Translations under genes and position numbers: made by a program
The notes under the pieces: model-generated
Seen by the model: only the letters and a program-made list of their open reading frames with translations
Databases searched by the model: none
What the model was told of the DNA's origin: nothing
In this document: one piece after another, positions 1 through 64,000 of the stretch
Numbering within the stretch: position 1 is the stretch's first letter
How the letters are laid out: each line of letters begins with the position of its first letter
Assembly: GCA_977017575.1 (NCBI GenBank)
Contig: CDRNVI010000148.1
Coordinates: forward strand, 1 to 64,000
Length of the DNA stretch: 64,000 nt
Source: Paramoeba atlantica
Lineage: Eukaryota > Protista > Discosea
Direction: 5' to 3'

Positions 1-178
1 GAAAAGAGAGAGGAGAAGGAGAGGCGGAACTGAAACCGGAAGAAAACCTCTCAATCACCGGAAAGGGAGGAGTTTCTTCAGGCAGCTGAGGGGATGAGAA
101 ATGCCCATACCCCCTTTGGAGGAAAGAAGTCATGTCAGGATCAATTCCTTCGTTTTTTTCTTGTTTCTGATTGCTCAT
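1..178 (-). CDS. 5' portion of a gene running off the left edge; Ser/Pro-rich N-terminus, product unknown
   Basis: ATG at 178 opens an uninterrupted frame MSNQKQEKNEGIDPDMTSFLQRGYGHFSSPQLPEETPPFPVIERFSSGFSSASPSPLSF that reaches the window edge. Confidence 0.35.
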   Translation of the reverse strand, partial: MSNQKQEKNEGIDPDMTSFLQRGYGHFSSPQLPEETPPFPVIERFSSGFSSASPSPLSF

Positions 179-445
179 GATGATTTATTGGAAGACGGTC
201 TCCATGACAGAGAGAGAGGGTGTGCTTTTTTGTGAGAACAAGGAGCTCCACCCGAAGCGGAGAAGGAAATTTCTGAATCAAAATTATTTTGTGTGTTGTG
301 CAAGAAAAAAAAGACAAAAAAAAAAGAACCTGAAGTCGTAATTCAAAGGGGATATTTTTGGTTTTGTTTTCATCTGAAAAACTCATTTCTCTATTGGCAT
401 TCATCAGTGAATTGTCATTAGCTCAATTTTGGAAAGAAGAATTTT

Positions 446-3118
446 TTACTTGTGAATTTGCCAGACCATCACAGATCCATTCTGCAAAACTACTCCCAAC
501 AGATTTGAAGCTGCAGAAACACTCTTTTGCGAAAAGAGAAACGAAAGTAAGAAATCAAGAAACAAGAGAGGAGAAAGAAAAAAAGAAAAAAAAACCTTTA
601 CTTTCCCTCCTTTGAGTTGCAAGATTTGAAATCGATTTTTCCTTCCAATACCACAACTAAACCAAAATGCGTCTCCTGTAAAAAGAGATCCTTTCCTTCA
701 AACACACGAAGGGGAAAATAAAGAGTGGGAATATACCTGTTTGTGTAGCTAAGATTGTAATATTTCCATAGTTAATTGCTTCTCTTTGGTTTGATGCAGC
801 AAGGTGAACCACATTAACTCCCCCTTTTATTGAAGGAAAAATTAATAACAAAGAAAAAACTCGAAAGAAATTCTGAAAGAGGAAGCCCAACCTGATTCTC
901 GGTGAGGATCTTTTCTTCCTGCACCAAAAGATAGCACTGTGTGATTCCTAAAATATTTGTCACAAACAAAATTTTTAGGAGATGAAAGAGATAAAAATTA
1001 CTACCTTGTGGCAACAACGGTGTGTATATGACCAGCAACCACGCATGTACAACAAACGTTCATCAAAGAAGCCACAATTCGAGGTGAGTGAACAGTCTAA
1101 GTAAGAAATTTTTGAAAGAAATTTCTCAAAAATATGGAAAATGATGAGAGAGAATCAAACTTCAATTAGACCATGGCCGCATTGGCCTTGTTCAGAGGAA
1201 CCCCAAGTATAACAAACTCCATCTTTTGTCACACAAACAGCGTGAGACCCTCCAAGAGATATCTGAAAAAGAAGAGTTAAGAAAATATTTTTCAACCTGA
1301 AAAAAAGATTCAATACCTGGTGGACTCTTTTCATATTCAAAGATTTTAACAATTTTGGGACAGGAACAAAACATTTCTTGTCTTTACGATCTTTTTTTTC
1401 TTTCTCATCCAGGTCTCGAGTTTTTTTCATCTGAAACCCCAACTGAAAACAAGAAAAATGAAGAATCAAAAAAAAGTCATAAATATTTTGTTAAAAAGTT
1501 CAAAAAACTTGGCTCGATGAATTATCCCCCCAAATATAGACTCGTCCACTTTTTGTCACAACAGCTGTATTGTTGAGAGAAGTCGAAACGGTCTAAAGGA
1601 AAGATAATTAAGAAAGAGAAAAAAAGGGAGTGAGTCAATAAAAAAACCTTTGCTTTTTCATTTAATTGAACAGACCCAGGAAGATGAAAATCTTCAAAAT
1701 TGAATTTCAGTTAAGATCAAAAAAAAAAAGGAGAGAATGAATGAAGAACCAGAACAATCACCACGTCCAAGTCTTCCAAAATCTCCTCTCCCCCATGTTA
1801 ACACATCCCCAGAAAAGGACACAGCAGCTTTTGAGAATGAGAATGAGCGAATCTCCAGAAAGAAAGAGAAAAAGAGAAAAAGAAAAAAAAAACCAGAGTG
1901 ATATTGGGATGAAGAAATCCAAACAATATCGCATCCCTTCAACACTCTCACCTATCATCAAAAATTAATCCTTTTCTCTTTGACCAGTTTGACAAAAATA
2001 TCATTTACCTTTTTTGGAAATTTAATAGTGTCAGGAATATCATGCCCAAGTTGAAATTCCGCTCCACCTCCCCACCCAAACACAACACTTCCTTTGAGTT
2101 CATATTTTCTGAAAAGAGTGATTCAGTAAGAAAAAGGGAGAAAGTTACAAATTTGAGAAAAGATACATGTCCTGTGATTGTCCGTAAACACTGCACGGGT
2201 GAGAATGTGACCCACTTGACTCTAATAAAAGGTCAATCTCTTTTTCATTGACAAAAGTAAAACTGAATCACATGGAGAAAGAATTTTTCAAAAACCTTGT
2301 GGAGAAGAAAAGCTTTCTTCTTGAATCATCATATCCCCATTGGAGACTTCCTCTTCAGCAATCTGAAGAGGATTGGGGAAAATTAAAAAGAGAAAAATAA
2401 GAGAAAAATAAGAGAAAAAAAGGGAAATCAAAAAGAGAAAATGACAAGAGACCAAACTATCATCTTCATGTTTGTTTCGATGCAATAACAAATTCACTTG
2501 AACTCCTGATGGATAAATGGAAAAGAGGAAAAAACCACAAATGAATCACCAAATCTAAAATTTTAAAAAGAAAGGAAAAAAGTTTGAACCAATGGCGTCA
2601 AGAAGAATATCCACAGGGTTCCATTGATGAAGATCAGGAACGAGAAGATGTCGATAATCATTGTAAAGACGAAGAAATAATGGGATATGACCTCCAGATG
2701 CTGCCCAATGAAGACAATTCCATCTCCTTCCGTCATCTACCAGATCAACAAGACAACCTGTGACATGTCACACAAGAGGAAAAAAAGAATGGATGATGAG
2801 TCGAACACAAAAAAGAGGATTTGGAACAACTGATGAATTGAAGAGACCTTTTTGAGAGAGGAGAAGTTCGACAATTTCAAGATGCCCCCCAGCTGCAGCA
2901 CAATGCAAGGGAGTGATCCCAGCCATGTCTTTTTCCCTTCCATCAGTCCTCCCAACAATCGCTTCCTGCAACTCAAACTCATCTTCTTCTTTTTTGGCTC
3001 GATTATCTCTTTTCTTTTTCCATTTAATGTTGACAGAGATTCCAGAGAGCAAAGCATTCTCAACTTGTTCTACATCACCAACCCAGGCAACTCTCCAAAT
3101 CCAAAGAAGTCCTTCCAT
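446..3118 (-). CDS. Multi-exon protein with N-terminal ankyrin repeats and C-terminal RCC1-like repeats
   Basis: Ankyrin motifs ITPLHCAAAGGHLEIVELLL (~2850-2910) and WNCLHWAASGGH (~2690-2720). RCC1 motifs GDVLTWGRGDFGRLGRG (~1760-1810), ISLGGSHAVCVTKDGVCYTWGSSEQGQCGHG (~1170-1260) and CVVAGHIHTVVAT (~1010-1050). The 3' end is approximate. Confidence 0.72.
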
Positions 3119-3341
3119 CTTTCTTCACTAGAAAGAGAAAACGAATTGTTACGCCATGATCTCCCTTCTTCCGTTGAAGGTTTCGTCAAAAAAGAGAAAA
3201 AAATCAAAAAAAAAAATAGATCACTAAATTTTAGAGTTAGAATTAGGTTTCTATATTTTTGGAACTCTCAAAAACTCTTTTTTGTTTTTTTTTGGTGTTT
3301 GGTTCGCTTCATTGTTTTTTGGGGCAAGTTTTTGGAGCAAG

Positions 3342-6300
3342 ATGGATCCTCCTTTCTCTCCACGAACACCATCTTCTACTCCAAATGTCTCCCCTTTGGT
3401 GAACCGAACGCTCTCTCCAACTCTCTCTCCTGTTGGTCCAACAACCGCAACAACCAGACCGCTTTCCCCAACAGACTTTGTGATGATTCCTTCTTCTCCT
3501 TCCTTTTCTCCTCCACCTGAACCCGCTCCCCACCCCGATTCTTCTCCGACCAGTCAATACTCTCGAATCTCTCATGCAACATTCCCTCCTTCTCCACATT
3601 TGTCTCCTTCTCAATTATCAACAACAACCCCTCTCACAGTCCCCTCCTCTTCATCCTCTTCAAAAATTCGGAGAAGAACCAAAAAGCCTCGTTCTCTTTC
3701 TCGTTCTCGTTCTCGTTCTCATTCCCGTTCTCCTTCTCCTTCTCCTTCTCCTTCTCCTTCCTCTTCTTCCTCTTCATACTCTCTTTGGTTCCAAGTGGGT
3801 CTCTTGGTCATCATGACAACCATTTTAACCCATTTTTTCTCTTCTTTTTACGGATTTGTGGGGATGTGTATCTTAGTGGTCCTCTTAAGAGCAAAAAGGC
3901 CTTCTCTTTCTACTCCTTCTTCCTCTTCTGGTTCTTCATCTTCAATCTCTTCTTCAATCTCTTCTCCAATTTCTTCTCCATCTTTATCTTCTACTCGATC
4001 TGAAAATGAGTATGAACTCCGTGAACTTCCAAGTGATTTATCTCTTGAGTTAGAAATTGGGAGTTTGAAAGAGGGAGAAGAAAGAGCAGAGAGTTTTCGG
4101 GAATTAGATTCTGGAAAGAAGGATAATAAACAAGTTGAAGAAGGTGAAGAACAAAAAGACAGAGATCCTGTGAAAAGGATATCCAAAGAACATCATTTGA
4201 AACGGAATTCAAAAGATCGATACTCCACCCCACCCACTGGAGCCCACTTTTCTTCTTCTTCTCTTATCGAACCGCCTCTTCGAAAAACGACCTCACTTTT
4301 CTCATCTTCTTCAACTTCTCCATCACTTAGAAAATTCTTTTCACCACAAAAAGAAAGACGTGAGGAGCAACTCCTTCGAAATCAGCCTGCTTTTCCAACA
4401 ACAGAATCAGAACAACTTCAACGTGTTGAAGAAATGAACAAATGCCTCGAATTATATGAAGTCGAGAAAAAGAGAAAGGGAGAATCCTACAACGTCAACA
4501 AACACTTAATTCATTGTTGTGTTGTCAATGATGCTGTCATGGCGCAATTCCTCATTGAACAAGCTGGTGCAAATCCTCTCTATCATCTTACAGATCGTGA
4601 TGTGGGGATTGGAGACGAGAAAAGCAAAATTTTTTCCGCAGGAGAGACTCCTCTTGATGTTGCAACACGATTCGAATGTCAAGATGTTCTTGTAATTTTA
4701 AACGAGAAAAAAAAGAGAGGAAAGCAATGGATATTTCCTTCCATTCCTTCTTTTATGTCTCCTCTTCGAATTATGGTTGGAGATGTAAGGAGACAACAAC
4801 AGAATGGAAGTGATAGTATTATGACTCGAAGTACTGGCGATAGTACAGCAGGAAGTGGACCAACATCTCCTTCTTCAAGTGATGAAAAAAGTACCTTTTT
4901 TTCTCCTCCTACTTCTCCTTTTATTGATTCGAAAAAAGGTCGACCAACTTCAGTTCGAGTTCAAACTTTTAATCAGCCAAAAGACTCTCCTCTTCTCCGT
5001 GTCCCAAGAACACCATTATCTTCTTCTTCTTCTTCTTCTTCTTCTTCTTCTTCAGGACCGCCAAAATATGCTGTAACAAAAGCTGTTCGCCCCGCTCCTC
5101 CTCCTGAAGTTGATTCTCTTGTTGATGGTTTGAGAGAAGGTCCAAGTCGCGAAGAGTCAAGAAGAGAGTTTGCAACTATATTCTCTGCAATTGATTCTCC
5201 AAGGTTTGTTGATTTTGTGAGTGTGTGTGTTGTGGTGATTTAATTTTATTTGGTTTTTGAGAGTTTTTATGATTTGTAGGAGAGAGAGAATGTTGTTGGG
5301 AGACTGGAGAAGCAACAAAAATCAATTTTCGAAAGAAACTCGAACTCGTGCCACTGCAACAAAGTTTGTAACCATTTTACTCAGAATATCTTATTTGATT
5401 GTTTTTTTTTGATTTTTGTTGTGTTTTCTTCTCTATCTTTCTTCCTCCAGATATTACATCATGGAATATTATTGGAATTTGATCACTTATCTTGGGAAGA
5501 GAAAAGAGAGAAGAACCCGTCTTGATGAGTTTTTAAAAGAGAGTACGTCTTTTATTAAAAGAAGAGAGAAAATAATACAAAATTGGGGATCCGAATGTAA
5601 AAAATTTAACTTTTGTGACAGGGAAATACCCCAAACAAGATGCAAAGAGGATTCTTCAGGATCATTATTTTATGGAATCAAAATTTTTGAGAGTAAAAAG
5701 AACACAAATGAGAATCGAACATTTTCAGGCACTGCCTCTCTCTCTCATTCTACTCTTTCCTTTTCATTTTTTCTCTTTCTTTCTCTTTTTTATTTTCTCT
5801 TTTTGTCTTTTCTCATACAAAATCAATCCAGATTCTTTCCCTGATTGGAACTGGAGGATTTGGACAAATTTTTCTCTGTCGCAAAAGAGACACAGGAGAG
5901 ATTTTGGCGGTTAAAAAAATGTCTCAAAAAATATTGAAATTGAGAAATAAGGCTGTTCATGTGAAGAATGAGAGAGATGTTTTGGCGAAAGGGTATGATT
6001 CTCCATGGTTGGTCCATTTACTTTATTCTTTTCAAGGTTTGTTGGTATTCTTTTTTCGATTTTCCTTCTTTGTTTTTTTTCAAGTTTCCAAAAAGTTGAA
6101 ATCAAATTATTGATTTTCCGTTTCTCTTTTCTCTTTTCTCCGTCTCAAAGATGAATCCTCTCTTTATCTTGCAATGGAGTATGTCCCAGGAGGCGATCTC
6201 AGAGCTCTCTTAGACGCAATCGGAGTTCTCGCATCTGATTGTGTTAAATTTTACTCAACTCAAATGATTATGTGTATTCGCTCGTTACATTATTTGGGGT

Positions 6301-7750
6301 ATATCCACAGAGATTTGAAGCCTTCTAATTTTTTGATAGACAAAAAAGGGTAATAACTGATATCTTTTTTTATTATTATTTCATCTCTCTTTCATTTTTT
6401 TTTTAACTCGTTTTTTTTTTTTGGAAGATTTTTGAAGTTGGCTGATTTTGGGTTGTCGAAATATGGTCGTTTTGATCCGAAAAAAATTCAACGAAGGATG
6501 AGTGAACAAAAGGAAGCAGAAGAGAGAGGCCAAGGAGAAAAGAAAAAAGAGAAAGAGAGTGAGAAAAAGAAGGAACAGAAAACAGAACAGGAGAAAAAAG
6601 ATGGAGAAAGGAGGGAAGATGAGCAAACGAAAGAGAAAAAAGAATTGCAAGATGAAGAAAAAAAAGAAAGCAAAGAAGATAAAGAAAAAGAAGAAAAAGA
6701 AGAAAAAGAAGAAAAAGAAGAAAAAGAAATCAAAGAAGAACAAAAAGAAGAACAAAAAGAAGAACAAAAAGAAGAGAAAAAAGAAAAAGAAAAAGAAAAA
6801 GAAAAAGAAGAAGAAGAAGAAGAGGAAGAAGAAGAAAAAAAAGAAACCAAAAAAAAAGAAACCAAAAAAAAAGAAAAAAAAGAAAAAGAAGAAAAAGAAG
6901 CGCTCCAAATCGTAGGATCACCAAATTACATAGCAGTAGAAGTTCTGAGAAGAGAAAAATGCAATTATGAAGCGGATTGGTGGTCTTTTGGTGTCATTTT
7001 GTATGAAATGTTGGCTGGTGATCTCCCCTTTGATGGTCCTGAACCGATGGCTATTTTTATGAATATTTTGAATTACAAGTTTGTTTTTTGTTTTTTTTTG
7101 ATTTTTGATTTATTTTTTATTTTATTTTATATTTGGAGGAAAATTTTGTTCTTTCTTTTTTTCTCTTTCTTCTTTCCTCTCTACACACTCAAGAAATACT
7201 TTAAAAATCTCATTTTCTCACAAACAGAAAACATGTTGTCTACCCGGAATGGGATTCTTCCGATCCAATCGCCTCAGAAGCGTGGAAACTCGCACAAGGC
7301 CTTCTAACAGAACCAAATGAAAGAATTGGGAAAAATGGTCTTCAAGATTTTAAGAAACACCCTCTCTTTTCTGATGTTGAGTGGAAAAATTTGCGATCTT
7401 CTGAAGCCAATCCACCACCATTTGTTCCGGAGTTGGATCATGATGCTGATACAACTTATTTTGAGGATGTTGAAACGTTTCATGTTCCTCTTCCTGGTTC
7501 TGATGGGCCTGAAGATATTGTTGTGGAGAGTGAAGGGCCTGATTTGTCTTTTGCGATTCAACCGAGAAGGTTTGTGGGGTTTACTTTCAAGAGGATTGTG
7601 AGAAAGGGGAAGGATGAAGAATCAAATGTTGATATTTCGATGAATGTTCGGTTTGATGAACATGATGGGGGGATTGATCATAAGATGGTGGAACAAGATG
7701 GATTGAGATTACCAATTGATGGAGAGAAAAAGGTTGATGATATTGATTGA
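3342..7750 (+). CDS. NDR/LATS/Dbf2-family AGC Ser/Thr kinase with a long N-terminal extension (hydrophobic segment, ankyrin-like pair)
   Basis: Spliced exons give the NTR YYIMEYYWNLITYLGKRKERR..FLRVKRTQMRIEHFQ, then ILSLIGTGGFGQ, AVKKM, ERDVLA, LAMEYVPGGDL, HRDLKPSNFL, LADFGLSK, GSPNYIAVEVL, DWWSFGVILYEML, PPFVPELDHDADTTYFED and the hydrophobic motif RRFVGFTFK. Confidence 0.92.
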
Positions 7751-7909
7751 AATGTCAAGTATTTATTTTGGGAGAAATAAAAGAAAAGAAAATGAATGAT
7801 GTGAAAAAAAAAAAACCTGTTTTTGACTTTTTGTGGTGTTGTAAATTTCGTTTTCGTTTTTTTTGTTTTCGTTTCCATCACCACAGTTTTGGGCAACCTC
7901 CCCTACCAA

Positions 7910-8683
7910 ATGAGGTTGTTGCCACCATTTTCTGTGGTATTCAGACTCCTCTCTTTATTCTTGTATACTTGCTCTCCCCGAGCCATCTCTGAAAAAACAG
8001 AAGAAGGGGTGTACACTTGGATAAACCCTCCTGAATCTGGAATTGTTCAACATCCTCCGTATGATGGAGCCATTCCAACAATCCTTCTCTCAACTTATCC
8101 AACTTCTGGAAGCACTTTCATCTGGAAGGTTTGGGAGTTGGCTCGGGGAATTGGAGCGCTTTCTGTTTTCAGGGAGGGTGGGGAGTCTTTGCAAGATGGA
8201 ACGTTTGCAGGATCTCCTCATGGTGGCAAGTTGGACAGAATATTGAGGGTTCAAAGTCACCAAGTAACAAATTTAACAAGGAAACAGATCCAAGGAATGA
8301 TTCGCTCAGCTACACCACAAGAGCCAGTCCTCGTCAAGAACCATTCCCCAATTTACAATTTTAAGTTTAAGAATAAGAGATTGATTCTGGGAGTGATTTC
8401 TGTCTTGCGGGGAGATGTGAGAATGAGTTGTGTTCGCCATCATCCCCAAACAATTTGTAAATACTCTTTAGAGAAGTTTCAGCACTATTGGGAGCTTTAT
8501 TGTGCGAATCACAACCTCCCTTATGTTGTCTATCCATATCGCGATCTCATCTCTACACCTTTCGTTGTCTTTCGAGATATGTTTGACAAGTTTGTTCCAT
8601 TTGAGAAGATCCAAAATGATAATCTCACCATGGCCATTCAGTATGCTCAAATGGCTCACTCTCATGAGGGAAGAGCTTTGTGA
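7910..8683 (+). CDS. Sulfotransferase-like protein (WSCD-like) with N-terminal signal/anchor; single exon, 257 aa
   Basis: ORF from MRLLPPFSVVFRLLSLFLY; 5'-PSB-like loop LLSTYPTSGSTF and VLVKNH resembling the KTH motif. Confidence 0.6.
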   Translation: MRLLPPFSVVFRLLSLFLYTCSPRAISEKTEEGVYTWINPPESGIVQHPPYDGAIPTILLSTYPTSGSTFIWKVWELARGIGALSVFREGGESLQDGTFAGSPHGGKLDRILRVQSHQVTNLTRKQIQGMIRSATPQEPVLVKNHSPIYNFKFKNKRLILGVISVLRGDVRMSCVRHHPQTICKYSLEKFQHYWELYCANHNLPYVVYPYRDLISTPFVVFRDMFDKFVPFEKIQNDNLTMAIQYAQMAHSHEGRAL

Positions 8684-8795
8684 AATGTTTGATTTTGGTT
8701 GATTGGATTGGAAAAGTCGATTCTAAAATTTGGGGTTCTATTTTTCTTTCTCTTTCATTCATCTCGGGAGAGAGGAGAGGGAGAGAGAGAAAAGA

Positions 8796-9185
8796 ATGAC
8801 GGAAGGGATGACAGAGATGTGGGTGATCACTCTCTGGTCCACCGAGATCCTCCTCACTTATGAGATGTTCACCCATTCTTCTTTTCTTCTTTTTGGGTTT
8901 GTTCCTCAAACTTCTTCCTTCTGGTATGAGTTGTTACGCTTCTTCGATTGTTTGGCGCATCTTTTGGGATTTCTGGTTTTTGGATCTGTTCTTCATCTCC
9001 TTCAGTTTTTCTACCATTTGATGAAATTCATTCCCCCTCTCGCTTTTCTTAGAAAGTTACAGTGGATGAACTTTCTCGACGCGGCGATATACATGTACTC
9101 TGTCTTTTTGTATTCTCGCCCATCTTCTTTTCTTGGTGGAGCGGTGATTTTCGTTTTTCTTCGATCCTTCTCTCTCACTTGGTAA
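8796..9185 (+). CDS. Small hydrophobic (multi-pass membrane) protein, unknown function
   Basis: 129-aa ORF MTEGMTEMWVITLWSTEILL... with several hydrophobic stretches and non-repetitive sequence. Confidence 0.5.
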   Translation: MTEGMTEMWVITLWSTEILLTYEMFTHSSFLLFGFVPQTSSFWYELLRFFDCLAHLLGFLVFGSVLHLLQFFYHLMKFIPPLAFLRKLQWMNFLDAAIYMYSVFLYSRPSSFLGGAVIFVFLRSFSLTW

Positions 9186-9379
9186 TTATTACCAATTCAG
9201 GAATGGATCTTTAAAATTTAATCTCTCACCATCTTTTGTAACATATGCCTATTTTTTTAATCGATGTGGATGTGAATATTATTTACTCATCAAGATTGTT
9301 GAAGATTTTTTAATGAAAAAAAAAAATTTTATGATTTGAATAAATAAATTGTAGTTGTTCATCAAAATATCTGTTCCTC

Positions 9380-10680
9380 TCAATTCCATCCCATCTGAAC
9401 ACCAGTCGCATTTTCCAATCGGTTTTTAAACCCTTCATACCCAATAATCTCTCTTAAAAGTTTTCGAGAAGAAGGAAGCATTGGAGCAATTGTTTTTCCT
9501 AATCCTTGACCATGATCACTTCTGGCATTCACTCCTTTTTTTGCATTCACATTTACCGCAATTTGAAATACTTTTGGATTTCCTTGAAATCTATTGTTGT
9601 CAAAAAAGGATTCATCAGTTCAACAAAGTAATTTTTTTTCTCAAATTCAAAAAAAAAGACCAACTTGTCAAGTTTCAAAAAACGATATAATTCAGTCATT
9701 GTTTTTCCCCCAAAACTATACAAGTTCTCAGCCGACAAAACAAACAAATTCTCTCTCCCCACATTCTCCACAATCGAATGAAATTGGCTTTCCCAATGAG
9801 GAAACTTAAAAGGACAGTTCTGAGTCCCATTATTAACACACCTCGTTCTCAGTAGCTCATCAAAATGAGAGGGAGATCGAGTATGTTGTTTCGATGTCCA
9901 TTCTCCAGCTTTACAATTCCCATCAATTTGACGATTGCACCAAAAGTTGTAAGTGGAATAAACCCAATCGTCTGGTTGGCGATAGGTAATTATGAATTTT
10001 GTTGTGTTTCTGAACATTCCTGGGTTTTTTGGGGTCCAAAAAAATCCTTTTGGAGATCACGATCAGTTTATGGAATTGAAAAAAAGAAAAGAAAAGAAAA
10101 GGAAGTGGGGGAGATGAAGAAGATGAACCCGAAATTTTCTTTCCTTTGAGAGCACAGGAGGGAACCATTTCAAAAAAAGTCGATGAATGTAACTCTTTTT
10201 TTTTACAGACAACCTAGAAATCCAGAAAAGAGGAAGGAAATGAGAAAAAAGAGAGAAATTCTTTTGACAGCTCTTACAAAAAAAAAGATGGCTAACTTGA
10301 TGATGTGCACAAATAAACTGAAAGAGAGCGGATGTTCCAGCCTTTGCTACCCCAAGAATAAGAAAAGGAGGTGCACAAGCCTACAAAAGAACACGTTTGT
10401 TTGGGAAAAATGAAAAGAAACAAAAAAGAGAAAACAAACATAATTACAACTTGTTTTGTGAGGTGCTTTCCTGTTTCGAAACAAATCAGGTTTTGAGAAA
10501 AAGAAAGAGGGAGGAAAAAGAAAAGTCTTTTTCAAACCGAAAACAAGCTCGAAGAGGAGCTTTTGAAGAAATTGAAGGATCAGCAACAAGCTTCGTCTTA
10601 TTTGTAAATTGAAAAACCATTTGAGCATTCAAAGAAAGAGAGAAGAGAGACAAAAAGAGAAGAAAAGGGACCCATCGCAT
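9380..10680 (-). CDS. Secreted/type II membrane sulfotransferase (Sulfotransfer_1, heparan-sulfate-ST-like); 6 exons
   Basis: Signal MRWVPFLLFLSLFSLSLNA; PSB motif PFLILGVAKAGTSALFQF; 3'-PB motif YRQPDDWVYSTY. Exon structure matches the paralog at 41761-43898. Confidence 0.85.
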
Positions 10681-11009
10681 CTCTCCTCTCCCAAATCGAC
10701 AAAGCTTGAAACCAACGCAGCTTGAACTGAAGAGAAAGGAAAAAAAATCACACGAAAGAAACGTCTCTTCTTTTCTTTTTGGGGTGGAAAAATGACTTCG
10801 GATTCGGTTCAGACCTGGCACGGAAAATTGTGAGAAAAACTCTGCACTTTGAACTTCAGGAAAACAGTTTGATTTTGCCAATAATTTTTTTTTGTGTTCT
10901 ATTTTATGTTTCGTTTGGGAGATCACATGAAGAGTTTTTTTGTGAAGGAAGTTGAGTCAATTGAGAGAGAAGTTCTTCTGGGATTCTATCATTCTAATTT
11001 CAAAAATTT

Positions 11010-13672
11010 TCAGTCAACAGCCTGAAAATGGTCTTGTGAAATCACAAAAACCTGACATCGCCTGGAGGGAGAAAAGAAATCAGGAGGGAGGCCTTCCTTA
11101 TTTCCATGTAAGAATTGCAACACTAATTTCTCCAACTAAAAAAAAATAGATTTGAAAAGAGAAAAGAGAAAGGAAGGAAACGAAAACGAAAAATGAAAAA
11201 TGAAAACCTGAGAAGCATATTTTTGCGACTCCTGCAGCGCTGTTTTATTCGTAGCGTTCTGTAAAAATTGGAGAATTTAATTGTTGGGAAAATTTTCGAA
11301 CAAACTTTCTTTTTTTTCATGAAAGGAAGAAATTCAAGACCTGTTTTTTCAACTTGTCCAAAGATTGGTGGTCTCTTAAAGACTAATTCAGAAGAAAAGT
11401 GAGAAATGATTTTATAAATGAGCAAATAAAACAAATGAAATGAAATTTAAAACTCGAAGTCGAAGTTCCTCCAAAGATTTTCGTTCTGTGACCAGCTGCT
11501 TTTCCAAGTATTTGCATCTTCTTTCCTTTTGCTTTAATTTCTCTATAACTTAAGGAAGTGGGGGAAAAGATTAATTACTAGAAAGAGAGAGAGGGGGAGA
11601 TAAAAGAGAAAGGAAAGAACCAGGAATTACAAAACGAAGGCTCTCTTCATCTAAGAAAGGAGGAGGAGATATGGAGGAGAGAGGAGAGAAAGGGGGAGAT
11701 AGAGGAGAAGAAATAGGAGAACAAGTTGGAGAGAGAGAAGAAGGGATGCTAGCAGAGGAAGAGGGGAAAAAGAAAGAGGAAGAGGGAGTAACCACAGACG
11801 GAGGAGTATTGGTTTTTTTTTTTTGAGCTTTCTCAGATGGAGAAGGAAAAGAAGCGGAGGGAGAAAAACGATCATGAAGAGGAGAAGGAGAAGGAGAAGG
11901 AGAAGGAGAAGGAGAAGGAGAAGGAGATCTATTAGGAAAAGAAAAAGTAGATTGAGGAAGAGAAGATCGAGGAAGAGGAGAAGGAGAAGATTGAGGAGAA
12001 GAAGATTGAGAAGGAGACGAGGGGGGGTGAGGAGGAGGAATAGGAGAAGGGGATCGATTCAAAGAGGGAGGAGAAACAGGAGAAGAAGGCTTTTGAATAG
12101 GAGAAGAAGAGAAAAGAAAAGATGGAGGCGAGCGACTCTTTCGGTGAAGAAAAGAAAATCTTGAATTTGGTGAACGCAATTTCCGGAGTGCTGGTGGTGT
12201 TCGGTGCTTCCCTTTTTTTGAGTCTTTTTCATTTTCAATTTGAGGAGAACTGATTGGCTTATGCAATGGGCTGGCACATAGAGAAAATTTTCTCCTTTTC
12301 CTGACTCCTGAGGGGCTCAAACACGATTGAGTTGTTGAAGTCTTTACTTTGCTTGGTGGAGCCAAATTTGTTGTTGCGGTGTAATTTCGAGCAAAGTTCT
12401 CTGGTGGGGGGCTAAAATGAGGAGATTGCTTTGTTGACAACGTTTCCGTTGTGTTGGAACGACTCCTGTTATTTGCAGGAAGAGGATTGTAATGAGTTGT
12501 TGCTGTTTTGGGGCTTTTTTTGTTGGGGTTGTGAGTTGGAGTAGATGTTTTCGACGAGGGTGGAGGGGTTAAACTTGTTGAGGAGAAGATCACTTCATTA
12601 TGTTTTTTCCTTTTGGCACTAAGTGAAGGACTCAAACTCAATTTGTTTGAACCATTAGTCGAAAGGAGTTCTTCACGTTCTTTCGCTTTTGTGATCCAAC
12701 TCCCTGTCTGAATCGAATTTGAGCGCTTCCTCTGTATTCCTGGAACTAAAGCGACACGAACTGGAGAAGACTTAGACGAACAAGAATCGGATGGAGGTGG
12801 AGAGGAAGGAAGAGGGGAACAGGAAGGGGAAGTTGAAGGAGAAAGACATTTTGGGGAAGCTTGGACCTATCAAACAAACGAATGAAAAAAAGAAATTTCA
12901 AAAAAAAAAAGAATAATGTGTACCCAATTCTTGATAATCTCAGCAAGATGGTCATGTAACTCTTCTTTGGCAATTTCAGATGCTGTCTGTTTGAAAAAAC
13001 AGGGTTGACTTTCTTCCTTTCCCAAAGTCGTGGAGAAACGAAACAAAAATAAAACCTTTCCAAAATAAAGTCCAAAGCTACATTTCATCGATGAATCAGC
13101 CCCACATTGTAACAGAAGAGTCGCTGATTCTTCTTGTCCTTTCATTGCTGCAATCATCAAAGGGGTCTACCAGAAAAAAGAATCAAATTTTGACGAAAAT
13201 CGATGAAATCAATGAAAAGAAAAGAAATTTTTAAACCCACTAAAAAACGAGAAAATTCATGTTGAATAATCGAGTTGAGAGATGTGAAAAGAAATTAGTT
13301 TTCAAAGAAAAGAATGAAGGAGAGAAACCAACAAAAAAAACGAACCCCCTTAATTTTTTGAATCGAAAGAACAACGCAAAGAAAAGAGTGAGGAAAGGAG
13401 GAAAAGAAAAAGAAAAAGAGAAATTCACTTACAGCCTAAAAGAAGTAGAAAAAGAAAATCAATCAACTCTCACTCAATAATTGAAGAAAAACAAAACCCC
13501 ACTTACCCCCTGTTGTTTTCAACACTGAGACAAAAGAAATGAGAAAGAAAAAGGAGAGAAAACTTCAAACAGTGGTATTCAAATCAGCCTTTTTTCGGAT
13601 TGCCCTTTTCATTTTCCGAATGTCCCCTTCTGAACTGGAAACATAAAGTTGGAGATCAACAAAGTTCGCCAT
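11010..13672 (-). CDS. Ankyrin-repeat protein with long Ser/Pro-rich linker and C-terminal coiled-coil-like exons
   Basis: Start MANFVDLQLYVSSSEGDIRKMK; ankyrin TPLMIAAMKGQEESATLLLQCGAD and TASEIAKEE; large S/P-rich exon (~11640-12870); short 3' exons inferred (EIKAKERRCKYLEKQL.., SLRDHQSLDKLKKQ). Confidence 0.65.
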
Positions 13673-13818
13673 CCCCCCAACACCAAAACAATCCCAACCA
13701 AAAAACACAAAAACAAAAAAAAAAAAAAAGCGATAAGAAATAGGTTTCTAAATATTTATGGTTTTTCTAAAAAATATGTACAAAAAAATGGCTAAATCAA
13801 GTTGAGACTCTTTTCCCC

Positions 13819-14797
13819 TCATAATGGCTCTTGTTCGCCTGGATTTGATTGGTTTGGTTTGGGTTCATCATTCTCTTGTTTTGCAGGTTTGACAAGGACC
13901 ACGTCGCAAAGCATATTGATGAGCTCTTGAAGAGGTCGGAACTCACGGTGATCAACAAGATCAAATTCTTCAATAAAGAAATAGAAATGTTTGAAGAGGG
14001 TATTCAATTGAGCTTCCTCCCCAAAACACACGATTTTCTCAAAGTGCTATCAAAAAGACAAGTCATTTCTGATGTTTCTTCAAAAATAATTAAAAAGGAA
14101 TTTCTCTTACATGATGATAAATATGAGCAAAAACACGAAACAACCTCTTCAAGATCATCTTCACAACCTGCTCGAAATTTCTGGGAAAGGGGAGATCATC
14201 TTCACAAGGAAATATCTTTTGGTCATCAAATTGTCGATCAATCCATTTCATCAAAGCGTCAATATATGCAGGAGCAGATAACTTGACTGGTCTCCTGATT
14301 TCCACTCCATCAGCCCAAAGATACTCATACCTTCTCAAAAAAGGTCAGTAAAAAACAAAAAAAAAAAATGAAAAATGAAAAAAAGATTCACTTTTCCCCG
14401 GCGGTCATGGTTGGACAGGATTGTTCAGTGCAGCACTCAGCCACGGAGCTTAGCAACATATTTGTTTGTTGGACAAATTCTTGAACTTGAATCGACAGTG
14501 TGAAAAAAAAAGAGTGTGACAAAAGAGTGTGCCACAAAAACGAAGAAATTACTTACCATTAACAGCAAGCCATTCATTCCGATCTTCGTTGGGAGGTAAC
14601 TGAACCACATCACTCAGATTCATTCCGGAATCCACTAATCGGTTCCGATGCAGTCTGAGCAAATCAATCCGCCTCTCTGGAACTTTCATCTTCTTCAGTC
14701 TTGGTTGGAAAACACCATTTCGAGAAAATAAGGCCCTGAAATTTTGTTACCAAAGAGGAAGGTTTGGGGGTATGAGAATGAAAGACAAAACGTACAT
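13819..14797 (-). CDS. MOB1: MOB kinase activator (MOB1/Mob3-like)
   Basis: Motifs VVQLPPNEDRNEWLAVN, ECCTEQSCPTMTAG, YEYLWADG, LSAPAYIDALMKW, FPRNF, KRLFRVFAHIYHH and EEAQLNTLFKHFYFFIEEFDLV. Confidence 0.92.
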
Positions 14798-14916
14798 TGG
14801 TTTTGTGTGAGGCAACAGGAGAAACAAAATAAGTGAAAAAGAAAAAGGGACAATCATGGTGTCCCCTTTTCGCCTGTTTGTGTTTCTGTTCTGTTTGTTT
14901 TCTTGTGTTTTCTGAG

Positions 14917-16923
14917 ATGGGAACTGGCTCAAGCCGCGCTGATCGATCAACCCCCCAACTTGAGGAGGGCAAGGTTTCTTGTTTGTTTTTCCATTTGAAA
15001 CTTTCTTTGAATGAATTTTTTTTCGAACAGCGGAGAACCGGAACAATCACAACCGCACTCTCTCCACAAGACCTGACGCGAATCCAAAGCAACAAAATCA
15101 CAGAATCAATTTTTCACCTCTCCACCGATCCTCGAATTTGGAGCCATGTTGAAGTGGGTCTTTGGTTAACTAAAGGAATTGGGCTCGATCCTTGGTTTAC
15201 CAGAATTATTCGTTCTCTCGAGATTGATGGGCCTCATCTCATTCAATTGTTGAGGAAAAAGGAAAAGTTGGAGGAAATCCTTCTGGCGTGTGGGAGTGGT
15301 GAATCTTTCTTTGTGGAAAAAGCGTTAGGGAGAGAAAGAATTCATTTTCTTTCTCCTCCTCCAATTGTGGAGAGTTACTTGGATGTTGATTTCGTGTTAG
15401 AGAAAGAAAGAGGAAGAGAGGAAGAAGTGGGAGAAAAGATCGACAAAGATGACGCAGCGGATGAACAAGTTCTCAATCGATTTGCTCTTTACTTTTCTTC
15501 ATCAACTTCATCACTTCAAATTTGTTCAGAAAGTAACTCATCAACAAAGAATTCGTCGAATTGTTCTCCAAGAATGAAAGAAGCGTTGAAAAAAGTGGTC
15601 CTCATTATTCGAAAACATATGATCGATGTGATACAAAATGCTCCGGAATTGGATCTGGCCTCTCTTCTTCAGAAAAAGAGAGAACAAGAAGAACAAGAAG
15701 AACAAGAAGAACAAGAAGAACAAGAAGAGACATCCATTCTTTTGCAAAGTAGATTGAAAGGGATGGTTTCTTTGTTGTTCATTGGGGATGCGTTGGGAAT
15801 GCCAGCACAATGGTTTTATGATCCAAGAATGATTCCTGTAGTTTTTGGAGAAAAAGGAATCACTTGTTATGAGGATGCTCCTGAGAAAAACCCCTCGAAC
15901 TCGGTTATGAATAATTTTTGGCTAAATGATCGAGAACATTGCACTGATGTTGTTGGAAAAGTGATTCTCTTTGGAAAGACAGAGGTTTGGGAAACCCCTT
16001 TTCTGCATTATCATCACGGTTTGAAAAAGGGTGAGAATACTCTCTCTGCTCTCTTAGCATTCGAGTTGCTCTCTCATCTCGTGTCCCAACAATTTTTATT
16101 CAAAAAAGAAAACTGGGTGAAAGATTTTGTCCAGTTCATGACAACCACACCTGCTACACACAACGATTCGTATGCAGAAACGTTTTTGATCCAATATTTC
16201 TATAATATCTCCCAGGGTGTGCCACCCCTTGAAGCTGCAGGCAAGGAAGGACACTCAACCCCAAGTATTGGCGCAATGGTCGCACTTCCAATTCTTGTGG
16301 CGGCCACAATACTTCGAATGAATCAACCCCTGCTCGATAAAGAGAAAAAGAAGAAAAATGAAGAGGAAATCTCTGGTGATGATGCCAGCAGTGAGAGTGA
16401 GATTGTTGAAAAAAAAGGAGGAAAAAAAACTGGAATAACGATAGCTTCTTTGGACGAAATTTTGACTGAATCTTTGAAGGTGGCACAACATTTTTTATCT
16501 ATCACACACCAAAGCCCTCGGCTTCTTGCCACAATGGAAATTTACATTTGGATTATTGTAACACTCCTCTCTGGGAAGAATTTGCGATCGACTTTAAGGG
16601 TTGCGGGAAGGAGGATTGGTGTTGACTTTGATGGGATGTTGGCAGCGAATGTGACTGACGATGTTGCTCTTTCACAGATATTTGGTTTAACCTGCTACTG
16701 TCATACCGCTTTTCCAGCTGCTTTGTACTTTGTGTTTAAATACGAAAAGAGAGTTGAGGAAGCTCTGTTATCGAATATTCGGTGTGGAGGGAATACGACT
16801 CATCGAAGCTCACTGATTGGATGTATGGTTGGGTCTGCTTATGGATTTGAAGTTATCCCACCTTCACTTTGGGAAGGGTTGGTGCTGAAAGATAAGTTGG
16901 TTCAATTGCCATTCTGGGGATGA
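14917..16923 (+). CDS. ADP-ribosylglycohydrolase-fold protein with N-myristoylation motif and SAM-like domain
   Basis: MGTGSS start; SAM-like WSHVEVGLWLTKGIGLD..SLEIDGPHLIQL; ARH motifs RLKGMVSLLFIGDALGMP, HNDSYAE, AFPAALYF, EEALLSNIRCGG and LIGCMVGSAYG. One short intron near 14974-15030. Confidence 0.85.
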   Translation: MGTGSSRADRSTPQLEEGKVSCLFFHLKLSLNEFFFEQRRTGTITTALSPQDLTRIQSNKITESIFHLSTDPRIWSHVEVGLWLTKGIGLDPWFTRIIRSLEIDGPHLIQLLRKKEKLEEILLACGSGESFFVEKALGRERIHFLSPPPIVESYLDVDFVLEKERGREEEVGEKIDKDDAADEQVLNRFALYFSSSTSSLQICSESNSSTKNSSNCSPRMKEALKKVVLIIRKHMIDVIQNAPELDLASLLQKKREQEEQEEQEEQEEQEETSILLQSRLKGMVSLLFIGDALGMPAQWFYDPRMIPVVFGEKGITCYEDAPEKNPSNSVMNNFWLNDREHCTDVVGKVILFGKTEVWETPFLHYHHGLKKGENTLSALLAFELLSHLVSQQFLFKKENWVKDFVQFMTTTPATHNDSYAETFLIQYFYNISQGVPPLEAAGKEGHSTPSIGAMVALPILVAATILRMNQPLLDKEKKKKNEEEISGDDASSESEIVEKKGGKKTGITIASLDEILTESLKVAQHFLSITHQSPRLLATMEIYIWIIVTLLSGKNLRSTLRVAGRRIGVDFDGMLAANVTDDVALSQIFGLTCYCHTAFPAALYFVFKYEKRVEEALLSNIRCGGNTTHRSSLIGCMVGSAYGFEVIPPSLWEGLVLKDKLVQLPFWG

Positions 16924-17115
16924 TGAGTTAAACCAAACCACATTGCCTCTGCCAGCGCGTGCGCACTATTTTATTCTCCTTTTTCAGGAGCGAAGTTAAG
17001 TGAATTAAAAAAAGTTTTTTGTCAACTTGTGAGTCATGACCCCCTTTCTCTTTCTCTTTTTTCTTGTAAAGTACTTTTTCTCGATAGTTTTTTGTCTTAT
17101 TTGTGGCACTCTTTC

Positions 17116-17584
17116 CTAATATTCAACCCTTCTAGATCCCTTTGGTGGTGGACGAACATTTCGATCAACATATGGTTTTAACTGCATTTCTTAACATGAG
17201 ACTCTCAATTTTTGAAAAAGGGAATAAGTAGGTTTCTTTAGAAAGACGACACAAACCTCACAATCCGTCAGATCTGGTACCATGTAACGGGGAATTTTGT
17301 GTGGTTGAACAATAAATTTTCCTATCATTGACGAAAGAGATTGGTGAAAAGTTCAACAAAAAAAAGAATGTATGGCACAAACGGAGAAGAGAGAGAGAGA
17401 GAGAGAGAGAACAAAAAGAACCTTTTGAAGTGAGATATCCGTAAGATGGACAACCCCGACCCTTGTAAAAATCTCGAGGGCCTTGTTTTGAAGTAATAGT
17501 TCCCCTCAATTTTCGGTAAGGTACATTCCCCATCCTTTGTCGAGTACAACACTCGAGCGATGATTGGAAAAAAAGACGTAACAT
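17116..17584 (-). CDS. MRPL41: Mitochondrial ribosomal protein mL41; 3 exons
   Basis: ITSKQGPRDFYKGRGCPSYGYLTSKGKFIV..MVPDLTDCELKPYV matches the mL41 family pattern. Confidence 0.85.
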
Positions 17585-17822
17585 TTTTGAGGGAGAAGAA
17601 AAGAAAAGAGAAGAGAGAGGAAAAAGAGGAAAGAGAAAGAGAAAGAACGGAAAGAAAACGAAAAAAAAAAAAAAAAACTACATACTACCAATTTTTATTG
17701 GGTCTTTTTAAAAATTATTTTATTTCATTTTCATTCAAAAAAAAAGATAAAAAAGAAAGGTGGTTGAATTCTTCTCTTTTTCTTTTTTCTTTTTTCAAAA
17801 CAACCGCCCATTTTACCTCAAA

Positions 17823-18248
17823 ATGGACGGAGGAGAGGTGGATACACCACCCCCACCACCAACATTTCGACCTCACAAAAGTCATGGAGACGAGGAATTG
17901 TACACATTTGTGGGATTTGTCATTATGACGGTCATTATTATTGTCATAAGTTATCTTTATTGGTATTTGACAGAAGAGGAGGAAGAAGAGGAAGAAAAAG
18001 AGGAAGAAAAAGACCAACCACAAGAGATTGAGACGAACGAACAAAGTCAAATTTCTGTCGAAAAATCAATCGAGAAAGAAATCGAGATCGAAGATTCTCA
18101 GAATCAAAATTCCGAACCGCAACCACCTCTCCCCCTCGAAGAAGAAAAAGGAGAAGAAACAAATGAAAAAGGAAAGATGGACGAACAAATTAGCCAACAA
18201 ATTGAAGGAATGAAGGAGCTATTGGAAAAACAAAAAGACGAAGAGTGA
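17823..18248 (+). CDS. Small single-pass membrane protein with acidic tail
   Basis: 141-aa ORF MDGGEVDTPPPPP..; hydrophobic LYTFVGFVIMTVIIIVISYLYWYL followed by a Glu-rich segment. Confidence 0.6.
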   Translation: MDGGEVDTPPPPPTFRPHKSHGDEELYTFVGFVIMTVIIIVISYLYWYLTEEEEEEEEKEEEKDQPQEIETNEQSQISVEKSIEKEIEIEDSQNQNSEPQPPLPLEEEKGEETNEKGKMDEQISQQIEGMKELLEKQKDEE

Positions 18249-18487
18249 AACGAGATTGAAGAAAAAACGAAAAATCCTTTTCTTCAAAAAAAAAACAAAA
18301 CAATTTTTCGAACAAAAACAACAAAGAGAAAAAAAGGTCTCTAAAAAATATTTTTCATATTTTAGATTTCTAAAAAACGCTTCTTTTTTCTTTTTTCGGT
18401 TCGGTTCGTTTTGGAAGCAAAGAAGAGAAAAAAAAAGAGAGAAAATATTTTGTGTTTCTTCCACAAACACAAAAGTTTTTTAAAAAA

Positions 18488-20877
18488 ATGGCTGACGATT
18501 CTCCCCCCTCTCCTTCTTCTTCTTCTTCTTCCTCTCGACAAGGTTTTTCTTTTCTCTCTCACTTTTCAAAAAAGAAAAGGACCTCTTTTCAATCCTTTTT
18601 TGTTTTTTTTTTCTTGATCTTCCTTTTGATTTTGTATCTTTTTCTTTTTCTTTTTGTGAACAAACAAGAACAGTTGGATGGATCCCACCTGGAGCAGATT
18701 GTAGTCGAAACAAAAATTTGTTTGGACAAGATTTAGATTATCATTTTTGGATCCCGAATCGTTTGGCTGAAAAAAGTCAGGCTCTTGTTGAGGTTTCTTG
18801 TTTTTTTCCTTCTCTCTTTTCCTTCTCTCATCTCGAACTTTATTTTCTATTTTTTTTTTCTCTTCTTTTATTTCTCTTTATTTTCTTTTTATCTTTTGTT
18901 TTTTCTCCCCAAATTCTCTCCATTTTTCTCTCTTTTCTTTCTCTTGTGGGTCTCTTTCTTTTCTTTCAATTCGATTGAAACTGAGAATTGGTTGGCAGGC
19001 TGTGAATGATTTTCACTATGCTATGATGAATGATCTCAATCGAAATGAATTCTACCAAAAAGGTTTCAATTTCCTAGAAAATTTCTCACATTTCTCTCTC
19101 TTTTTTTAAAAACTCTTATTTCTTCTCAGCTCTGCAAAAGGAGATTAACGACAACAGTGTTGTTCTTGAAATTGGAACTGGATCTGGTCTTCTTGCAATG
19201 CTTGCCTCAAAAGCTGGTAATTTTTTTTTTGAGTTCTTTCCTTTCTTTTTGGGGAATCAAACTGACTTGTATTGCCAAAATCTCAAGGAGCAAAATCTGT
19301 TCATGCAATTGAAGCAAATAGACATATGTGCCAGCTCGCAAAGATCAATATGGAAAGGAATAAGTTAACGGTATCCTTTTATCTTGATCTATTTTTTTAT
19401 CTTGTTTTCTTTTTTTTTTGTTGTTGATTAATCTTCTTTTGTTGTTCAGAATATCACTATCATCAATAAATTGTCAACAGATGTTGAATGCGAACAAGAT
19501 CTCCCTGAAAAGGCAAATGTCCTTCTTTCTGAGGTAAAAGGAGAATTTAAATTTTTAAACATGATTTTAAATCTAATTCATTTTGAATAAAAAACCAGAT
19601 TATTGGAACTCTTTTGTTGGGGGAAAGCGCTCTTGAGTATATCGCAGATGTCCGTAACCGTCTTCTTGTGGTCTGTCTTTTTTCCTTTTGTGCCCTCCTC
19701 CTCTTTTAGAATTATATATTTTTAAATTTTTTCTCACTCACTTTGAAACCATCCAGCCTGATCCTGTCATTATCCCAGCAGCTGGATGTCAATTTATTGA
19801 GTTAATTGACTGTGAGCAATTAGAGGCCATTACTTCTGTTGATTCTTGGGGTGGTCTTGATCTCTCTGCCATGGATATTCTTCAGGTACTTTCAAAAAAG
19901 AGATAAAGTAACAAAAGAAGAGGAAAAAAAAACATTTTCACAAGAAATTTGACCCTTCTGTTTTCTCTCTGAAATAGGACACAGTGAGTACAGTATTTAC
20001 CAAACAATACGGTTTTCGTTTAAATAGCATCCCATATTCGAGTATTGTTGGGAAAACCTCTGTTGCTGAGGTCGACTTTTATACAGCAAAACCTGGTGAT
20101 ATTCCATTGTCAAGGTACTTCTTTTTTTTTAAAAAAAAACTCTGAAAAACAAATGAGATTATATGGATGGAAGAGCTAATTTTTCTCCATCTCAGGAAAA
20201 TTCCCGTCAAAGCCACAAAGAAAGGTCGAATTCATGCTGTTTTGATGTACTGGGAAGCTTATGCTGATCGTGAACATACTATTGTTATGAGTACTGATCC
20301 AAGGTTTTCTTTTTTTTTCTGACTTTTGCAGAAATATGATTGGTATTTAAAATGAGATCACTTGTTTCACAAAAAAAAATTATTTTTATATAAGATAATA
20401 ATAAGAATTTTTCAGGGAGACAGTGGATAACTTTTCACGAGATCTCCAATGGGGACAAGCTTTACAATTAGTTGAAGAGCGATCAGAAGTAAGTGATGAA
20501 GGGACAAATTGTCAGCCAAAACCGTTCTTTGTTGAAGAAGATGAAGAACTTGTTCTTGATGTTCGATTTTCTGAAGATAGTGCTGTTCTTCAGGTAATTT
20601 TTTCTTGGGAGTTATTATTTTTGGTTTTTTTGATGTTGTTTTGTGTTTGATTTTTTATTTTCATGTGTTTCTTTTGATTCTTGATTGTTTGTTTTTGTTG
20701 CTTGTTGTGGTTTGGGTTTTGTTTCCGAAAAAGAGATCAACCTTTTTTTGATGTTTGGTTTGTGGTGTTGTTCTTTTATTTTATTTTTTCAAAGGATTTT
20801 GGTTTTAATCATTTTTCTTTTTTCTTTTTTCTTTTTTTTTTTGTCCATAGGTATGTGTTGAACGTTCACCCAAATGA
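18488..20877 (+). CDS. Protein arginine methyltransferase, PRMT7-like (single MTase domain); multi-exon
   Basis: HYAMMNDLNRNEFY; motif I VLEIGTGSGLLAMLA; VHAIEAN; NVLLSEIIGTLLLGE; DLQWGQALQL corresponding to the THW-loop region. Confidence 0.85.
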
Positions 20878-21037
20878 GAATGATCGAGAATTCATTTTCA
20901 TTCCCAATTCTTCCAAAGTTTGTGATTTCACTCACACAATAAAATCACCACAAAGGAAGAGAGTGGTACAGCGTAGATTGGTTTTTTGAGAACCATTCTC
21001 CACAAAAAAGAATGTGAGGGGAAAAAAAAACAAAAAA

Positions 21038-22430
21038 CTAACGCTTTGGAGTAAAGAAACTGGTGATACTTTTCAAATTCAATTTCTCTTTTGTCTCCTT
21101 TTGTTTTTTTTCATGGACCTTTTGAGTTTTTTCTTTTGTAGATGTTGGGGGAGTTGTCAAACTGTCTTCTCCATCACTCTTTTTCCCTCTTCGTGCACAC
21201 ATCAAAGCACGAGGATCATAAGCATTCTCTAATGCCTTCTTCTGTTCATCACTCATCTTTTCGAATGTATCATCTTCAGAGACGCCAAGTGTTTCTTTTA
21301 GAAGAGAGAGATGGTGTTCAGTCAAGTATTCACCAAGCATTGCGACTGATTTTGCGACAAATTGTCGATCAGTTGGGTCAGTTGATGATGATGATGTCTC
21401 AGATGATGCTACAATAGAAGATGATCTGGCTTTAAAAAAAAAGAAAGAGTTTAACAAATGAAAAAATATGAGCCTTTTTCTTTTGTTTCTTTTCTCTCTC
21501 TCTCTCTTGAACAAAAAACAATCCTTTTTTTTGAACCTGAAAGATCATCTTGGTGTTGAAGCAACTCCATACAAATTGAAGATGCTTTTCCACACAACCA
21601 ATTTGAAACGAGAGAATTGTTCAAACGAAAAAAGGAATCACTCCCTACTTTCTTAACTTCACAAATCATCTCAACAGAAGAATCTTTGAGACAATTTCGA
21701 AGATGTTTAATTCCTTCTCTTGTTTCCTGAAAAAATAAAAACTGTTACAAAGAGGAAGAAAGAAAGAAAGAAAGGGAGAAGAGAGAGAAACCTCCATGGC
21801 ATTTTCAAAAAGGAGATCATCAAGATTTTTAAAAAGATTTTCTCCCTTAAGATGAAAGAATCGCAAAACAAGAAAGAGAGGATCGAATGGTGTTCCAACA
21901 TACAAAAACCCGTCACTCGAGATTGTTTCATCAACAAACCACATCCCCAAACCCTCTTTTTCGAGAAAGGGAGAGAAAGAAAGAAAAAAGAAAGTTCTTT
22001 TGGTTAGAAAGAATATAAGAAAAGAAAGGAAAGAAGAGAAAGAAAGAAAAGAAAGAAAAAAAGACCATGAGGTTCCATGCGTTGTAGTTCAAGTAATTTT
22101 CCATCTCGAACAAGAAAACGAACTGATTCTCCTGTGGATGGGTGAGGCAATTTTGTGACAGTTATTTCTTCTTCAACTTTTAAATCACCTCCATGAAGAA
22201 TAAAAACTACAAATGAAAAAAAAAAAGGAGAAGATTTTTAAACAACAACAAAAAAGAAATCGAAAAAGAAAAAGAATTAGAAAGGGAATGAAACCTTTTA
22301 AAGGATTTTTCTCTTCCGCATCACCACCACCCTTCCCATCTTCCTCTTCTTTTCTCTCCCTTTTATTTTCTTGTTCCTTTTCACCACTTCCTCCAGAGGA
22401 AACCTCTCTCTTCCTTTTTCTCGAATCCAT
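21038..22430 (-). CDS. RNASEH2B: Ribonuclease H2 subunit B
   Basis: KLPHPSTGESVRFLVRDGKLLELQ; WFVDETISSDGFLYVGTPFDPLFL; C-terminal KLNLKSITSFF PIP-box-like tail. Confidence 0.85.
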
Positions 22431-22987
22431 CAAATCAAAAAAAAAAACGATTTTCTCGTTCAAAAAACGAGTGTTGAAAAAAAAGACAAAAAAGAAAGAG
22501 AAGTTGAAACACTTTTATCATTTTGATTATTACTATTTTACATAGAGTTAAAAAGACAAAAATACCCTCAAATCATTGGAGCGAAAGTCGCAAGAAAATT
22601 GCGACAATGAGTGTCTTATTCTCTTTATACTACAACAACAAAACATACTAAATTTCAGGAAAAACAATCAGGCATTCTTTTCACCCAATGTCAAACAAAG
22701 TTTCAGAAATGTGATTTATCTCAAACAACACAAAATATTTTTACAGTAATGAGAAGAAAAATCATTTAATCTACTTTTGAGATGGTATTTTTTAGAAAAT
22801 GAATTTTTTTTCTTGGAAACAAAATGAATCATTGAGTAATACACTCAACCACATCACAACATCAAAGATAGAGAGAGATGGAGAGAGGAAGATTGGGAGA
22901 GGGGAACATTGATTTTTCTGGTGCTAAAAAAAGAACCCTATTTTTTCTTTCCCTTTTGTTTCAGTTTTTTTGGATGTCTCTCTTTTC

Positions 22988-23003
22988 CACGGGGTTCTAA
23001 CTC
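22988..23003 (+). repeat. Left terminal inverted repeat (16 bp)
   Basis: CACGGGGTTCTAACTC, exact reverse complement of 30934-30949. Confidence 0.85.
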
Positions 23004-23160
23004 AAGCCAAATGAAAAAGACCAAGAGTTTCTTTGACATCCAATTCAGGAATGTGATTTTGACGTTTGGATTATCATAGGATTCTTTCAATCTCAGTGAA
23101 ATATTGGGATTCATTTGAGCGAAGGTCACGAAAAAGAACGAACTTTCGTTGGTGTGGCAT

Positions 23161-23230
23161 TGGGCAAAACTGGGCGAAACTGGGCGAAACTGGGCGAAAC
23201 TGGGCGAAACTGGGCGAAACTGGGCGAATC
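23161..23230 (+). repeat. Subterminal 10-bp tandem repeat (TGGGCGAAAC) x7
   Basis: Five perfect units flanked by one variant unit at each end (TGGGCAAAAC, TGGGCGAATC). Confidence 0.95.
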
Positions 23231-23728
23231 TGCTGTGGGTTTGCGAAAGGGTTGGCACCATACAACAAGTGAGAGATAGGAAAATTGGTTTGTGGTCAAG
23301 ATTTTGGAGATTCTGTGGTGATTCATTTGTTCTTGAAAGTTTGGTCTGCTTGTGCTGTTGTGATCAGAAATTCCTTGAGAGTTTCTGTTCCCTGCAAATC
23401 TTTGAGAAGGAACAAATATCGTGAACAAATAATTAAAATTACTTGCAAAAATTCCAATTTTCAGCATCTACAAACTCTTGACTACTCTCCACCAGACCAA
23501 AAGATCTCATCAACACTCAGAGTGTGGTTCCACCCTGAAACAACCCCCACCCTCTCCCCTCTTTCATTGTCCTCCAAACACTGGTGGAGTTCTGCAGTGA
23601 AAACACACTTGAAATTGGATCTTCTGTAGTTTTTGGTTTCCCTTTCTTTTTTTTCTTAAAATTAGTGCCACTATTCTCAGTTGACTGAACTTCCCTCTCC
23701 TTTTTCACAGCGTTTCCAAGAGAGAAAA

Positions 23729-26700
23729 ATGGATTTAATCCCTGATGGACTCCCAAAGAAACGTGAGTTTCTTGTTGTTTACCAATACCTTGCGCTGACC
23801 CTTTACCATCATTTTGACAAGTTGAGTGAGGATGAGAAGGAGTATGATGCGATCTCATTTAATGAGATTGTCGCGAAATGTTCTCAATGTTGCCCAGAGA
23901 TTCGATCAATTGAGAGCGCAAAATTTTCCACTTATATCCCACCATTGATATCTAAACTCTTTGATGTCAAAAGGGTGAGGAACTGGAAAAAATACCCTCT
24001 GAAACATTCCACTGGAATCAAACCAAGATTGGATCCCTTTATCCAATCATTTTGTCATCATCTTCTAAAAAGAACTTGGAAGCAAACAACTTTGTTTGAA
24101 GTTGGGTTGCCACCACCCAGAAGGTAAGTGGTGTTCTTTTCTTTTTTAGTGTTCACTGAGAGTGTTTTTTGAGAAAAAAAAGTGTATTTGAGGGGAAAAA
24201 TGAAATATTTTTCTTACCCCCATTTTTCTTTTTTAGAAGAAGGAAGAAACATCAGAAGGTGGGGCTTGCCCATGACAGGAGTGAGTTGAGTCCTGAACCA
24301 ATGATGATTACAAAGGAGGAGGAGAAGCCATTATTCTTTTCCCCCTTTTTTGAGTTTATTGATGATCATCACCATGATTTGTGCCCTGGAATCTCTGATA
24401 CTGCAACAGTTGTTCAGAATGCACAAAGAATTGCAGATTCTGATGGAGTTGTGAAGCGGAAATATATAGCGGAGAAATCGAAGTCTGGGTCCAGAGTAAT
24501 TGGAGTTCTTCAAGCTGGAAAACTTTTTTTTTCATTTTGTGAACGGGTTCTCTTTTTTTATCTATTTCTTTTTATTGATAAAATATTTATTGATGAGGGA
24601 TGATTTGTGTGATGATGATGATGGAATGGGGATAGTGTGTGTGGTGGATAGGAAAAGAAATATTTACATTTTTTTTCTTTTGATTCTGTGAAGGTTCGTC
24701 AAGAAGGTAGTTCTTCAGCTGCAGGTCGCTTTTGTCCCTCATGTCACCAAGCAATCCAATACTTGAAAAAGTGGAATGCAAATCAAGAATATTTAATGGT
24801 ATGTGTTTGTCTTTTTTTTTTGAGATCTTTTTAAAAAAATATCATCCTGTATGATAAAAAAGTAAAGATTTTTTAACTGACTTTATTTTGCTTGTGTTCC
24901 AATAGAAGAACCAAGAACAGCCTCCAGCCTCTTGTCATCCTCTCTCTCTTCTTGTACATCAAGTCATTGAACAGTATGGTGATGAATGGGTGAACTCCTT
25001 CAATGGGAAATTTATTCAAACCCAACTTGAGGTGCTTTTGAACAATACTCCAAATGGAAATCGATGGGACCAAGAGATTTTAAATTTCTTTGCAACACTT
25101 CAGTTTTATGGGGGTAAGCGAGTGATTAATCTTTTGCGTGGTAAAGGATGCGAGGGAAAAAAAGGGGATTTTCATTATGATCTTAAAACAACAAACCTCT
25201 GTATTCCAGCTGATTCAACTCTCCGTCGACTCATTCCTCCTGTTGAGCCTTATCAATGGTTTGATGATAAAGGTGCTCAAGTTACCCAACGGATTCAGAT
25301 CCTTGTTCAAATGCTCAAAAAACAACGAATCGATGGTCATGATCTTCAAGGAGGTGGGCTCATTTGTGATGAAATGGAGATCAGATCTGGTCTTGTATAT
25401 TTACGTACATCAGGACGGTTTGTGGGTCTTGTTGACAAATATTTAAAAGATTGCGAATTGGATCCAAATCTATTGGTTGACTATACACCAGAACTTGCAA
25501 AAAAGGTTTTTTTTGTTTTGTTTTCCAAATAATTGTTTTCATAAATCCTTAAAAATATACACAAACAAAAAACTAAAACTAAAACACTAGTTGTTGTTGT
25601 TTGTGTGTTTCTCTCTTTTTCTTTTTCTTTTGTTTTAAAACAAAAGTATTAATAGGTGTGTCAAATTTTTTTTATTTCGAATTGTGGTACCATTGCATTC
25701 CCAGTTACATTTATTCCAACAATATCGCTGACAGGGACCCAGCTGTTTGAAGTGTTTACAAAGATCTCAAATGAAATGAAGGAAAAGGAAATCGTTGTTA
25801 TGTGGACCAGCTCTGATGGATTTTCAGGTTCTCTTGATTATTCAACGAAAATGAAGGATGTTTTACATTTTTTTGATTATGTTCATCTGGTCAAGAATGG
25901 TCGAAATAACTTACTCAATCGACTGATTCAAATTGATGGAGAGAAATTTTTGATGAAAACCCTCTCGAACTGGTGGTCCAATTCCGTTGAATTACAACTT
26001 GCTTTGAAGTTAGATGATATATGTCCATCAGATAAGCAAAATCTTGTCCCTGTGATGAATTTGCTCCGTGCTGCCACCAAAATCAAGGAATTTGGTCAGA
26101 ACACTGCGAATGAAAGGGAAAAAAAGAAAGTCTTTGCTCTTGTCAAGTATCTTGAAATGTTGCTTTGTCTTCATGATCTTTTTTCAAACAACTCTTGGGA
26201 CATTGATTGTAAGATTGAGACAGCAACAGGATTGATAAAACGACTCGAGACCTACCAGGCCCAATCAAAAAGACAGTTTACAACCACAGAGTTCTTTAAC
26301 CAGGTATTTTATTTTCTTTCAATTGATTTATTATTTATTATTTAATTAAATGAATTACATGACACACCACACACTCTCTTTTCAACTTTTGTGGTCTAAT
26401 TGTTTTCCCAAAAATTGTTTTTGCAAAAATGTTAATTATATCTTTTTTTTTTCTTTTTCAATAGACTCTTCAGACTTTAAACAACTTAGTCACCTTTTTG
26501 AAGAAAGAAGATGTGTATTTTATGACCCATCGAAGAACATCAATGTTAGGAACCAATTTGTGTGAAAATCACTTTTCTGTGATTCGAAGCAAGGTTTTTG
26601 TTTATTTATTATTTTCTTTTCTTCTTTTTTCTCTTTTACACCTTCTTTTCTTTTATGTTCTTTTCTCCAATATTTTTTCCCCTCTTCCTCTCTTTTTGTT

Positions 26701-29631
26701 TACCTCCTCTATCCTTTGGTCATTTTTCTTTCATCTTATATCATTTTTCTTTGTGTTTTCTTTTGTTTTTTTGTCTTTTTCTACAGATCCGATACCCATC
26801 TCTTTATGAGTATGCTTTTTTAGAGTCACATGGATGGATTGAATTGATCAAAAAATTCTCCCCAAATCGGTTGTATGCCATGCCCAAACGCACTCTTGGC
26901 AAGAAATCTGCTTTGAAGTATAATGACCAAACAGGAGTTATCTTTGATTTCTCTGAGCTTTCTTCGTTGATTTCTTATACTAAGGAGAAAAGAAAAAAAT
27001 CTTCTTCTTCTCTGTTTCCATCTGCAACTCCAGAGCAAGTTGCTCTTGCTAAAATGATTGCTGATGCATACCGTTGCACCCGAAAAAGATTGACAACTCG
27101 ACAAATGACCTGCTTAGTTGTTGGAGGTGATGAATCACATCGAATTGTTCAAACGCTTCAAACATCTGATTCTTTCCCATCACAACTTTATCCATGTCCA
27201 TGGGAAGATTGCCCAAAGCAAGTTTGGATTTTTTTTTTTTTTTTCAAGAAGGAAAATTCAAGAATTTTTTTCTTTTTTTTTTTCTAATACAATAATTATT
27301 AACAGTACCGATTTCTTGGCTATTTAAATAACCATCTTGTTAAAAGACATAGTGGTGAACATCCATTTCCAACTGAAACATCAAAGAATTCAAATGTCAC
27401 TCTTACTCCTCCAAATGAACCAGACTTCTCAAGCCTCGAAGGACAAGTGGTTGAAATTGAGGACAGATCTTGTGAAAGTGTGGTTGAAATTGAGGATGCA
27501 TCTTGTGAAAGTGTGGAGGAATTTTGTAAAAGTGTAGTTGGTAAAAAGGATGATAACTGTTTTGGTGGGTTTGTTGTTTGGGATGGTGAGACAACAGGTA
27601 AAACGAAGGGAAGTAATAAGCAATCATTTGTTTCTCTTGCCCTTGTTGCTTGGAAATTTGGAGAGTCATCCAAAAAAAAACTTGAATTTCATGAAGCAAT
27701 TAATCCAGGTATTTTTTCTTCTCCTCTCTCTTCTCTCTTCTCCTTTTTTCTCTTTTTTCTTTTTAATTAGAAATACAACTCACAATACCAAAAACAATAG
27801 GGGAGGAGATTCCAATAACTTCCCAGGCTTACAACATTCACGGATTGTCACATCAGTTTCTCCGAAAAAGGGATACATTTGATCAAGTCTTTCCTCGATT
27901 TTTTCGATTTTTAAATCTTCTCCGGACAAAAGAAAAACCACTTGTGATGATGATTGCTCATAATGGTAAGGGTTGCGATGAACCAACATTGAAGAATGAC
28001 TGTCAGCGTTATGGGATTCAGGTTCCTTCATTTGTACGATTTTTTGATAGCAAGGAGTTATATTTCGAGATTGGACGAGACAAAGGCTCTTTGGATCGTT
28101 ATCCAAAATGGAGTGTCGACCATATTTGTACAACATTTTCGATTGATAGATCATTACGGGGAAAATGCCATGATGCTTTACTTGATGCACGGGTTCAACT
28201 GAAAATTGTTGAATTTCTTTATGAAAAATACAAAACCGAAAATGCGAAACTCAAAATTCACCTGGTCCAAAATGCACCAAATGAAGAATATCGCCAAGCC
28301 ACATCATCTGATGCCAGGAAACCTGACGAGAGAATTTTAAAGAGGGTACTGCCAGAATTATCCCTTTCTCAATTTTTGGTGGATTTTTATGTTGAGAAAA
28401 AAATTGTAAGAAGGGAGGGGAAAGGGAAGAAGAGGGAGAACAAGGTGAAGAAAGAAGAGAAGGAGAAGGAGAAGGAGAGAGAGAAAGGGAAGGAGGAGGA
28501 AGGAAAGAGGAAGAGGAAGAGGGAGGAAAGTAAAACAACTTGGGAAAGTGAGAGAGAAGAGGAGAAGGAAAGAGAAAGGGAAAGAGAGAGGAAAGAGAGG
28601 GAGAGAGAGAGGGAGGGAGAGAGAGAGAAAAAAAAAAGAGAGAAAATCAAGAGAGAAAAAGAGAAAAAAGTAAGAGAAAAAAAGGAAAGGCAGAGAGAGG
28701 GAGAGAAAAGGAATTTCACAACAGGGCTGCGTAAATATTCAGAACAACTGAACTTTAAAAAATCGTATTCTTTTTTGGTTGGTTTCTCATTTTTCTCTTC
28801 TCTTTTTTCTGTTATCTGCTCACCACAAATAAAATAGCCTGAAACGGAGAAGTTTTTATCCTCTGACCCACAAAAAAGAATTTTACTGTACCCTAATCTC
28901 GATAGGTCTTCTGTTGAAATTTTCCCAAAGGATCTCAATAGTTTGGTATCTAACGCTTATTTGAATGATTCACTAATTGATTTCTACTTGAAGTATTTGA
29001 TGAAAGTATTTGTTTTTTCATTTTTTTACTTTTTAAAGGGTTTTTTTTTTTAAAGGGTTTTTTTTTTTAAAGGGTTTTTTTTTTTAATTTTATTTTGTAG
29101 AACAAACAAACAACTGCCTTCTCATTTCTCTGTCTCTCTACATTCTTTCTCACCAAGTTGGAGAATTTGGAACACGATTATTCAATTCTTTCACGCTGGT
29201 TCTTGGACTATGATAAAATCGACTATTTGTTTCTTCCTTTCAACATTAAGGATTCCCATTGGTCTTTATTCGTTCTTAGTATCCCAGAACAAAAAATGTG
29301 GCACCTTGATTCAATGAGAGGGTTTTTGTCACACCGTGTCGACACTGTTATTGAAAAAATCAAGAAGCTTTTTCAGTCAAACTTTCTTCCCAAGAGATTG
29401 GGGAGATTGGAAAGATTGGAAGTGGTGAAACCCATTGTACCCCAACAGGAAAATGATGTGGATTGTGGAGTCTTTGTCATGAAATATGTTGAGGAATTTC
29501 TGTTGCATTTGAGCCAGGAGGAAAAACCAGATAGTTTTCTGACTCAATCATGGTTCACCAAAAACAAAGAACGTTCAGAAGTCTCCAATCTTATTGTTTC
29601 ACTTGCAGCTGAGAAAAATCAGAGCCAATAA
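23729..29631 (+). CDS. P-element-family DDE transposase fused to C2H2 zinc finger, DEDDh 3'-5' exonuclease and Ulp1/SENP (C48) protease; ~1,566 aa, 11 exons
   Basis: Exons 23729-24123, 24237-24546, 24694-24798, 24906-25505, 25656-26303, 26465-26593, 26787-27221, 27306-27708, 27801-28777, 28838-29005 and 29101-29631 join in frame (4,701 nt). Transposase: NGNRWDQEILNFFATLQFYGGKRV, ICDEM, SSDG, DYVHLVKNGRN, NLCENHFSVIR. Finger: CPWEDCPKQYRFLGYLNNHLVKRH. Exonuclease: WDGETTG, AHNGKGCD, HDALLDA. Protease: LNDSLIDFY, SHWSL, HLDSM, PQQENDVDCG. An extra upstream exon is possible. Confidence 0.88.
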
Positions 29632-29685
29632 AACCACAGAAACAAACACAACCCAAACCATTTTTTTCCTCTTTTTATTTTATTT

Positions 29686-30654
29686 TTATTTTTTGGAGAA
29701 AGGAGAGGTTGTTGAGGAGGAGGAGAGTTTGTTACAATAAGAAGGACAAGAGGGGGTTTGTTCCCCCACTTTCTCTCTCTTTTTCAGTGGAGGAGGTACA
29801 GGGATGGTCAGAGCTTCAATTTTCTCCCGGCAAAGAGTGTTTGGATCAACACCAAAAAGTCGTAAATAAGATCGGTGGATAATAAAAAGGCCAACCAATC
29901 TATCGGTTGCAGAAACAGACAAAACATCTTCCAAACTATCGTCATAACCTTCTTCTGTTCCATGACACAGTTGGTCAGTGTCCAAAATGAGAACATCCCC
30001 AATTTTTAAATTAAAAGCAAGATCAATACCCCCAATCTCAAGCCCACCTTGTTGGTCATCATCCAAATGGATCATAACCAAAACAGAAATAAAATCATTC
30101 CTGTCGTAATGCATAATTGATCTTCCAGCAGGACACATAAATAAGTGAAAGATTCCAAAATTTCGTTCCAGCAAGTTGTTTTCCTCTAAACAATTCCAAA
30201 TATCTGGTCGATATCTTTGAACCCTCTGAGAAAGTGTTCGCCCAAGGTTTTCAAGACAAGGTTGCAGAACTGGCTTCACTTCAGCTTCATAACGCCCCCC
30301 AATTCCAGCAGGGTGGATCGTGGAGTGACCTCGTTGCCTCCATTCACCACAAAACATAAAGGCTCTCTCCCCTCTTGTTGGGTCATTTGAATGATCCCAA
30401 TGTGTCTCACGACAGGCCAACAGAGCTTGTTGAAAATCCTTCATTTCATCGCGAGTAAATACTTCCTTGAGAAAATGGGCCCGATAACACCACTTTCCCT
30501 GTCGCTCAACTTGTAAATAAGCTGAGCTATTAACACGAAGACAATTTGGGTTGGGCTCCCATGTTGGCTTTGTATTCGTTTTTAGATATCGTACCAGTCT
30601 GAGAAGTCCTGACCTCTTCTTTCTTTTCTTTTTTTGAATGGGAGAGTCTTCCAT
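29686..30654 (-). CDS. TET/JBP-family 2-oxoglutarate/Fe(II) dioxygenase (Naegleria Tet-like); intronless, 322 aa
   Basis: HxD motif MHYDRND; GGLEIGG..IGDVLIL strand pattern; distal His in LCHG; DRLVGLFIIHR resembling the TET RISLVFYQH strand with its 2OG-binding Arg. Confidence 0.8.
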   Translation of the reverse strand: MEDSPIQKKKRKKRSGLLRLVRYLKTNTKPTWEPNPNCLRVNSSAYLQVERQGKWCYRAHFLKEVFTRDEMKDFQQALLACRETHWDHSNDPTRGERAFMFCGEWRQRGHSTIHPAGIGGRYEAEVKPVLQPCLENLGRTLSQRVQRYRPDIWNCLEENNLLERNFGIFHLFMCPAGRSIMHYDRNDFISVLVMIHLDDDQQGGLEIGGIDLAFNLKIGDVLILDTDQLCHGTEEGYDDSLEDVLSVSATDRLVGLFIIHRSYLRLFGVDPNTLCREKIEALTIPVPPPLKKREKVGEQTPSCPSYCNKLSSSSTTSPFSKK

Positions 30655-30933
30655 GGATAATAAGGAGGGGGAGGAGGAAGGAGTTGTTCACGTTCTTGGT
30701 GAAAGAGTTGTAGAGTCAGAAAAACTAAAAATGATTGCGATTTAATCGTCAAAGACTTTCTCTTTGTTTCTCTACACAGCAGCTTCCACAAGAAAAATCA
30801 CAAAACTCAAAAAAAAAAACAAAGAAAAAAGTCACGACTTCAAATTTTTTTGAAAATTAGGACATCCTCAGGACCTTTTCCTTCCAGATGTCAAGAGGAG
30901 TTTTTGGAAATTTCGAACCGTGGAGTTTTGGAG

Positions 30934-30949
30934 GAGTTAGAACCCCGTG
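30934..30949 (-). repeat. Right terminal inverted repeat (16 bp)
   Basis: GAGTTAGAACCCCGTG, exact reverse complement of 22988-23003. Confidence 0.85.
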
Positions 30950-31733
30950 AAATTTTTGGACGAGTTTTTTGTGTGTTGTTTGGCACGAGAAGAGTTTCTC
31001 TCTCTCTCTCTCCGCTCTCTTGTTCTTCTTCAAGGGTGCTTGTTTCTCGGTCTTGCTTCAAACATTGCTGGGGAGAAGGTGGTTGATATGTAGTCTTTGT
31101 ACTTTGCCAGTCTTCCAGAGTGGGCGCACAAGCAAGGGGGTGGTCGCACTTGTCTTGCCGGTTGATGCTGCTCCGAAAAGATTGAATGGGCGATCTTGGG
31201 GGGCGATTTTACTGTTGTTCAAGGTCCTTCACTCGTCTGTTCGGATGGTTCTCAACCAGAGAGGTTTTCGGGATACTTGAGAGACACTTTTTTGACAGTG
31301 TTGAATTTTTTCAGGTGCTCTCAGTCGGTCTTCTGCAAGGTCCTCTCTCTTTTCGGAACCTGGGGGTCGGTTTGGAGCTGATAGGGCGGTTACCTTCGAG
31401 CTGCTTGAGGTCATCATGCCACCAGTGTTTGTTGCCGTCAGAGATGGGGGACGAGAGGTGTGGATCCTATCTCCCCAAGCAAGATGGTTCACTGATGTCC
31501 AATCACCAGATAAGAACGAAGGATACGCCCCCTCTTCCTTGTGATTTTTTTTGAACTCATCTCTTTTGAACTAATTTTCACATCAGACGCAAAAAGCCAA
31601 AAAATTTCGGAAACATCATAAATTTTCGTGGGATATCATTGAAATTTCGATGAGTTTTCGGGAACGTCAAGACGTTGGGGTTGGAACGTTCATTTTTTTG
31701 GTTTTTGTTTTCGGAGAGGAATGAGACGTTTTC

Positions 31734-32126
31734 CTACTGTTTCACTTTCCAATTGAAAAAAATTTCGCTGACAGCCAAGTTGAACGTGATCCAAAAGAAA
31801 AAAGGTAAATCAAAATGAAAATCGATCTCTCGAGCGAACAAGAAGAGAGGAGCGTACGTTCCAACAAACGAGATGAACACAGTTATTAAAAAGAAGGAGA
31901 GAAGATGAAAATCTGAATATCCATTCAAATGAAGAACCTCTCGATTGTAATGAGGATTATCAGAAACGAGAAAATCTCCAATGACAAAACCAGTGTACAA
32001 AAACAGAAGGTGAAAGAAAGTTTTGATTGGTTCGAATCCAAAATAATAAGGAAAACAAAGACTGTAAATCCCAGAAATGATGGTTAAAAGTGTGAAAGTC
32101 CAACTAACCAACCGTCCAGCACCCAT
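31734..32126 (-). CDS. Small multi-pass membrane protein, unknown function
   Basis: 130-aa ORF MGAGRLVSWTFTLLTIISGIYSLCF.. with about four hydrophobic segments. Confidence 0.6.
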   Translation of the reverse strand: MGAGRLVSWTFTLLTIISGIYSLCFPYYFGFEPIKTFFHLLFLYTGFVIGDFLVSDNPHYNREVLHLNGYSDFHLLSFFLITVFISFVGTYAPLFLFAREIDFHFDLPFFFWITFNLAVSEIFFNWKVKQ

Positions 32127-32219
32127 TTTTGTTGATGTTTTGGGGGAAGAAAACAAAAAACAAAAAACAAAAGGGAAAAAAATAAAAGTTTTTTTAGTTG
32201 TTTCACTCAATTTATTTTT

Positions 32220-33515
<1,296 letters not shown>

Positions 33516-34064
33516 TCACAGAAGAAGAGAACAATAATCTCCCACAACCAAATCTGCTCCATCAAAACAGAAAGAGGGAAAAGCATCTCTTGAATAGACG
33601 AGGATATGGATTTACAAATGTGCAAAAATGTGATTATGGTTCTTCGTGATCAACAATGTGACTATTCCAATGGATAACTTTAAGCTAGCAACGTACATAC
33701 CCAAGTGATTTCTTCGGAGGTGCAAGCCTCTCCCGAAGAAGGTTTCTTGGTTCGTTGAACTGAGGGTCTTTCTTCAAACCTTCACCCACCTTAAATAATT
33801 TTCCATAACGCGCCGTCACATTTGTTGTTCACTTTTTGCTTTTTTTTTTTTTTGGAAAGCAAAGAAAGAAAATCGCTTTCGTTCTGATGCACAGGGAGAG
33901 AGGAGAGGAGAGAGAAAAAAGAGAAAGAAATCCAAAAAAGGTTCACTCTTCTGATTTGAAAGATATCATCTTCATGATTAATTTTATTCTTTTGTCTCCT
34001 CGACCAAAAAGATTCTGTACACTGAAAAAAAGGGGGGTTTCCTTTCAAGAAAAGATCTCTCTCA

Positions 34065-36162
34065 TTACACACTGTTCGCAACCATCCTTTCGAAGATTGA
34101 GTTTTTGACAGAATCAAAACCCTTTTTCACCATTTGAGTGTCCGTTGCGCATGTCACATGAAGATATGTCTAGGAGGAGAAGAAGATTTTTTGTTAATTT
34201 AACATTCAACATGGTTTCACAACCACAACCAAACAAAGAATAAAAAACAATCCTTTTGACAAACAATAAAATCCAAACCTTTTTGTTGCAATCGCTTGCT
34301 TCTTTCTTGAATCTTTGAGCAATAAATTCTAAAGCTTTATCATAATCACATCCACCTTTTCAAAAAATAAAATCAAAAAAAAGAAAAACAAAAACCAAAA
34401 ACAAAAACCAAAAAAAGGTCAACAACAATAAAATTTAGAAAAACCAAAAAGTAAACCTGTGTAACTCTTGAAACAAACATTGAGGTCAACCTTCTGAATC
34501 TTTTTTCGAAATAGATCAACTTTATTGAGGAATAAAACAACTGCTGATTCTTGGAAGTACTATTAAAAAGAGAATCAGAGAAAGAAAGAAAAAAGAGAAT
34601 AGAAGGGATCAAAGAAAGGGTGAACACAAAAAACCAACCGGACAACCACATGCATCATGGAAAAGTTGGAGACTCTCTCTCATTCTGTTTTGTCTTTGAT
34701 CTTCAAACAGTGCCTGGTCATACTCGCTGAAGAAAAGAAGAAAAAATCAGGAAAAAAAATTAAAGAGAAAGGAGTTCGGAGATGTTTACAAAAGAGAAGA
34801 AAAAAAGAATACCTTAAAGCAGCAAAAAAGAGGACAGATTGTACACCTTCAAAACAGTGAATCCATTTCCGTCGTTCTGATCGTTGACCCCCAACATCAA
34901 TCAATCGAATTCGAATGTTCCTTTCAATATTAAAGAAATATTCTGTCCCCAAATTATTAATAATATTAAAAATATTGGGAAAAAAAACCAAAAGTTTGGT
35001 TTGGAGAGAGATAAGAAAAAAGAGAGAAAAGTTTTCTTCCAGAGAAGACTCTTCTGTGGGATGGGGAATTTTAGTTTTGGGGAAAAAGAAAACAAAACAC
35101 AAACCAAGAACACCAGACGTTCGAACTCGACAAGATAAAATATCAGCATCAGATGGAATAAATGTAGACATTAAAATTCGATCCACATTATCAAAGAAAT
35201 AGTCTGCGGTATCAAAGATCTTTTTGTGGAAAGAGAAGGAAAAAAAAATGGTTTCATTAGAAAATTAAAAAAAAGAGAAAAAATATAATTTTTGTGATTC
35301 AATCAATATCTAAGTTGGAAACCTGAAGTTTAGACTGGTTTTCGGTGTAATAGTTTTTCATAGCTGGTAATCCCCACAATTGTGTAATTCCATTTTTAAT
35401 CTGAAAGAAAAAGCTAATTCAGAGAACGGAATACTACATCCACTTTAATCTTCAAAAAGTGTGAAAGCAAAACAAACCGCATCCACATTTGCAACAACAA
35501 AATCGAAATAATTCCATGCTGCAGGATCCAAGTCTGGCTGCATTAACAAATCGAACGCATCGCCATACTTATCAAATCCAAGTTCTTGATAAAGATTGGT
35601 TCTGAAAGAAATCACCATTTTAGTGAACAAAAAGATGGATAATTCATTCACGAGTTCTCTTTTTTGGTCTTCACGGAAACAAACAAAAAGGAAAACAGAA
35701 AGGGAAACAATGAAGGAGAAGAATACAGAGGCAATAATAATAAAAAACAAACCCATGAATAGCAAAAAGAAGCATCCGAAAAGAAGTGAGTAAATGAGAG
35801 GTAATAAAACCCTTGTACAAAACTCTGTCTTCTTCACTAAAACCTTCTCCGTATAAAAATCTCATTTGTTTTGCGAAACTGTGTGTTCAAAAAAAGAAAA
35901 AAGAAAAAAGAATATTAATTATCATTTTTTTTCTCTCTCCTTTTTTTGCTTGTGGTTCGTGGTCTTTTGAGAAGAAGAAGAGAAGGGGGAAAAAGAATAA
36001 AAGAAGATAGTCATACGTTGATTTTCCTGCTTCTCCCGCACCCAAAAGAAGCAGTTTCACTTCTCGATTGGCTTGTTGCCGATCATTTCTCAACCCTTTG
36101 TCAATATCCCGACTTCGTTCTCGATCTTCAGGATCAGCTTGACCACCAGCACAATTTCCCAT
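34065..36162 (-). CDS. Heterotrimeric G-protein alpha subunit; multi-exon
   Basis: MGNC acylation start; [14 protein letters not shown]; CRVRTSG; [19 protein letters not shown]; LFLNKVDLF; HVTCATDT. Confidence 0.95.
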
Positions 36163-36676
36163 TTTTTTTTTTTTTGGAAAAGAAAGAAAAAGAAAAATCA
36201 AAGAGAGAGAGAGAAGAAAGGAGAAAAGTGAAAAAAGAAGAAGGAAAAAAAAATGAGAGAAAGGCGGAAAAAGTCAAAAAAAGAAAACAAAAAACAAGGA
36301 AAGCAAAGAAAAACGGCAAGAATAGGGCCTATGACCAAATATGGAAACAGATGATGATTTTTAAAACTCTTTAAAGTCGAAATCTGTCATTTTGATTGTG
36401 GTTTTGTTCCGCGTTTTTTTTTTGTTTGAGAGAACGGTGATGGTTGGTGGTTGAGGGTTGATGTTTGATGGTCAAGGTCAAATTCGTTGCCCATTTTGTT
36501 ACAAATGATGATCGGAATGAACAATCATGACAATCTTTTTTGTTTGAACCAAAAAACTTTTTTAAAATCCGCAGGGGAAACAGAAATAAATCCAGAAAGC
36601 CAAAATTAGAGCCACGATTTCTTTTTTTTGTGAAAGGGTTTGTTGGTTTTTTGGACGAGAGTGAAGAAGATTTGAA

Positions 36677-37266
36677 ATGGCTGTCTCTTTGACACCAATG
36701 AAACTCGTTGTTGCGATGGATACTTCTTCATTTTCTGAGAGGGCGTTTGAGTGGAGTTTGAATTTTCTGAAGAACCGACACTGCCCAGGTTTTTTGTTTT
36801 TTTGTTTTTTTTTGGTTTTGTTGAGGTGAATTAAACTCTTTTTTTTTTTAGAGGATCGCCTGGTTGTTATTCATTCGATTTATTTAACTGAGTCATCTTG
36901 GATGGATCCTTTTCATGATAAGTTGGATGCTCTCTGGAATCAAGGTTGAACTCTCTTGATTGAAAACTTGTTTTTTTTTTCTTGAGTGAACACTCCCCCT
37001 GAATAGAAAAGGAACAACAAGCTCAGGAACTCAAGAAGAAAATTGCCAAAACCTTCGAAGAAGCAGAGGTTGATATTCCATTGTATGAATGGGTCCCCTT
37101 GAAAGGAGATCCCCGAGAAAAGATTCTCCACTATGTTGAGGAAAGCAAGCCATCATTGTTGGTGATGGGGAAAAAAGGTCTTTCGACAATGGAAAAAGTT
37201 TTTGTTGGGAGTGTGAGTCAATATTGTATTCAAAATTCGGCAGTTCCTGTGATGGTCATCCACTGA
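36677..37266 (+). CDS. Universal stress protein (UspA domain); 3 exons
   Basis: KLVVAMDTSSFSERAFEW; GDPREKILHYVEE; LLVMGKKGLSTMEKVFVGSVSQYCIQNSAVPVMVI. Confidence 0.9.
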
Positions 37267-37631
37267 GAGAATATTAAAATGTGAAAAAAAAAACATGAAA
37301 AAAGTCAATCAAATAAGACATTAGTTAGAAAAATTTTGTGAAATTAAAAATCACACAACCAAACTTCCAATCAAACTTCCTCTTCCAATCTTTGCCCTTG
37401 AACAATCAAAAAAATTTCTCTTCTCGAACCGTCAGAATTCTTCGAAATCGTCCATTCCCAGCGAGCAAATCAAATATTGAGAATATCAATAGAAAATCAA
37501 AGACAAAAAGATGGATTTGATTTTCTCGAAGAGTCAGTGAGGGACACCATCTCCGTTTTCTTTTTCGTTTTTCTTTTTCGCCAAAAGACAAACTCTCCTC
37601 TCTTTCTTTTTTTCTTTTCTTTTCCAAAGAA

Positions 37632-40600
37632 ATGGAAACGAGGAGTCTTTTGGGTTCTGATCCCATTGGGCCTGATGATGAGGAGGTTTGTTTTTGGGAG
37701 ATCTTCTTTTTTTTTTTCTTTTTCTGATCTTGTACTTCTTTTGTTTGTGTTAGTACGTCAAAGAGGAAAACCCTTTTGCTTTTAGTGCGGAGGATTTCAA
37801 ACCAGGGACAATTGGCTCCAAGAAAGTGTATCCACTTTTGTTGACCTGGAAGGATGTCAATTGTTCACTTGAGAAAGAGACTGGTCCAATTTGTCGAAAG
37901 ACAAAGGAGAGAAAAGATATTTTGCAGGTTTCTCTCTTTTTCTTTTTCGATTCTTTTCTCCTTCAACAAAGGAGGGTCGAAGCGGTTTTTTTTTTTGTTT
38001 CATAATTCTTTTTTTTCTATCGTTATCAAGGGGGTCTCAGGGTTTGCGAAACCTGGAACACTGACAGCAATTATTGGTTCTTCTGGAGCTGGTTCATTTT
38101 TTAATTCATTCCCATTTCCCCTCTCTTTCTCTCCTTTCTCTCCTTTCTCTCTCTTTCTCTTAAAGAAGTCCTTTCTCTTGCACCTCTCAGGGAAATCTAC
38201 CCTCTTGGATATTCTTTCTCTCCGAAAAAATGTTGGTAATCTTTCAGGAGAGATTTTGGTCAACGGTGCTCCCAGGTTCGAAAAATGAAAAATGAATTAG
38301 AAGAAGAAAGAGAATAGAAGTAAAAGAGAAAAGAGAGATTGAGAAAAAATTATTTAGGAATGGAGCTTTTAAGAGATTTTCTGCCTATGTAACACAAGAG
38401 GATATTTTAATGGCCACGCTGACAGTCAAGGAAACCCTTCAATTTCATGTCAATTTAGCGTTAGAAAGAGACCCAGTTATCATCTTCTTTTCTCTTTTCT
38501 TTGCTTCTTTCTTTCTTCTTTCTCATGTTTTCTGTTTCAAGCATGATTCAAGTGAGGAGAGAATCGCCAAAAGAGAGAAACGTGTTGCAGAAATGATTCA
38601 TGAACTGGGACTTGAAAAAACCACGAATATGCGAGGTATTCTCTTCTTCCTTTCTCTTTTTCATTTTACTCTCTATCTCTTCACTTTGACTTTCAAATAA
38701 ATTTTTATATTATTTTTAAGTTGGAAACGAAATTGAGAGAGGGATTTCTGGAGGAGAAAAGAAACGATTGAGTGTTGGGTGTGAAATGATCTCTGAACCC
38801 AGGTTCTTGTTTCTTGTTATTTTCGTATTATTATTCTTTCGTTCTTCTTTTTTTTTTTTCCAAGATTGAGGAAAATTTTATTCTTTCTTGTTTATAAATT
38901 TAATTTTTTTATAGCCTTTTGTTTTTGGATGAACCGACTACAGGACTTGATGGTTTTCTTTTCTTTAATTTTTTTTTTTCGAATTCTCTTCTTCTTTGAC
39001 AATTTTCTTTTTCAAAAAGCATTTAATTCACAACAAGTCGTCTACACACTCAAAAAGTTAGCTATGTCTGGTCGAACTATTCTCTGTACTCTCCATCAAC
39101 CTCGCTCTTCAATTTTTGCCATGTTCTTTGATCTTTCCTTCTTTCCTTTCTTATTTTTTCTCATCCCCTTTCCCCTTTTCTCTTCTTATTTTTAGGTTTG
39201 ATTATATTTGTTGTCTATCAGAAGGGAAAGTTGTGTATTTTGGTCAAGCAAAAGAAGCTGTAAATTATTTCGCTACTGAAGTTTCTGAGAAATGCTCTTC
39301 TTATTTCAATCCTGCTGATTTTATTATTGATCTTGCCTTGGAAGATGAAAGGCGAAGGTTTCTCATCTTTTCTTTTTTTTCTCTCTCTGTGAACTTAATT
39401 ATTTTGGATTAGATTTGCGTTGAAAAATGACAGAGAAATTCCTCTGAAATTTAATGGGAAGGTTTGAGTTTTTCTTTTTTTTTTGAAGAGAATTTTTTCA
39501 AATTCATTTTTCTCTTTCTAAAGCCAATCTCTGATGGGGGAGGAAAACTTGTCGGTGATTCTTCTCTTGCCAATGTTTATGAAGAATCTTCGGTTCACCA
39601 AAAGACACTGCAAGAAATCGAACACGTAAATGGCTCAGGTTTTTCTTTCTCATTCCTCTCTCTCTTTTTTCTCTTTCTTTGTTCTCTGAATTTTTAGTTA
39701 ATTCAATTTTAACTTTAGAAAGTGGAGAAGTGATAGATTTGGGAATGGGAGCAGAAGTACCTGAGACGAAAATGGAGTCTTTTGAGATGTACAATGTCTC
39801 ACGTTTTGCTGGTACAATTTTTCTTTCAAAAAGAATTTAATTTTTTGAGTTTTTCACAAGAAATTTTTCTTTTCTTTTGGACAGTTTCTTGGCCTTATCA
39901 ATTAGCTTACCTTCTTCAACGACAATGGAGAAACATCTCCAGAAATTCATTTACAAGTATTGTTGTGATTGTCCAAGTTTTGTGTTTTTTTTTCTCTTAT
40001 CTTTGGCAAAAATTGTGAAGTTTAGTGTTTATTTACTGATATGATGTTATTATTATTATTATTTTTTTTTTTAGGCGACAATTATGTCTCTATTTGTGGG
40101 AAGTTTATTTTATAATACTCTTGACGATCCAGATAGTATGATTTTTATTGACTTCACATAACCAATCTTGCTCGAAATTTTGATTTTATATTTTTTTTTT
40201 GTTTGGCTAACTTTTTTTGAAATGAATAGTCCAGGCGTCTTTGAGAGTCCAAAATCGAATGGGAGCACTCTTTTTTTGTATGGTTAATTTATCATTCTCG
40301 CAAATGCAAGTAATTTTTTTGTTTTTCTTTGAATAATAAGATATTAGCTTGTAATTCTGAGCTTTATTTCCTTTGGCTGATCCTCACATTCATTTCTTTC
40401 TCTCTTTTCTTTCTTCCTTTTGCAACAGTCTCTCTTAGCCTTTGTAAATGAAAGAAGCCTCTTTCTCAAAGAGAAAAACGCGGGGTTATATAGAGTCAGC
40501 GCATATTACATTGCAAGAACAATAGTAGATGTACCAAGCGTGTTTATTGCCCCATTGATATTTTGTACTATTGCTTATTGGTTTATTGGGTTTCAGAGTG

Positions 40601-41437
40601 ATGTCGAAAAGTTTTTTACTTTTATTGCAATTTTTTTTGTGATGATTAATACAATGGTGAGCTTTTTTGTTTTTGTGGGGTGCTTGAGTCAGAATCCTCA
40701 GGTAATGTTTTTTTTTTTCTTTTTCTATTGTTCCAATTCTATTTTTTTTTTGAAGAAAACTTAATTTTTTGTTAATTTTATTTTATTGGTCGTTAGGTGT
40801 GCCAAGTCATTGCTTCTCTCTTGACAGGTTTGCTCCTCTCTTTTTTTCTTTTTTCGAGTTGCTCAGAAGAACTAACTGAATCATTTTTTTTGTTCACAGT
40901 TATTTTCTTTTTATTTGCTGGATTATTTGTTTCGACTGATTCAATTCCGGATTACTACATTTGGCTTCAGTTCGCTTTTTTCGATTCTCTCTTTCATTCT
41001 GAATCCCTCAATTAATAATAATTAAATTAGATATCTTTCTCCTTTTAAATATGCTTATGCTGCTCTTCTAATAAATGAATTTGAGGGTCTCTGTTTATGT
41101 CAGGAAATCAATGGGGTACTTTTTTCTTCTTTCATTTCTTTTCAAAAACAATTCCTAATACTCACACTTCTTTTTCCTCTCTTCCTTTTTTTTCTCTGTC
41201 ATTTCTTTCTCTCTTCAGAGATGTCCAGATGTTCCTGCTTGCATGGGAGAAAATTTACTCTTCTGTGACGAAAGTCCATCTGATGATGTGGGGAGTACCG
41301 GACAATCTCTTTGTTTAGTTGGAACTGATTCTCTTGAAAATGTTTGGTATAATGTTCTTGTATTAGCTGGGATGTTGTTTACATATCGATTGCTGGGTTA
41401 TTTTGCTCTTCGATTTTTGTACAATCAGAAGAGATAA
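37632..41437 (+). CDS. ABCG (White-family) half transporter; many exons
   Basis: Walker A split as AIIGSSGAG|KSTLLDIL; RGISGGEKKRLSVG; FLDEPTTGLD; CTLHQPRSSIF; membrane domain ERSLFLKEKNAGLYRVSAYY and FAGLFV. Confidence 0.93.
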
Positions 41438-41760
41438 AAGGAGTTGAACAGAGACAAGTGATGAGGGACTTTTATTTTTGGCGAATAAAATGAATTTAAA
41501 AATTTCATTTGTATTTGACAAATGAAAACAGAACAACAAGATCAAAAAACATTTTTGGGGAGAAGGTTTCCAGGAGACTTCGTTGACACCAAAATAGAGC
41601 ACTCTGAATTGACACAGAGCTTTTCTGAAAGGTCTGTGTTGAAAGAAAAAGAAATTGTTTCAAATGAGAAACAGAAATTTTAAAAAGAGCTCTAAATTTT
41701 TTTAGCTTTCGTTTTCTTTTCTCTCTTTTTCCACCAGAAGAGAAGAAAGGAAGAAGAGAA

Positions 41761-42749
41761 ATGAGAGGGTTCTCTTTCTTCTCTCTCTCTTTCCTCTCTC
41801 TCCTCTCTCTTCTCTCTCTCCTCTCTCTCCAATTGGAGGCCAAATCACTCTTCAAACATCCTCATCCGAAGAAAGAGAGAGTGTTCGAGATACATGGAGA
41901 AGAGAAGAGCTTTTTCTCTACACCTTCTCTTTCTTCCTCTGTTCCTTTGAGAGCTTGTTTTCAGTTCTCTTTTCTTTTTCTTTCTTTTCTTTTCTTTTTT
42001 GTTTTGGGGAAAAAATTGAAGAGAAAAGGAAGAGATGAAAATTTTGAGAGGGATGAAAAAGAGAAAAGGAGAAGAGAGAAAAAAGAGTAGGAGAAAAAGA
42101 GAAAGAGAGAAAGAAATCTCGAAAGTGTTTTTTCTTTAATTTCTTTTTTCTTTAATTAACAAATTAATTATTCACAAATTGATTTTCCAATCAAAATTCA
42201 ATAGAGATACTGGACATAAGACAAAATGTGGATATGTTTGTCATTTTTTTTTCTGTCATTTTTTTTTTTTCAATGAATTTTGTTTGGAAAGAGAGAGGGA
42301 GAGAATGAGAGGAGAAAGAGGAGAGAGGAGAGAGAGAAGAGAAGAAGAAAAATAGAAAAATCAGAAGAAAAAACAGAAAAAACTTTCCTCCAATTTCTCT
42401 TCTCTCTCTCCTCAATCCTTTTCTCTCCTCTTTCCTCTCTCTCTCTTTCTTCTTTCTCTTCTCTCTCCTCTTTTCTCTCTCTCTTTCTTCTCTCTCTTCT
42501 CTCTCCTCTTTTCTTTTCCCTTTTCTCTTTTTTCTCTCTCCTCTCCTCTCTCCGCAACCCTTTTCTCTCTCTTTCTCCTCTCTCTCTTTCTTCTTTCCTC
42601 TCTCTCTCTCTTTCTCTCCCCTCTCTTTCTCTCTTCTCTTTTATAGGCTTGTGCACCATCATTTGTGATATTAGGAGCACCAAAAGCAGGAACAAGTGCT
42701 TTGTTTCAATTTATTTGTGCTCATTCCCAAGTTTCTATTTTTTTTTGAT

Positions 42750-42792
<43 letters not shown>

Positions 42793-43898
42793 TTTCTTTT
42801 TATTTTATTATTTATTTTATTATTTATTTTATTTCTTCTTTTTTTTGTTTTTCTTTCTCTATCTTTTTTCTATTTTTTTGTTTTTTTCTTCCTTTCCCTT
42901 CGTCTTTCCCCTTCTTCTTTTGCCAAAAAAATAAAAATTTATTCTTTGATCCAAGGTCGTGTGTGGTGGGAAAGAATTTCACGGAACTCAATTTTTCTCA
43001 GTTGTTCCTTCTTGTCAACTTTCTGGAGATAAAATTTCAGGTTTTTTTTAAACTCTTTATCTTTCCTCTTCCTTTTCTCTTTCTTTTTTCCCTCTTTCTT
43101 TTCTTTTTCAATTTCAATTCTTTTTTTTTTCTTTTTTTAATCTTTCTTTTCAAAAAATAACAAAACTCTTTCCCACAAAAAAGGATTTTTCTGGCCAACA
43201 GAACCAAAATACCAAAAAATGCTGAAAAACACGACCAAATTCATCCTCCTCTTCCGCCAACCAGACGACTGGGTCTATTCAGCATTCAGTTTCTGGTGCA
43301 ATCGTTTTGTAGATGGAGAATGCAAACCAGGAGAATGGGCCACTCAAAAAAGAGATCCAAAACAATTTGATAAATTGTTGAGAGAAATGTGTGTAAATGG
43401 GAGTCAGAATTGTCCTTTTATTTTTCCTCATTGGGAGTCTCAATTTTTGTCGACTGTTTCTACTGTGGGGAGAGAGAATTTGTTGGTTTTGTCGACTGAG
43501 AATTTGTATCATTTTCCGGAGAAGACGATGAGTGATGTTTTTCAATTTTTGGAGCTTAGGAAGTTTTGTATTTTCTTTTTTTTTGTTTTGAATTATTTGT
43601 TTTTTTTTTAAAAAACAAAGAAAAAAGAGAAATTGAAAGAAAAGAATATTTTTCTTAAATCATTTTTCAAAAAAAAAAAAATAGATTTCAAGGAGATCCC
43701 AAAAAAGTTTTCAACATTGCAGTCAACACAAACGCAAACAAAGGAGTCAATGCAAGATCAGCACATGAAAAGGGATTGGGAAAAACACTCCAAACAATGC
43801 TTCCTTCTTCTCGGGTTCTTTTGAGAAATATCACTGATTATGAAAATGTGAAAATTCGTTTGGAGAATTTGACTGGTGTTTCTTTGGGTTGGGATTGA
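41761..43898 (+). CDS. Sulfotransferase (heparan-sulfate-ST-like), paralog of 9380-10680; 6 exons
   Basis: Signal-like N-terminus, PLRACF, PSFVILGAPKAGTSALFQF, FRQPDDWVYSAF and C-terminal RLENLTGVSLGWD. Confidence 0.85.
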
Positions 43899-44447
43899 GA
43901 GAGAGAGAGAAGAGGAAGAGAAGGGGGATGAGCGGTCCTGCTGGAGAGAGAGAGAGAGAGAGAGGCGAGAGATGGGAGAGGTGGAGAGATAATCTTCACT
44001 TTTTATTATCTTTTCTATTTTTATTTCACAAAACATTCACACAACCAATTTTTGGTTGACATTTTGGAATCTCAAAAAACCAGAAAATTCCTTTCTTACG
44101 AAATTTTCCTTATTTTTATTCCCTTTGTCCAAATTTTGTTGTTCAAATTTGTGGATTTGGGTTTGTCACTTTGTTGAGAAATTGTCCAAACAATCTTTCT
44201 TTGGTTCAGAGGTCAGACTCACCGACTTTGGTTCCCCAAACTCAAAATTCTTTCAAAATTCTTGGATTTTGTTTTTTATTTCTTGGATTTTCTTCTTTTG
44301 GGCATCCTTTTCAGTTTTTGTTCTCGCTTTCTCTTTCTTTGGAAAGAAAGATGTTTGGACTCGAGAATTCTCCGAAAATCTTTTTCTTTTCACTCTCTCT
44401 CTTCTCTTTCACCAAATCTCAACACCTTCACCAGACCACAAAAGAAG

Positions 44448-45141
44448 ATGGAAAGACAAACTCCACCAGAAAATGAGAAACTTTTGGATGCCATTAAGAA
44501 AGGAGATAAAGAACTTGTCAAAGTTCTTCTTCAAAATCAAAAAATGAATGTCAACTTCCAAAACAGGGTTGGTTGGCAGAAAGAGAAGAAAAAAAAGAAA
44601 GAAAAGAAAGAGAAGAAGGAAAGGGGTGAGAATAATGGTGAATTGTCTTGGTTCTTTATTTTAAAACTTCTTTTTGTTGTTCAAAGTATGGAGGGACCGC
44701 TCTTCACCTTGCTGCTCACTTGGGTTCTGGAGATATTGTGAAAATTCTTCTTGAAAATGAAGCCAATCTTCATCTTCGAGATGAAGTTTTGATTTTCTTT
44801 TTCTTTTTCTTTTTCTTTTTTTTTCTTTTTTGATTTGTTTTCTCATTTTTATTTGCTGTTGATCATTTTGATGGTGGTGTGATGATGATTTTGTTATTGT
44901 TCTTTTTTTTAAATTTCTTTTTGTGAAGGATGGAATGACCGCCTTGGATGTTGCAAGAGATAAAAGAATTGTTAAACTGATCAACACATTTGAAGAAAGG
45001 GTTTAATTTTTTGTTTCAATTTTCTTTTTTCCTTTTCTTTTTCAAGTTTTGTGTTTCGTTGAGATATGTTGTTGTTCAAAGTTTTTATTTTTGTTTTGGC
45101 AGAAGAGAGCTAAAAATATCAAACCAGCCAAAAGATCCTAG
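44448..45141 (+). CDS. Short ankyrin-repeat protein; 4 exons, ends NIKPAKRS
   Basis: N-cap LLDAIKKGDKELVKVLL; 99-nt exon YGGTALHLAAHLGSGDIVKILLENEANLHLRDE; C-cap DGMTALDVA. Confidence 0.85.
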
Positions 45142-45438
45142 AAAGAGAATAAAACAAAAGAATATCTCTCTCTGAAGAATCATCATTTTGCATGAGCTTG
45201 ATTTTGAAAACCAACGAATCATTTCGAAGTGTTGAGAAAAGTTTTCAATTTCTTTTCTTTTTTGAAAGAAAGAAAGAAAGAGAAGAAGGAAAGAAGAAGA
45301 ACAACAGACCTTTTCAACGGAAAGTTTGTTGAAAGAGAAAGAGAAGAGAAGAAGAACAAACTTTTTGGATTTTGGCTTCAAGAATTTTAGAGTGCTATTT
45401 TTCTGTTTTTGTTTTCTCTCTTTTGGTTTTGGGGAAGG

Positions 45439-45910
45439 ATGAGTGATGGTGGTGAAGAGGAATGGAAGGCAAGAATTTTAGTGGACAAGAATCTGGATTA
45501 CCTTGCGAGGGGATTAAATGAAAGAACATCGAAAATGGCCTTCTTAATCCAAGAAGAACTTTCTGAAGAAGAACTTGTTCTCCCTTTTGATGGAGTTCTT
45601 TTATTTCCTTCAAACTGGTTTTCGTACTTTTTCAAAAGAGCAACTCGATGAAGAAGTGGCAACATTTGAGAAATTTGTTCGTTTGGTTGGTGGAATTGAA
45701 GGAAAGTGTTTGGGGATTTGGATTTCAATGCATGATCGGGGTATGAAAGATAGAATGGTAGAGAAACTTCATTTGAAAGAAAGAAATTGTGAGTGGTGTT
45801 GGGATTATCTTGATGATGGTGAGAGGATCGAGGATCCCTACCTTCGAGTCGGTAAATTTTTTGAAGAGAATACTCAACAACAATGTCAAATCAAACCAGC
45901 AAAAAGGTGA
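45439..45910 (+). pseudogene. Array copy 1, +1 frameshift
   Basis: An extra T in GTTCTTTTATT near 45600 splits the frame into ORFs 45409-45651 and 45575-45910. A homopolymer sequencing error is possible. Confidence 0.7.
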
Positions 45911-46092
45911 TTTTTATTGATCATTTTTGAACTGACCTTGAATGTCTTTTCTCTTCGTTGTTTTGTGTTGAGAAAAAGTTTTGCTGTTGAAAGAAAGAGA
46001 AAGAGAAAGAAGAGAAGAACAATTTTGATTCTTTGAATTTTAGAATGCTATTTTTTTCTTTTTTGTTTTCTCTCTTTTGGTTTTGGGGAAGG

Positions 46093-46557
46093 ATGAGCGA
46101 TGAAGAGGAATGGAAGGCAAGAATTCTCGTGAACATCCTTTGGAGTGACCTTATGAATGAGTTAAATGAAAGAACATCGAAAATCACCTTCTTAATTCGA
46201 CAAGAACTTTCTGAAGAAGAACTTGCTCTCCCTTTTGATGGAGCTCTTTATTTACCTCTAGGTGCTCTTCGTACTTTCTCAACAGAGGAACTCGATAAAG
46301 AAGTGAAAACATTTGAGAAATTTGTTCGTTTGGTTGGTGGAATTGAAGGAAAGTGTTTGGCAATTTGGGTTGAGGTGGGTGATCGGGGTATGAAAGATAC
46401 AATGGTAGAGAAACTTCGTTTGAAAGAAAGAAATTATGAGTGGTGTTGGGATTACACTGGTGATGGTGAGAGGATCGACGTTGTCTACCTTCGAATCTGT
46501 AAATTTTTTGAAGAGAATACTCACCAACAATGTCAAATCAAACCAGCAAAAAGGTGA
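46093..46557 (+). CDS. Array copy 2, unknown ~154-aa protein
   Basis: Intact ORF MSDEEEWKARILVN..QIKPAKR. Confidence 0.8.
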   Translation: MSDEEEWKARILVNILWSDLMNELNERTSKITFLIRQELSEEELALPFDGALYLPLGALRTFSTEELDKEVKTFEKFVRLVGGIEGKCLAIWVEVGDRGMKDTMVEKLRLKERNYEWCWDYTGDGERIDVVYLRICKFFEENTHQQCQIKPAKR

Positions 46558-46789
46558 TTCGGATTGATCATTGACTTTGAACTGATTCACCATTTTGAAC
46601 GTCTTTTCTCTTCATTGTTTTGTGTTGAGAAAAAGTTTTGCAATTCATTTTCAAACTTTTTGTTGAAACGAAAGAGAAAGAGAAAGAGAAAGAGAAGAAC
46701 AAACTTTTTGGATTTTAACTTCAAGAATTTTAGAGTGCTATTTTTTTCTGTTTTTGTTTTCGTTTTCTCTCTTTTGGTTTTGGGGAAGG

Positions 46790-47257
46790 ATGAGTGATGG
46801 TGGTGAAGAGGAATGGAAGGCAAGAATTTTGGTGAACAGAAATTGGAGTTACCTTATGAGAAACTTAAATGAAAGTACATCGAAAGTGATCTTCTTCATC
46901 CAAGAAAAACTTTCTGAAGAACTTGTTCTCCCTTTTGATGGAGCTCTTTATTTCCTTCAAACTGGTATTCATACTTTTTCAAAAGAGCAACTCGATGAAG
47001 AAGTGGAAAGATTTGAGAAATTTGTTCGTTTTGTTGGTGGAATTGAAGGAAAGTGTTTGGGGATTTGGGTTGCAGTGGGTGATCGGGGTATGAAAGATAC
47101 AATGGTAGAGAAACTTCATTTGAAAGAAAGAAATTGTGAGTGGTTTTGGGATTATTTTGATGATGGTGAGAGGATCGAGGATCTCTACCTTCGAGTCGGT
47201 AAATTTTTTGAAGAGAATACTCACCAACAATGTCAATTCAAACCAGCAAAAAGGTGA
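46790..47257 (+). CDS. Array copy 3, unknown protein
   Basis: Intact ORF ending QFKPAKR. Confidence 0.8.
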   Translation: MSDGGEEEWKARILVNRNWSYLMRNLNESTSKVIFFIQEKLSEELVLPFDGALYFLQTGIHTFSKEQLDEEVERFEKFVRFVGGIEGKCLGIWVAVGDRGMKDTMVEKLHLKERNCEWFWDYFDDGERIEDLYLRVGKFFEENTHQQCQFKPAKR

Positions 47258-47465
47258 TTTTTATTGATCATCCTTTTGAATGAGATTGATTTTGAACTGA
47301 CCTTGAATGTCTTTTCTCTTCATTGTTTTGTGTTGAGAAAAAGTTTTGCTGTTGAAAGAAAGAGAAAGAGAAAGAAGAGAAGAACAATTTTGATTCTTTG
47401 AATTTTAGAGTGCTATTTTTTTCTGTTTTTTGTTTTCGTTTTCTCTCTTTTGGTTTTGGGGAAGG

Positions 47466-47936
47466 ATGAGCGATGGTGGTGAAGAGGAATGGAAGGCAAG
47501 AATTCTCGTGAACATCCTTTGGAGTGACCTTGTGGAGGAGTTAAATGAAAGAACATCGAAAGTGGCCTTCTTAATTCAACAAAAACTTTCTGAAGAAGAA
47601 CTTGCTCTCCCTTTTGATGGAGCTCTTTATTTACCTCCGGATGGTCTTCGCAATTTTTCAACAGAGGAACTCGATGAAGAAGTGGAAAGATTTGAGAAAT
47701 TTGTTTCTTTTGTTGGTGGAATTGAAGGAAAGTGTTTGGCAATTTGGGTTGATGCGCATGATCAGGATATGAAAGATACAATGGGAGAGAAACTTCATTT
47801 GAAAGAAAGAAATTGTGAGTGGTGTTGGGATTATCTTCATTTTAACGAGAGGAATGATGCTGTCTACCTTCGAATCTGTAAATTTTTTGAAGAGAATGCC
47901 CAACAACAATGTCAAATCAAACCAGCAAAAAGGTGA
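47466..47936 (+). CDS. Array copy 4, unknown protein
   Basis: Intact ORF ending QIKPAKR. Confidence 0.8.
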   Translation: MSDGGEEEWKARILVNILWSDLVEELNERTSKVAFLIQQKLSEEELALPFDGALYLPPDGLRNFSTEELDEEVERFEKFVSFVGGIEGKCLAIWVDAHDQDMKDTMGEKLHLKERNCEWCWDYLHFNERNDAVYLRICKFFEENAQQQCQIKPAKR

Positions 47937-48191
47937 TTTTTATTGATCCTCATTTTGAATGAGATTCACCATTTTGAACTGATTCACCATTTTGAATGTC
48001 TTTTCTCTTTGTTGTTTTGTGTTGAGAAAAAGTTTTGCAATTCATTTTCAAACTTTTTGGTGAAACGAAAGAGAAAGAGAAAGAGAAAGAGAAAAGAAGA
48101 ACAAACTTTTTGGATTTTGACTTCAAGATTTTTAGAGTGCTATTTTTTTCTGTTTTCGTTTTCGTTTTCTCTCTTTTGGTTTTGGGGAAGG

Positions 48192-48671
48192 ATGAGTGAT
48201 GGTGGTGAAGGGGAATGGAAGGCAAGAATTCTCGTGAACATGAATTGGACTTTCCTTGTGGAGGAGTTAAATGAAAGTACTTCGAAAGTGATCTTCTTAA
48301 TCCAACAAAAACTTTCTGAAGAAGAACTTGCTCTCCCTTTTGATGGAGTTCTTTATTTACCTCCGGATGGTCTTCGCAATTTTTCAACAGAGGAACTCGA
48401 TGAAGAAGTGGAAAGATTTGAGAAATTTGTTTCTTTTGTTGGTGGAATTGAAGGAAAGTGTTTGGCAATTTGGGTTGATGCGCATGATCAGGATATGAAA
48501 GATACAATGGGAGAGAAACTTCATTTGAAAGAAAGAAATTGTGAATGGTTTTGGGATTATATCGATGATGATGAGAGTGATGAGGATATTATCCTCGAAT
48601 CTGTAAATTTTTTGAAGAGAAGACTCAACAACAATGTCAATTCAAACCAGCAAAAAGATGATTTTTATTGA
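48192..48671 (+). pseudogene. Array copy 5, 1-nt deletion near the 3' end removes the KPAKR tail
   Basis: The frame shifts near 48590 and ends ..NSNQQKDDFY, while the KPAKR codons persist out of frame. Confidence 0.6.
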
Positions 48672-48908
48672 TCATCATTTTGAATGAGATTGATTTTGAA
48701 CTGATTCACCATTTTGAATGTCTTTTTTCTTTGTTGTTTTGTGTTGAGAAAAAGTTTTGCAATTCATTTTCAAACTTTTTGTTGAAATGAAAGAGAAAGA
48801 GAAAGAGAAAGAAAAGGACGTTTTGGATTTTGACTTCAAGATTTTTAAAGTGCTATTTTTTTCTTTCTATTTTTGTTTTCTTTTTCTCTCTTTTGGTTTT
48901 GGGGAAGG

Positions 48909-49384
48909 ATGAATGATGGTGGTGAAGAGGAATGGAAAGCAAGAATTTTAGTGAACGAGACTTGGACCTACCTTGTGAAGGGGGATACTTAAATGAAAGT
49001 ACATCGAAAATGATATTCTTTGAGGAAGAAAAACTTTCTGAAGAAGAACTTGCTCTCCCTTTTGATGGAGTTCTTTATTTCCCTCCAAATGGTTTTCAAC
49101 ATCTTTCAACAAAGAGACTTGATGAAGAAGTGGAAGAATTTGAAGAATTTGTTTGTTTTGTTGGTGGAATTGAAGGAAAATGTTTGGCATTTTGGGTTGA
49201 GGATGATGATCGGGGGATGAAAGATACAATGTTCAAGAAACTTCGTTTGAAAGAAAGAAATTGTGAGTGGTTCTGGGATTATATCGATGATGATGAGAAT
49301 GATGAGGATGTCTATTTTCGAATTTGTAAATTTTTTGAAGAGAACGCTTATTAGTGTCAGATTAAACCAGCGAAGAGGATGTAA
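48909..49384 (+). pseudogene. Array copy 6, frameshift plus premature stop
   Basis: Frameshift near 48985, and TAT TAG at ~49349-49354 where copy 10 has CAT CAA before KPAKRM. Confidence 0.75.
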
Positions 49385-49569
49385 TCGAAAATACTTGGGT
49401 CTTTTCCTTCAGTGTTGGTTTGCAAAAATCTCTCTTGAAAGATTTGAATCATTTTTTTTTTCTCCTTTTCTTTTCAAACAACAAAGAGACAAAAAAATCA
49501 AGAATACTCAAAAAAAATTGTTGATTGAATTTCTCTTCAAAATTCAAAAAACTCTTCCATCATAAATAA

Positions 49570-51095
49570 ATAAATTCATTTCATTGTTTTCGGTTCTCCT
49601 GAAGGTGAGGGTGAATCAGATTATTGATTGATTCATGAAAAAATCAATCTGGTTTGTGGCCATCAGAAGTAGAAGAAGAATCTCGATTGACAACTAATTC
49701 TTGGTAACTGTTCTTTGATGAAGTCAATAAAAAATGAACTCTTTCCACCAAAGAGAGAAATAGGGATTGGTCCAAAAGAGGATCAAATAAATGATCATTT
49801 GGTCGGCAGGTTGTTTGATAAACCGAACAAAAAATGTGGTATACGGTCTAAAAATGGGGAAGAAAAAAGGGAAGAAGGAGAAATAGAGAAACCCCCCAAA
49901 CAAAATGAAAGTTTTTTAAAATTCAACAACTAAAAAAAGTTGACAAGATTGAAAAACCTTATTGTCTGGCAGAACAAGTTGAAGGAGACAAGAAGCCAAT
50001 GAGTAAATCCAAGATGGAGAAAGAAGACAAAAAGCGAAACTGAATTGCAGATTATGTTGAGAGTTGGAGGTGAGAAACTTTCCAAATCAACTGATTTCCA
50101 AGAATTCTTTTTCCCTTCACAAACAAAAGATTTTGGTCCACCTATTCTCAAAAAGTCAAATCTCAATGAGAGAATTTGTTTTCCAAGAAAATTACCAGAG
50201 AAAAAAAAACAAACCAAGGTTGACCATTGAAGACATAAAAATGCAAGAGTAAAACTCCCACCAGAAAGAAAAACAACATTATTTGGATACCTTTTTTATG
50301 AAGAAAGATCAAAAAAAGAAAATAGAGTTTCAACTTTCTCCAAAAAAAAAACAAAAATTAGAGGCAATCTTAAATGAAACAACGATTCAAAAAATTGAGA
50401 AAGAAGAGTTTTACCTTAAATCAGTCATCAGAGAAAGAGGAATCAATGAAACTACAATCGAGAATAAAGAAAACCATGTGAACACAAAACTGATAATAAA
50501 AATTGTCCAAAAAGAGATTGATAATATTCAACAACACATTCGTCGTTATATCATCAAAAGTAAACGGATCTGGACAACATTCAATTTGCTCTTTTGATTC
50601 ATTCAAACATGTTTCAACCCCAATTGGTGTTTCTTTCACTTTATCAATCTGTCTTTCAACTTCACTTTCACATCCATTTGTTGTTGTTGGAGAGGGAGAG
50701 GGAGAAGGAGAGAGTGAAGGAGAGAGGGAACAATTGAGTTGAAAATCATCAGAACAAAGAGAAGAAACTTGAAGACAAGATTCTTGTTCCAAACAATGTT
50801 GTTCTTGAAAAGAAGAAGACTCACACGAAAATCCTCCAAACATTCAATTGGCAATAATAAAACAAAAAAGGTCTTCGACAACTTGAACCATTCGAATGTT
50901 TGAAACGACCAAAGAAACATTCTGATTGAAGAAATCCTCTTGTTCGTTCTCTTCAATCGATACATTCCCAGTCAACACAACCGAACATTCATTTTCAAGA
51001 GAATAATGAAAACACCCTTTTACGTCATCACAAAAAGAACAAGGGAGAAGAATAAGAGCAATAAAGAACCAACAAAAGAGAAACCCCAGACGCAT
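49570..51095 (-). pseudogene. Disrupted multi-pass membrane protein gene (signal peptide, Cys-rich ectodomain, several TM segments; possibly GPCR-like)
   Basis: MRLGFLFCWFFIALILLPCSFC start; in-frame TGA at 50844-50846; hydrophobic segments continue only with a frameshift. The 3' limit is approximate. Confidence 0.35.
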
Positions 51096-51350
51096 CCACC
51101 ACAAAACAACAAAACGAAAGAAAAAGAACAACCAAAAAAAAACAAGGAGAAATGAGTTCCCACTCCCCCAATAAAAATGAATGAAAAGGTTCGCACGACA
51201 AAATAATCTGTGATAAAACCTTTTATTTCTAAATAAGAAAAGAGAGAAAAAGCGGAAATCAAACCTATTTTATCTAAATAAGAATCAAAAAAAAGTTGTT
51301 TTTCTTGCTTTCTCTTTCTTTCTCCCTCTCTCTTTTGGTTTTGGGGAAGG

Positions 51351-51821
51351 ATGAGTGATGGTGGTGAAGAGGAATGGAAGGCAAGAATTTTGGTGAACGA
51401 GAATTGGATTTCCCTTGTGAAGAGGTTACATGAAATTACATCAAAAGTGGCCTTCTTAATTCAACAAAAACTTTCTGAAGAAGAACTTGTTCTCCCTTTT
51501 GATGGAGCTCTTTATTTACCTCCAGATGGTCTTTGTAATTTTTCAACAGAGGAACTCGATGAAGAAGTGGAAAGATTTGAGAAATTTGTTCGTTTTGTTG
51601 ATGGACTTGAAGGAAAATGTTTGGCAATTTGGGTGAATGTGGATGATCGGGATATGAAAGATACAATGGTAGAGAAACTTCGTTTGAAAGAAAGAAATTG
51701 TGAATGGTTTTGGGATTATATTGCTGATGACGAGAGGATTAGCGATGTCCACCCTCGAATCTGTAAATTTTTTGAAGAGAATACTCAACAACAATGTCAA
51801 ATCAAACCAGCAAAAAGGTGA
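51351..51821 (+). CDS. Array copy 7, unknown protein
   Basis: Intact ORF ending QIKPAKR. Confidence 0.8.
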   Translation: MSDGGEEEWKARILVNENWISLVKRLHEITSKVAFLIQQKLSEEELVLPFDGALYLPPDGLCNFSTEELDEEVERFEKFVRFVDGLEGKCLAIWVNVDDRDMKDTMVEKLRLKERNCEWFWDYIADDERISDVHPRICKFFEENTQQQCQIKPAKR

Positions 51822-52059
51822 TTTTTATTGATCATCCTTTTGAATGAGATTGATTTTGAACCAATTCACCATTTTGAATGTCTTTTTTCTTCATTGTTTT
51901 GTGTTGAGGAAAAATTTTTGCAAATACTTTTCAAACTTTTTGTTGAAATGAGTGAAAGAGAAGAGAAGAACAAACTTTTTGGATTTTGACTTCAAGATTT
52001 TGAGAGTGCTATTTTTTCTGTTTTCGTTTTCGTTTTCTCTCTTTTGGTTTTGGGGAAGG

Positions 52060-52524
52060 ATGAGCGATGAAGAGGAATGGAAAGCAAGAATTTTAGTTAA
52101 CAAGAATTGGACTTCCCTTGTGAAGAAGTAAAGTGGAAGTACATCAAAAGTGGCCTTCTTCATCCAACAAAAACTCTCTGAAGAAGAACTTGTTCTCCCT
52201 TTTGATGGAGCTCTTTATTTCCCTCAAGGGGATCTTTGTGCTTTTTTAACAGAGGAACTCAATGAAGAAATGGAAAGATTTGAGAAATTTGTTCGTTTGG
52301 TTGATGGAATTGAAGGAAAATGTTTGGGAATTTGGGTTGAGGTGGATGATTAGGGTATGAAAGATACAATAAGAGAGAAACTTCGTTTGAAAGAAAGAAA
52401 TTGTGAGTGGTGTTGGGATTATATTGCCGATGGTGAGAGGATCGATGTTGTCTACCTTCGAGTCGGTAAATTTTTTGAAGAGAATACTCAACAACAATGT
52501 CAATTCAAACCAGCAAAAAGGTGA
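52060..52524 (+). pseudogene. Array copy 8, two in-frame nonsense mutations
   Basis: TAA at ~52129 where the other copies have TTA, and TAG at ~52351 where most copies have CGG. Confidence 0.8.
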
Positions 52525-52730
52525 TTTTTATTGATCATCCTTTTGAATGAGATTGATTTTGAACTGACCTTGAATGTCTTTTCTCTTCATTGTTTTGTGT
52601 TGAGAAAAAGTTTTGCTGTTGAAAGAAAGAGAAAGAGAAAGAAGAGAAGAACAATTTTGATTCTTTGAATTTTAGAGTGCTATTTTTTCTGTTTTCGTTT
52701 TCGTTTTCTCTCTTTTGGTTTTGGGGAAGG

Positions 52731-53198
52731 ATGAGCGATGAAGAGGAATGGAAGGCAAGAATTCTCGTGAACATCCTTTGGAGTGACCTTGTGGAGGAGT
52801 TAAATGAAAGAACATCGAAAGTGGCCTTCTTAATTCAACAAAAACTTTCTGAAGAAGAACTTGCTCTCCCTTTTGATGGAGCTCTTTATTTACCTCTAGG
52901 TGCTCTTCGTACTTTTTCAACAGAGGAACTCGATGAAGAAGTGGCAACGTTTGAGAAATTTGTTCGTTTGGTTGGTGGAATTGAAGGAAAATGTTTGGCA
53001 ATTTGGGTTGTGGTGGATGATCGGGGTATGAAAGATAGAATGGTAGAGAAACTTCATTTGAAAGAAAGAAATTGTGAGTGGTGTTGGGATTATATTGGCG
53101 ATGATGGTGAGAGGATCGACGTTGTCTACCTTCGAATCTGTAAATTTTTTGAAGAGAATACTCACCAACAATGTCAAATCAAACCAGCAAAGAGGTGA
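52731..53198 (+). CDS. Array copy 9, unknown protein
   Basis: Intact ORF ending QIKPAKR. Confidence 0.8.
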   Translation: MSDEEEWKARILVNILWSDLVEELNERTSKVAFLIQQKLSEEELALPFDGALYLPLGALRTFSTEELDEEVATFEKFVRLVGGIEGKCLAIWVVVDDRGMKDRMVEKLHLKERNCEWCWDYIGDDGERIDVVYLRICKFFEENTHQQCQIKPAKR

Positions 53199-53430
53199 TT
53201 CGGATTGATCATTGACTTTGAACTGATTCACCATTTTGAACGTCTTTTCTCTTCATTGTTTTGTGTTGAGAAAAAGTTTTGCAATTCATTTTCAAACTTT
53301 TTGTTGAAATGAAAGAGAAAGAGAAAGAGAAAGAAAAGAACAAACTTTTTGGATTTTGACTTCAAGAATTTTAGAGTGCTATTTTTTTCTGTTTTTGTTT
53401 TCGTTTTCTCTCTTTTGGTTTTGGGGAAGG

Positions 53431-53898
53431 ATGAGTGATGGTGAAGAGGAATGGAAGGCAAGAATTTTTGTGAACTCTGGTTGGCAAAGTGTGGTTCGAG
53501 GGTTAAGTGGGACAGAATCAAAACTGATCTTCTTTGACCAAGGAAAACTTTCTGAAGAAGAACTTGCTCTCCCTTTTGATGGAGTTCTTTATTTACCTCC
53601 GGAGGGTCTTCTTACTTTTTCAACAGAGCAACTTGATGAAGAAGTGGAAGAATTTGAGAAATTTGTTTCTTTTGTTGACGGAATTGAAGGAAAGTGTTTG
53701 GCAATTTGGGTTGATGGGGATGATCGGGATATGAAAGATACAATGTTTGAGAAACTTCATTTGGAAGAAAGAAATTGTGAGGGGTTTTGGGATTACACAG
53801 GAAACTCCGAGAGGGACGAGGAGGTCTACCCTCGAATCTGTAAATTTTTTGAAGAAAACGCTCATCAATGTCAGATTAAACCAGCGAAGAGGATGTAA
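53431..53898 (+). CDS. Array copy 10, unknown protein
   Basis: Intact ORF ending QIKPAKRM. Confidence 0.8.
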   Translation: MSDGEEEWKARIFVNSGWQSVVRGLSGTESKLIFFDQGKLSEEELALPFDGVLYLPPEGLLTFSTEQLDEEVEEFEKFVSFVDGIEGKCLAIWVDGDDRDMKDTMFEKLHLEERNCEGFWDYTGNSERDEEVYPRICKFFEENAHQCQIKPAKRM

Positions 53899-54243
53899 TC
53901 GAAAATACTTGGGTCTTTTCCTTCAGTGTTAAAAATCTCTCTTGAAAGATTTGAATCTCCTTTTTTTTTTCTGCTTTTCTTTTCAAACAACAAAAAGACA
54001 AAAAAAATCAAGAATATTCGAAAAAAATTGGTTGATTGAATTTGTCTTCAAAATTCAATGAAAACTTCAGAAGAGGAAATCAAACCTCTTTTATCTAAAT
54101 AAGAATCAAAAAAGTTTTTCTCTTTTTCTCTCTTTCTCTCTTTTTCTGATCTCAGAAATCAAGAACTTATTTTCTTCAAAAGACCAAATCTCAACACCTC
54201 TCCTCTATCTCTCACCTTCCCCACACAAAATCAACAAAAGAAG

Positions 54244-56943
54244 ATGGCAGAAGAAGAAGAAAAGAGCTCAGAAAACGAGATTCTTTTTGATGCTGTTGAG
54301 GAAGGAGATAAAGAACTTGTCAAACTTCTTCAAAACAAGACTCAAAAATTGAATATCAACGTCAAAAACAAGGTTTTCAAAAACATTTGCTTTTTCTGAT
54401 CTGAGGGAGAGAGAGAGAGGGAGATGGTTGTTGTGTTGATGATTTGTTCAAAAACTTTTTTGTTTTCAGTTTGGAAAGACCGCTCTTCACATCGCTGCTT
54501 CCAAAGGTTTTGAAGAGATTGTGAAAATTCTGATTGAACATGGATCCAATGTTGATCTTCAAGATCGAGTTTTGTTTTTCTTTTGATTTGTTTTCACATG
54601 TTTGGGGAGAGATGGTTGTGTGTGTGTGATTTTTTTTTAACTTCTTTTTTGTTCAGCCTGGATGGACCGCTCTTCACAAAGCTGCTGGCATAGGTTCTGA
54701 AGAAGTTGTGAGAATTTTGATTGAACATGGATCCAATGTGAATCTTCAAGCCAAAGTTTTGTTTTTATTTTGCTTGATTCTTTATTCTTTTATTTTATTT
54801 GGCTGATGGAAGATTCTGTGATTTGAGTGAGGATCGGAGTGAGTGGAGTTTTGTACTTTTATTTTTAACTCCCTTTTGTGAAGGATGGAGCAACTGCTCT
54901 TCACGAAGCTGCTAAACGTGGTTTTGAAGAAATTGCAAAAATACTTGTTGAACATGGGTCCAACATTCATCTTCAAGATAGAGTTTTGATTTTCTTTTTC
55001 TTTTGATTTGTTGTGATGATGATCTGTATTTTGAAGATCAGTTTTATTTGGCTGATGGAAGATTGTGTAATTTGTGGGAGGGTCGTAGTGAGTGGAGTTT
55101 TGTATTTTTTTTAAACTTCTTTTTTAAGATTGGAGCAACTGCTCTTCACATAGCTGCTTCCAATGGTTTTAAAGAAATTGTGAAGATTCTTGCTGAAGAA
55201 GGATCCAACATTGATCTTCAAATCATAGTTTTGATTTTCTTTGATTTCTTTCTCTCTTTTAATTTGTATTCTCCTTTTTATTTATTGCTCTGATGTGGTG
55301 TTGGAGGGTGAGAGATGGTTGTGTTTTGTTTGTTTTTTAAACTTCTTTTTTTGAGGATGGAAATACCGCTCTTCACTTTGCTGCTTCGAAAAGCTTTGAA
55401 GAAATTGTGAAGATTCTTATTGAACACAGAGCCACCCTTGATCTTTCAAATCAAGTTTTGATTTTTCTTTTTCTTTGTTTTCATTTTTTTTCTTGTTTTT
55501 GATTATTGGTCATCTATTTTGATGGAGAGGGTGATAGTTGGTGTAATGATTTGTTTTTGGTTGTTCTTTTTTGTTAAAACTTCTTTTGTTAAGCGTGGAT
55601 GGGCTGCTCTTCACGTAGCTGCTGCGTATGGTAATAAAGAAATTGTGAAGATTCTTATTGAACACGGAGCCACCCTTGATCTTTCAAATCAAGTTTTGAT
55701 TTTTCTTTTTCTTTGTTTTCACATTTTTTTTCTTGTTTTTGATTATTGGTCATTTATTTTGGTGTGATGGAGGGGGTGATAGTTGGTGCAATGATTTGTT
55801 TTTGGTTATTCTTTTTTGTTAAAACTTCTTTTGTTAAGAGTGGAGAGACCGCTCTTCATTGGGCTTCTTCGGAGGGTAATAAAGAAATTGTGAAACTTCT
55901 TGTTGAAGACAGAGCCAATGTTGATCTTCAAGATGGAGTTTTGATTTTCTTTGTCTCATTTTTATTTGGTTGTTGATGTGGTGGGAGGATAAAAGAGACG
56001 AAGAGAGAGTGAGAGAGAGTGAGAAGGTTGTGTGATGATTTGTTTTGTTCTTTTTTAAACTTCTTTTTGTTAAGAGTGGAGGGACTGCTCTTCACACAGC
56101 TGCTGCGCGTGGTAATAAAGAAATTGTGAAACTTCTTGTTGAACACGGAGCCAATGTTAATCTTCAAGATGCCGTTTTTATTTTCTTTGTCTCATTTTTT
56201 TATTTGGTTGTTGATGTGGTGGGGGGATAAATGAGACGAAGAGGGAGAGTGAGAAGGTTGTGTGATGATATGTTTTGTTCTTTTTTAAACTTCTTTTTGT
56301 TAAGGGTGGAGGGAGTGCTCTTCACACAGCTGCTGAGGGTGGTTCGAAAGAAATTGTGAAACTTCTTGTTGAACATGGATCTAACATTGATATTCAATCC
56401 ATGGTTTTGATTTTCTTTTTCTTTTTGATTTGTTTCTCTCATTTTGATTTGTTGTTTTTTGATTGTGTGATGATTTGTTTTTGTTTTTTTCTTTTTAACC
56501 TTCTTTTTTATTTAGTCTGGAGAGACCGCTCTTCACCTAGCTGCTGAGGGTGGTTATGAAGAAATTGTGATCGTTCTCATTGAACATGGAGCTCAGATTC
56601 ATCTTCAAACCAAAGTTTTGATTTTCTTTTTTGATTTTTTTTACTGTGTCATTGTTATTTTGTTATTTTTGTTATTTTATGGGGAGGGGGTATTGGCATG
56701 ATTCTTTCTTTTTTGAACTTTCTTTTTTTTTGTTAGGGGGGTAAAACAGCGCTTGATGTTGCAAAAGATCAGAGTATTATTGAATTGATCACCCAATTGA
56801 AAGTTTGCTCTTTGTTGATCTCTTTTTCTTTTCAATTTTAATTTGAATGTGTTTCCCTTTTTTTTTTTTTTCTTTTTTTGGTTTTGCAGAGCAAAAATAT
56901 CAAACCAGCTCGAAAAAAAAGAAAACTAAACTCTGAGAGTTAA
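54244..56943 (+). CDS. Ankyrin-repeat protein: N-cap exon, ten 99-nt single-repeat exons, C-cap exon and NIKPARKKRK tail exon
   Basis: Ten exons from 54470-54568 to 56516-56614 each encode one 33-aa xGxTALHxAAxxGxxEIVKILxEHGxNxxLQxx-type repeat, bounded by AG and GTTTT(G/T). Confidence 0.9.
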
Positions 56944-57148
56944 GAGAGAACTTTCAAAACAAAGAAACACAATCATTCTGGAAAATCAGTCTCATTCCAA
57001 AAAGTTTTGATGAAAAAAATTCAGAATCCTCAAATTTCTCAAAGAATCACTATTTTATTTTGGTCTCTCTGCAACATCAGAATGAAATGAAAACAGTTTT
57101 TCAAACAAACTGCGAAGTGGAAAGAGGAGGAGTTTCTATTTGTTTGAG

Positions 57149-57720
57149 AGTGGAGAGACTGCTCTTCACAAAGCTGCTGGAGGTTGGAAAGCAATTGTGA
57201 AAATTCTTCTGGAACATGGATCCAACATTCATCTTCAAGATACAGTTTTGAGTTTCTTTTTTGGTGTGTGGTTGGAAGTAGTTGTGATGAATTTTTGTTC
57301 TTTCTTTAAACTTCTTTTTTGTTCAGCACGGAGAGACTGCCCTTCACTATGCTGCTGAGGAAGGTTGTGAAGAAATTGTAAAAATTCTTCTTGAACATGG
57401 ATCCGACATTCATCTTCAAAATCGAGTTTTGATTTTTCTTTTGGTTTTAATTGGTTGTTTTAATGTGATGAGGAGGTTGAGATGTTTGTTGTAAAAATTA
57501 TAAGAAAAATATTTTTCTTTTTAAACTTCTTTTTTGTTCAGGAGGGAGAGACTGCCTTTGCTATTGCAAAAAATAAAAGAACTTTTGAACTGATTAAAAC
57601 ATTTCCAGAAAGGGTTTGATTTTATGTTTCAATTTTCTTTTTTCCCTTTTCTTTTTCAACTTTATTTTTTTGACTCTTTAATAGAATGGAGCCAATATCA
57701 AATCAGCCAAAAGATCCTAA
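57149..57720 (+). CDS. Ankyrin exon module without a visible start exon (two repeat exons, C-cap and NIKSAKRS tail): 5'-truncated gene or alternative 3' cassette
   Basis: Exons SGETALHKAAGGWK.., HGETALHYAAEEG.., EGETAFAIAK.. and NGANIKSAKRS-stop. The frame upstream of 57149 reaches a stop without an ATG. Confidence 0.65.
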
Positions 57721-57870
57721 AACAAAATTGAAAGGAGGAGACATTGCTTCATTCTCATTTGTACATTTCACTGTAGTTCCAATCTTCAAAAGAAGAAGAA
57801 TCACAATTCAAATGATTGAACTAAATATTTTAATTTTCCCAAAAATAAGAAGAAAAAAAAAACGTTTTGA

Positions 57871-59043
57871 TTATTCTTCTTTTCCCCAAAAAACATTTCC
57901 AACAAAACGAGAAACAACTTCAGGAAAATCAGCCTGAAAAGAAACATCATTATGCCCCGCCCTCTCAAACTCATAATGCATCATCATCTCCCTCCCACCC
58001 CCTCTCTCTCCCTCTCTTTCCAAATTTCCTCTCCCCAAACCAACATTCAAAAACAAATCTCTTCCTTGTTGAGAATGAATAACCCAATCTTCTTTTCCAT
58101 GAAAAATGGCAACAAAAATCTCTTTTACAATCTCAGGCAAGTGATTTTCAGTCTCAAAACGATCCGGAATGAGATCAAATATCGAGTTGAAAAGAGAAGA
58201 AGGAAGCCATTGAATAGGGAGTGCGATCCAATGGCTCTGAGCAGCATGTCGAAGTGTTCGGAATGGCACTTCTAATACTAACCCTCTCAAAAGATGATCT
58301 CTCTTTTCTTCTTCTTCTTCTTCTTCTTCTTCTTCTCCTCTCTCTTTTGTCTTTCTTTTCTCTTCTTCTTCGAAAATCTTTTTCGCAACTTGGGTTGAGA
58401 TTCCTGTTCCCAAAGAATGGCCCCAAAAAATAATATGATCAGGTTTCATATTTTCAAGAACAAAAGAATACGCTGCCATTCCATCTCGTACAACTCCTTC
58501 TTCAGAGGGGAAACCATCCGAATCACCAAAACCTCGATAATCGAATGTTAAAAGTTCAATTAAATAAGAAGAAGAAGAGGAAGAATGAAGAGATTTTGAG
58601 AAAGATTGAATAATATGTTCATAAGTTCGTTGTCTTCGAAATTGAGCACGAGTTTCAGCATTCCCATGAAAATAGAGAACAACAACTTTTGTCTTCCCCT
58701 CATCCAAACCCCTTCCAAAATCCTCGCCAAAATTCCATTCACCACTCTCTCTCTTCTCACCATCCCCTCTCCTTTCACTTGGAAAAGAATGGACAATCCA
58801 CGCTCCAAGTTCAAGACCATCGTCTGTTTTCAAACGGTGTTCAGAAACATGAGAATCAATCAATGGTTTCAATCCATGAAAAAAGGTTTTGAATCGAAAA
58901 TGGTTCATAAAAATGAAGTGTCGAGAGAATTCTGGGTTGAGAGATAAGTAGATGCAGAGGAGGGAAGTGAGAAAGAGGGAGAATTTGAGCAATCGGAAAA
59001 GCAACCGGAAAAGTTTGGAGAAAGCCCAACTCAACAGACCCAT
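57871..59043 (-). CDS. ABHD12-like alpha/beta hydrolase with N-terminal TM; single exon, 390 aa
   Basis: VVVLYFHGNAETRA; FDYRGFGDSDGFPSEEG; nucleophile elbow WGHSLGTG; FHGKEDWVI; AGHNDV. Confidence 0.9.
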   Translation of the reverse strand: MGLLSWAFSKLFRLLFRLLKFSLFLTSLLCIYLSLNPEFSRHFIFMNHFRFKTFFHGLKPLIDSHVSEHRLKTDDGLELGAWIVHSFPSERRGDGEKRESGEWNFGEDFGRGLDEGKTKVVVLYFHGNAETRAQFRRQRTYEHIIQSFSKSLHSSSSSSYLIELLTFDYRGFGDSDGFPSEEGVVRDGMAAYSFVLENMKPDHIIFWGHSLGTGISTQVAKKIFEEEEKRKTKERGEEEEEEEEEEKRDHLLRGLVLEVPFRTLRHAAQSHWIALPIQWLPSSLFNSIFDLIPDRFETENHLPEIVKEIFVAIFHGKEDWVIHSQQGRDLFLNVGLGRGNLEREGERGGGREMMMHYEFERAGHNDVSFQADFPEVVSRFVGNVFWGKEE

Positions 59044-59312
59044 TTTCGAAACGCAAAAGAGAAAAAGAAAAAGAAAAATTTTACTCCCCTTCAAGTGAAA
59101 AAATAATAATTTTATAAAAAAAGATTATATTGATTTCAACACAAAAAAAAATTAAAGAAAAATTAAAAAGATCCTTGCTCCTTTTCAAAAAGGTGTCCCT
59201 TTGATTAAGGGACATACTGTTTTTGCAGTTTCCCCGCTTGGTTCGAAAAGAGAAAAGAGAAAGAGAGAGAGAAAGAAGAGAAAGAAGAGAGAAAGAGAGA
59301 GAAAGAGAAAAC

Positions 59313-62300
59313 ATGTCTTCTGCGGAGTTGGAAAAAGCTTTCTATTTGGAAGAGGTTTCGTTCTTTTGATTCTCACTTTTTTCCTCTTTCAACAAAAACA
59401 AAAATTGATTCGAAAAAAACAAAAAAAAGGCCAAAAAAATGGTTCAATTCCAAAAAGAAGGACTTCTTCAAAGTTGTTTGATTCAAAATCAGTTTTGTGA
59501 AAGTTTCCAAGGTTTTGAATTTCTTTTTTCTATTCAATTGAGAATCAATGAAAAAAGAGAAACTTCCCAACTTTTAAAAAAAATTAAAAGATATGAATCG
59601 AGAGAAAAAATTTGAGAGAAATGAGAAAAAGAAAAAGAAAAATTTCGAGAATTTTTGTTTAAAATATTTTTTTTGATTTAATTGAATCAAAAAAGGAATG
59701 AAAAATTCTTTTCAAAAAAGTGGAAATAGTCCTCTTGTTCTTTCTCTTTCTTCTTCTATTCTCCAAGTTTGTTTTTCTCTTTTTTCTTTCTCTTTCTTTC
59801 TCTCTTTCTTTCTCTTCTCTCCTCTTTCTCTTTCTCTTTCAATCTGCTTTCTTGTTCTTTCTTTTTCTTCTCCTATTCTTCAAGTTTGCTTTTTCTCTTT
59901 TTTTCTTTCTCTTCTCTTCTCTTTATTTCTCCCTCCCCCTTTCTCTCTGTTCTTTATTCTGTATTCTTTTTCTTTTCTCTTCTCTTTTCTTTTAAAAGTT
60001 CTTATTATCATAAAAAGGATGCTTTCTATTTATTAGATCTTTTAAATGGAATTCATCAAAAAATGAACGAGATTGAGACAGATAATTTAAAGGTTTTTGA
60101 ACTTTTATTTTTGAAAATGTTTTTGAAAATTTTGGAGGAGAAAAGGAAAGAGAAGAAATAAAAGATTCACAATGAAATAAAAAAGAAATGAAGAAGAAAA
60201 GAAATAAGAAAGAAATAAGAAATAAGAAACAAAGAATAAATAAATAAAATAAATAAAATAAATAATTTTTTTGAAGCTTGAAGGAGCGCTTTGGAAATTA
60301 AAAACTGTTTTCTCTTTTCGACCTGAACCTCGAAATCTTTCTTCTCAAAAAGTATTTAGTTTTCTTTTTTGAGAGAGAAAGAAAGAAGAGAAAAGAGAAA
60401 GTGAGAAAAGAGAGAAGAAGAGAGAGAGAGAGAAGAGAGACTGTTTATCAATTCTTTTTTGATAGGGCGAAGAAATGGGACAGAAAATTAAAGAAACAGG
60501 TTTTTTTTGAGAAATTTGTGATTTTTATTGTTTTTATTTTTCATTTTTGTTTTAAATTCACTTTTTTTTTACTATTTGATTTTTTATTTTTTTTCTTCAA
60601 TTTTCTTTTTTAAATTTTCTTTTTGTCTTTTTTACAGAAACAATTCCGGGATCTGAAATTATCCAAAAAGTTCTCTTTCTTTCTCTTCTCTCTTTTTTTC
60701 TTTTTCTCTTTTATTCTCTTCTTTACTCCTTTCTTCTTCTCTTCTCTTCTTCTCACGTCTTTTTATTTCATTCGAAGAAACGGAAAGGTGGCGGGAAAGA
60801 TGTTTGTCTTTTTAATTTTATTCTTTTTATCCATTTTTGAATTCTTATTTTCTCTTTTTTCTCTTCTCTTTGCTCTTTCTTTTCTTTTCCTTTCTTTCCT
60901 TTCTCTTTCTTTTCTTTTCTCCTTTTTCAGAAAACCTTTCTCAAAAGATATATCTCCGATGCTGAACTTGACCCAATTCCCCAAACAGTAATCTCTTTTC
61001 TTTTCTTCTTCTCTCTCTCTTTCTCTTCTTTACTCCTTTCTCTTTCTTCCTCTTTTTAGGTTTTACGATCACAAGAAAGTCTTCTTCTTTTACAGGCAGA
61101 ATGGGGGAAAGACAAGAAGAGAGAAAGAAGAGAGAAGAGAGAAGGAGAAGAGAGAGAAGGGGAAGAAACGAAAGAAAAAAGAAAAGGAGAAAAAAGAGAG
61201 AAACAAAAAGAGAAAAAAGAAAACCAAAAAGAAAAAGAGAAAGAGAAAGAAAAGGAGAAAAAAGATAGATTAAAATCAACAGAATTTACAACTAATATGT
61301 CGAGATTGTCCAAATTTGCGAATGAATGTGAAGAAACCTTTTCTTCTTCTTCTTCTTCTGAAGATCATCACCAAAGTGTTGTTTATGATTCTTTGCCAAA
61401 TTATTTGGAAGATTTGGCTGGTGAATGGTATTCTTTTTTCTTTTTTTAATTCATGAGAAGAATCGATTATAAATAATTAGTTCAAATAATTAACTTAAAT
61501 GTGAAGAATGATTTTCTTCTGAAAATCATCCTCAACAATTATTCATAGTTTCTAATATTTCTCTCCTCTTCTCAGGAGAGTAGGACAATTCAAATCCTCC
61601 ACAACAACAAATGATTATTCCAACCCATTTCCTGCCAAACCAACAACAACAACAATAACAACAACAACAACAACAACACCAACACCAAGAACAAAAGCGC
61701 CCACACCACCCCCACCAATCTCCTCTTCTTCTTCCTTCTCTCCTTCAAAAACTTCTCTCCCTCCCACAGCAACCTCTCCCTCTTCTTCTTCTCCTCCTCC
61801 CCTCTCTTCCTCTCCTCTCTCTCCCTCTCCCTCTCCTCTCTCTCCCTCTCCTTCTCCCCCTTCTCCTGCTCCCTCTCCCTCTCTCTCACACACCCCTCAT
61901 TCCTCCTCTCCTCCTCCTCTCTCTCCCTCTCTCTCTTCTACTCCTCAAACTTCTCCCCGGTCTCGCTACATCTCTCTTTACCGAGGAGAGAGAGAGAGAG
62001 AGAGAGAGAAGAAGAAGAGAGAAGGGGGAGAGAGAGGAGGGAAGAAAGTTCTTGGGTGTTCTGTTGAGAGGGGGGAGTTCGAGAATGAGAGGTCTGTTAG
62101 TCCTAAGAAAGTGAGAAATAAGGTTTTTCCTCTCTCTCTCTTCTCTCTCTCACTCCTTTCTTTTCTCTTTTTCTTCCTCTCCTTTCTCTCTCTCTTTCTC
62201 TCTTCTTCTTCTCTTTCTGATCTTCTCTTTCAATGTAGATTTCAAGAGCGATTACAAAACAATTTACACAATCTTCTGGAAGTCAAGATGGTAAAATTTT

Positions 62301-64000
62301 GATGATTTGATTTATTTATTTATTTATTTTTGATGATATTTTGATTATTATTTTTAATTTTATTTGATTCTTTTTCATTTATTTTTTCTAATATTAAATT
62401 CTGAAGTAGTTTTGCTGCCTCGAAAAATGGCCAAAAATGAACTGGTTTTTTTTTCTTTATCTTTTTTTTTCTTTTCTCCTCTTTTTCTCTTTTTTGGAAT
62501 TCCTGATTTTTCATTTTTTTTTCAAGGATGATTTATCTTCTCAAAAAGAATTTGGTTTGGAAAAAAAACTTTCTTTTCTCTTTCTTTTTCATTTCTCACG
62601 TTTTTTCTTTTTCCCTCCTTTCCCCTTCCTCTTCTTCTCTCTTCCCTCCCTCTCTCCTCTCTTCCCCCCCTCTCTCTTCAAAACAAACAAAACAAAAAAA
62701 AATTATAGAATCATTATCAGAACTTGTATTAACATTAACAGACGACCAATTATTTGACTTAAAATTTCGTTATGCTGCATTTTTGACTTTGTCTACTTAT
62801 ACAACTCCTCTGGAAATGCTTGAACATCTCAGGTTTTCTTTTCTCTCTCTCTTCTTCTCTCTCTTTTCTCTTTCTTGTCTCTCTCTCCCTTCTCTTCTCT
62901 TATTTCCTTGATCTCTTTTTCTGTTTTTCAAAAATGAAACTTTTACAATTTCACTGGAAATGCTTGAACACCTCAGGTTTTCTTTTCTCTCTTCTCCTCT
63001 CTCTTCTCCTTCTCTTCCTGTCTCTTTCTTTCTTCTCTCCTTTTCCTCCTTTCAACAATGGATTCTTTTTTGGCTTTATTTTCTTTTCTGGTCTCTCTCT
63101 TTCTCTCTTCTTCTTCTCTCTTTTTCTCTCTTTTGTTCTCTTTTCTAACCTATCTTTAGGGTTCGGTATTTAGCCCTGGATGGCGAACCTGCAAAAGTGG
63201 TTCTTTTTTCTCTCTCTTTTTCTCTCTCTCCTCTCTTCCTCCCATTCTCTTTTCTCTCTCTATCTCTTTTCTTTCCCCCATCTCCTTCTATTCTCCCTCT
63301 TTTTCTTGCTTTTTCATTTCTCCCTCTCCCTTTTCTCCCTCTCTTATTAAAAGTAATTTAAAAAAAACAAAAAAAAAACAGAAAGTGAAAAGATTGCGTC
63401 TGGTTTCAGTGGTCAAATTTTGGATCGATGTTCAAATTCAGGATCTTCTTTCTTCTCCAGAAGTTACTTCTGCTCTCTTCTCTTTATTGGATGGTTTGTC
63501 TTTGTTTTCCCTCTCTTTTCTTCCTCTCTTTTCTCTCTTTTTCTCTTTTCTTTCTTTTTTGTCCTGTTTTTCATATTTTTCCTCTTCTCTTTCTCTCTCT
63601 CTCTCTCTCTCCTCTCTTCCCTTTCTTTCTTTTTAGAGATTAGTGAACAACTTGGAGATTCAGGGAAATCACTTCAAAAGCTCTTCGAAACAAGATCTGC
63701 TTCTTTTGTAGAGAAGAGAGAAGAGTTAAAGAAAAGAAAGAAAGAGAGGAGGGAGAGGGTTGAATCTGGAGATTATTTGGATTTTTCGGTTTGTGAAAGA
63801 GAAAAGGGTGAGATAAAAGAAAAGAAGAGAAGAGAAGGGAAGGGAAAGGATGGGAGAAAAGAAAAGAAGAGAAGAGAAGAGAAGTAGTGAAGAAAAAATA
63901 TTGATTTAATTTCTTTTTTAGTGGGATAAAATTTCTGAATTTCAATTTGCTCTTTCGTTTACAAATTATGAATTTGAGGTCTCTTATTCTCTCTTATTCT
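59313..64000 (+). CDS. RasGEF-type protein (REM/RasGEF_N domain; possible N-terminal PH-like domain), partial and running off the right edge
   Basis: LSELVLTLTDDQLFDLKFRYAAFLTLSTYTTPLEMLEHL (62710-62832) and KVKRLRLVSVVKFWIDVQIQDL (63382-63450) match REM patterns. The 5' exons are tentative. Confidence 0.6.

Follow-up and report, generated by a model that had tools for sequence, protein, structure and literature searches.

In the 64,000-nucleotide stretch of DNA that we analysed (the window), two convergent genes with stop codons 54 bp apart lie inside a perfect 16-bp inverted repeat. This arrangement had been described in the initial annotation and was re-found here at the same place. The longer gene is probably spliced into the message for a single 1,559-aa protein, as predicted from its exons, and the shorter one carries no intron. 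The features are listed below.

22988-23003, + strand: left terminal inverted repeat (TIR), CACGGGGTTCTAACTC; exact, single occurrence in the window, same 16-mer at the left end of copies L002 and L011
23170-23229, + strand: subterminal tandem 10-mer CTGGGCGAAA, about 6-7 units, read directly from the sequence
23729-29631, + strand: predicted 11-exon gene for a transposase-exonuclease-protease (ATG at 23729, stop ending at 29631); introns all GT..AG, frame open
23729-24123, 24237-24495, 24694-24798, 24906-25505, 25656-26303, 26465-26593, + strand: exons 1-6 of this gene
26787-27221, 27306-27708, 27771-28777, 28838-29005, 29101-29631, + strand: exons 7-11
24906-26593, + strand: probable P/THAP9-type (TNP-like) helix-turn-helix and RNase H core with insertion domain, from Pfam, Atlas and motifs
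25368-25370 (D408), 25815-25817 (D507), 25875-25886 (D527-x-x-H530), 26564-26566 (E703), + strand: core residues
27195-27350, + strand: C2H2 zinc finger across the exon 7/8 junction (C849...H872), read from the spliced translation
27582-28186, + strand: DEDDh 3'-5' exonuclease (D950, E952, D1061, H1125, D1130); Pfam RNase_T 1.3e-7, motifs read directly
28838-29628, + strand: Ulp1/SENP-type C48 cysteine protease (H1436, D1453, Q1499, C1505); Pfam Peptidase_C48 2e-22
29686-30654, - strand: intronless gene for a 322-aa TET/JBP-fold 2OG/Fe(II) dioxygenase; H182 (30109-30111), D184, D187, H231, R252
30934-30949, - strand: right TIR, perfect complement of the left TIR; single occurrence of the reverse complement in the window
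30950-30957, no strand: candidate 8-bp target-site duplication AAATTTTT; the same 8 bases flank the window copy on the right and the L002 copy on the left

Copies and boundaries of the element

The decisive support for the TIR boundaries is given by other copies and not by statistics. We found three full copies (window, L002 and L011) with 99.2-99.6% identity, and one truncated copy, L003. L002 is 99.56% identical over window positions 22983-30868, L011 99.3% over 22985-30946 and L003 90% over 28446-30957. The flanks of the copies are unrelated to each other, except for an 800-bp right-hand stretch common to L002 and the window. When the copies were compared, the upstream flanks of L002 and L011 diverged from the left flank of the window exactly at 22988. 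On the right side, divergence falls at 30946-30957 for L011, L003 and one contig of run X5. Position 30949 is the exact end of the X1 and X2 contigs, and the X5 contig continues into other sequence from there. The right TIR keeps 14 of its 16 bases in L003, with similarity lost just beyond, and 13 bases in L011, where the last three are different.

Every copy seen has both genes within the repeated unit. The dioxygenase gene is present in the three full copies and in L003, and the similarity continues through it to the right TIR. Contig k-mer depth was 16 inside the element vs 3.8 in the right flank in X1, and 209-317 vs 74-80 in X2, about four times the flank depth in both runs. These results show three or more full copies, nearly identical and at different places, and one older truncated copy. 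The proposal of a TIR-bounded mobile element with both genes is thereby upheld: further copies that link transposase and dioxygenase exist, and the 16-mer recurs at the ends of other copies (the left ends of L002 and L011).

A/G and C/T runs are abundant in the genome. Perfect inverted 16-mer pairs at spacings of 0.5-12 kb numbered 361 in the window, vs 0-15 in Markov shuffles. As a general rule, the low chance of such a match put forward in the initial annotation is therefore overly optimistic, but it is valid for the 22988/30934 pair. Four of the 361 pairs passed a low-complexity filter, and three of these are still A/G- or C/T-rich; the TIR pair is the only one in the window built from all four bases. 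With perfect inverted 16-mers so common in a low-complexity genome, the repeat could be thought a coincidence around two host genes. However, besides the composition of the pair, the TIR edges match to the base the similarity limits among four copies and the contig breaks. The copy limits of L002, L011 and L003 at these edges ruled coincidence out, and the probability that we leave to it is negligible.

P elements make an 8-bp target-site duplication on insertion. The candidate duplication was put together across two contigs, the window and L002, which has the right flank of the window (31245-31749, 99.8%). Insertion of the element probably makes such a duplication, and the flanks of the window copy itself and of the L011 copy show none. 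The tandem 10-mer, of which L011 has two units fewer, is a possible transposase-binding array.

The transposase gene and its superfamily

The spliced frame of 4,680 nt is open in all three full copies. Alternative junctions are possible at exon 2/3 and exon 9/10, and in a run labelled 'RNA?' the exon pieces are covered as short contigs only. The transposase core is followed by the C2H2 finger, the DEDDh exonuclease, a charged linker and the Ulp1/SENP protease. The finger has no Pfam match because an intron splits it. In PDB the exonuclease weakly matched TREX2 and the epsilon subunit of DNA polymerase III (9e-4 for the latter), and the protease matched Ulp1 (5.6e-9) and SENP1 (9e-9).

The transposase is most likely of P/THAP9 type, as annotated initially. 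Behind this assignment stand a sub-threshold Pfam match, a feature search with a language model and motifs identified by eye, and P membership is probable and unproven. The exons were searched singly against Pfam, and the sole match in the core was TNP-like_RNaseH_N over the first catalytic Asp (5.5e-4, 20.7 bits, under the 24.6-bit cut-off). In the ESM Atlas feature search exon 5 scored 0.95, with TNP-like_GBD and/or TNP-like_RNaseH_N clusters commonest among its 100 nearest. For exon 4, three unnamed clusters came first (0.95-0.91) and the best named ones (0.91) were TNP-like_RNaseH_N / Tnp_P_element. The spliced protein, read by eye, has the signature D...D...D(2)H...long insertion...E in D408, D507, D527-Y-V-H530 and E703, and the gap of about 175 aa ahead of the catalytic Glu is consistent with P. 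For the core, phmmer against PDB gave no match, and the predicted model of exon 5 alone reached a pLDDT of 38. At E up to 10, Pfam found no THAP domain in exons 1-4 and no KDZ, CxC, Plavaka, hAT, MULE or CACTA family on the transposase exons. Some P-like elements are expected to lack a THAP domain. The D(2)H motif has been named as a P-superfamily signature (PMC8230255).

Compared with the Drosophila P element transposase and human THAP9 (PDB 6P5A; PMC8230255), the element has the same order of Asp, Asp, D-x-x-H, long helical insertion domain and Glu, as well as short TIRs and an 8-bp duplication that is only probable here. It differs in the spacing from the first to the second Asp (99 residues vs 70-73), in the undetected THAP domain, and in having a C-terminal C2H2 finger, a DEDDh exonuclease, an Ulp1 protease, ten introns and a passenger gene. 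The Ulp1-bearing transposases of Mutator and Ginger1 elements (PMC2836005) likewise have a C48 protease at the C-terminus, its catalytic triad intact, either fused to the DDE transposase or encoded together with it; these are of another transposase superfamily, and the element here adds the exonuclease domain.

The vehicle could instead belong to another superfamily that makes 8-bp duplications, in particular Zisupton/KDZ. Zisupton transposases also have a zinc finger and a SUMO-protease domain. KDZ elements are associated with TET/JBP genes and make 8-bp duplications (PMC12730594), so that the finger, the Ulp1 domain, the probable duplication and the TET/JBP cargo would all fit, and the P assignment comes without a significant match to a curated model. 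Nevertheless, none of the exons matched a KDZ, CxC or Plavaka family even at the permissive threshold, the one Pfam match in the core is TNP-like, exons 4 and 5 separately point to TNP-like/THAP9 Atlas clusters, and the D-x-x-H signature with the long gap before the catalytic Glu fits P. We therefore consider a Zisupton/KDZ vehicle quite improbable and keep the P-type reading.

The dioxygenase and its relatives

The predicted model of the passenger protein (pLDDT 84) has TET/JBP enzymes as its nearest structures, ahead of other 2OG oxygenases. Moreover, H182, D184, H231 and R252 (H-x-D...H...R) are invariant in 34 family members. Predicted fold and conserved residues together show a TET/JBP-family 2-oxoglutarate/Fe(II) dioxygenase, which bears out the earlier assignment of the gene. 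Neither Pfam Tet_JBP (PF12851) nor any other Pfam family matched the window dioxygenase. Tet_JBP gave weak matches in 8 of the 34 relatives (best 6.6e-4, below cut-off), and TauD and WelO5 were also weak matches. Since standard models miss this subfamily, Pfam-based surveys undercount TET/JBP cargo.

Among reviewed proteins, the dioxygenase is matched best by JBP2 and JBP1 of kinetoplastids (5.9e-12 to 4e-9, 14-17% identity), ahead of NgTET1 of Naegleria. These are also its best structural matches and have the H-x-D...H...R residues in common with it. However, identity is 11-17%, and the dioxygenase here has no J-binding or helicase domain and resides on a transposon. D187 stands three residues after the H-x-D motif, a spacing that we take to be the same for NgTET1 D234. 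The latter hydrogen-bonds N4 of 5mC and was aligned with an Asp of JBP1 (PMC11040006, PMC11804724).

The 5mC substrate assumed in the initial annotation need not hold, as among predicted structures those of the thymine dioxygenases JBP2 and JBP1 come closest. The enzyme could be a JBP-type thymine hydroxylase. The element would then not erase methylation but write hydroxymethyluracil or base J, for example as a self-mark or as a stop to read-through transcription. The lead of JBP2 and JBP1 over NgTET1 and the Asp presumably shared with JBP1 speak for this, and we regard it as a possibility to be taken seriously, albeit the lesser one.

Relatives of the dioxygenase were found beside other transposases or inside inverted repeats in environmental contigs. 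In L006 a 46% identical homologue directly follows a piggyBac-type transposase (DDE_Tnp_1_7, 4.7e-32), and in L012 a 37% identical one directly follows a Harbinger/PIF-type transposase (DDE_Tnp_4, 6.9e-15). In L007 a 40% identical homologue and a 1,037-aa gene lie inside 29-nt inverted repeats. These could mean that a TET/JBP clade invisible to Pfam roves as cargo among DNA transposons of four or more kinds (P, piggyBac, Harbinger and an unclassified TIR element), in protists that are neither fungi nor green algae. If the host is euglenozoan, the enzyme may be a JBP-like thymine hydroxylase, and transposons would be writing hmU or base J instead of erasing 5mC. We offer this broader reading as speculation, a little more tentatively than the thymine substrate alone.

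TET/JBP genes had been named beforehand as cargo of KDZ and Plavaka transposons. This is correct, but the known range is far wider, with transposons of eleven fungal lineages (PMC12730594) and the Chlamydomonas DNA-1_cRei and Helitron2 families (bioRxiv 10.1101/2022.06.16.496473), and the novelty is therefore narrower than first thought. In the literature we found no report of TET/JBP cargo on P or piggyBac elements. Like the fungal TET/JBP DNA transposons (Iyer et al.; PMC12730594), ours is a complete TIR-bounded element with a TET/JBP gene beside the transposase; in both cases the same kind of cargo occurs on unrelated vehicles, and escape from base-modification silencing is the proposed role. 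Unlike in the eleven fungal lineages, where this vehicle is absent, the transposase is probably P-type and carries an exonuclease and Ulp1, the dioxygenase goes undetected by Pfam Tet_JBP, and the host is not a fungus. Chlamydomonas DNA-1_cRei, the unclassified carrier of CMD1 (67-bp TIRs, 8-bp duplication), likewise comes from a protist that is not a fungus and has TET/JBP cargo, TIRs and few copies, some internally deleted; its duplication has a counterpart here that is only probable. It is 18.4 kb long with four genes and no recognisable transposase, whereas our element has two genes and a recognisable one.

Possible role of the cargo

The dioxygenase would flip a 5-methylpyrimidine (5mC or thymine) out of the DNA and hydroxylate its methyl group. 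It would do so in trans, either on the DNA of the element's copies or genome-wide, and would change a base mark that otherwise limits the element. Such a role was proposed for the TET/JBP genes on fungal and Chlamydomonas transposons (PMC12730594; bioRxiv 10.1101/2022.06.16.496473), and we infer an anti-silencing role for this element as well. The exonuclease and protease would be accessory modules, which may act on the ends after cleavage and influence repair or chromatin responses that depend on SUMO. CpG vs GpC is 0.52 vs 0.57 in the window and 0.46 vs 0.59 in the element. The window thus shows no clear CpG depletion against GpC, and heavy host CpG methylation is therefore not evident.

Two of the three full copies have independent frameshifts in the dioxygenase: L002 has +G at 30414 and L011 has +AA after 30138, the latter also seen in X1 and X2 contigs. 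This means that the enzyme is not needed in cis by each copy. The 'self-contained anti-silencing system' of the initial annotation is thus not supported in that form, because a copy with an open transposase can do without its own dioxygenase. The frameshifted gene may be decaying cargo without a current role, and the dioxygenase could be a passively captured gene that does nothing for the element and is now decaying. The transposase frame, five times longer, has no frameshift in any full copy (two indels in 1,938 nt vs none in 9,360 nt, p about 0.03 in a rough test), and in L003 only ORF fragments are left. On the other hand, the dioxygenase is not frameshifted in the window copy, nor in the greater part of the depth of run X3. 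The family is large, with 96 representatives at 50% identity and invariant catalytic residues, and it recurs next to transposases of at least three other kinds, which speaks for a cargo function under selection. Since transposon proteins act in trans, decay in single copies is expected, and the putative trans action of the dioxygenase would explain how two copies could lose it. Passive capture is in our view unlikely. We favour an autonomous, recently active cut-and-paste DNA transposon of 7,962 bp with a P-type core and a trans-acting TET/JBP passenger, and put the probability of this whole explanation at roughly 0.72.

When a transposon brings along its own DNA-base-modifying enzyme, it gives the clearest example of direct tampering with host epigenetic defence by a mobile element; such transposons have so far been documented in fungi and Chlamydomonas. 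The element described here adds the P superfamily as a probable vehicle, and its relatives add piggyBac. It also adds another protist lineage as host and a TET/JBP subfamily missed by standard domain models. Among the near-identical copies, and apparently among different samples as well, the dioxygenase is either intact or frameshifted, a natural variation that could reveal the function of the cargo. Euglenozoans make base J with this enzyme family; if the host belongs to them, the element would also bear on the relation between base J modification and mobile elements. Finally, the predicted fusion of a P-type transposase with an exonuclease of the proofreading type and a SUMO protease may represent new transposition biochemistry.

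A multi-copy unit with terminal inverted repeats carries both genes

The initial annotation had described an inverted repeat pair around two convergent genes. This was borne out, as the repeats are exact, each occurs once in the window, and the stops of the long gene and the dioxygenase ORF are 54 bp apart. The features are the following:

22988-23003, left terminal inverted repeat CACGGGGTTCTAACTC, single occurrence in the window
30934-30949, right terminal inverted repeat, reverse complement of CACGGGGTTCTAACTC, single occurrence in the window
23729 (ATG) to 29629-29631 (stop), + strand, long gene, predicted spliced frame
30654 to 29686, - strand, dioxygenase ORF, 322 codons

Perfect inverted 16-mers are abundant in the 64-kb window (361 pairs at a spacing of 0.5-12 kb) because A/G and C/T runs fill this DNA of 36% G+C. 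Four of the 361 pairs survived a low-complexity filter, and the 22988/30934 pair alone was composed of all four bases. Rfam and tRNA scans of the whole window gave no matches.

Further copies were present in the ENA assembly ERZ24900291. The copy on contig L002 matched window 22983-30868 with 99.56% identity and resumed at window 31245-31749 with 99.8%, diverging precisely at 31749, while its other flanks bore no relation to those of the window. At 15062-15063 it misses 376 bp (window 30869-31244). The loss removes the right repeat together with 295 bp of flank and so rules out excision from the right end of this copy. The copy on contig L011 matched window 22985-30946 with 99.3% identity, and both of its flanks were unrelated. 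An older copy on contig L003 (90% identity) was restricted to 28446-30957, from the final protease-coding exons through the dioxygenase gene to the right end.

The ends of the copies were sharp. On the left, three different flanks (window, L002 and L011) join the element precisely at the C of CACGGGG. On the right, L003 kept 14 of the 16 repeat bases, with similarity ending a few bases beyond, and L011 kept 13, the final three being different. Contigs of the sequencing runs X1 and X2 terminated precisely at 30949, and a contig of run X5 continued from 30949 into other sequence. The k-mer depth of element contigs was about four times that of the right-flank contig (16 vs 3.8 in X1, 209-317 vs 74-80 in X2); contig k-mer depth is not copy number, as the tool itself warns, and the excess fits several copies. 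These observations show a multi-copy unit bounded by terminal inverted repeats and carrying both genes. The structural reading of the initial annotation, a mobile unit with both genes, is supported. It had named beforehand the findings that would speak against it, and the opposite was found: further copies link both genes, and the 16-mer recurs at copy ends.

To the left of the window copy stands CTCTTTTC and to its right AAATTTTT, two sequences that form no direct repeat, and none was found in the flanks of the L011 copy. AAATTTTT stands directly left of the element in L002, and the right flank is common to L002 and the window; from this we infer an 8-bp duplication of AAATTTTT for that insertion. 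By our own calculation (32% A, 32% T) a match of 8/8 has a probability of about 1e-4 per comparison, with about a dozen flank pairs comparable. An 8-bp target-site duplication is probable. Recombination between copies could account for the mismatched flanks seen on single contigs, as could copy-switching of the assembler within an 8-kb repeat of 99.5% identity.

The right flank is common to the window and L002 copies because of a separate 800-bp unit, itself sharply bounded, that adjoins the element on the right (30950-31749). An X1 contig spans this unit plus about 250 other letters on either side, and the deepest contig of the run labelled 'RNA?' (depth 23) maps to it.

Inside the element, two tandem repeats vary in unit number among the three full copies: a 10-mer array near the left end (23167-23186) and a T-rich one in the last intron (29021-29100). 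The octamer TTGACATC is common to both ends (22988-23060 and 30880-30949), about 45-55 bp inward. The Drosophila P element has an internal transposase-binding site, of which TTGACATC would be the candidate counterpart; this is possible by analogy, and an 8-mer match at such a distance could be chance.

The long gene and its transposase core

The predicted model of the long gene has 11 exons, GT..AG introns of 60-198 bp and an open frame of 4,680 nt (1,559 aa). The exon 2/3 and 9/10 junctions have alternative placements that make the protein a few residues longer or shorter. In L002 and L011 this exon set is likewise open. Each of these copies has 9-12 exonic substitutions, about as frequent as those in non-coding DNA, and we saw several indels in introns and none in exons. 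The 'RNA?' run covers parts of exons 7, 9 and 11 and part of the dioxygenase gene; joints in read contigs are mostly low-complexity artefacts and have no bearing on splice junctions.

An Ulp1/SENP protease (Peptidase_C48, 2e-22; PDB Ulp1, 5.6e-9) retains H1436, D1453, Q1499 and C1505, and a DEDDh exonuclease (RNase_T, 1.3e-7; weak PDB matches to the epsilon subunit and TREX2) retains D950, E952, D1061, H1125 and D1130. Between them lies a linker (28390-28700) of about 100 low-complexity residues rich in Lys, Glu and Arg; over its DNA, contig depth was very high and the read tables contained numerous false joints. A C2H2 finger straddles the exon 7/8 junction. Ulp1 domains also occur on Mutator and Ginger1 transposases (PMC2836005).

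In the transposase core, TNP-like_RNaseH_N matched over the first catalytic Asp at 5.5e-4, with a score under the Pfam cut-off, and Pfam searches of the exons with E up to 10 returned no other transposase family. In the ESM Atlas feature search, exon 5 reached 0.95, and TNP-like_GBD and/or TNP-like_RNaseH_N clusters were the commonest among its 100 nearest; for exon 4 the top three clusters had no named family, and the best named ones (0.91) were TNP-like_RNaseH_N and Tnp_P_element. The residues follow in the order D408, D507, D527-x-x-H530 and, after about 175 residues, E703 within C-E-N-H-F. PMC8230255 describes the D(2)H motif as the signature of the P superfamily and gives D230/D303/E531 as the catalytic triad of the P element and D304/D374/E613 as that of THAP9.

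We found no THAP domain in the long gene, phmmer with exons 4 and 5 had no matches in the PDB, and a metagenome scan with exon 5 had none either. Homologue searches with exons 4 and 5 retrieved the element's own copies only, in a length window that leaves out full-length P transposases. The AlphaFold2 model of exon 5 alone, made without an alignment, had a pLDDT of 38 and was unusable for fold comparison. A Zisupton/KDZ vehicle, considered for its combination of zinc finger, SUMO protease and TET, was rejected since the Pfam searches of the exons (E up to 10) gave no KDZ signal and the features point to the P type. We put the probability that the core belongs to the P superfamily at about 0.8.

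The dioxygenase and its relatives as transposon cargo

The 322-aa protein had no matches in Pfam. An exhaustive search gave 96 representative relatives, 14 of them under 1e-30. In an alignment of 34 members H182, D184, H231 and R252 are invariant and D187 is nearly so, and weak Pfam matches among these members were to Tet_JBP (8), TauD (5) and WelO5 (4). The AlphaFold2 model built on this alignment (pLDDT 84, pTM 0.82) was compared with three structure collections.

Structure matches of the modelled dioxygenase
Foldseek against PDB: first 26 all TET/JBP (CcTet 3.9e-9, NgTET1, TET2, CMD1); next, AlkB homologues at about 1e-6
AFDB Swiss-Prot: first 14 all kinetoplastid JBP2/JBP1 thymine dioxygenases (5.9e-12 to 4.4e-9), then NgTET1; next, ALKBH5 at 2.6e-6
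ESM Atlas by shape: phage Tet_JBP clusters, TM 0.66

Since TET/JBP proteins lead these matches, the 322-aa protein, as modelled, is a TET/JBP-fold enzyme of a subfamily missed by the curated model. D187 lies three residues past the H-x-D motif, which we take to be the same spacing from the iron-binding motif as that of D234 in NgTET1. In NgTET1, D234 forms a hydrogen bond with N4 of 5mC, and JBP1 has an Asp at the aligned position; an Asp of this type does not discriminate between cytosine and thymine specificity (PMC11040006, PMC11804724).

A metagenome scan with the dioxygenase alignment (A2) gave no matches. On the environmental contigs that we fetched, wherever a neighbouring gene of >500 aa was present, the homologue was accompanied by a transposase or by a transposon structure. 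On a 4-kb contig (L006:1144-3897, JGI 3300060879) a 563-aa piggyBac-type transposase (DDE_Tnp_1_7, 4.7e-32) lies directly upstream of a homologue with 46% identity, which is on the same strand, 150 bp past the transposase; no terminal inverted repeats were found on this contig. On another (L012:242-3258, JGI 3300060905) a 545-aa Harbinger/PIF-type transposase (DDE_Tnp_4, 6.9e-15) directly precedes a 422-aa homologue on the same strand, 110 bp further on. On L007 and L008 a 1,037-aa unclassified protein is encoded upstream of the homologue. L007 (JGI 3300060905) carries a complete unit of 4.49 kb, in which 29-nt inverted repeats (3-31 / 4465-4493, 93% complementary) enclose both genes. Its homologue is 40% identical and on the strand of the 1,037-aa gene, for whose product the best lead was a weak pogo/DDE_1 resemblance (0.72). 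L009, L010 and L013 were too short or had neighbours without classification.

Two paralogues in ERZ24900291 (L001:10001-10858 and L005:223-1483, 53-60% identity) stand in other contexts. The former neighbours reverse-transcriptase genes and large unclassified ORFs; the latter is frameshifted and lies in a convergent string of unclassified ORFs. These unclassified neighbours had no matches in Pfam and PDB, and the vehicles are unclassified.

TET/JBP cargo is known from other transposons. Kojima 2025 described complete transposons with TET/JBP cargo that belong to eleven lineages and occur in three groups of fungi, P and piggyBac being absent from the eleven, and the proposed role of the cargo is escape from methylation-based silencing (PMC12730594). 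In Chlamydomonas, CMD1 lies inside the unclassified DNA-1_cRei, which has 67-bp terminal inverted repeats and an 8-bp duplication, and further TET/JBP genes lie inside Helitron2 families (bioRxiv 10.1101/2022.06.16.496473). Our literature search, of incomplete coverage, found no paper that connects TET/JBP with P or piggyBac elements.

State of the dioxygenase in the copies and its possible role

The window copy has an intact dioxygenase frame. That of L002 carries an extra G at 30414 and that of L011 an extra AA after 30138, and L003 is left with ORF fragments. In X1 and X2 contigs the AA form was the sole form, whereas in X3 it contributed only some 10% of the depth. Over 2 x 969 nt of dioxygenase frame there are thus two frameshifts of independent origin, and over 2 x 4,680 nt of transposase frame there are none, a suggestive excess (p ~0.03 in our own rough test on a small sample). 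The two independent frameshifts show that a single element copy has no need of its own dioxygenase. They weaken the claim of the initial annotation that the element is a self-contained anti-silencing system.

Heavy CpG methylation was not evident, because CpG depletion is weak, barely above GpC depletion. When X3 variant contigs were compared with the window, 46 of the 55 changed places were C>T or G>A (26823-26837, 30103-30165, 30270-30320), and CpG sites were over-represented among the X3 changes (5/18 vs 8.5% expected, p 0.015). This is a faint hint that the variants are older copies with cytosine deamination. Bisulfite treatment of run X3 was rejected as C>T and G>A are mixed within single contigs.

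In the mechanism that we propose, the element would probably move by P-type cut-and-paste transposition with an 8-bp duplication. The dioxygenase would hydroxylate the methyl group of 5mC or of thymine in DNA, and would act in trans, either on the family's own copies or genome-wide. It may write a new mark, hmU or base J, which is plausible if the host is a euglenozoan. Alternatively, after the fungal and Chlamydomonas model, the enzyme may erase a silencing mark.

Follow-up and report, generated by a model that had tools for sequence, protein, structure and literature searches.

A putative P superfamily transposon of an amoeba, with an exonuclease and a probable Ulp1 protease joined to its transposase

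Relation to described systems

P transposase leaves 17-nt 3' extensions, which are unusual among cut-and-paste enzymes, and their processing is left to the host. Its catalytic triad, D230, D303 and E531, lies in an RNase H-like core. Dada transposons of Laccaria and Ectocarpus have a DnaQ-like 3'-5' exonuclease in the transposase polypeptide, and their authors likewise proposed that it processes cleaved 3' ends (Kojima and Jurka 2013, PMC3706591). In Ginger1 and Mutator-like transposases, a Ulp1 domain stands at the C-terminus (Bao et al. 2010, PMC2836005). Fungal KDZ, Plavaka, hAT7, IS3EU and PHISTA transposons carry a TET/JBP gene beside the transposase gene, and no P superfamily carrier is listed among them (PMC12730594).

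The window, by which we mean the whole 64-kb stretch of DNA that was analysed, contains a locus that shares features with each of these systems. We read it as an autonomous, recently active P superfamily DNA transposon in an amoeba genome, with an 11-exon gene for a transposase-C2H2-DEDDh-Ulp1 protein and a TET/JBP-like cargo gene, and give this explanation as a whole a probability of about 0.75. The earlier note on this DNA had seen the large gene, but missed the multi-copy element with terminal inverted repeats to which it belongs and the second gene on the opposite strand.

The predicted protein resembles P transposase and THAP9 (6p5a, 6pe2) in having D, D, E and DxxH at aligned positions of the RNase H-like core, a large helical insertion between the second D and E, and a similar fold of the catalytic region; like the P element, this element has inverted repeats. 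It differs in the absence of a THAP domain, its N-terminal 253 aa having no assigned fold, and in a C-terminus that is extended by a C2H2 finger, a DEDDh exonuclease and probably Ulp1. Its inverted repeats are 16 nt long, compared with 31 nt in the P element, and an 8-bp duplication was not read at any single copy. Dada shares a cut-and-paste transposase and a DnaQ-like exonuclease in the same polypeptide, but it belongs to another superfamily and its exonuclease is a DEDDy enzyme within the catalytic core, whereas here a DEDDh enzyme follows the C2H2 finger at the C-terminal side of a P-type transposase. The DNA transposases of Ginger1 and Mutator-like elements terminate in Ulp1/C48, but they belong to the retroviral-integrase-like and MULE superfamilies and have no exonuclease. 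The fungal elements similarly have a separate TET/JBP-type dioxygenase gene next to the transposase gene; the present host, by contrast, is an amoeba, and support for the dioxygenase assignment is weak. A functional analogy only is offered by the prokaryotic Cas2-DEDDh fusions of CRISPR adaptation (8fy9), in which a DEDDh exonuclease is joined to one subunit of the machinery for DNA integration; the integrase there (Cas1) is unrelated.

A P superfamily transposon is a known kind of element, but its accessory architecture of exonuclease and probable Ulp1 is undescribed in the literature searched, which yielded neither an exonuclease fusion of a P-type transposase nor a P-type transposase with Ulp1. 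That a whole P-type transposase clade has a proofreading-type exonuclease built in suggests self-processing of ends by some elements. With an exonuclease, a SUMO protease and a probable DNA demethylase, all of which may act on repair and silencing, the element is also a compact natural case of a transposon with a heavy load of enzymes. Given its probable TET/JBP cargo, it would extend TET-carrying transposons, so far described from fungi, to the P superfamily and to an amoeba host.

The element and its gene model

The features of the element are listed in the table. Exact matches to its 16-nt repeat are found in the 64 kb at the two element ends only. At least two further copies with 99.3-99.5% identity, and one decayed fragment, are present in a public assembly. 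Outside the cargo ORF the copies differ by eight indel events, none of which falls in the 11 exons, and of the 15 substitutions located in exons 9 are synonymous (P 0.04 under a transition-only null).

Features of the element in the window (exons of the transposase gene are numbered E1 to E11)
Feature	Position	Strand	Remarks
Whole DNA transposon	22988..30949	+	7,962 bp; perfect 16-nt terminal inverted repeat at each end
Left terminal inverted repeat, CACGGGGTTCTAACTC	22988..23003	+	16 nt
Seven tandem 10-nt units, GGGCGAAACT	23162..23231	+	5' subterminal region
E1	23729-24123	+	E1-E3: N-terminal 253 aa, fold not assigned; phases fit
E2	24237-24495	+	
E3	24694-24798	+	
E4	24906-25505	+	E4-E7: P-type RNase H-like transposase and first half of C2H2 finger
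E5	25656-26303	+	
E6	26465-26593	+	
E7	26787-27221	+	
E8	27306-27708	+	Second half of C2H2 finger, linker, Exo I motif (D950, E952)
E9	27801-28777	+	First part (27801..28405): DEDDh exonuclease Exo II (D1051) and Exo III (H1115, D1120)
Purine-rich stretch	28406..28777	+	Glu/Lys/Arg-rich linker or part of intron 9
E10	28838-29005	+	N-terminal part of Ulp1/C48 domain; directly after in-frame TAG and pyrimidine tract with AG
E11	29101-29631	+	Ulp1/C48 catalytic core (H1426, D1443, Q1489, C1495) and stop codon
322-aa ORF	29686..30654	-	Probable TET/JBP-type dioxygenase cargo; language-model features
Right terminal inverted repeat	30934..30949	-	Reverse complement of the same 16 nt

The 11 exons (23729-29631, + strand) join in frame to give 4,650 nt, encoding 1,549 aa plus a stop codon. 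All introns are GT-AG, their phases fit, no exon contains an internal stop and both split codons are sense, which bears out the claim of the earlier note that 11 exons join without stops, although the length of about 1,566 aa given there becomes 1,549 aa. Exons 1-3 are needed because exon 4 itself lacks a start codon. The acceptor of intron 8 may be 27770 or 27800, both of which keep the frame, and the donor of intron 9 may be 28406, 28445, 28670 or 28778, all in frame, giving proteins of 1,425 to 1,549 aa. The joint between E9 and E10 is the sole one that is backed neither by a split domain nor by a relative.

Domains of the encoded proteins

The residues D408, D507, D527-x-x-H530 and E703 of the model line up with the catalytic positions of P transposase (6p5a), in agreement with the previous claim that the transposase D, D, DxxH and E are intact. 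A family profile that includes the window's exons matches 6p5a with E 3.8e-7, placing motifs of the FDEIEIR, SSDG, DYVH and VENFF type on the P residues, and P transposase is the only transposase in the PDB that is matched by sequence. An AlphaFold model was obtained for residues 30-640 of the relative P0003 from an alignment containing the window's exons (pLDDT 81); it superposes on Drosophila P transposase (6pe2/6p5a) with TM 0.65 and E 2e-11 over about 520 columns, as against TM ≤0.3 for the next folds and ≤0.33 for Hermes, Transib and RAG1. The superposed region takes in the large helical insertion, which in P is the GTP-binding domain. Pfam TNP-like_RNaseH_N (PF21787), a domain split here by intron 4, scores 20.7-21.1 bits on the window's exon 4 alone (cut-off 24.6), and is present in 21 of the 22 relatives, with a best E of 3e-13. 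Neither THAP nor any other Pfam family matches exons 1-3; a faint likeness of these exons to the N-terminal parts of the relatives' upstream ORFs is not significant. Sequence and predicted structure support membership of the P superfamily (P element/THAP9-like) for the transposase.

The finger C849-x4-C854-x12-H867-x4-H872 agrees with the pattern C-x2-4-C-x12-H-x3-5-H; it is split by intron 7 and rejoined on splicing. The relatives keep it unsplit, and the family profile matches YY1 fingers with E 5e-4. In the exonuclease, D950 and E952 form the Exo I DxE motif, D1051 is the Exo II residue and H1115 and D1120 make up the HxxxxD of Exo III, so that the DxE, D and HxxxxD reported earlier are indeed intact when aligned with DnaQ/PolC exonucleases. 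Exon 9 scores 31.3 bits against Pfam RNase_T (PF00929; cut-off 24) and was aligned to E. coli DnaQ.

Comparison with relatives joins these three domains. In the uncultured relatives L002, L003 and L004 a single uninterrupted ORF is colinear with exons 4-9, and E6 and E7 adjoin exactly in the relatives' continuous ORFs. PF00929 is present in 12 of the 22 family members, and the three-domain core occurs in at least 12 database proteins labelled 'hypothetical' or 'DNA polymerase III epsilon subunit-like', labels that conceal a transposon family. At the level of sequence, it is proven that transposase, C2H2 finger and DEDDh exonuclease are encoded as one protein and that this fusion characterises an entire clade of uncultured eukaryotic relatives. 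The single four-domain protein proposed earlier therefore stands for these three domains, its Ulp1 part being only probable; the architecture, then described as unrecognised, proves to have a core shared with those uncharacterised proteins, while the four-domain form was not found elsewhere.

The protease residues H1426, D1443, Q1489 and C1495 align with SENP1 and with H514, D531, Q574 and C580 of yeast Ulp1, confirming that H, D, Q and C are retained, and exon 11 matches Pfam Peptidase_C48 (PF02902) with E 3.7e-22 and 79.7 bits (cut-off 20.7). The four original domain assignments (P transposase, C2H2, DEDDh and Ulp1) are all supported. The C48 domain is found in none of the 22 relatives, whose lengths reach 1,392 aa, which makes the Ulp1 part lineage-specific and leaves its fusion unsupported by comparison.

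The cargo ORF is probably a TET/JBP dioxygenase, an assignment that is weakly supported. Its language-model features match Tet_JBP clusters (0.95, 28 of 30 matches), but there is no Pfam match at E up to 10, Tet_JBP (PF12851) included, and no PDB sequence match. Its predicted model (pLDDT 35) is unusable.

Alternative readings and proposed function

Two alternatives concern the nature of the element. The transposase might come from another DxxH superfamily (Dada, Kolobok or hAT), since Dada transposases likewise have a DnaQ-like exonuclease and DxxH (PMC3706591), THAP is absent and the window's own PF21787 score is under the cut-off. We regard this as very improbable: sequence and fold both single out P transposase, and the DEDDy domain of Dada interrupts the core between the second D and DxxH instead of lying C-terminally. 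Scarcely any weight, too, is given to an immobile locus, whether a host gene that has been domesticated or a segmental duplicate. Such a reading could appeal to the lack of a clean target-site duplication, as comparison of the copies' flanks gave no single copy with matching 8-bp flanks, to the 505 bp beyond the right repeat that are common to copy L001 and the window, and to the lack of terminal inverted repeats in the contigs of relatives L002-L004. It is opposed by the perfect 16-nt inverted termini and the near-identity of the dispersed copies. The left boundary of L001 and L006 lies exactly at 22988; three copies with unrelated left flanks share precisely this first base, and L006 stops at the right repeat. 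Moreover, the 8 nt AAATTTTT adjoin both the left end of L001 and the right end of the window, the right flank being common to both.

The remaining alternatives concern the accessory domains. The logic of the sequence makes it very likely that Ulp1 is fused C-terminally to the transposase-C2H2-exonuclease through a Glu/Lys/Arg linker. It is less probable, though the strongest of the competing readings, that the Ulp1 exons form a separate transcript or an alternative isoform and that the transposase-exonuclease ends at the in-frame TAG (28835) just 5' of exon 10, or earlier, through intron 9 retention. Ulp1 is fused in no relative, the ORFs of L002 and L003 stop about 30 aa past Exo III, and of the element the old fragment L005 keeps just the part from the purine-rich stretch through the Ulp1 exons and the cargo gene to the right end. 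The purine-rich stretch, free of indels among copies, is open in the exon-9 frame, with stops in the other two + frames, but the minus strand is open as well; this is weak evidence for fusion because such sequence rarely holds stops. Against a separate transcript, exon 10 lacks a start codon and is preceded by a stop in its own frame, no ATG occurs around it on the + strand from 28392 to 28964 (575 nt), and ATGs upstream in other frames run into stops or have no way of splicing into the Ulp1 frame, while at least four in-frame GT donors lie upstream of exon 10. An unspliced product would finish in a translated pyrimidine tract, and the divergence of L005, even across exons and introns, marks it as a decaying truncation and not a separate module. 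Rather more doubtful is an exonuclease that acts on RNA, as in ERI-1/3'hExo-like loss of small silencing RNAs, and so forms a three-layer counter-silencing kit with Ulp1 and the TET-like gene. In its favour, the relative P0074 places a SAP domain immediately N-terminal to the exonuclease, which is the ERI1/3'hExo layout, the other two accessory modules plausibly oppose silencing, and the family profile matches ERI1 weakly (E 0.08-0.17). The best PDB matches, however, are DNA proofreading or DNA-trimming enzymes (PolC/DnaQ epsilon, E 2e-14 to 4e-10; Cas2-DEDDh, 2e-7; TREX2, 2e-5), and the exonuclease is covalently joined to a DNA transposase and a DNA-binding finger. A fuller version of this kit is more doubtful still: the exonuclease would attack silencing small RNAs, destroying them or just their 3' ends, the fused Ulp1 would take SUMO off heterochromatin-building factors, TET/JBP would erase cytosine methylation, and retention of intron 9, with its TAG before the Ulp1 exons, would toggle between a short and a long isoform. 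The third intron of the Drosophila P element is regulated, and such retention of intron 9 would recall it.

For the P-type transposon with a fused exonuclease and probable Ulp1 we propose the following course. The transposase would excise the element as P transposase does, creating long 3' single-stranded extensions, and the tethered exonuclease would shorten 3' ends at the donor or target site and thereby allow repair or integration, in a manner resembling the trimming of prespacers by Cas2-DEDDh for the Cas1-Cas2 integrase. Near the element, the protease might deSUMOylate proteins of chromatin or repair, and the TET/JBP-like gene on the opposite strand might oxidise methylcytosine on the element itself. 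Overhang trimming and deSUMOylation of silencing factors are reasonable functions to infer for the accessory domains. Nothing supports cleavage of the polyprotein by the protease, no SUMO-like or Gly-Gly cleavage module having been recognised, without a dedicated search. The tandem units GGGCGAAACT, whose number varies between copies, may be binding sites for the transposase.

Gene structure and copies of the element

The transposase gene lies within a DNA transposon bounded by a perfect inverted repeat. The window is AT-rich eukaryotic DNA, with a GC content of about 0.35 and short GT-AG introns, and ten such introns join the open segments of the gene into 11 exons whose phases are all compatible. 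None of the 11 exons contains an internal stop and both intron-split codons are sense codons, so that the stop-free joining described in an earlier note was confirmed. The spliced coding length is 4,650 nt, equivalent to 1,549 residues plus a stop codon; the earlier figure of about 1,566 residues differs solely through the choice of boundaries. The intron 8 acceptor may lie at either 27770 or 27800, and the intron 9 donor at 28406, 28445, 28670 or 28778, with the reading frame kept in every case. Exons were searched one by one, with 24906-25493 as the exon 4 query, and domains that span introns were judged from exon pieces together with intron-free relatives.

Features of the element, its copies, flanks and relatives (window positions unless a contig is named)
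Feature	Position	Strand	Description
DNA transposon	22988-30949		7,962 bp
Terminal inverted repeats	22988-23003; 30934-30949		16 nt, perfect
GGGCGAAACT repeats	23162-23231		seven tandem 10-nt units
Transposase gene	23729-29631	+	11 exons, ten GT-AG introns
ATG-free stretch	28392-28964	+	
Purine-rich stretch	28406-28777		linker or part of intron 9
Cargo ORF	29686-30654	-	322 aa, single exon, intact in window
ORF right of element	32220-33452	-	410 aa
Repeats under this ORF	32227-33438		five tandem 228-nt units, 73-93% identical
Copy L001			99.5% identical to window element
Copy L006			98.9-99.5% identical, both ends present
Copy L005	28446-30957		fragment, 90% identical, only this part retained
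Upstream ORFs of relatives	L002:382-2778; L003:382-2778; L004:721-3156		798-811 aa
Ty3/Gypsy-type polyprotein	L008:3023-7168	-	protease, RT, RNase H, integrase

Three further copies were found, all from one ENA assembly, and word searches with exons 5 and 11 matched only other copies from that same assembly. The element starts at the identical base in L001, L006 and the window, with unrelated left flanks. With the cargo ORF left aside, the three near-identical copies differ by eight indel events, none of which lies within the 11 exons (P 1.6e-4 in view of the fraction of sequence that is exonic, with the caveat that introns are richer in homopolymers). Of the 15 substitutions in exons, 9 are synonymous (P 0.04 under a transition-only null). 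This pattern supports the predicted reading frames, and suggests that coding capacity was important at the time the copies spread. In the L005 fragment, exons and introns have diverged to the same extent (7-10%), and this copy is therefore uninformative on coding constraint in the purine-rich stretch.

No single copy showed a target-site duplication. The 8-nt sequence AAATTTTT adjoins both the left end of L001 and the right end of the window element; these two loci have 505 bp in common beyond the right repeat and different left flanks, and L001 lacks 376 nt that include the right terminal repeat (L001:15024-15568 compared with window 30869-31749). Such a placement fits, without proving, an 8-bp duplication followed by later rearrangement. 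The GGGCGAAACT units occur in the 5' subterminal region only, with two units fewer in L006, and may be transposase-binding sites.

A P-type transposase with a conserved exonuclease

The transposase had been assigned to the P type, and both profile and fold agreed. A profile for the transposase part, built with the window's own exons among its sequences, matched Drosophila P transposase (6p5a) with E 3.8e-7, the sole PDB transposase matched by sequence, and in this alignment the family motifs FDE, SD, DxxH and VENFF fall on the P catalytic residues. The AlphaFold model built for the relative P0003 (residues 30-640) from the profile alignment (pLDDT 81, pTM 0.83) superposed on 6pe2/6p5a over about 520 columns (E 2e-11, TM 0.65), compared with TM values of at most 0.33 for ISCth4, Hermes, Transib and RAG1. 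Exon 4 itself scored below threshold against the Pfam family TNP-like_RNaseH_N (20.7 bits vs a cut-off of 24.6), and Pfam detected no THAP domain in the exons searched. Membership of the Dada superfamily is unlikely by fold and domain position; the exonuclease-type domain of Dada is DEDDy and lies inside the transposase (PMC3706591), whereas that of the window element is DEDDh and lies C-terminal to the transposase.

The remaining domains were likewise those the earlier note had expected. Exon 9 matched the Pfam family RNase_T (31.3 bits, cut-off 24) and, on alignment to E. coli DnaQ, covers Exo II and the HxxxxD of Exo III, with the DxE of Exo I lying in exon 8. The C2H2 finger, C-x4-C-x12-H-x4-H, is interrupted by intron 7 and made whole by splicing. 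Exon 11 matched Pfam Peptidase_C48 (E 3.7e-22), with the His, Asp, Gln and Cys residues in position when aligned to yeast Ulp1 and SENP1; an ESM Atlas search with the Ulp1 exon confirmed membership of the C48 family and nothing beyond this.

With exon 9 as query, a full HMMER search returned P0003 (952 aa) and P0004 (849 aa), both of them long proteins with a C-terminal exonuclease and, by Pfam, TNP-like_RNaseH_N near the N-terminus. Exons 4 to 9 are colinear with both at 34-42% identity; in the relatives the counterparts of exons 6 and 7 follow each other without a gap, and no break occurs in the zinc finger. A word search with P0003 gave 25 proteins, from JGI, ENA, Logan and one EukProt transcriptome (Pompholyxophrys), which where named by the source are called 'hypothetical' or 'DNA polymerase III epsilon subunit-like'. 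A domain scan of 22 relatives found PF21787 in 21, PF00929 in 12 and SAP in 1. Because relatives encode it colinear with exons 4 to 9, the union of transposase, finger and exonuclease on one polypeptide is a conserved trait of a clade and no artefact of exon joining. Exons 1-3 (the N-terminal 253 residues) gave no significant match to relatives in a set of 82 sequences (best E 0.08).

The more distant relatives on L007 and L008 have a transposase alone, with neither exonuclease nor Ulp1 nearby; on L008, a metagenome contig, the Ty3/Gypsy-type polyprotein lies tail to tail with the transposase. On L002-L004, contigs of uncultured relatives, an ORF lies about 100 nt upstream of the transposase-exonuclease ORF on the same strand. 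These ORFs have no Pfam match and a mutual identity of 27%, and may represent either an exon encoding the N-terminus of the transposase-exonuclease protein or a further gene of the element. No terminal inverted repeats were found on the L002 and L004 contigs. Another relative, P0074 (1,392 aa), combines TNP-like, C2H2, SAP and RNase_T domains, with SAP immediately before DEDDh as in ERI1/3'hExo. P0045 (1,036 aa), from a representative search, has a piggyBac-type transposase (DDE_Tnp_1_7, E 3e-11) and, at its N-terminus, a weak match to RNase_T (E 0.005); it may represent an independent second case in which a transposase and a DEDDh exonuclease are paired.

Probable attachment of the Ulp1 protease

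A single protein with four domains had been proposed. Its transposase, C2H2 and exonuclease parts stand, being joined in relatives; the attachment of Ulp1 is the sole unproven joint of the exon model, and we put its probability at about 0.8 from sequence features. Exon 10, which codes for the conserved N-terminal portion of the C48 domain, lacks a usable start codon and begins right behind a TAG in frame and a pyrimidine tract with AG. The closest upstream ATGs, beyond the ATG-free stretch, are in another frame that ends in stops. The frame from exon 9 to exon 10 is preserved by four or more GT donors, and without splicing the C-terminus of the exonuclease protein would be a translation of the pyrimidine tract. 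An independently initiated Ulp1 gene is unlikely, since no start codon reaches the Ulp1 frame. Counting against fusion, the purine-rich stretch is also open on the minus strand; neither the domain scan (C48 in 0 of 22 relatives) nor a metagenome scan with the Ulp1 exon found an Ulp1-bearing relative. In the fused protein, the linker between exonuclease and Ulp1 would measure 0 to 124 residues, depending on the boundary.

The architecture had not been recognised in the earlier note, and the papers covered by full-text search contained no description of a P-type transposase that carries either a DEDDh exonuclease or Ulp1 as a fusion. The core itself is present in database relatives.

Possible roles and the accompanying ORFs

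P transposase makes staggered cuts that leave 17-nt 3' extensions on element and donor. Since the exonuclease is, among solved structures, closest to enzymes that proofread or trim DNA (PolC, DnaQ, Cas2-DEDDh and TREX2), its most likely role, we infer, would be to shorten single-stranded 3' ends at either donor or target, with the 3' ends of the element itself retained in the active site. An ERI-1-like degradation of small RNAs is improbable beside these DNA-directed relatives, and has in its favour the SAP-DEDDh layout of ERI-1, present in one relative. As with the end trimming preferred here, an end-processing role was proposed by Kojima and Jurka for the internal DEDDy domain of Dada transposases (PMC3706591). 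Ginger1 and Mutator-like transposases carry a C-terminal Ulp1, for which a role in repair signalling or transposition has been suggested (PMC2836005).

The cargo ORF is a candidate TET/JBP-like gene, the sole support being language-model features (0.95 to Tet_JBP clusters). Sequence searches of Pfam and PDB gave no match, and a single-sequence fold was unusable (pLDDT 35). Insertions of 1 and 2 nt in the L001 and L006 cargo ORFs may be real or assembly errors. TET-carrying DNA transposons of several superfamilies are known from fungi, P not among them (PMC12730594).

Just right of the element, five tandem units underlie a minus-strand ORF. The right flank of L005 (L005:13000-14000) is 70-83% identical to repeated units of the ankyrin-repeat region at window 54400-57500, and is therefore a member of a dispersed gene family.

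Follow-up and report, generated by a model that had tools for sequence, protein, structure and literature searches.

A divergent TET/JBP-type dioxygenase as probable cargo of a DNA transposon in the Paramoeba atlantica assembly

TET-carrying (TET+) DNA transposons are known from fungi, where they include Kyakuja, Dileera, Zisupton, hAT, Harbinger, EnSpm, Plavaka and Helitron elements (Kojima 2025, PMC12730594). Eleven fungal transposon lineages with TET are given in that work, with neither P nor piggyBac elements among them and none from outside fungi; exchange between transposon lineages is described, and an anti-silencing role is proposed (Kojima 2025, PMC12730594). The TET enzyme CcTet from Coprinopsis cinerea also demethylates 6mA (PMC12730594). 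The literature that we searched contained no report of TET-carrying transposons in protists.

The layout of a TET-carrying transposon is present in a 64,000-nt stretch of the Paramoeba atlantica assembly (GCA_977017575.1, CDRNVI010000148.1:1-64000; hereafter the window), in which transposase exons and a dioxygenase gene lie between two terminal inverted repeats (TIRs; Table 1). The first-pass annotation of the dioxygenase, made from the DNA alone, had quoted the strings MHYDRND, GGLEIGG, IGDVLIL, LCHG and DRLVGLFIIHR, together with an N-terminal NSSAYLQVERQG..RAHFLKEVFTRDEMKDF block, and each of them was located in the 322-residue translation of the minus-strand ORF. In residue numbering, HYD occupies positions 182–184, LCHG 228–231 and IIHR 258–261. 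These motif blocks are kept in five external homologs and in 12 places of the same genome, and their conservation in relatives indicates that they are not chance matches. Across 32 full-length family members with a mean column identity of 19%, H182, D184, H231 and R252 are invariant, so that the complete HxD...H...R set reported earlier stands. The assignment of the arginine within DRLVGLFIIHR needs correction: the conserved residue is R252, in DRLVG, invariant in the 32 members, and not R261, in IIHR, which varies across the family and is replaced by histidine in the family member P0001 and in the paralog on contig C201. The basic stretch KKKRKKR was likewise present as described, and a K/R-rich N-terminus is shared by most family members and by the bridging Tet_JBP proteins discussed below, consistent with a putative nuclear localization signal. 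The ORF is an intact gene, with a full-length frame and every invariant residue.

Table 1. Features of the transposon and of the dioxygenase gene within it (positions counted from the first letter of the window).
Feature	Position	Strand	Basis
TIR-bounded DNA transposon, 7,962 bp, containing the dioxygenase gene	22988..30949		Perfect 16-bp inverted termini; similarity to the copy on contig C145 starts at 22988
Left terminal inverted repeat, CACGGGGTTCTAACTC	22988..23003	+	16-mer, exact genome search
Probable transposase exon, P-element/THAP9-type RNase H N-terminal region	24990..25532	+	Pfam TNP-like_RNaseH_N E=4e-4, 21.1 bits, below the 24.6-bit cut-off
Exon with C-terminal half of a DEDD (RNase_T) exonuclease domain	27845..28837	+	Pfam RNase_T E=0.0015, below cut-off
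Exon with Ulp1/C48 cysteine-peptidase catalytic domain	29158..29631	+	Pfam Peptidase_C48 E=3.7e-22
TET/JBP-superfamily dioxygenase gene	29686..30654	-	Single exon, ATG start, 322 aa plus stop
R252 codon, predicted 2-oxoglutarate-binding arginine	29899..29901	-	Invariant; on conserved Arg of canonical Tet_JBP proteins
H231 codon, distal iron-binding histidine	29962..29964	-	Invariant; on Tet_JBP distal His (hhalign) and on the distal-His strand of gamma-butyrobetaine dioxygenase (BBOX)
H182-Y-D184 codons, HxD iron ligands	30103..30111	-	Invariant in 32 members; on Tet_JBP HxD (hhalign)
KKKRKKR basic stretch, residues 8-14, putative nuclear localization signal	30613..30633	-	Sequence; K/R-rich N-termini in most relatives
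Right terminal inverted repeat, exact reverse complement of left	30934..30949	-	Exact genome search
AAATTTTT, candidate half of 8-bp target-site duplication	30950..30957		Also found directly beside the left TIR of the C145 copy

Conventional searches gave little indication of the family to which the protein belongs. A Pfam search of the 322-residue protein returned zero families even at E ≤ 10, so the search against Tet_JBP (PF12851) that the first-pass annotation had proposed as its check came back without a match; likewise, phmmer against the PDB, including the NgTet1 entries 4LT5 and 5CG8, yielded nothing at E ≤ 10. Two family members touch Tet_JBP at E 0.018, and family members peak at about 19 bits, short of the gathering threshold of 34.9 bits. 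The Pfam Tet_JBP model is blind to this dioxygenase family, which is too divergent for it. When a profile was built from 11 family members (A1) and run against the PDB, the sole match was gamma-butyrobetaine dioxygenase, over 32 residues around the distal-His strand (E 0.011); we took this short match as a superfamily-level signal and dismissed membership in that family.

Structural comparison was more informative. The AlphaFold2 model of the dioxygenase (pTM 0.74, core pLDDT 80–94) predicts a double-stranded β-helix (DSBH) core with a TET-type N-terminal extension. The top 25 Foldseek matches of this model in the PDB are all TET/JBP enzymes, namely CcTet (the best match), NgTet1, human TET2 and CMD1. 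VIA-align, which is independent of Foldseek, placed TET2 (Z 17.7, 245 residues), CcTet (Z 17.6, 231 residues) and NgTET1 (Z 17.3, 215 residues) above every other 2OG oxygenase; ALKBH6 reached Z 14.6 over 171 residues, and ALKBH6 and ALKBH3 together span Z 14.3–14.6 over 171–175 residues, below the TET enzymes. In a library of viral structures, phage and giant-virus JBP1/TET oxygenases lead, with E values down to 8e-12. Language-model features pointed in the same direction, with 28 of the 30 nearest Atlas clusters being Tet_JBP (score 0.95).

An exhaustive HMM search of 1.84 billion representative proteins with the A1 profile recovered 164 proteins at E ≤ 1e-3. The weaker tail of this search consists of proteins that have Tet_JBP as their best Pfam family, and five of the ten sampled (P0098, P0112, P0113, P0122 and P0127) pass the curated cut-off at 35–59 bits; such Tet_JBP-passing proteins were found by the profile with E values down to 4e-14. 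We aligned canonical Tet_JBP proteins taken from this tail (A3) and compared the two alignments using hhalign, which gave a probability of 99.6% and an E value of 1.3e-23 over 219 columns. H182 and D184 fall on the HxD motif, H231 on the distal histidine and R252 on the conserved arginine, and some ten residues specific to the family are inserted between H231 and R252. Four independent lines (fold, language-model neighbors, family profile and hhalign) thus agree on the TET/JBP placement, and the protein almost certainly belongs to the TET/JBP superfamily of Fe(II)/2OG dioxygenases, as the first-pass annotation had supposed. Its more specific likeness to NgTet1 did not hold: the phmmer search that included NgTet1 was empty, and the fold Z score ties with those of TET2 and CcTet. 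The motif parallels to NgTet1 are superfamily-wide features. We also considered the AlkB family and rejected it, since ALKBH folds score under the TET enzymes and give no Pfam or profile signal, whereas Tet_JBP proteins are reached by the profile.

Within the superfamily, the dioxygenase has five metagenomic homologs at 36–56% identity and belongs to a group of about 160 representatives, all of them metagenomic apart from those of the Paramoeba atlantica assembly; ten members that were sampled have neither a name nor an accession at NCBI or UniProt. In a quick maximum-likelihood tree, whose sampling comprised 32 members, the bridging Tet_JBP proteins and the JBP1/JBP2 oxygenase domains found in the same assembly, all 32 members form one clade (SH-aLRT 100) on a long stem, apart from both the bridging proteins and the JBP1/JBP2 domains. 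On this tree, the family is a separate, deep and unnamed TET/JBP clade. Its members do not cluster by transposase superfamily, suggesting repeated capture or exchange and mirroring the exchange among fungal TET transposon lineages (PMC12730594).

The dioxygenase gene lies inside a 7,962-bp element, its ATG 280 bp inside the right TIR. The terminal 16-mer CACGGGGTTCTAACTC has three exact copies in the 45.7-Mb assembly, against about 0.02 expected; they correspond to both ends of the element in the window and to the left end of a second copy on contig C145. This second copy is 99.6% identical over positions 22983–30868. On its left-hand side, the similarity starts exactly at TIR base 22988 and the junctions differ between the two loci. 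The C145 copy is without positions 30869–31244, and its right TIR is thus deleted; similarity resumes at 31245–31749. The element is therefore present in two copies in the assembly, one of them damaged. About 800 bp beyond the right TIR are common to both copies, so the C145 copy may have arisen by segmental duplication or by an aberrant, one-ended event instead of a clean transposition. The 8 bp AAATTTTT occur to the left of the C145 copy and to the right of the window copy; because the left flank in the window differs, the candidate 8-bp target duplication is reconstructed across two loci. No differences separate the two copies across 29076–30868, a segment that contains the dioxygenase gene, compared with 18 substitutions over the remaining element.

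On the plus strand, the interval between the TIRs holds a multi-exon gene that includes the transposase, RNase_T-like and Ulp1/C48 exons, which were searched exon by exon and left unjoined. The Ulp1/C48 exon is the last one, and its stop codon lies 55 bp from that of the dioxygenase in convergent orientation. The transposase exon found no match among PDB sequences; its Atlas neighbors carry TNP-like_RNaseH_N or Tnp_P_element domains. The P-element/THAP9 superfamily is recognized by an RNase H-fold transposase of P type together with 8-bp target duplications. From these domain signals, the transposase is probably of P-element/THAP9 type, accompanied by exonuclease-like and Ulp1-protease exons. 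Methyltransferase or glycosyltransferase partner genes are absent from beside the dioxygenase. Taken together, the gene is very probably the cargo of a DNA transposon.

Other members of the clade occur in comparable settings. On four contigs, one relative (P0003, locus L017) has a DDE_Tnp_4 (PIF/Harbinger) transposase on one side and a SAP-domain protein on the other, and at L017 59-nt inverted ends surround the transposase, the dioxygenase and the SAP protein. A second (P0011) is preceded by another DDE_Tnp_4 transposase and a third (P0007) by a piggyBac-type DDE_Tnp_1_7 transposase. At a fourth locus (P0006, L047), 29-nt inverted ends enclose the dioxygenase and a preceding 1,037-aa ORF in which no Pfam domain was detected. 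The ORFs beside P0006, the metagenomic P0155 and the other paralogs of the genome likewise showed neither a Pfam domain nor similarity to the transposase of the window. Two further loci (L040 and L041) had no convincing TIRs, and their contigs may be incomplete. Clade members in other uncultured eukaryotes thus lie inside Harbinger-type or unclassified TIR elements, or beside a piggyBac-type transposase. Whether the deep clade recurs in uncultured microbial eukaryotes as cargo of four or more kinds of cut-and-paste transposon (P-type, PIF/Harbinger, piggyBac-linked and one unclassified), serving as a mobile anti-methylation device, we consider an evenly balanced question. If it does, such a case would be without precedent outside fungi and for P and piggyBac elements, in a host whose repeats bear a footprint of CpG-methylation decay.

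The dioxygenase matches 12 places in the 45.7-Mb assembly, among which the C145 copy encodes an identical protein. The genome has about six distinct paralog lineages, most without a recognizable transposase adjoining them, and the transposase exon of the window accompanies only a single paralog, the window dioxygenase. The other paralogs sit in repeated units of 3–9 kb. Linkage to Harbinger elements inside this genome was rejected, as none of 117 DDE_Tnp_4 hits adjoins a paralog. Two paralog groups are only about 39% identical at the protein level, yet have in common an upstream module of 321 bp at 94–96% identity and at least 4 kb of flanking sequence on the right (96%); they look as if a central cassette had been swapped. 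The module has five occurrences in the genome, matched no Rfam family and had no inverted partner within 10 kb. One paralog lineage is decaying: the copies on contigs C137 and C152 carry G232R and a stop codon, dN/dS is about 1.1 between the C149 copy and an environmental contig that is 97% identical to it, and N-terminal truncation also occurs in this sister lineage. Not every member of the family is therefore maintained.

Assigning the gene to a host required separating the contents of the assembly. JBP1 consists of an oxygenase and a J-binding domain, and JBP2 of an oxygenase and an SNF2 ATPase. Genuine versions of both occur in the same assembly, JBP1 as Tet_JBP with DB_JBP1 and JBP2 as Tet_JBP with SNF2, on contigs with 44–49% GC whose CpG and GpC ratios are close to 1. 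GC content is 30–39% in the window, at all paralog loci and at the rDNA loci, with a CpG observed/expected ratio of 0.33–0.73 and a GpC ratio of 0.55–0.73, except for one rDNA locus (L027) with a GpC ratio of 0.92; genes on these AT-rich contigs are split by introns. Contigs below C137 carry the RNA polymerase large subunits and 35 of 37 translational GTPases. SSU rRNA, in at least 40 copies spaced every 40–60 kb, lies on C137 and above, as does all scored rDNA. The AT-rich contig C186 encodes a complete eEF2 (1,116 bits to solved eEF2) that shares only 55% identity over its whole length with the complete eEF2 of contig C29. Two full-length EF-2 orthologs this divergent, one per contig group, indicate that two eukaryotes were co-assembled, and they argue against a single organism with two compartments, a reading that the split of RNA polymerase genes, GTPases and rDNA between contigs might have invited. 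One contig (C233), with NusA, IF-2 and 55% GC, is bacterial. The dioxygenase family belongs to the AT-rich, intron-rich, partly assembled eukaryote, and JBP1 and JBP2 to the other one. A base-J host with a third TET/JBP lineage was ruled out by the differences in GC, CpG/GpC and introns together with the two EF-2 orthologs. The first-pass proposal of a simple nuclear oxidase of this host therefore requires revision, given that the gene lies inside a TIR-bounded transposon and that the assembly holds two eukaryotes.

To assess the likely substrate, we compared near-identical copies of the repeats that bear the family. In seven comparisons, 21–69% of transitions fell on CpG sites, against a share of 2–4% of positions (binomial P between about 1e-5 and 2.5e-21); no transition excess was seen at GpC sites, and transitions were far above transversions. 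Between the two copies of the window element, 6 of 14 counted transitions were at CpG sites. Much of the overall CpG depletion is matched by GpC depletion. The CpG-specific decay is the expected trace of 5-methylcytosine (5mC) deamination or of a related repeat-directed process, making 5mC a plausible substrate in the host repeats. No C5-DNA methyltransferase (DNMT; PF00145) or SRA (PF02182) domain was detectable in the assembly, a result that says little given that the host is incompletely represented in it.

We favor the reading of a TET/JBP enzyme carried as transposon cargo with a 5mC-oxidizing, anti-silencing role and, as a whole, judge it somewhat probable; the 5mC anti-silencing function specifically is more tentative and falls a little short of an even chance. 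According to this model, the dioxygenase would enter the nucleus via its basic N-terminus and oxidize 5mC on the DNA of the element, and possibly elsewhere. In this way it would remove or overwrite the CpG methylation by which repeats are silenced and mutated, and would act as an anti-silencing cargo to the benefit of the transposon, as has been proposed for the fungal elements with TET. The enzyme could instead be a JBP-like thymine hydroxylase that makes 5-hydroxymethyluracil, an option that the first-pass annotation had also raised and that agrees with the shared superfamily and HxD...H...R set of the JBP enzymes and with the lack of detected DNMT or SRA domains in the assembly. We regard this as unlikely, given that the strongly supported dioxygenase clade is separate from the JBP1/JBP2 oxygenase domains, that the protein has no J-binding or SNF2 domain, that the JBP genes belong to the other eukaryote, that the CpG-specific decay of the host points to 5mC and that the closest solved folds are 5mC oxidases. 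Activity on another substrate, such as N6-methyladenine in DNA, an RNA base or a protein side chain, is quite improbable: TET/JBP enzymes score about 3 Z units higher than AlkB, FTO and small-molecule oxygenases and align over 40–70 more residues, and the match to gamma-butyrobetaine dioxygenase, which might be cited in its favor as a weak partial profile match over the distal-His strand, spans 32 residues only. Such a substrate would nevertheless fit the 6mA demethylation by CcTet, the top Foldseek match (PMC12730594), and the marked divergence of the clade, with its long stem and ten-residue insertion between H231 and R252.

The role of the gene could also differ from that of a cargo. An intact ORF whose catalytic set is conserved and whose N-terminus resembles an NLS is what would be expected of an ordinary host nuclear TET that serves the epigenetic regulation of its own genome and merely lies beside transposon remains; domestication of transposon-borne genes is common, and most of the six or so paralog lineages lack a recognizable transposase alongside. 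This account seems unlikely to us, in view of the position of the gene between perfect TIRs together with a transposase, the relatives within TIR-bounded elements of other superfamilies, the copies in repeated units, some of them decaying, and a branching order independent of transposase superfamily, suggestive of repeated capture or exchange. Very improbable is an inactive relic, that is, a recently duplicated passenger ORF that no longer functions: although the sister paralog lineage is decaying (a dN/dS near 1.1, G232R, a stop codon and a truncated N-terminus) and the element exists in two copies only, one damaged, the window copy is full-length, keeps every invariant residue and shows zero substitutions in 1.8 kb compared with the 18 in the rest of the element.

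TET-carrying DNA transposons as such are already known; new here are the host group, the carrier superfamilies and the enzyme clade. The occurrence of a divergent TET clade on probable P-type, Harbinger-type, piggyBac-linked and unclassified protist elements suggests that a methylation eraser is a general counter-defense of eukaryotic transposons. A compact TET lineage of roughly 300 aa that is missed by domain models also means that surveys of eukaryotic 5mC oxidation will undercount. Host repeats with CpG-specific decay offer a natural setting in which to test the conflict between methylation silencing and transposon-encoded demethylation.

The closest parallel is provided by the fungal TET+ transposons. 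In both systems, a small TET/JBP enzyme of about 300 aa stands alone as a second gene within TIR-bounded elements, related enzymes are carried by several superfamilies, and each genome has multiple paralogs, some of them decaying. Unlike the fungal elements, those described here reside in a protist, and their carriers include a probable P-type and a piggyBac-linked element; compared with CcTet, the present enzyme falls in a separate clade, at 11–13% identity, and is invisible to Pfam Tet_JBP. NgTet1 (PDB 4LT5/5CG8) is similar in size (about 320 aa), in its single-domain TET fold and in the HxD...H...R order (Z 17.3, rmsd 3.4 over 215 residues), but shows no detectable pairwise sequence similarity (phmmer E > 10), shares 11–13% identity in the structural alignment and is no closer to the dioxygenase than human TET2 or CcTet.

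Bacteriophage Tet_JBP proteins of 284–307 aa form the nearest language-model clusters, and phage and giant-virus TET/JBP enzymes are the best viral fold matches; unlike these, the present gene comes from a eukaryote, encodes an N-terminus that resembles an NLS and sits in a eukaryotic cut-and-paste transposon, with no methyltransferase or glycosyltransferase partner beside it. AlkB, ALKBH and FTO enzymes share the DSBH fold and the HxD...H...R order and are the next-best structural matches (Z 12–14.6), but with lower Z scores, 40–70 fewer aligned residues and no profile or Pfam signal. Kinetoplastid JBP1 and JBP2 belong to the same superfamily and have the same order of catalytic motifs, whereas the 322-aa dioxygenase is a single-domain protein with no other Pfam domain, in a clade separate from theirs and on the contigs of a different organism from that which carries JBP1 and JBP2 in this assembly.

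Two eukaryotes are mixed in the assembly, one represented by a core set of contigs (GC about 45%, CpG observed/expected ratio about 1) and the other by an AT-rich set found from C137 upwards. Two complete eEF2 genes are present, each matching its contig group in base composition, and they share an identity of only 55%. A further contig, C233 (locus L051), has 55% GC, carries a NusA-like gene adjoining an IF-2 gene, and is bacterial. At least 40 SSU rRNA genes, mutually 97–100% identical, lie on C137–C244; they are scattered over large contigs at one copy per 40–60 kb, with no tight tandem array, and their loci are strongly AT-rich (30–32% GC).

Table. Positions of features in the assembly, the window and metagenomic locus L047.
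Feature	Position	Remark
eEF2 gene, complete	C186:42166-44706 (L049:3168-5708)	base composition matches its contig group
eEF2 gene, complete	C29:654349-656877 (L050:3349-5877)	base composition matches its contig group
SSU rRNA genes, examples	C149 at 205, 271, 326, 370, 430, 512, 547 kb	
Transposase gene of the element	window 23681-29631, plus strand	
Polyubiquitin gene	window 32220-33452, minus strand	
321-bp module	L003:965-1285 (= C149:582669-582989)	starts CACTTTGGGTTAAAATTC
321-bp module, further copies	C137, C152, C143:39844, C164:41017	
Element of L047 (JGI metagenome 3300060905)	29-nt ends at L047:3-31 and 4465-4493	starting TATGGGGG; TIR-bounded, about 4.5 kb
JBP1 gene (Tet_JBP + J-binding domain)	C3:216376-219051 (L025:2376-5051)	allele on C30
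JBP2 gene (Tet_JBP + SNF2 helicase)	C39:572908-576033 (L026:2909-6034)	allele on C40

In every pair of near-identical repeats compared (window 22988-30868 against its copy on C145, and the extracted loci L036 against L037, L036 against L038, L009 against L015, L006 against L007, and L003 against L016), transitions were 10–20-fold enriched at CpG, and GpC sites of the same pairs showed no transition excess. This CpG-focused pattern is the footprint of methylation decay or of a RIP-like process in the AT-rich eukaryote, in whose assembled part no DNMT or SRA domains were found.

Several dioxygenase paralogs of this organism are preceded by a 321-bp module, which occurs in only five copies genome-wide, each directly upstream of a paralog. 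The module is 94–96% identical across paralog groups, whereas the proteins of those groups are only about 39% identical; it gave no match in an Rfam search, and no inverted partner was found within 10 kb. Comparison of L036 (C149:581000-590999) with L038 (C164:40000-49999) showed that the two loci have the left module in common, together with a right flank that is 96% identical over at least 4 kb; between these lie unrelated central segments of ~4 kb, each with a different dioxygenase paralog, a cassette-like arrangement. An environmental contig, L016 (ENA assembly ERZ24900291, contig ctg3200l), matches the C149 paralog locus at 97% DNA identity across 2 kb, indicating that the AT-rich eukaryote has a very close relative in that sample; the dioxygenase copy on this contig has lost the N-terminus.

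With its exons examined one at a time, the transposase gene of the 22988-30949 element appears to run on into exons of exonuclease-like (RNase_T) and Ulp1/C48 protease type, which would be an unusual fusion. The polyubiquitin gene, with at least five ubiquitin units head-to-tail, lies 1.3 kb past the right end of this element. The metagenomic element of L047 encodes a dioxygenase of the family together with a 1,037-aa ORF without known domain, which may be an unclassified transposase.

The core organism possesses true JBP1 and JBP2 genes, which mark it as being of the kinetoplastid, base-J type. JBP1 and JBP2 are related to the dioxygenase family studied here at the superfamily level only.
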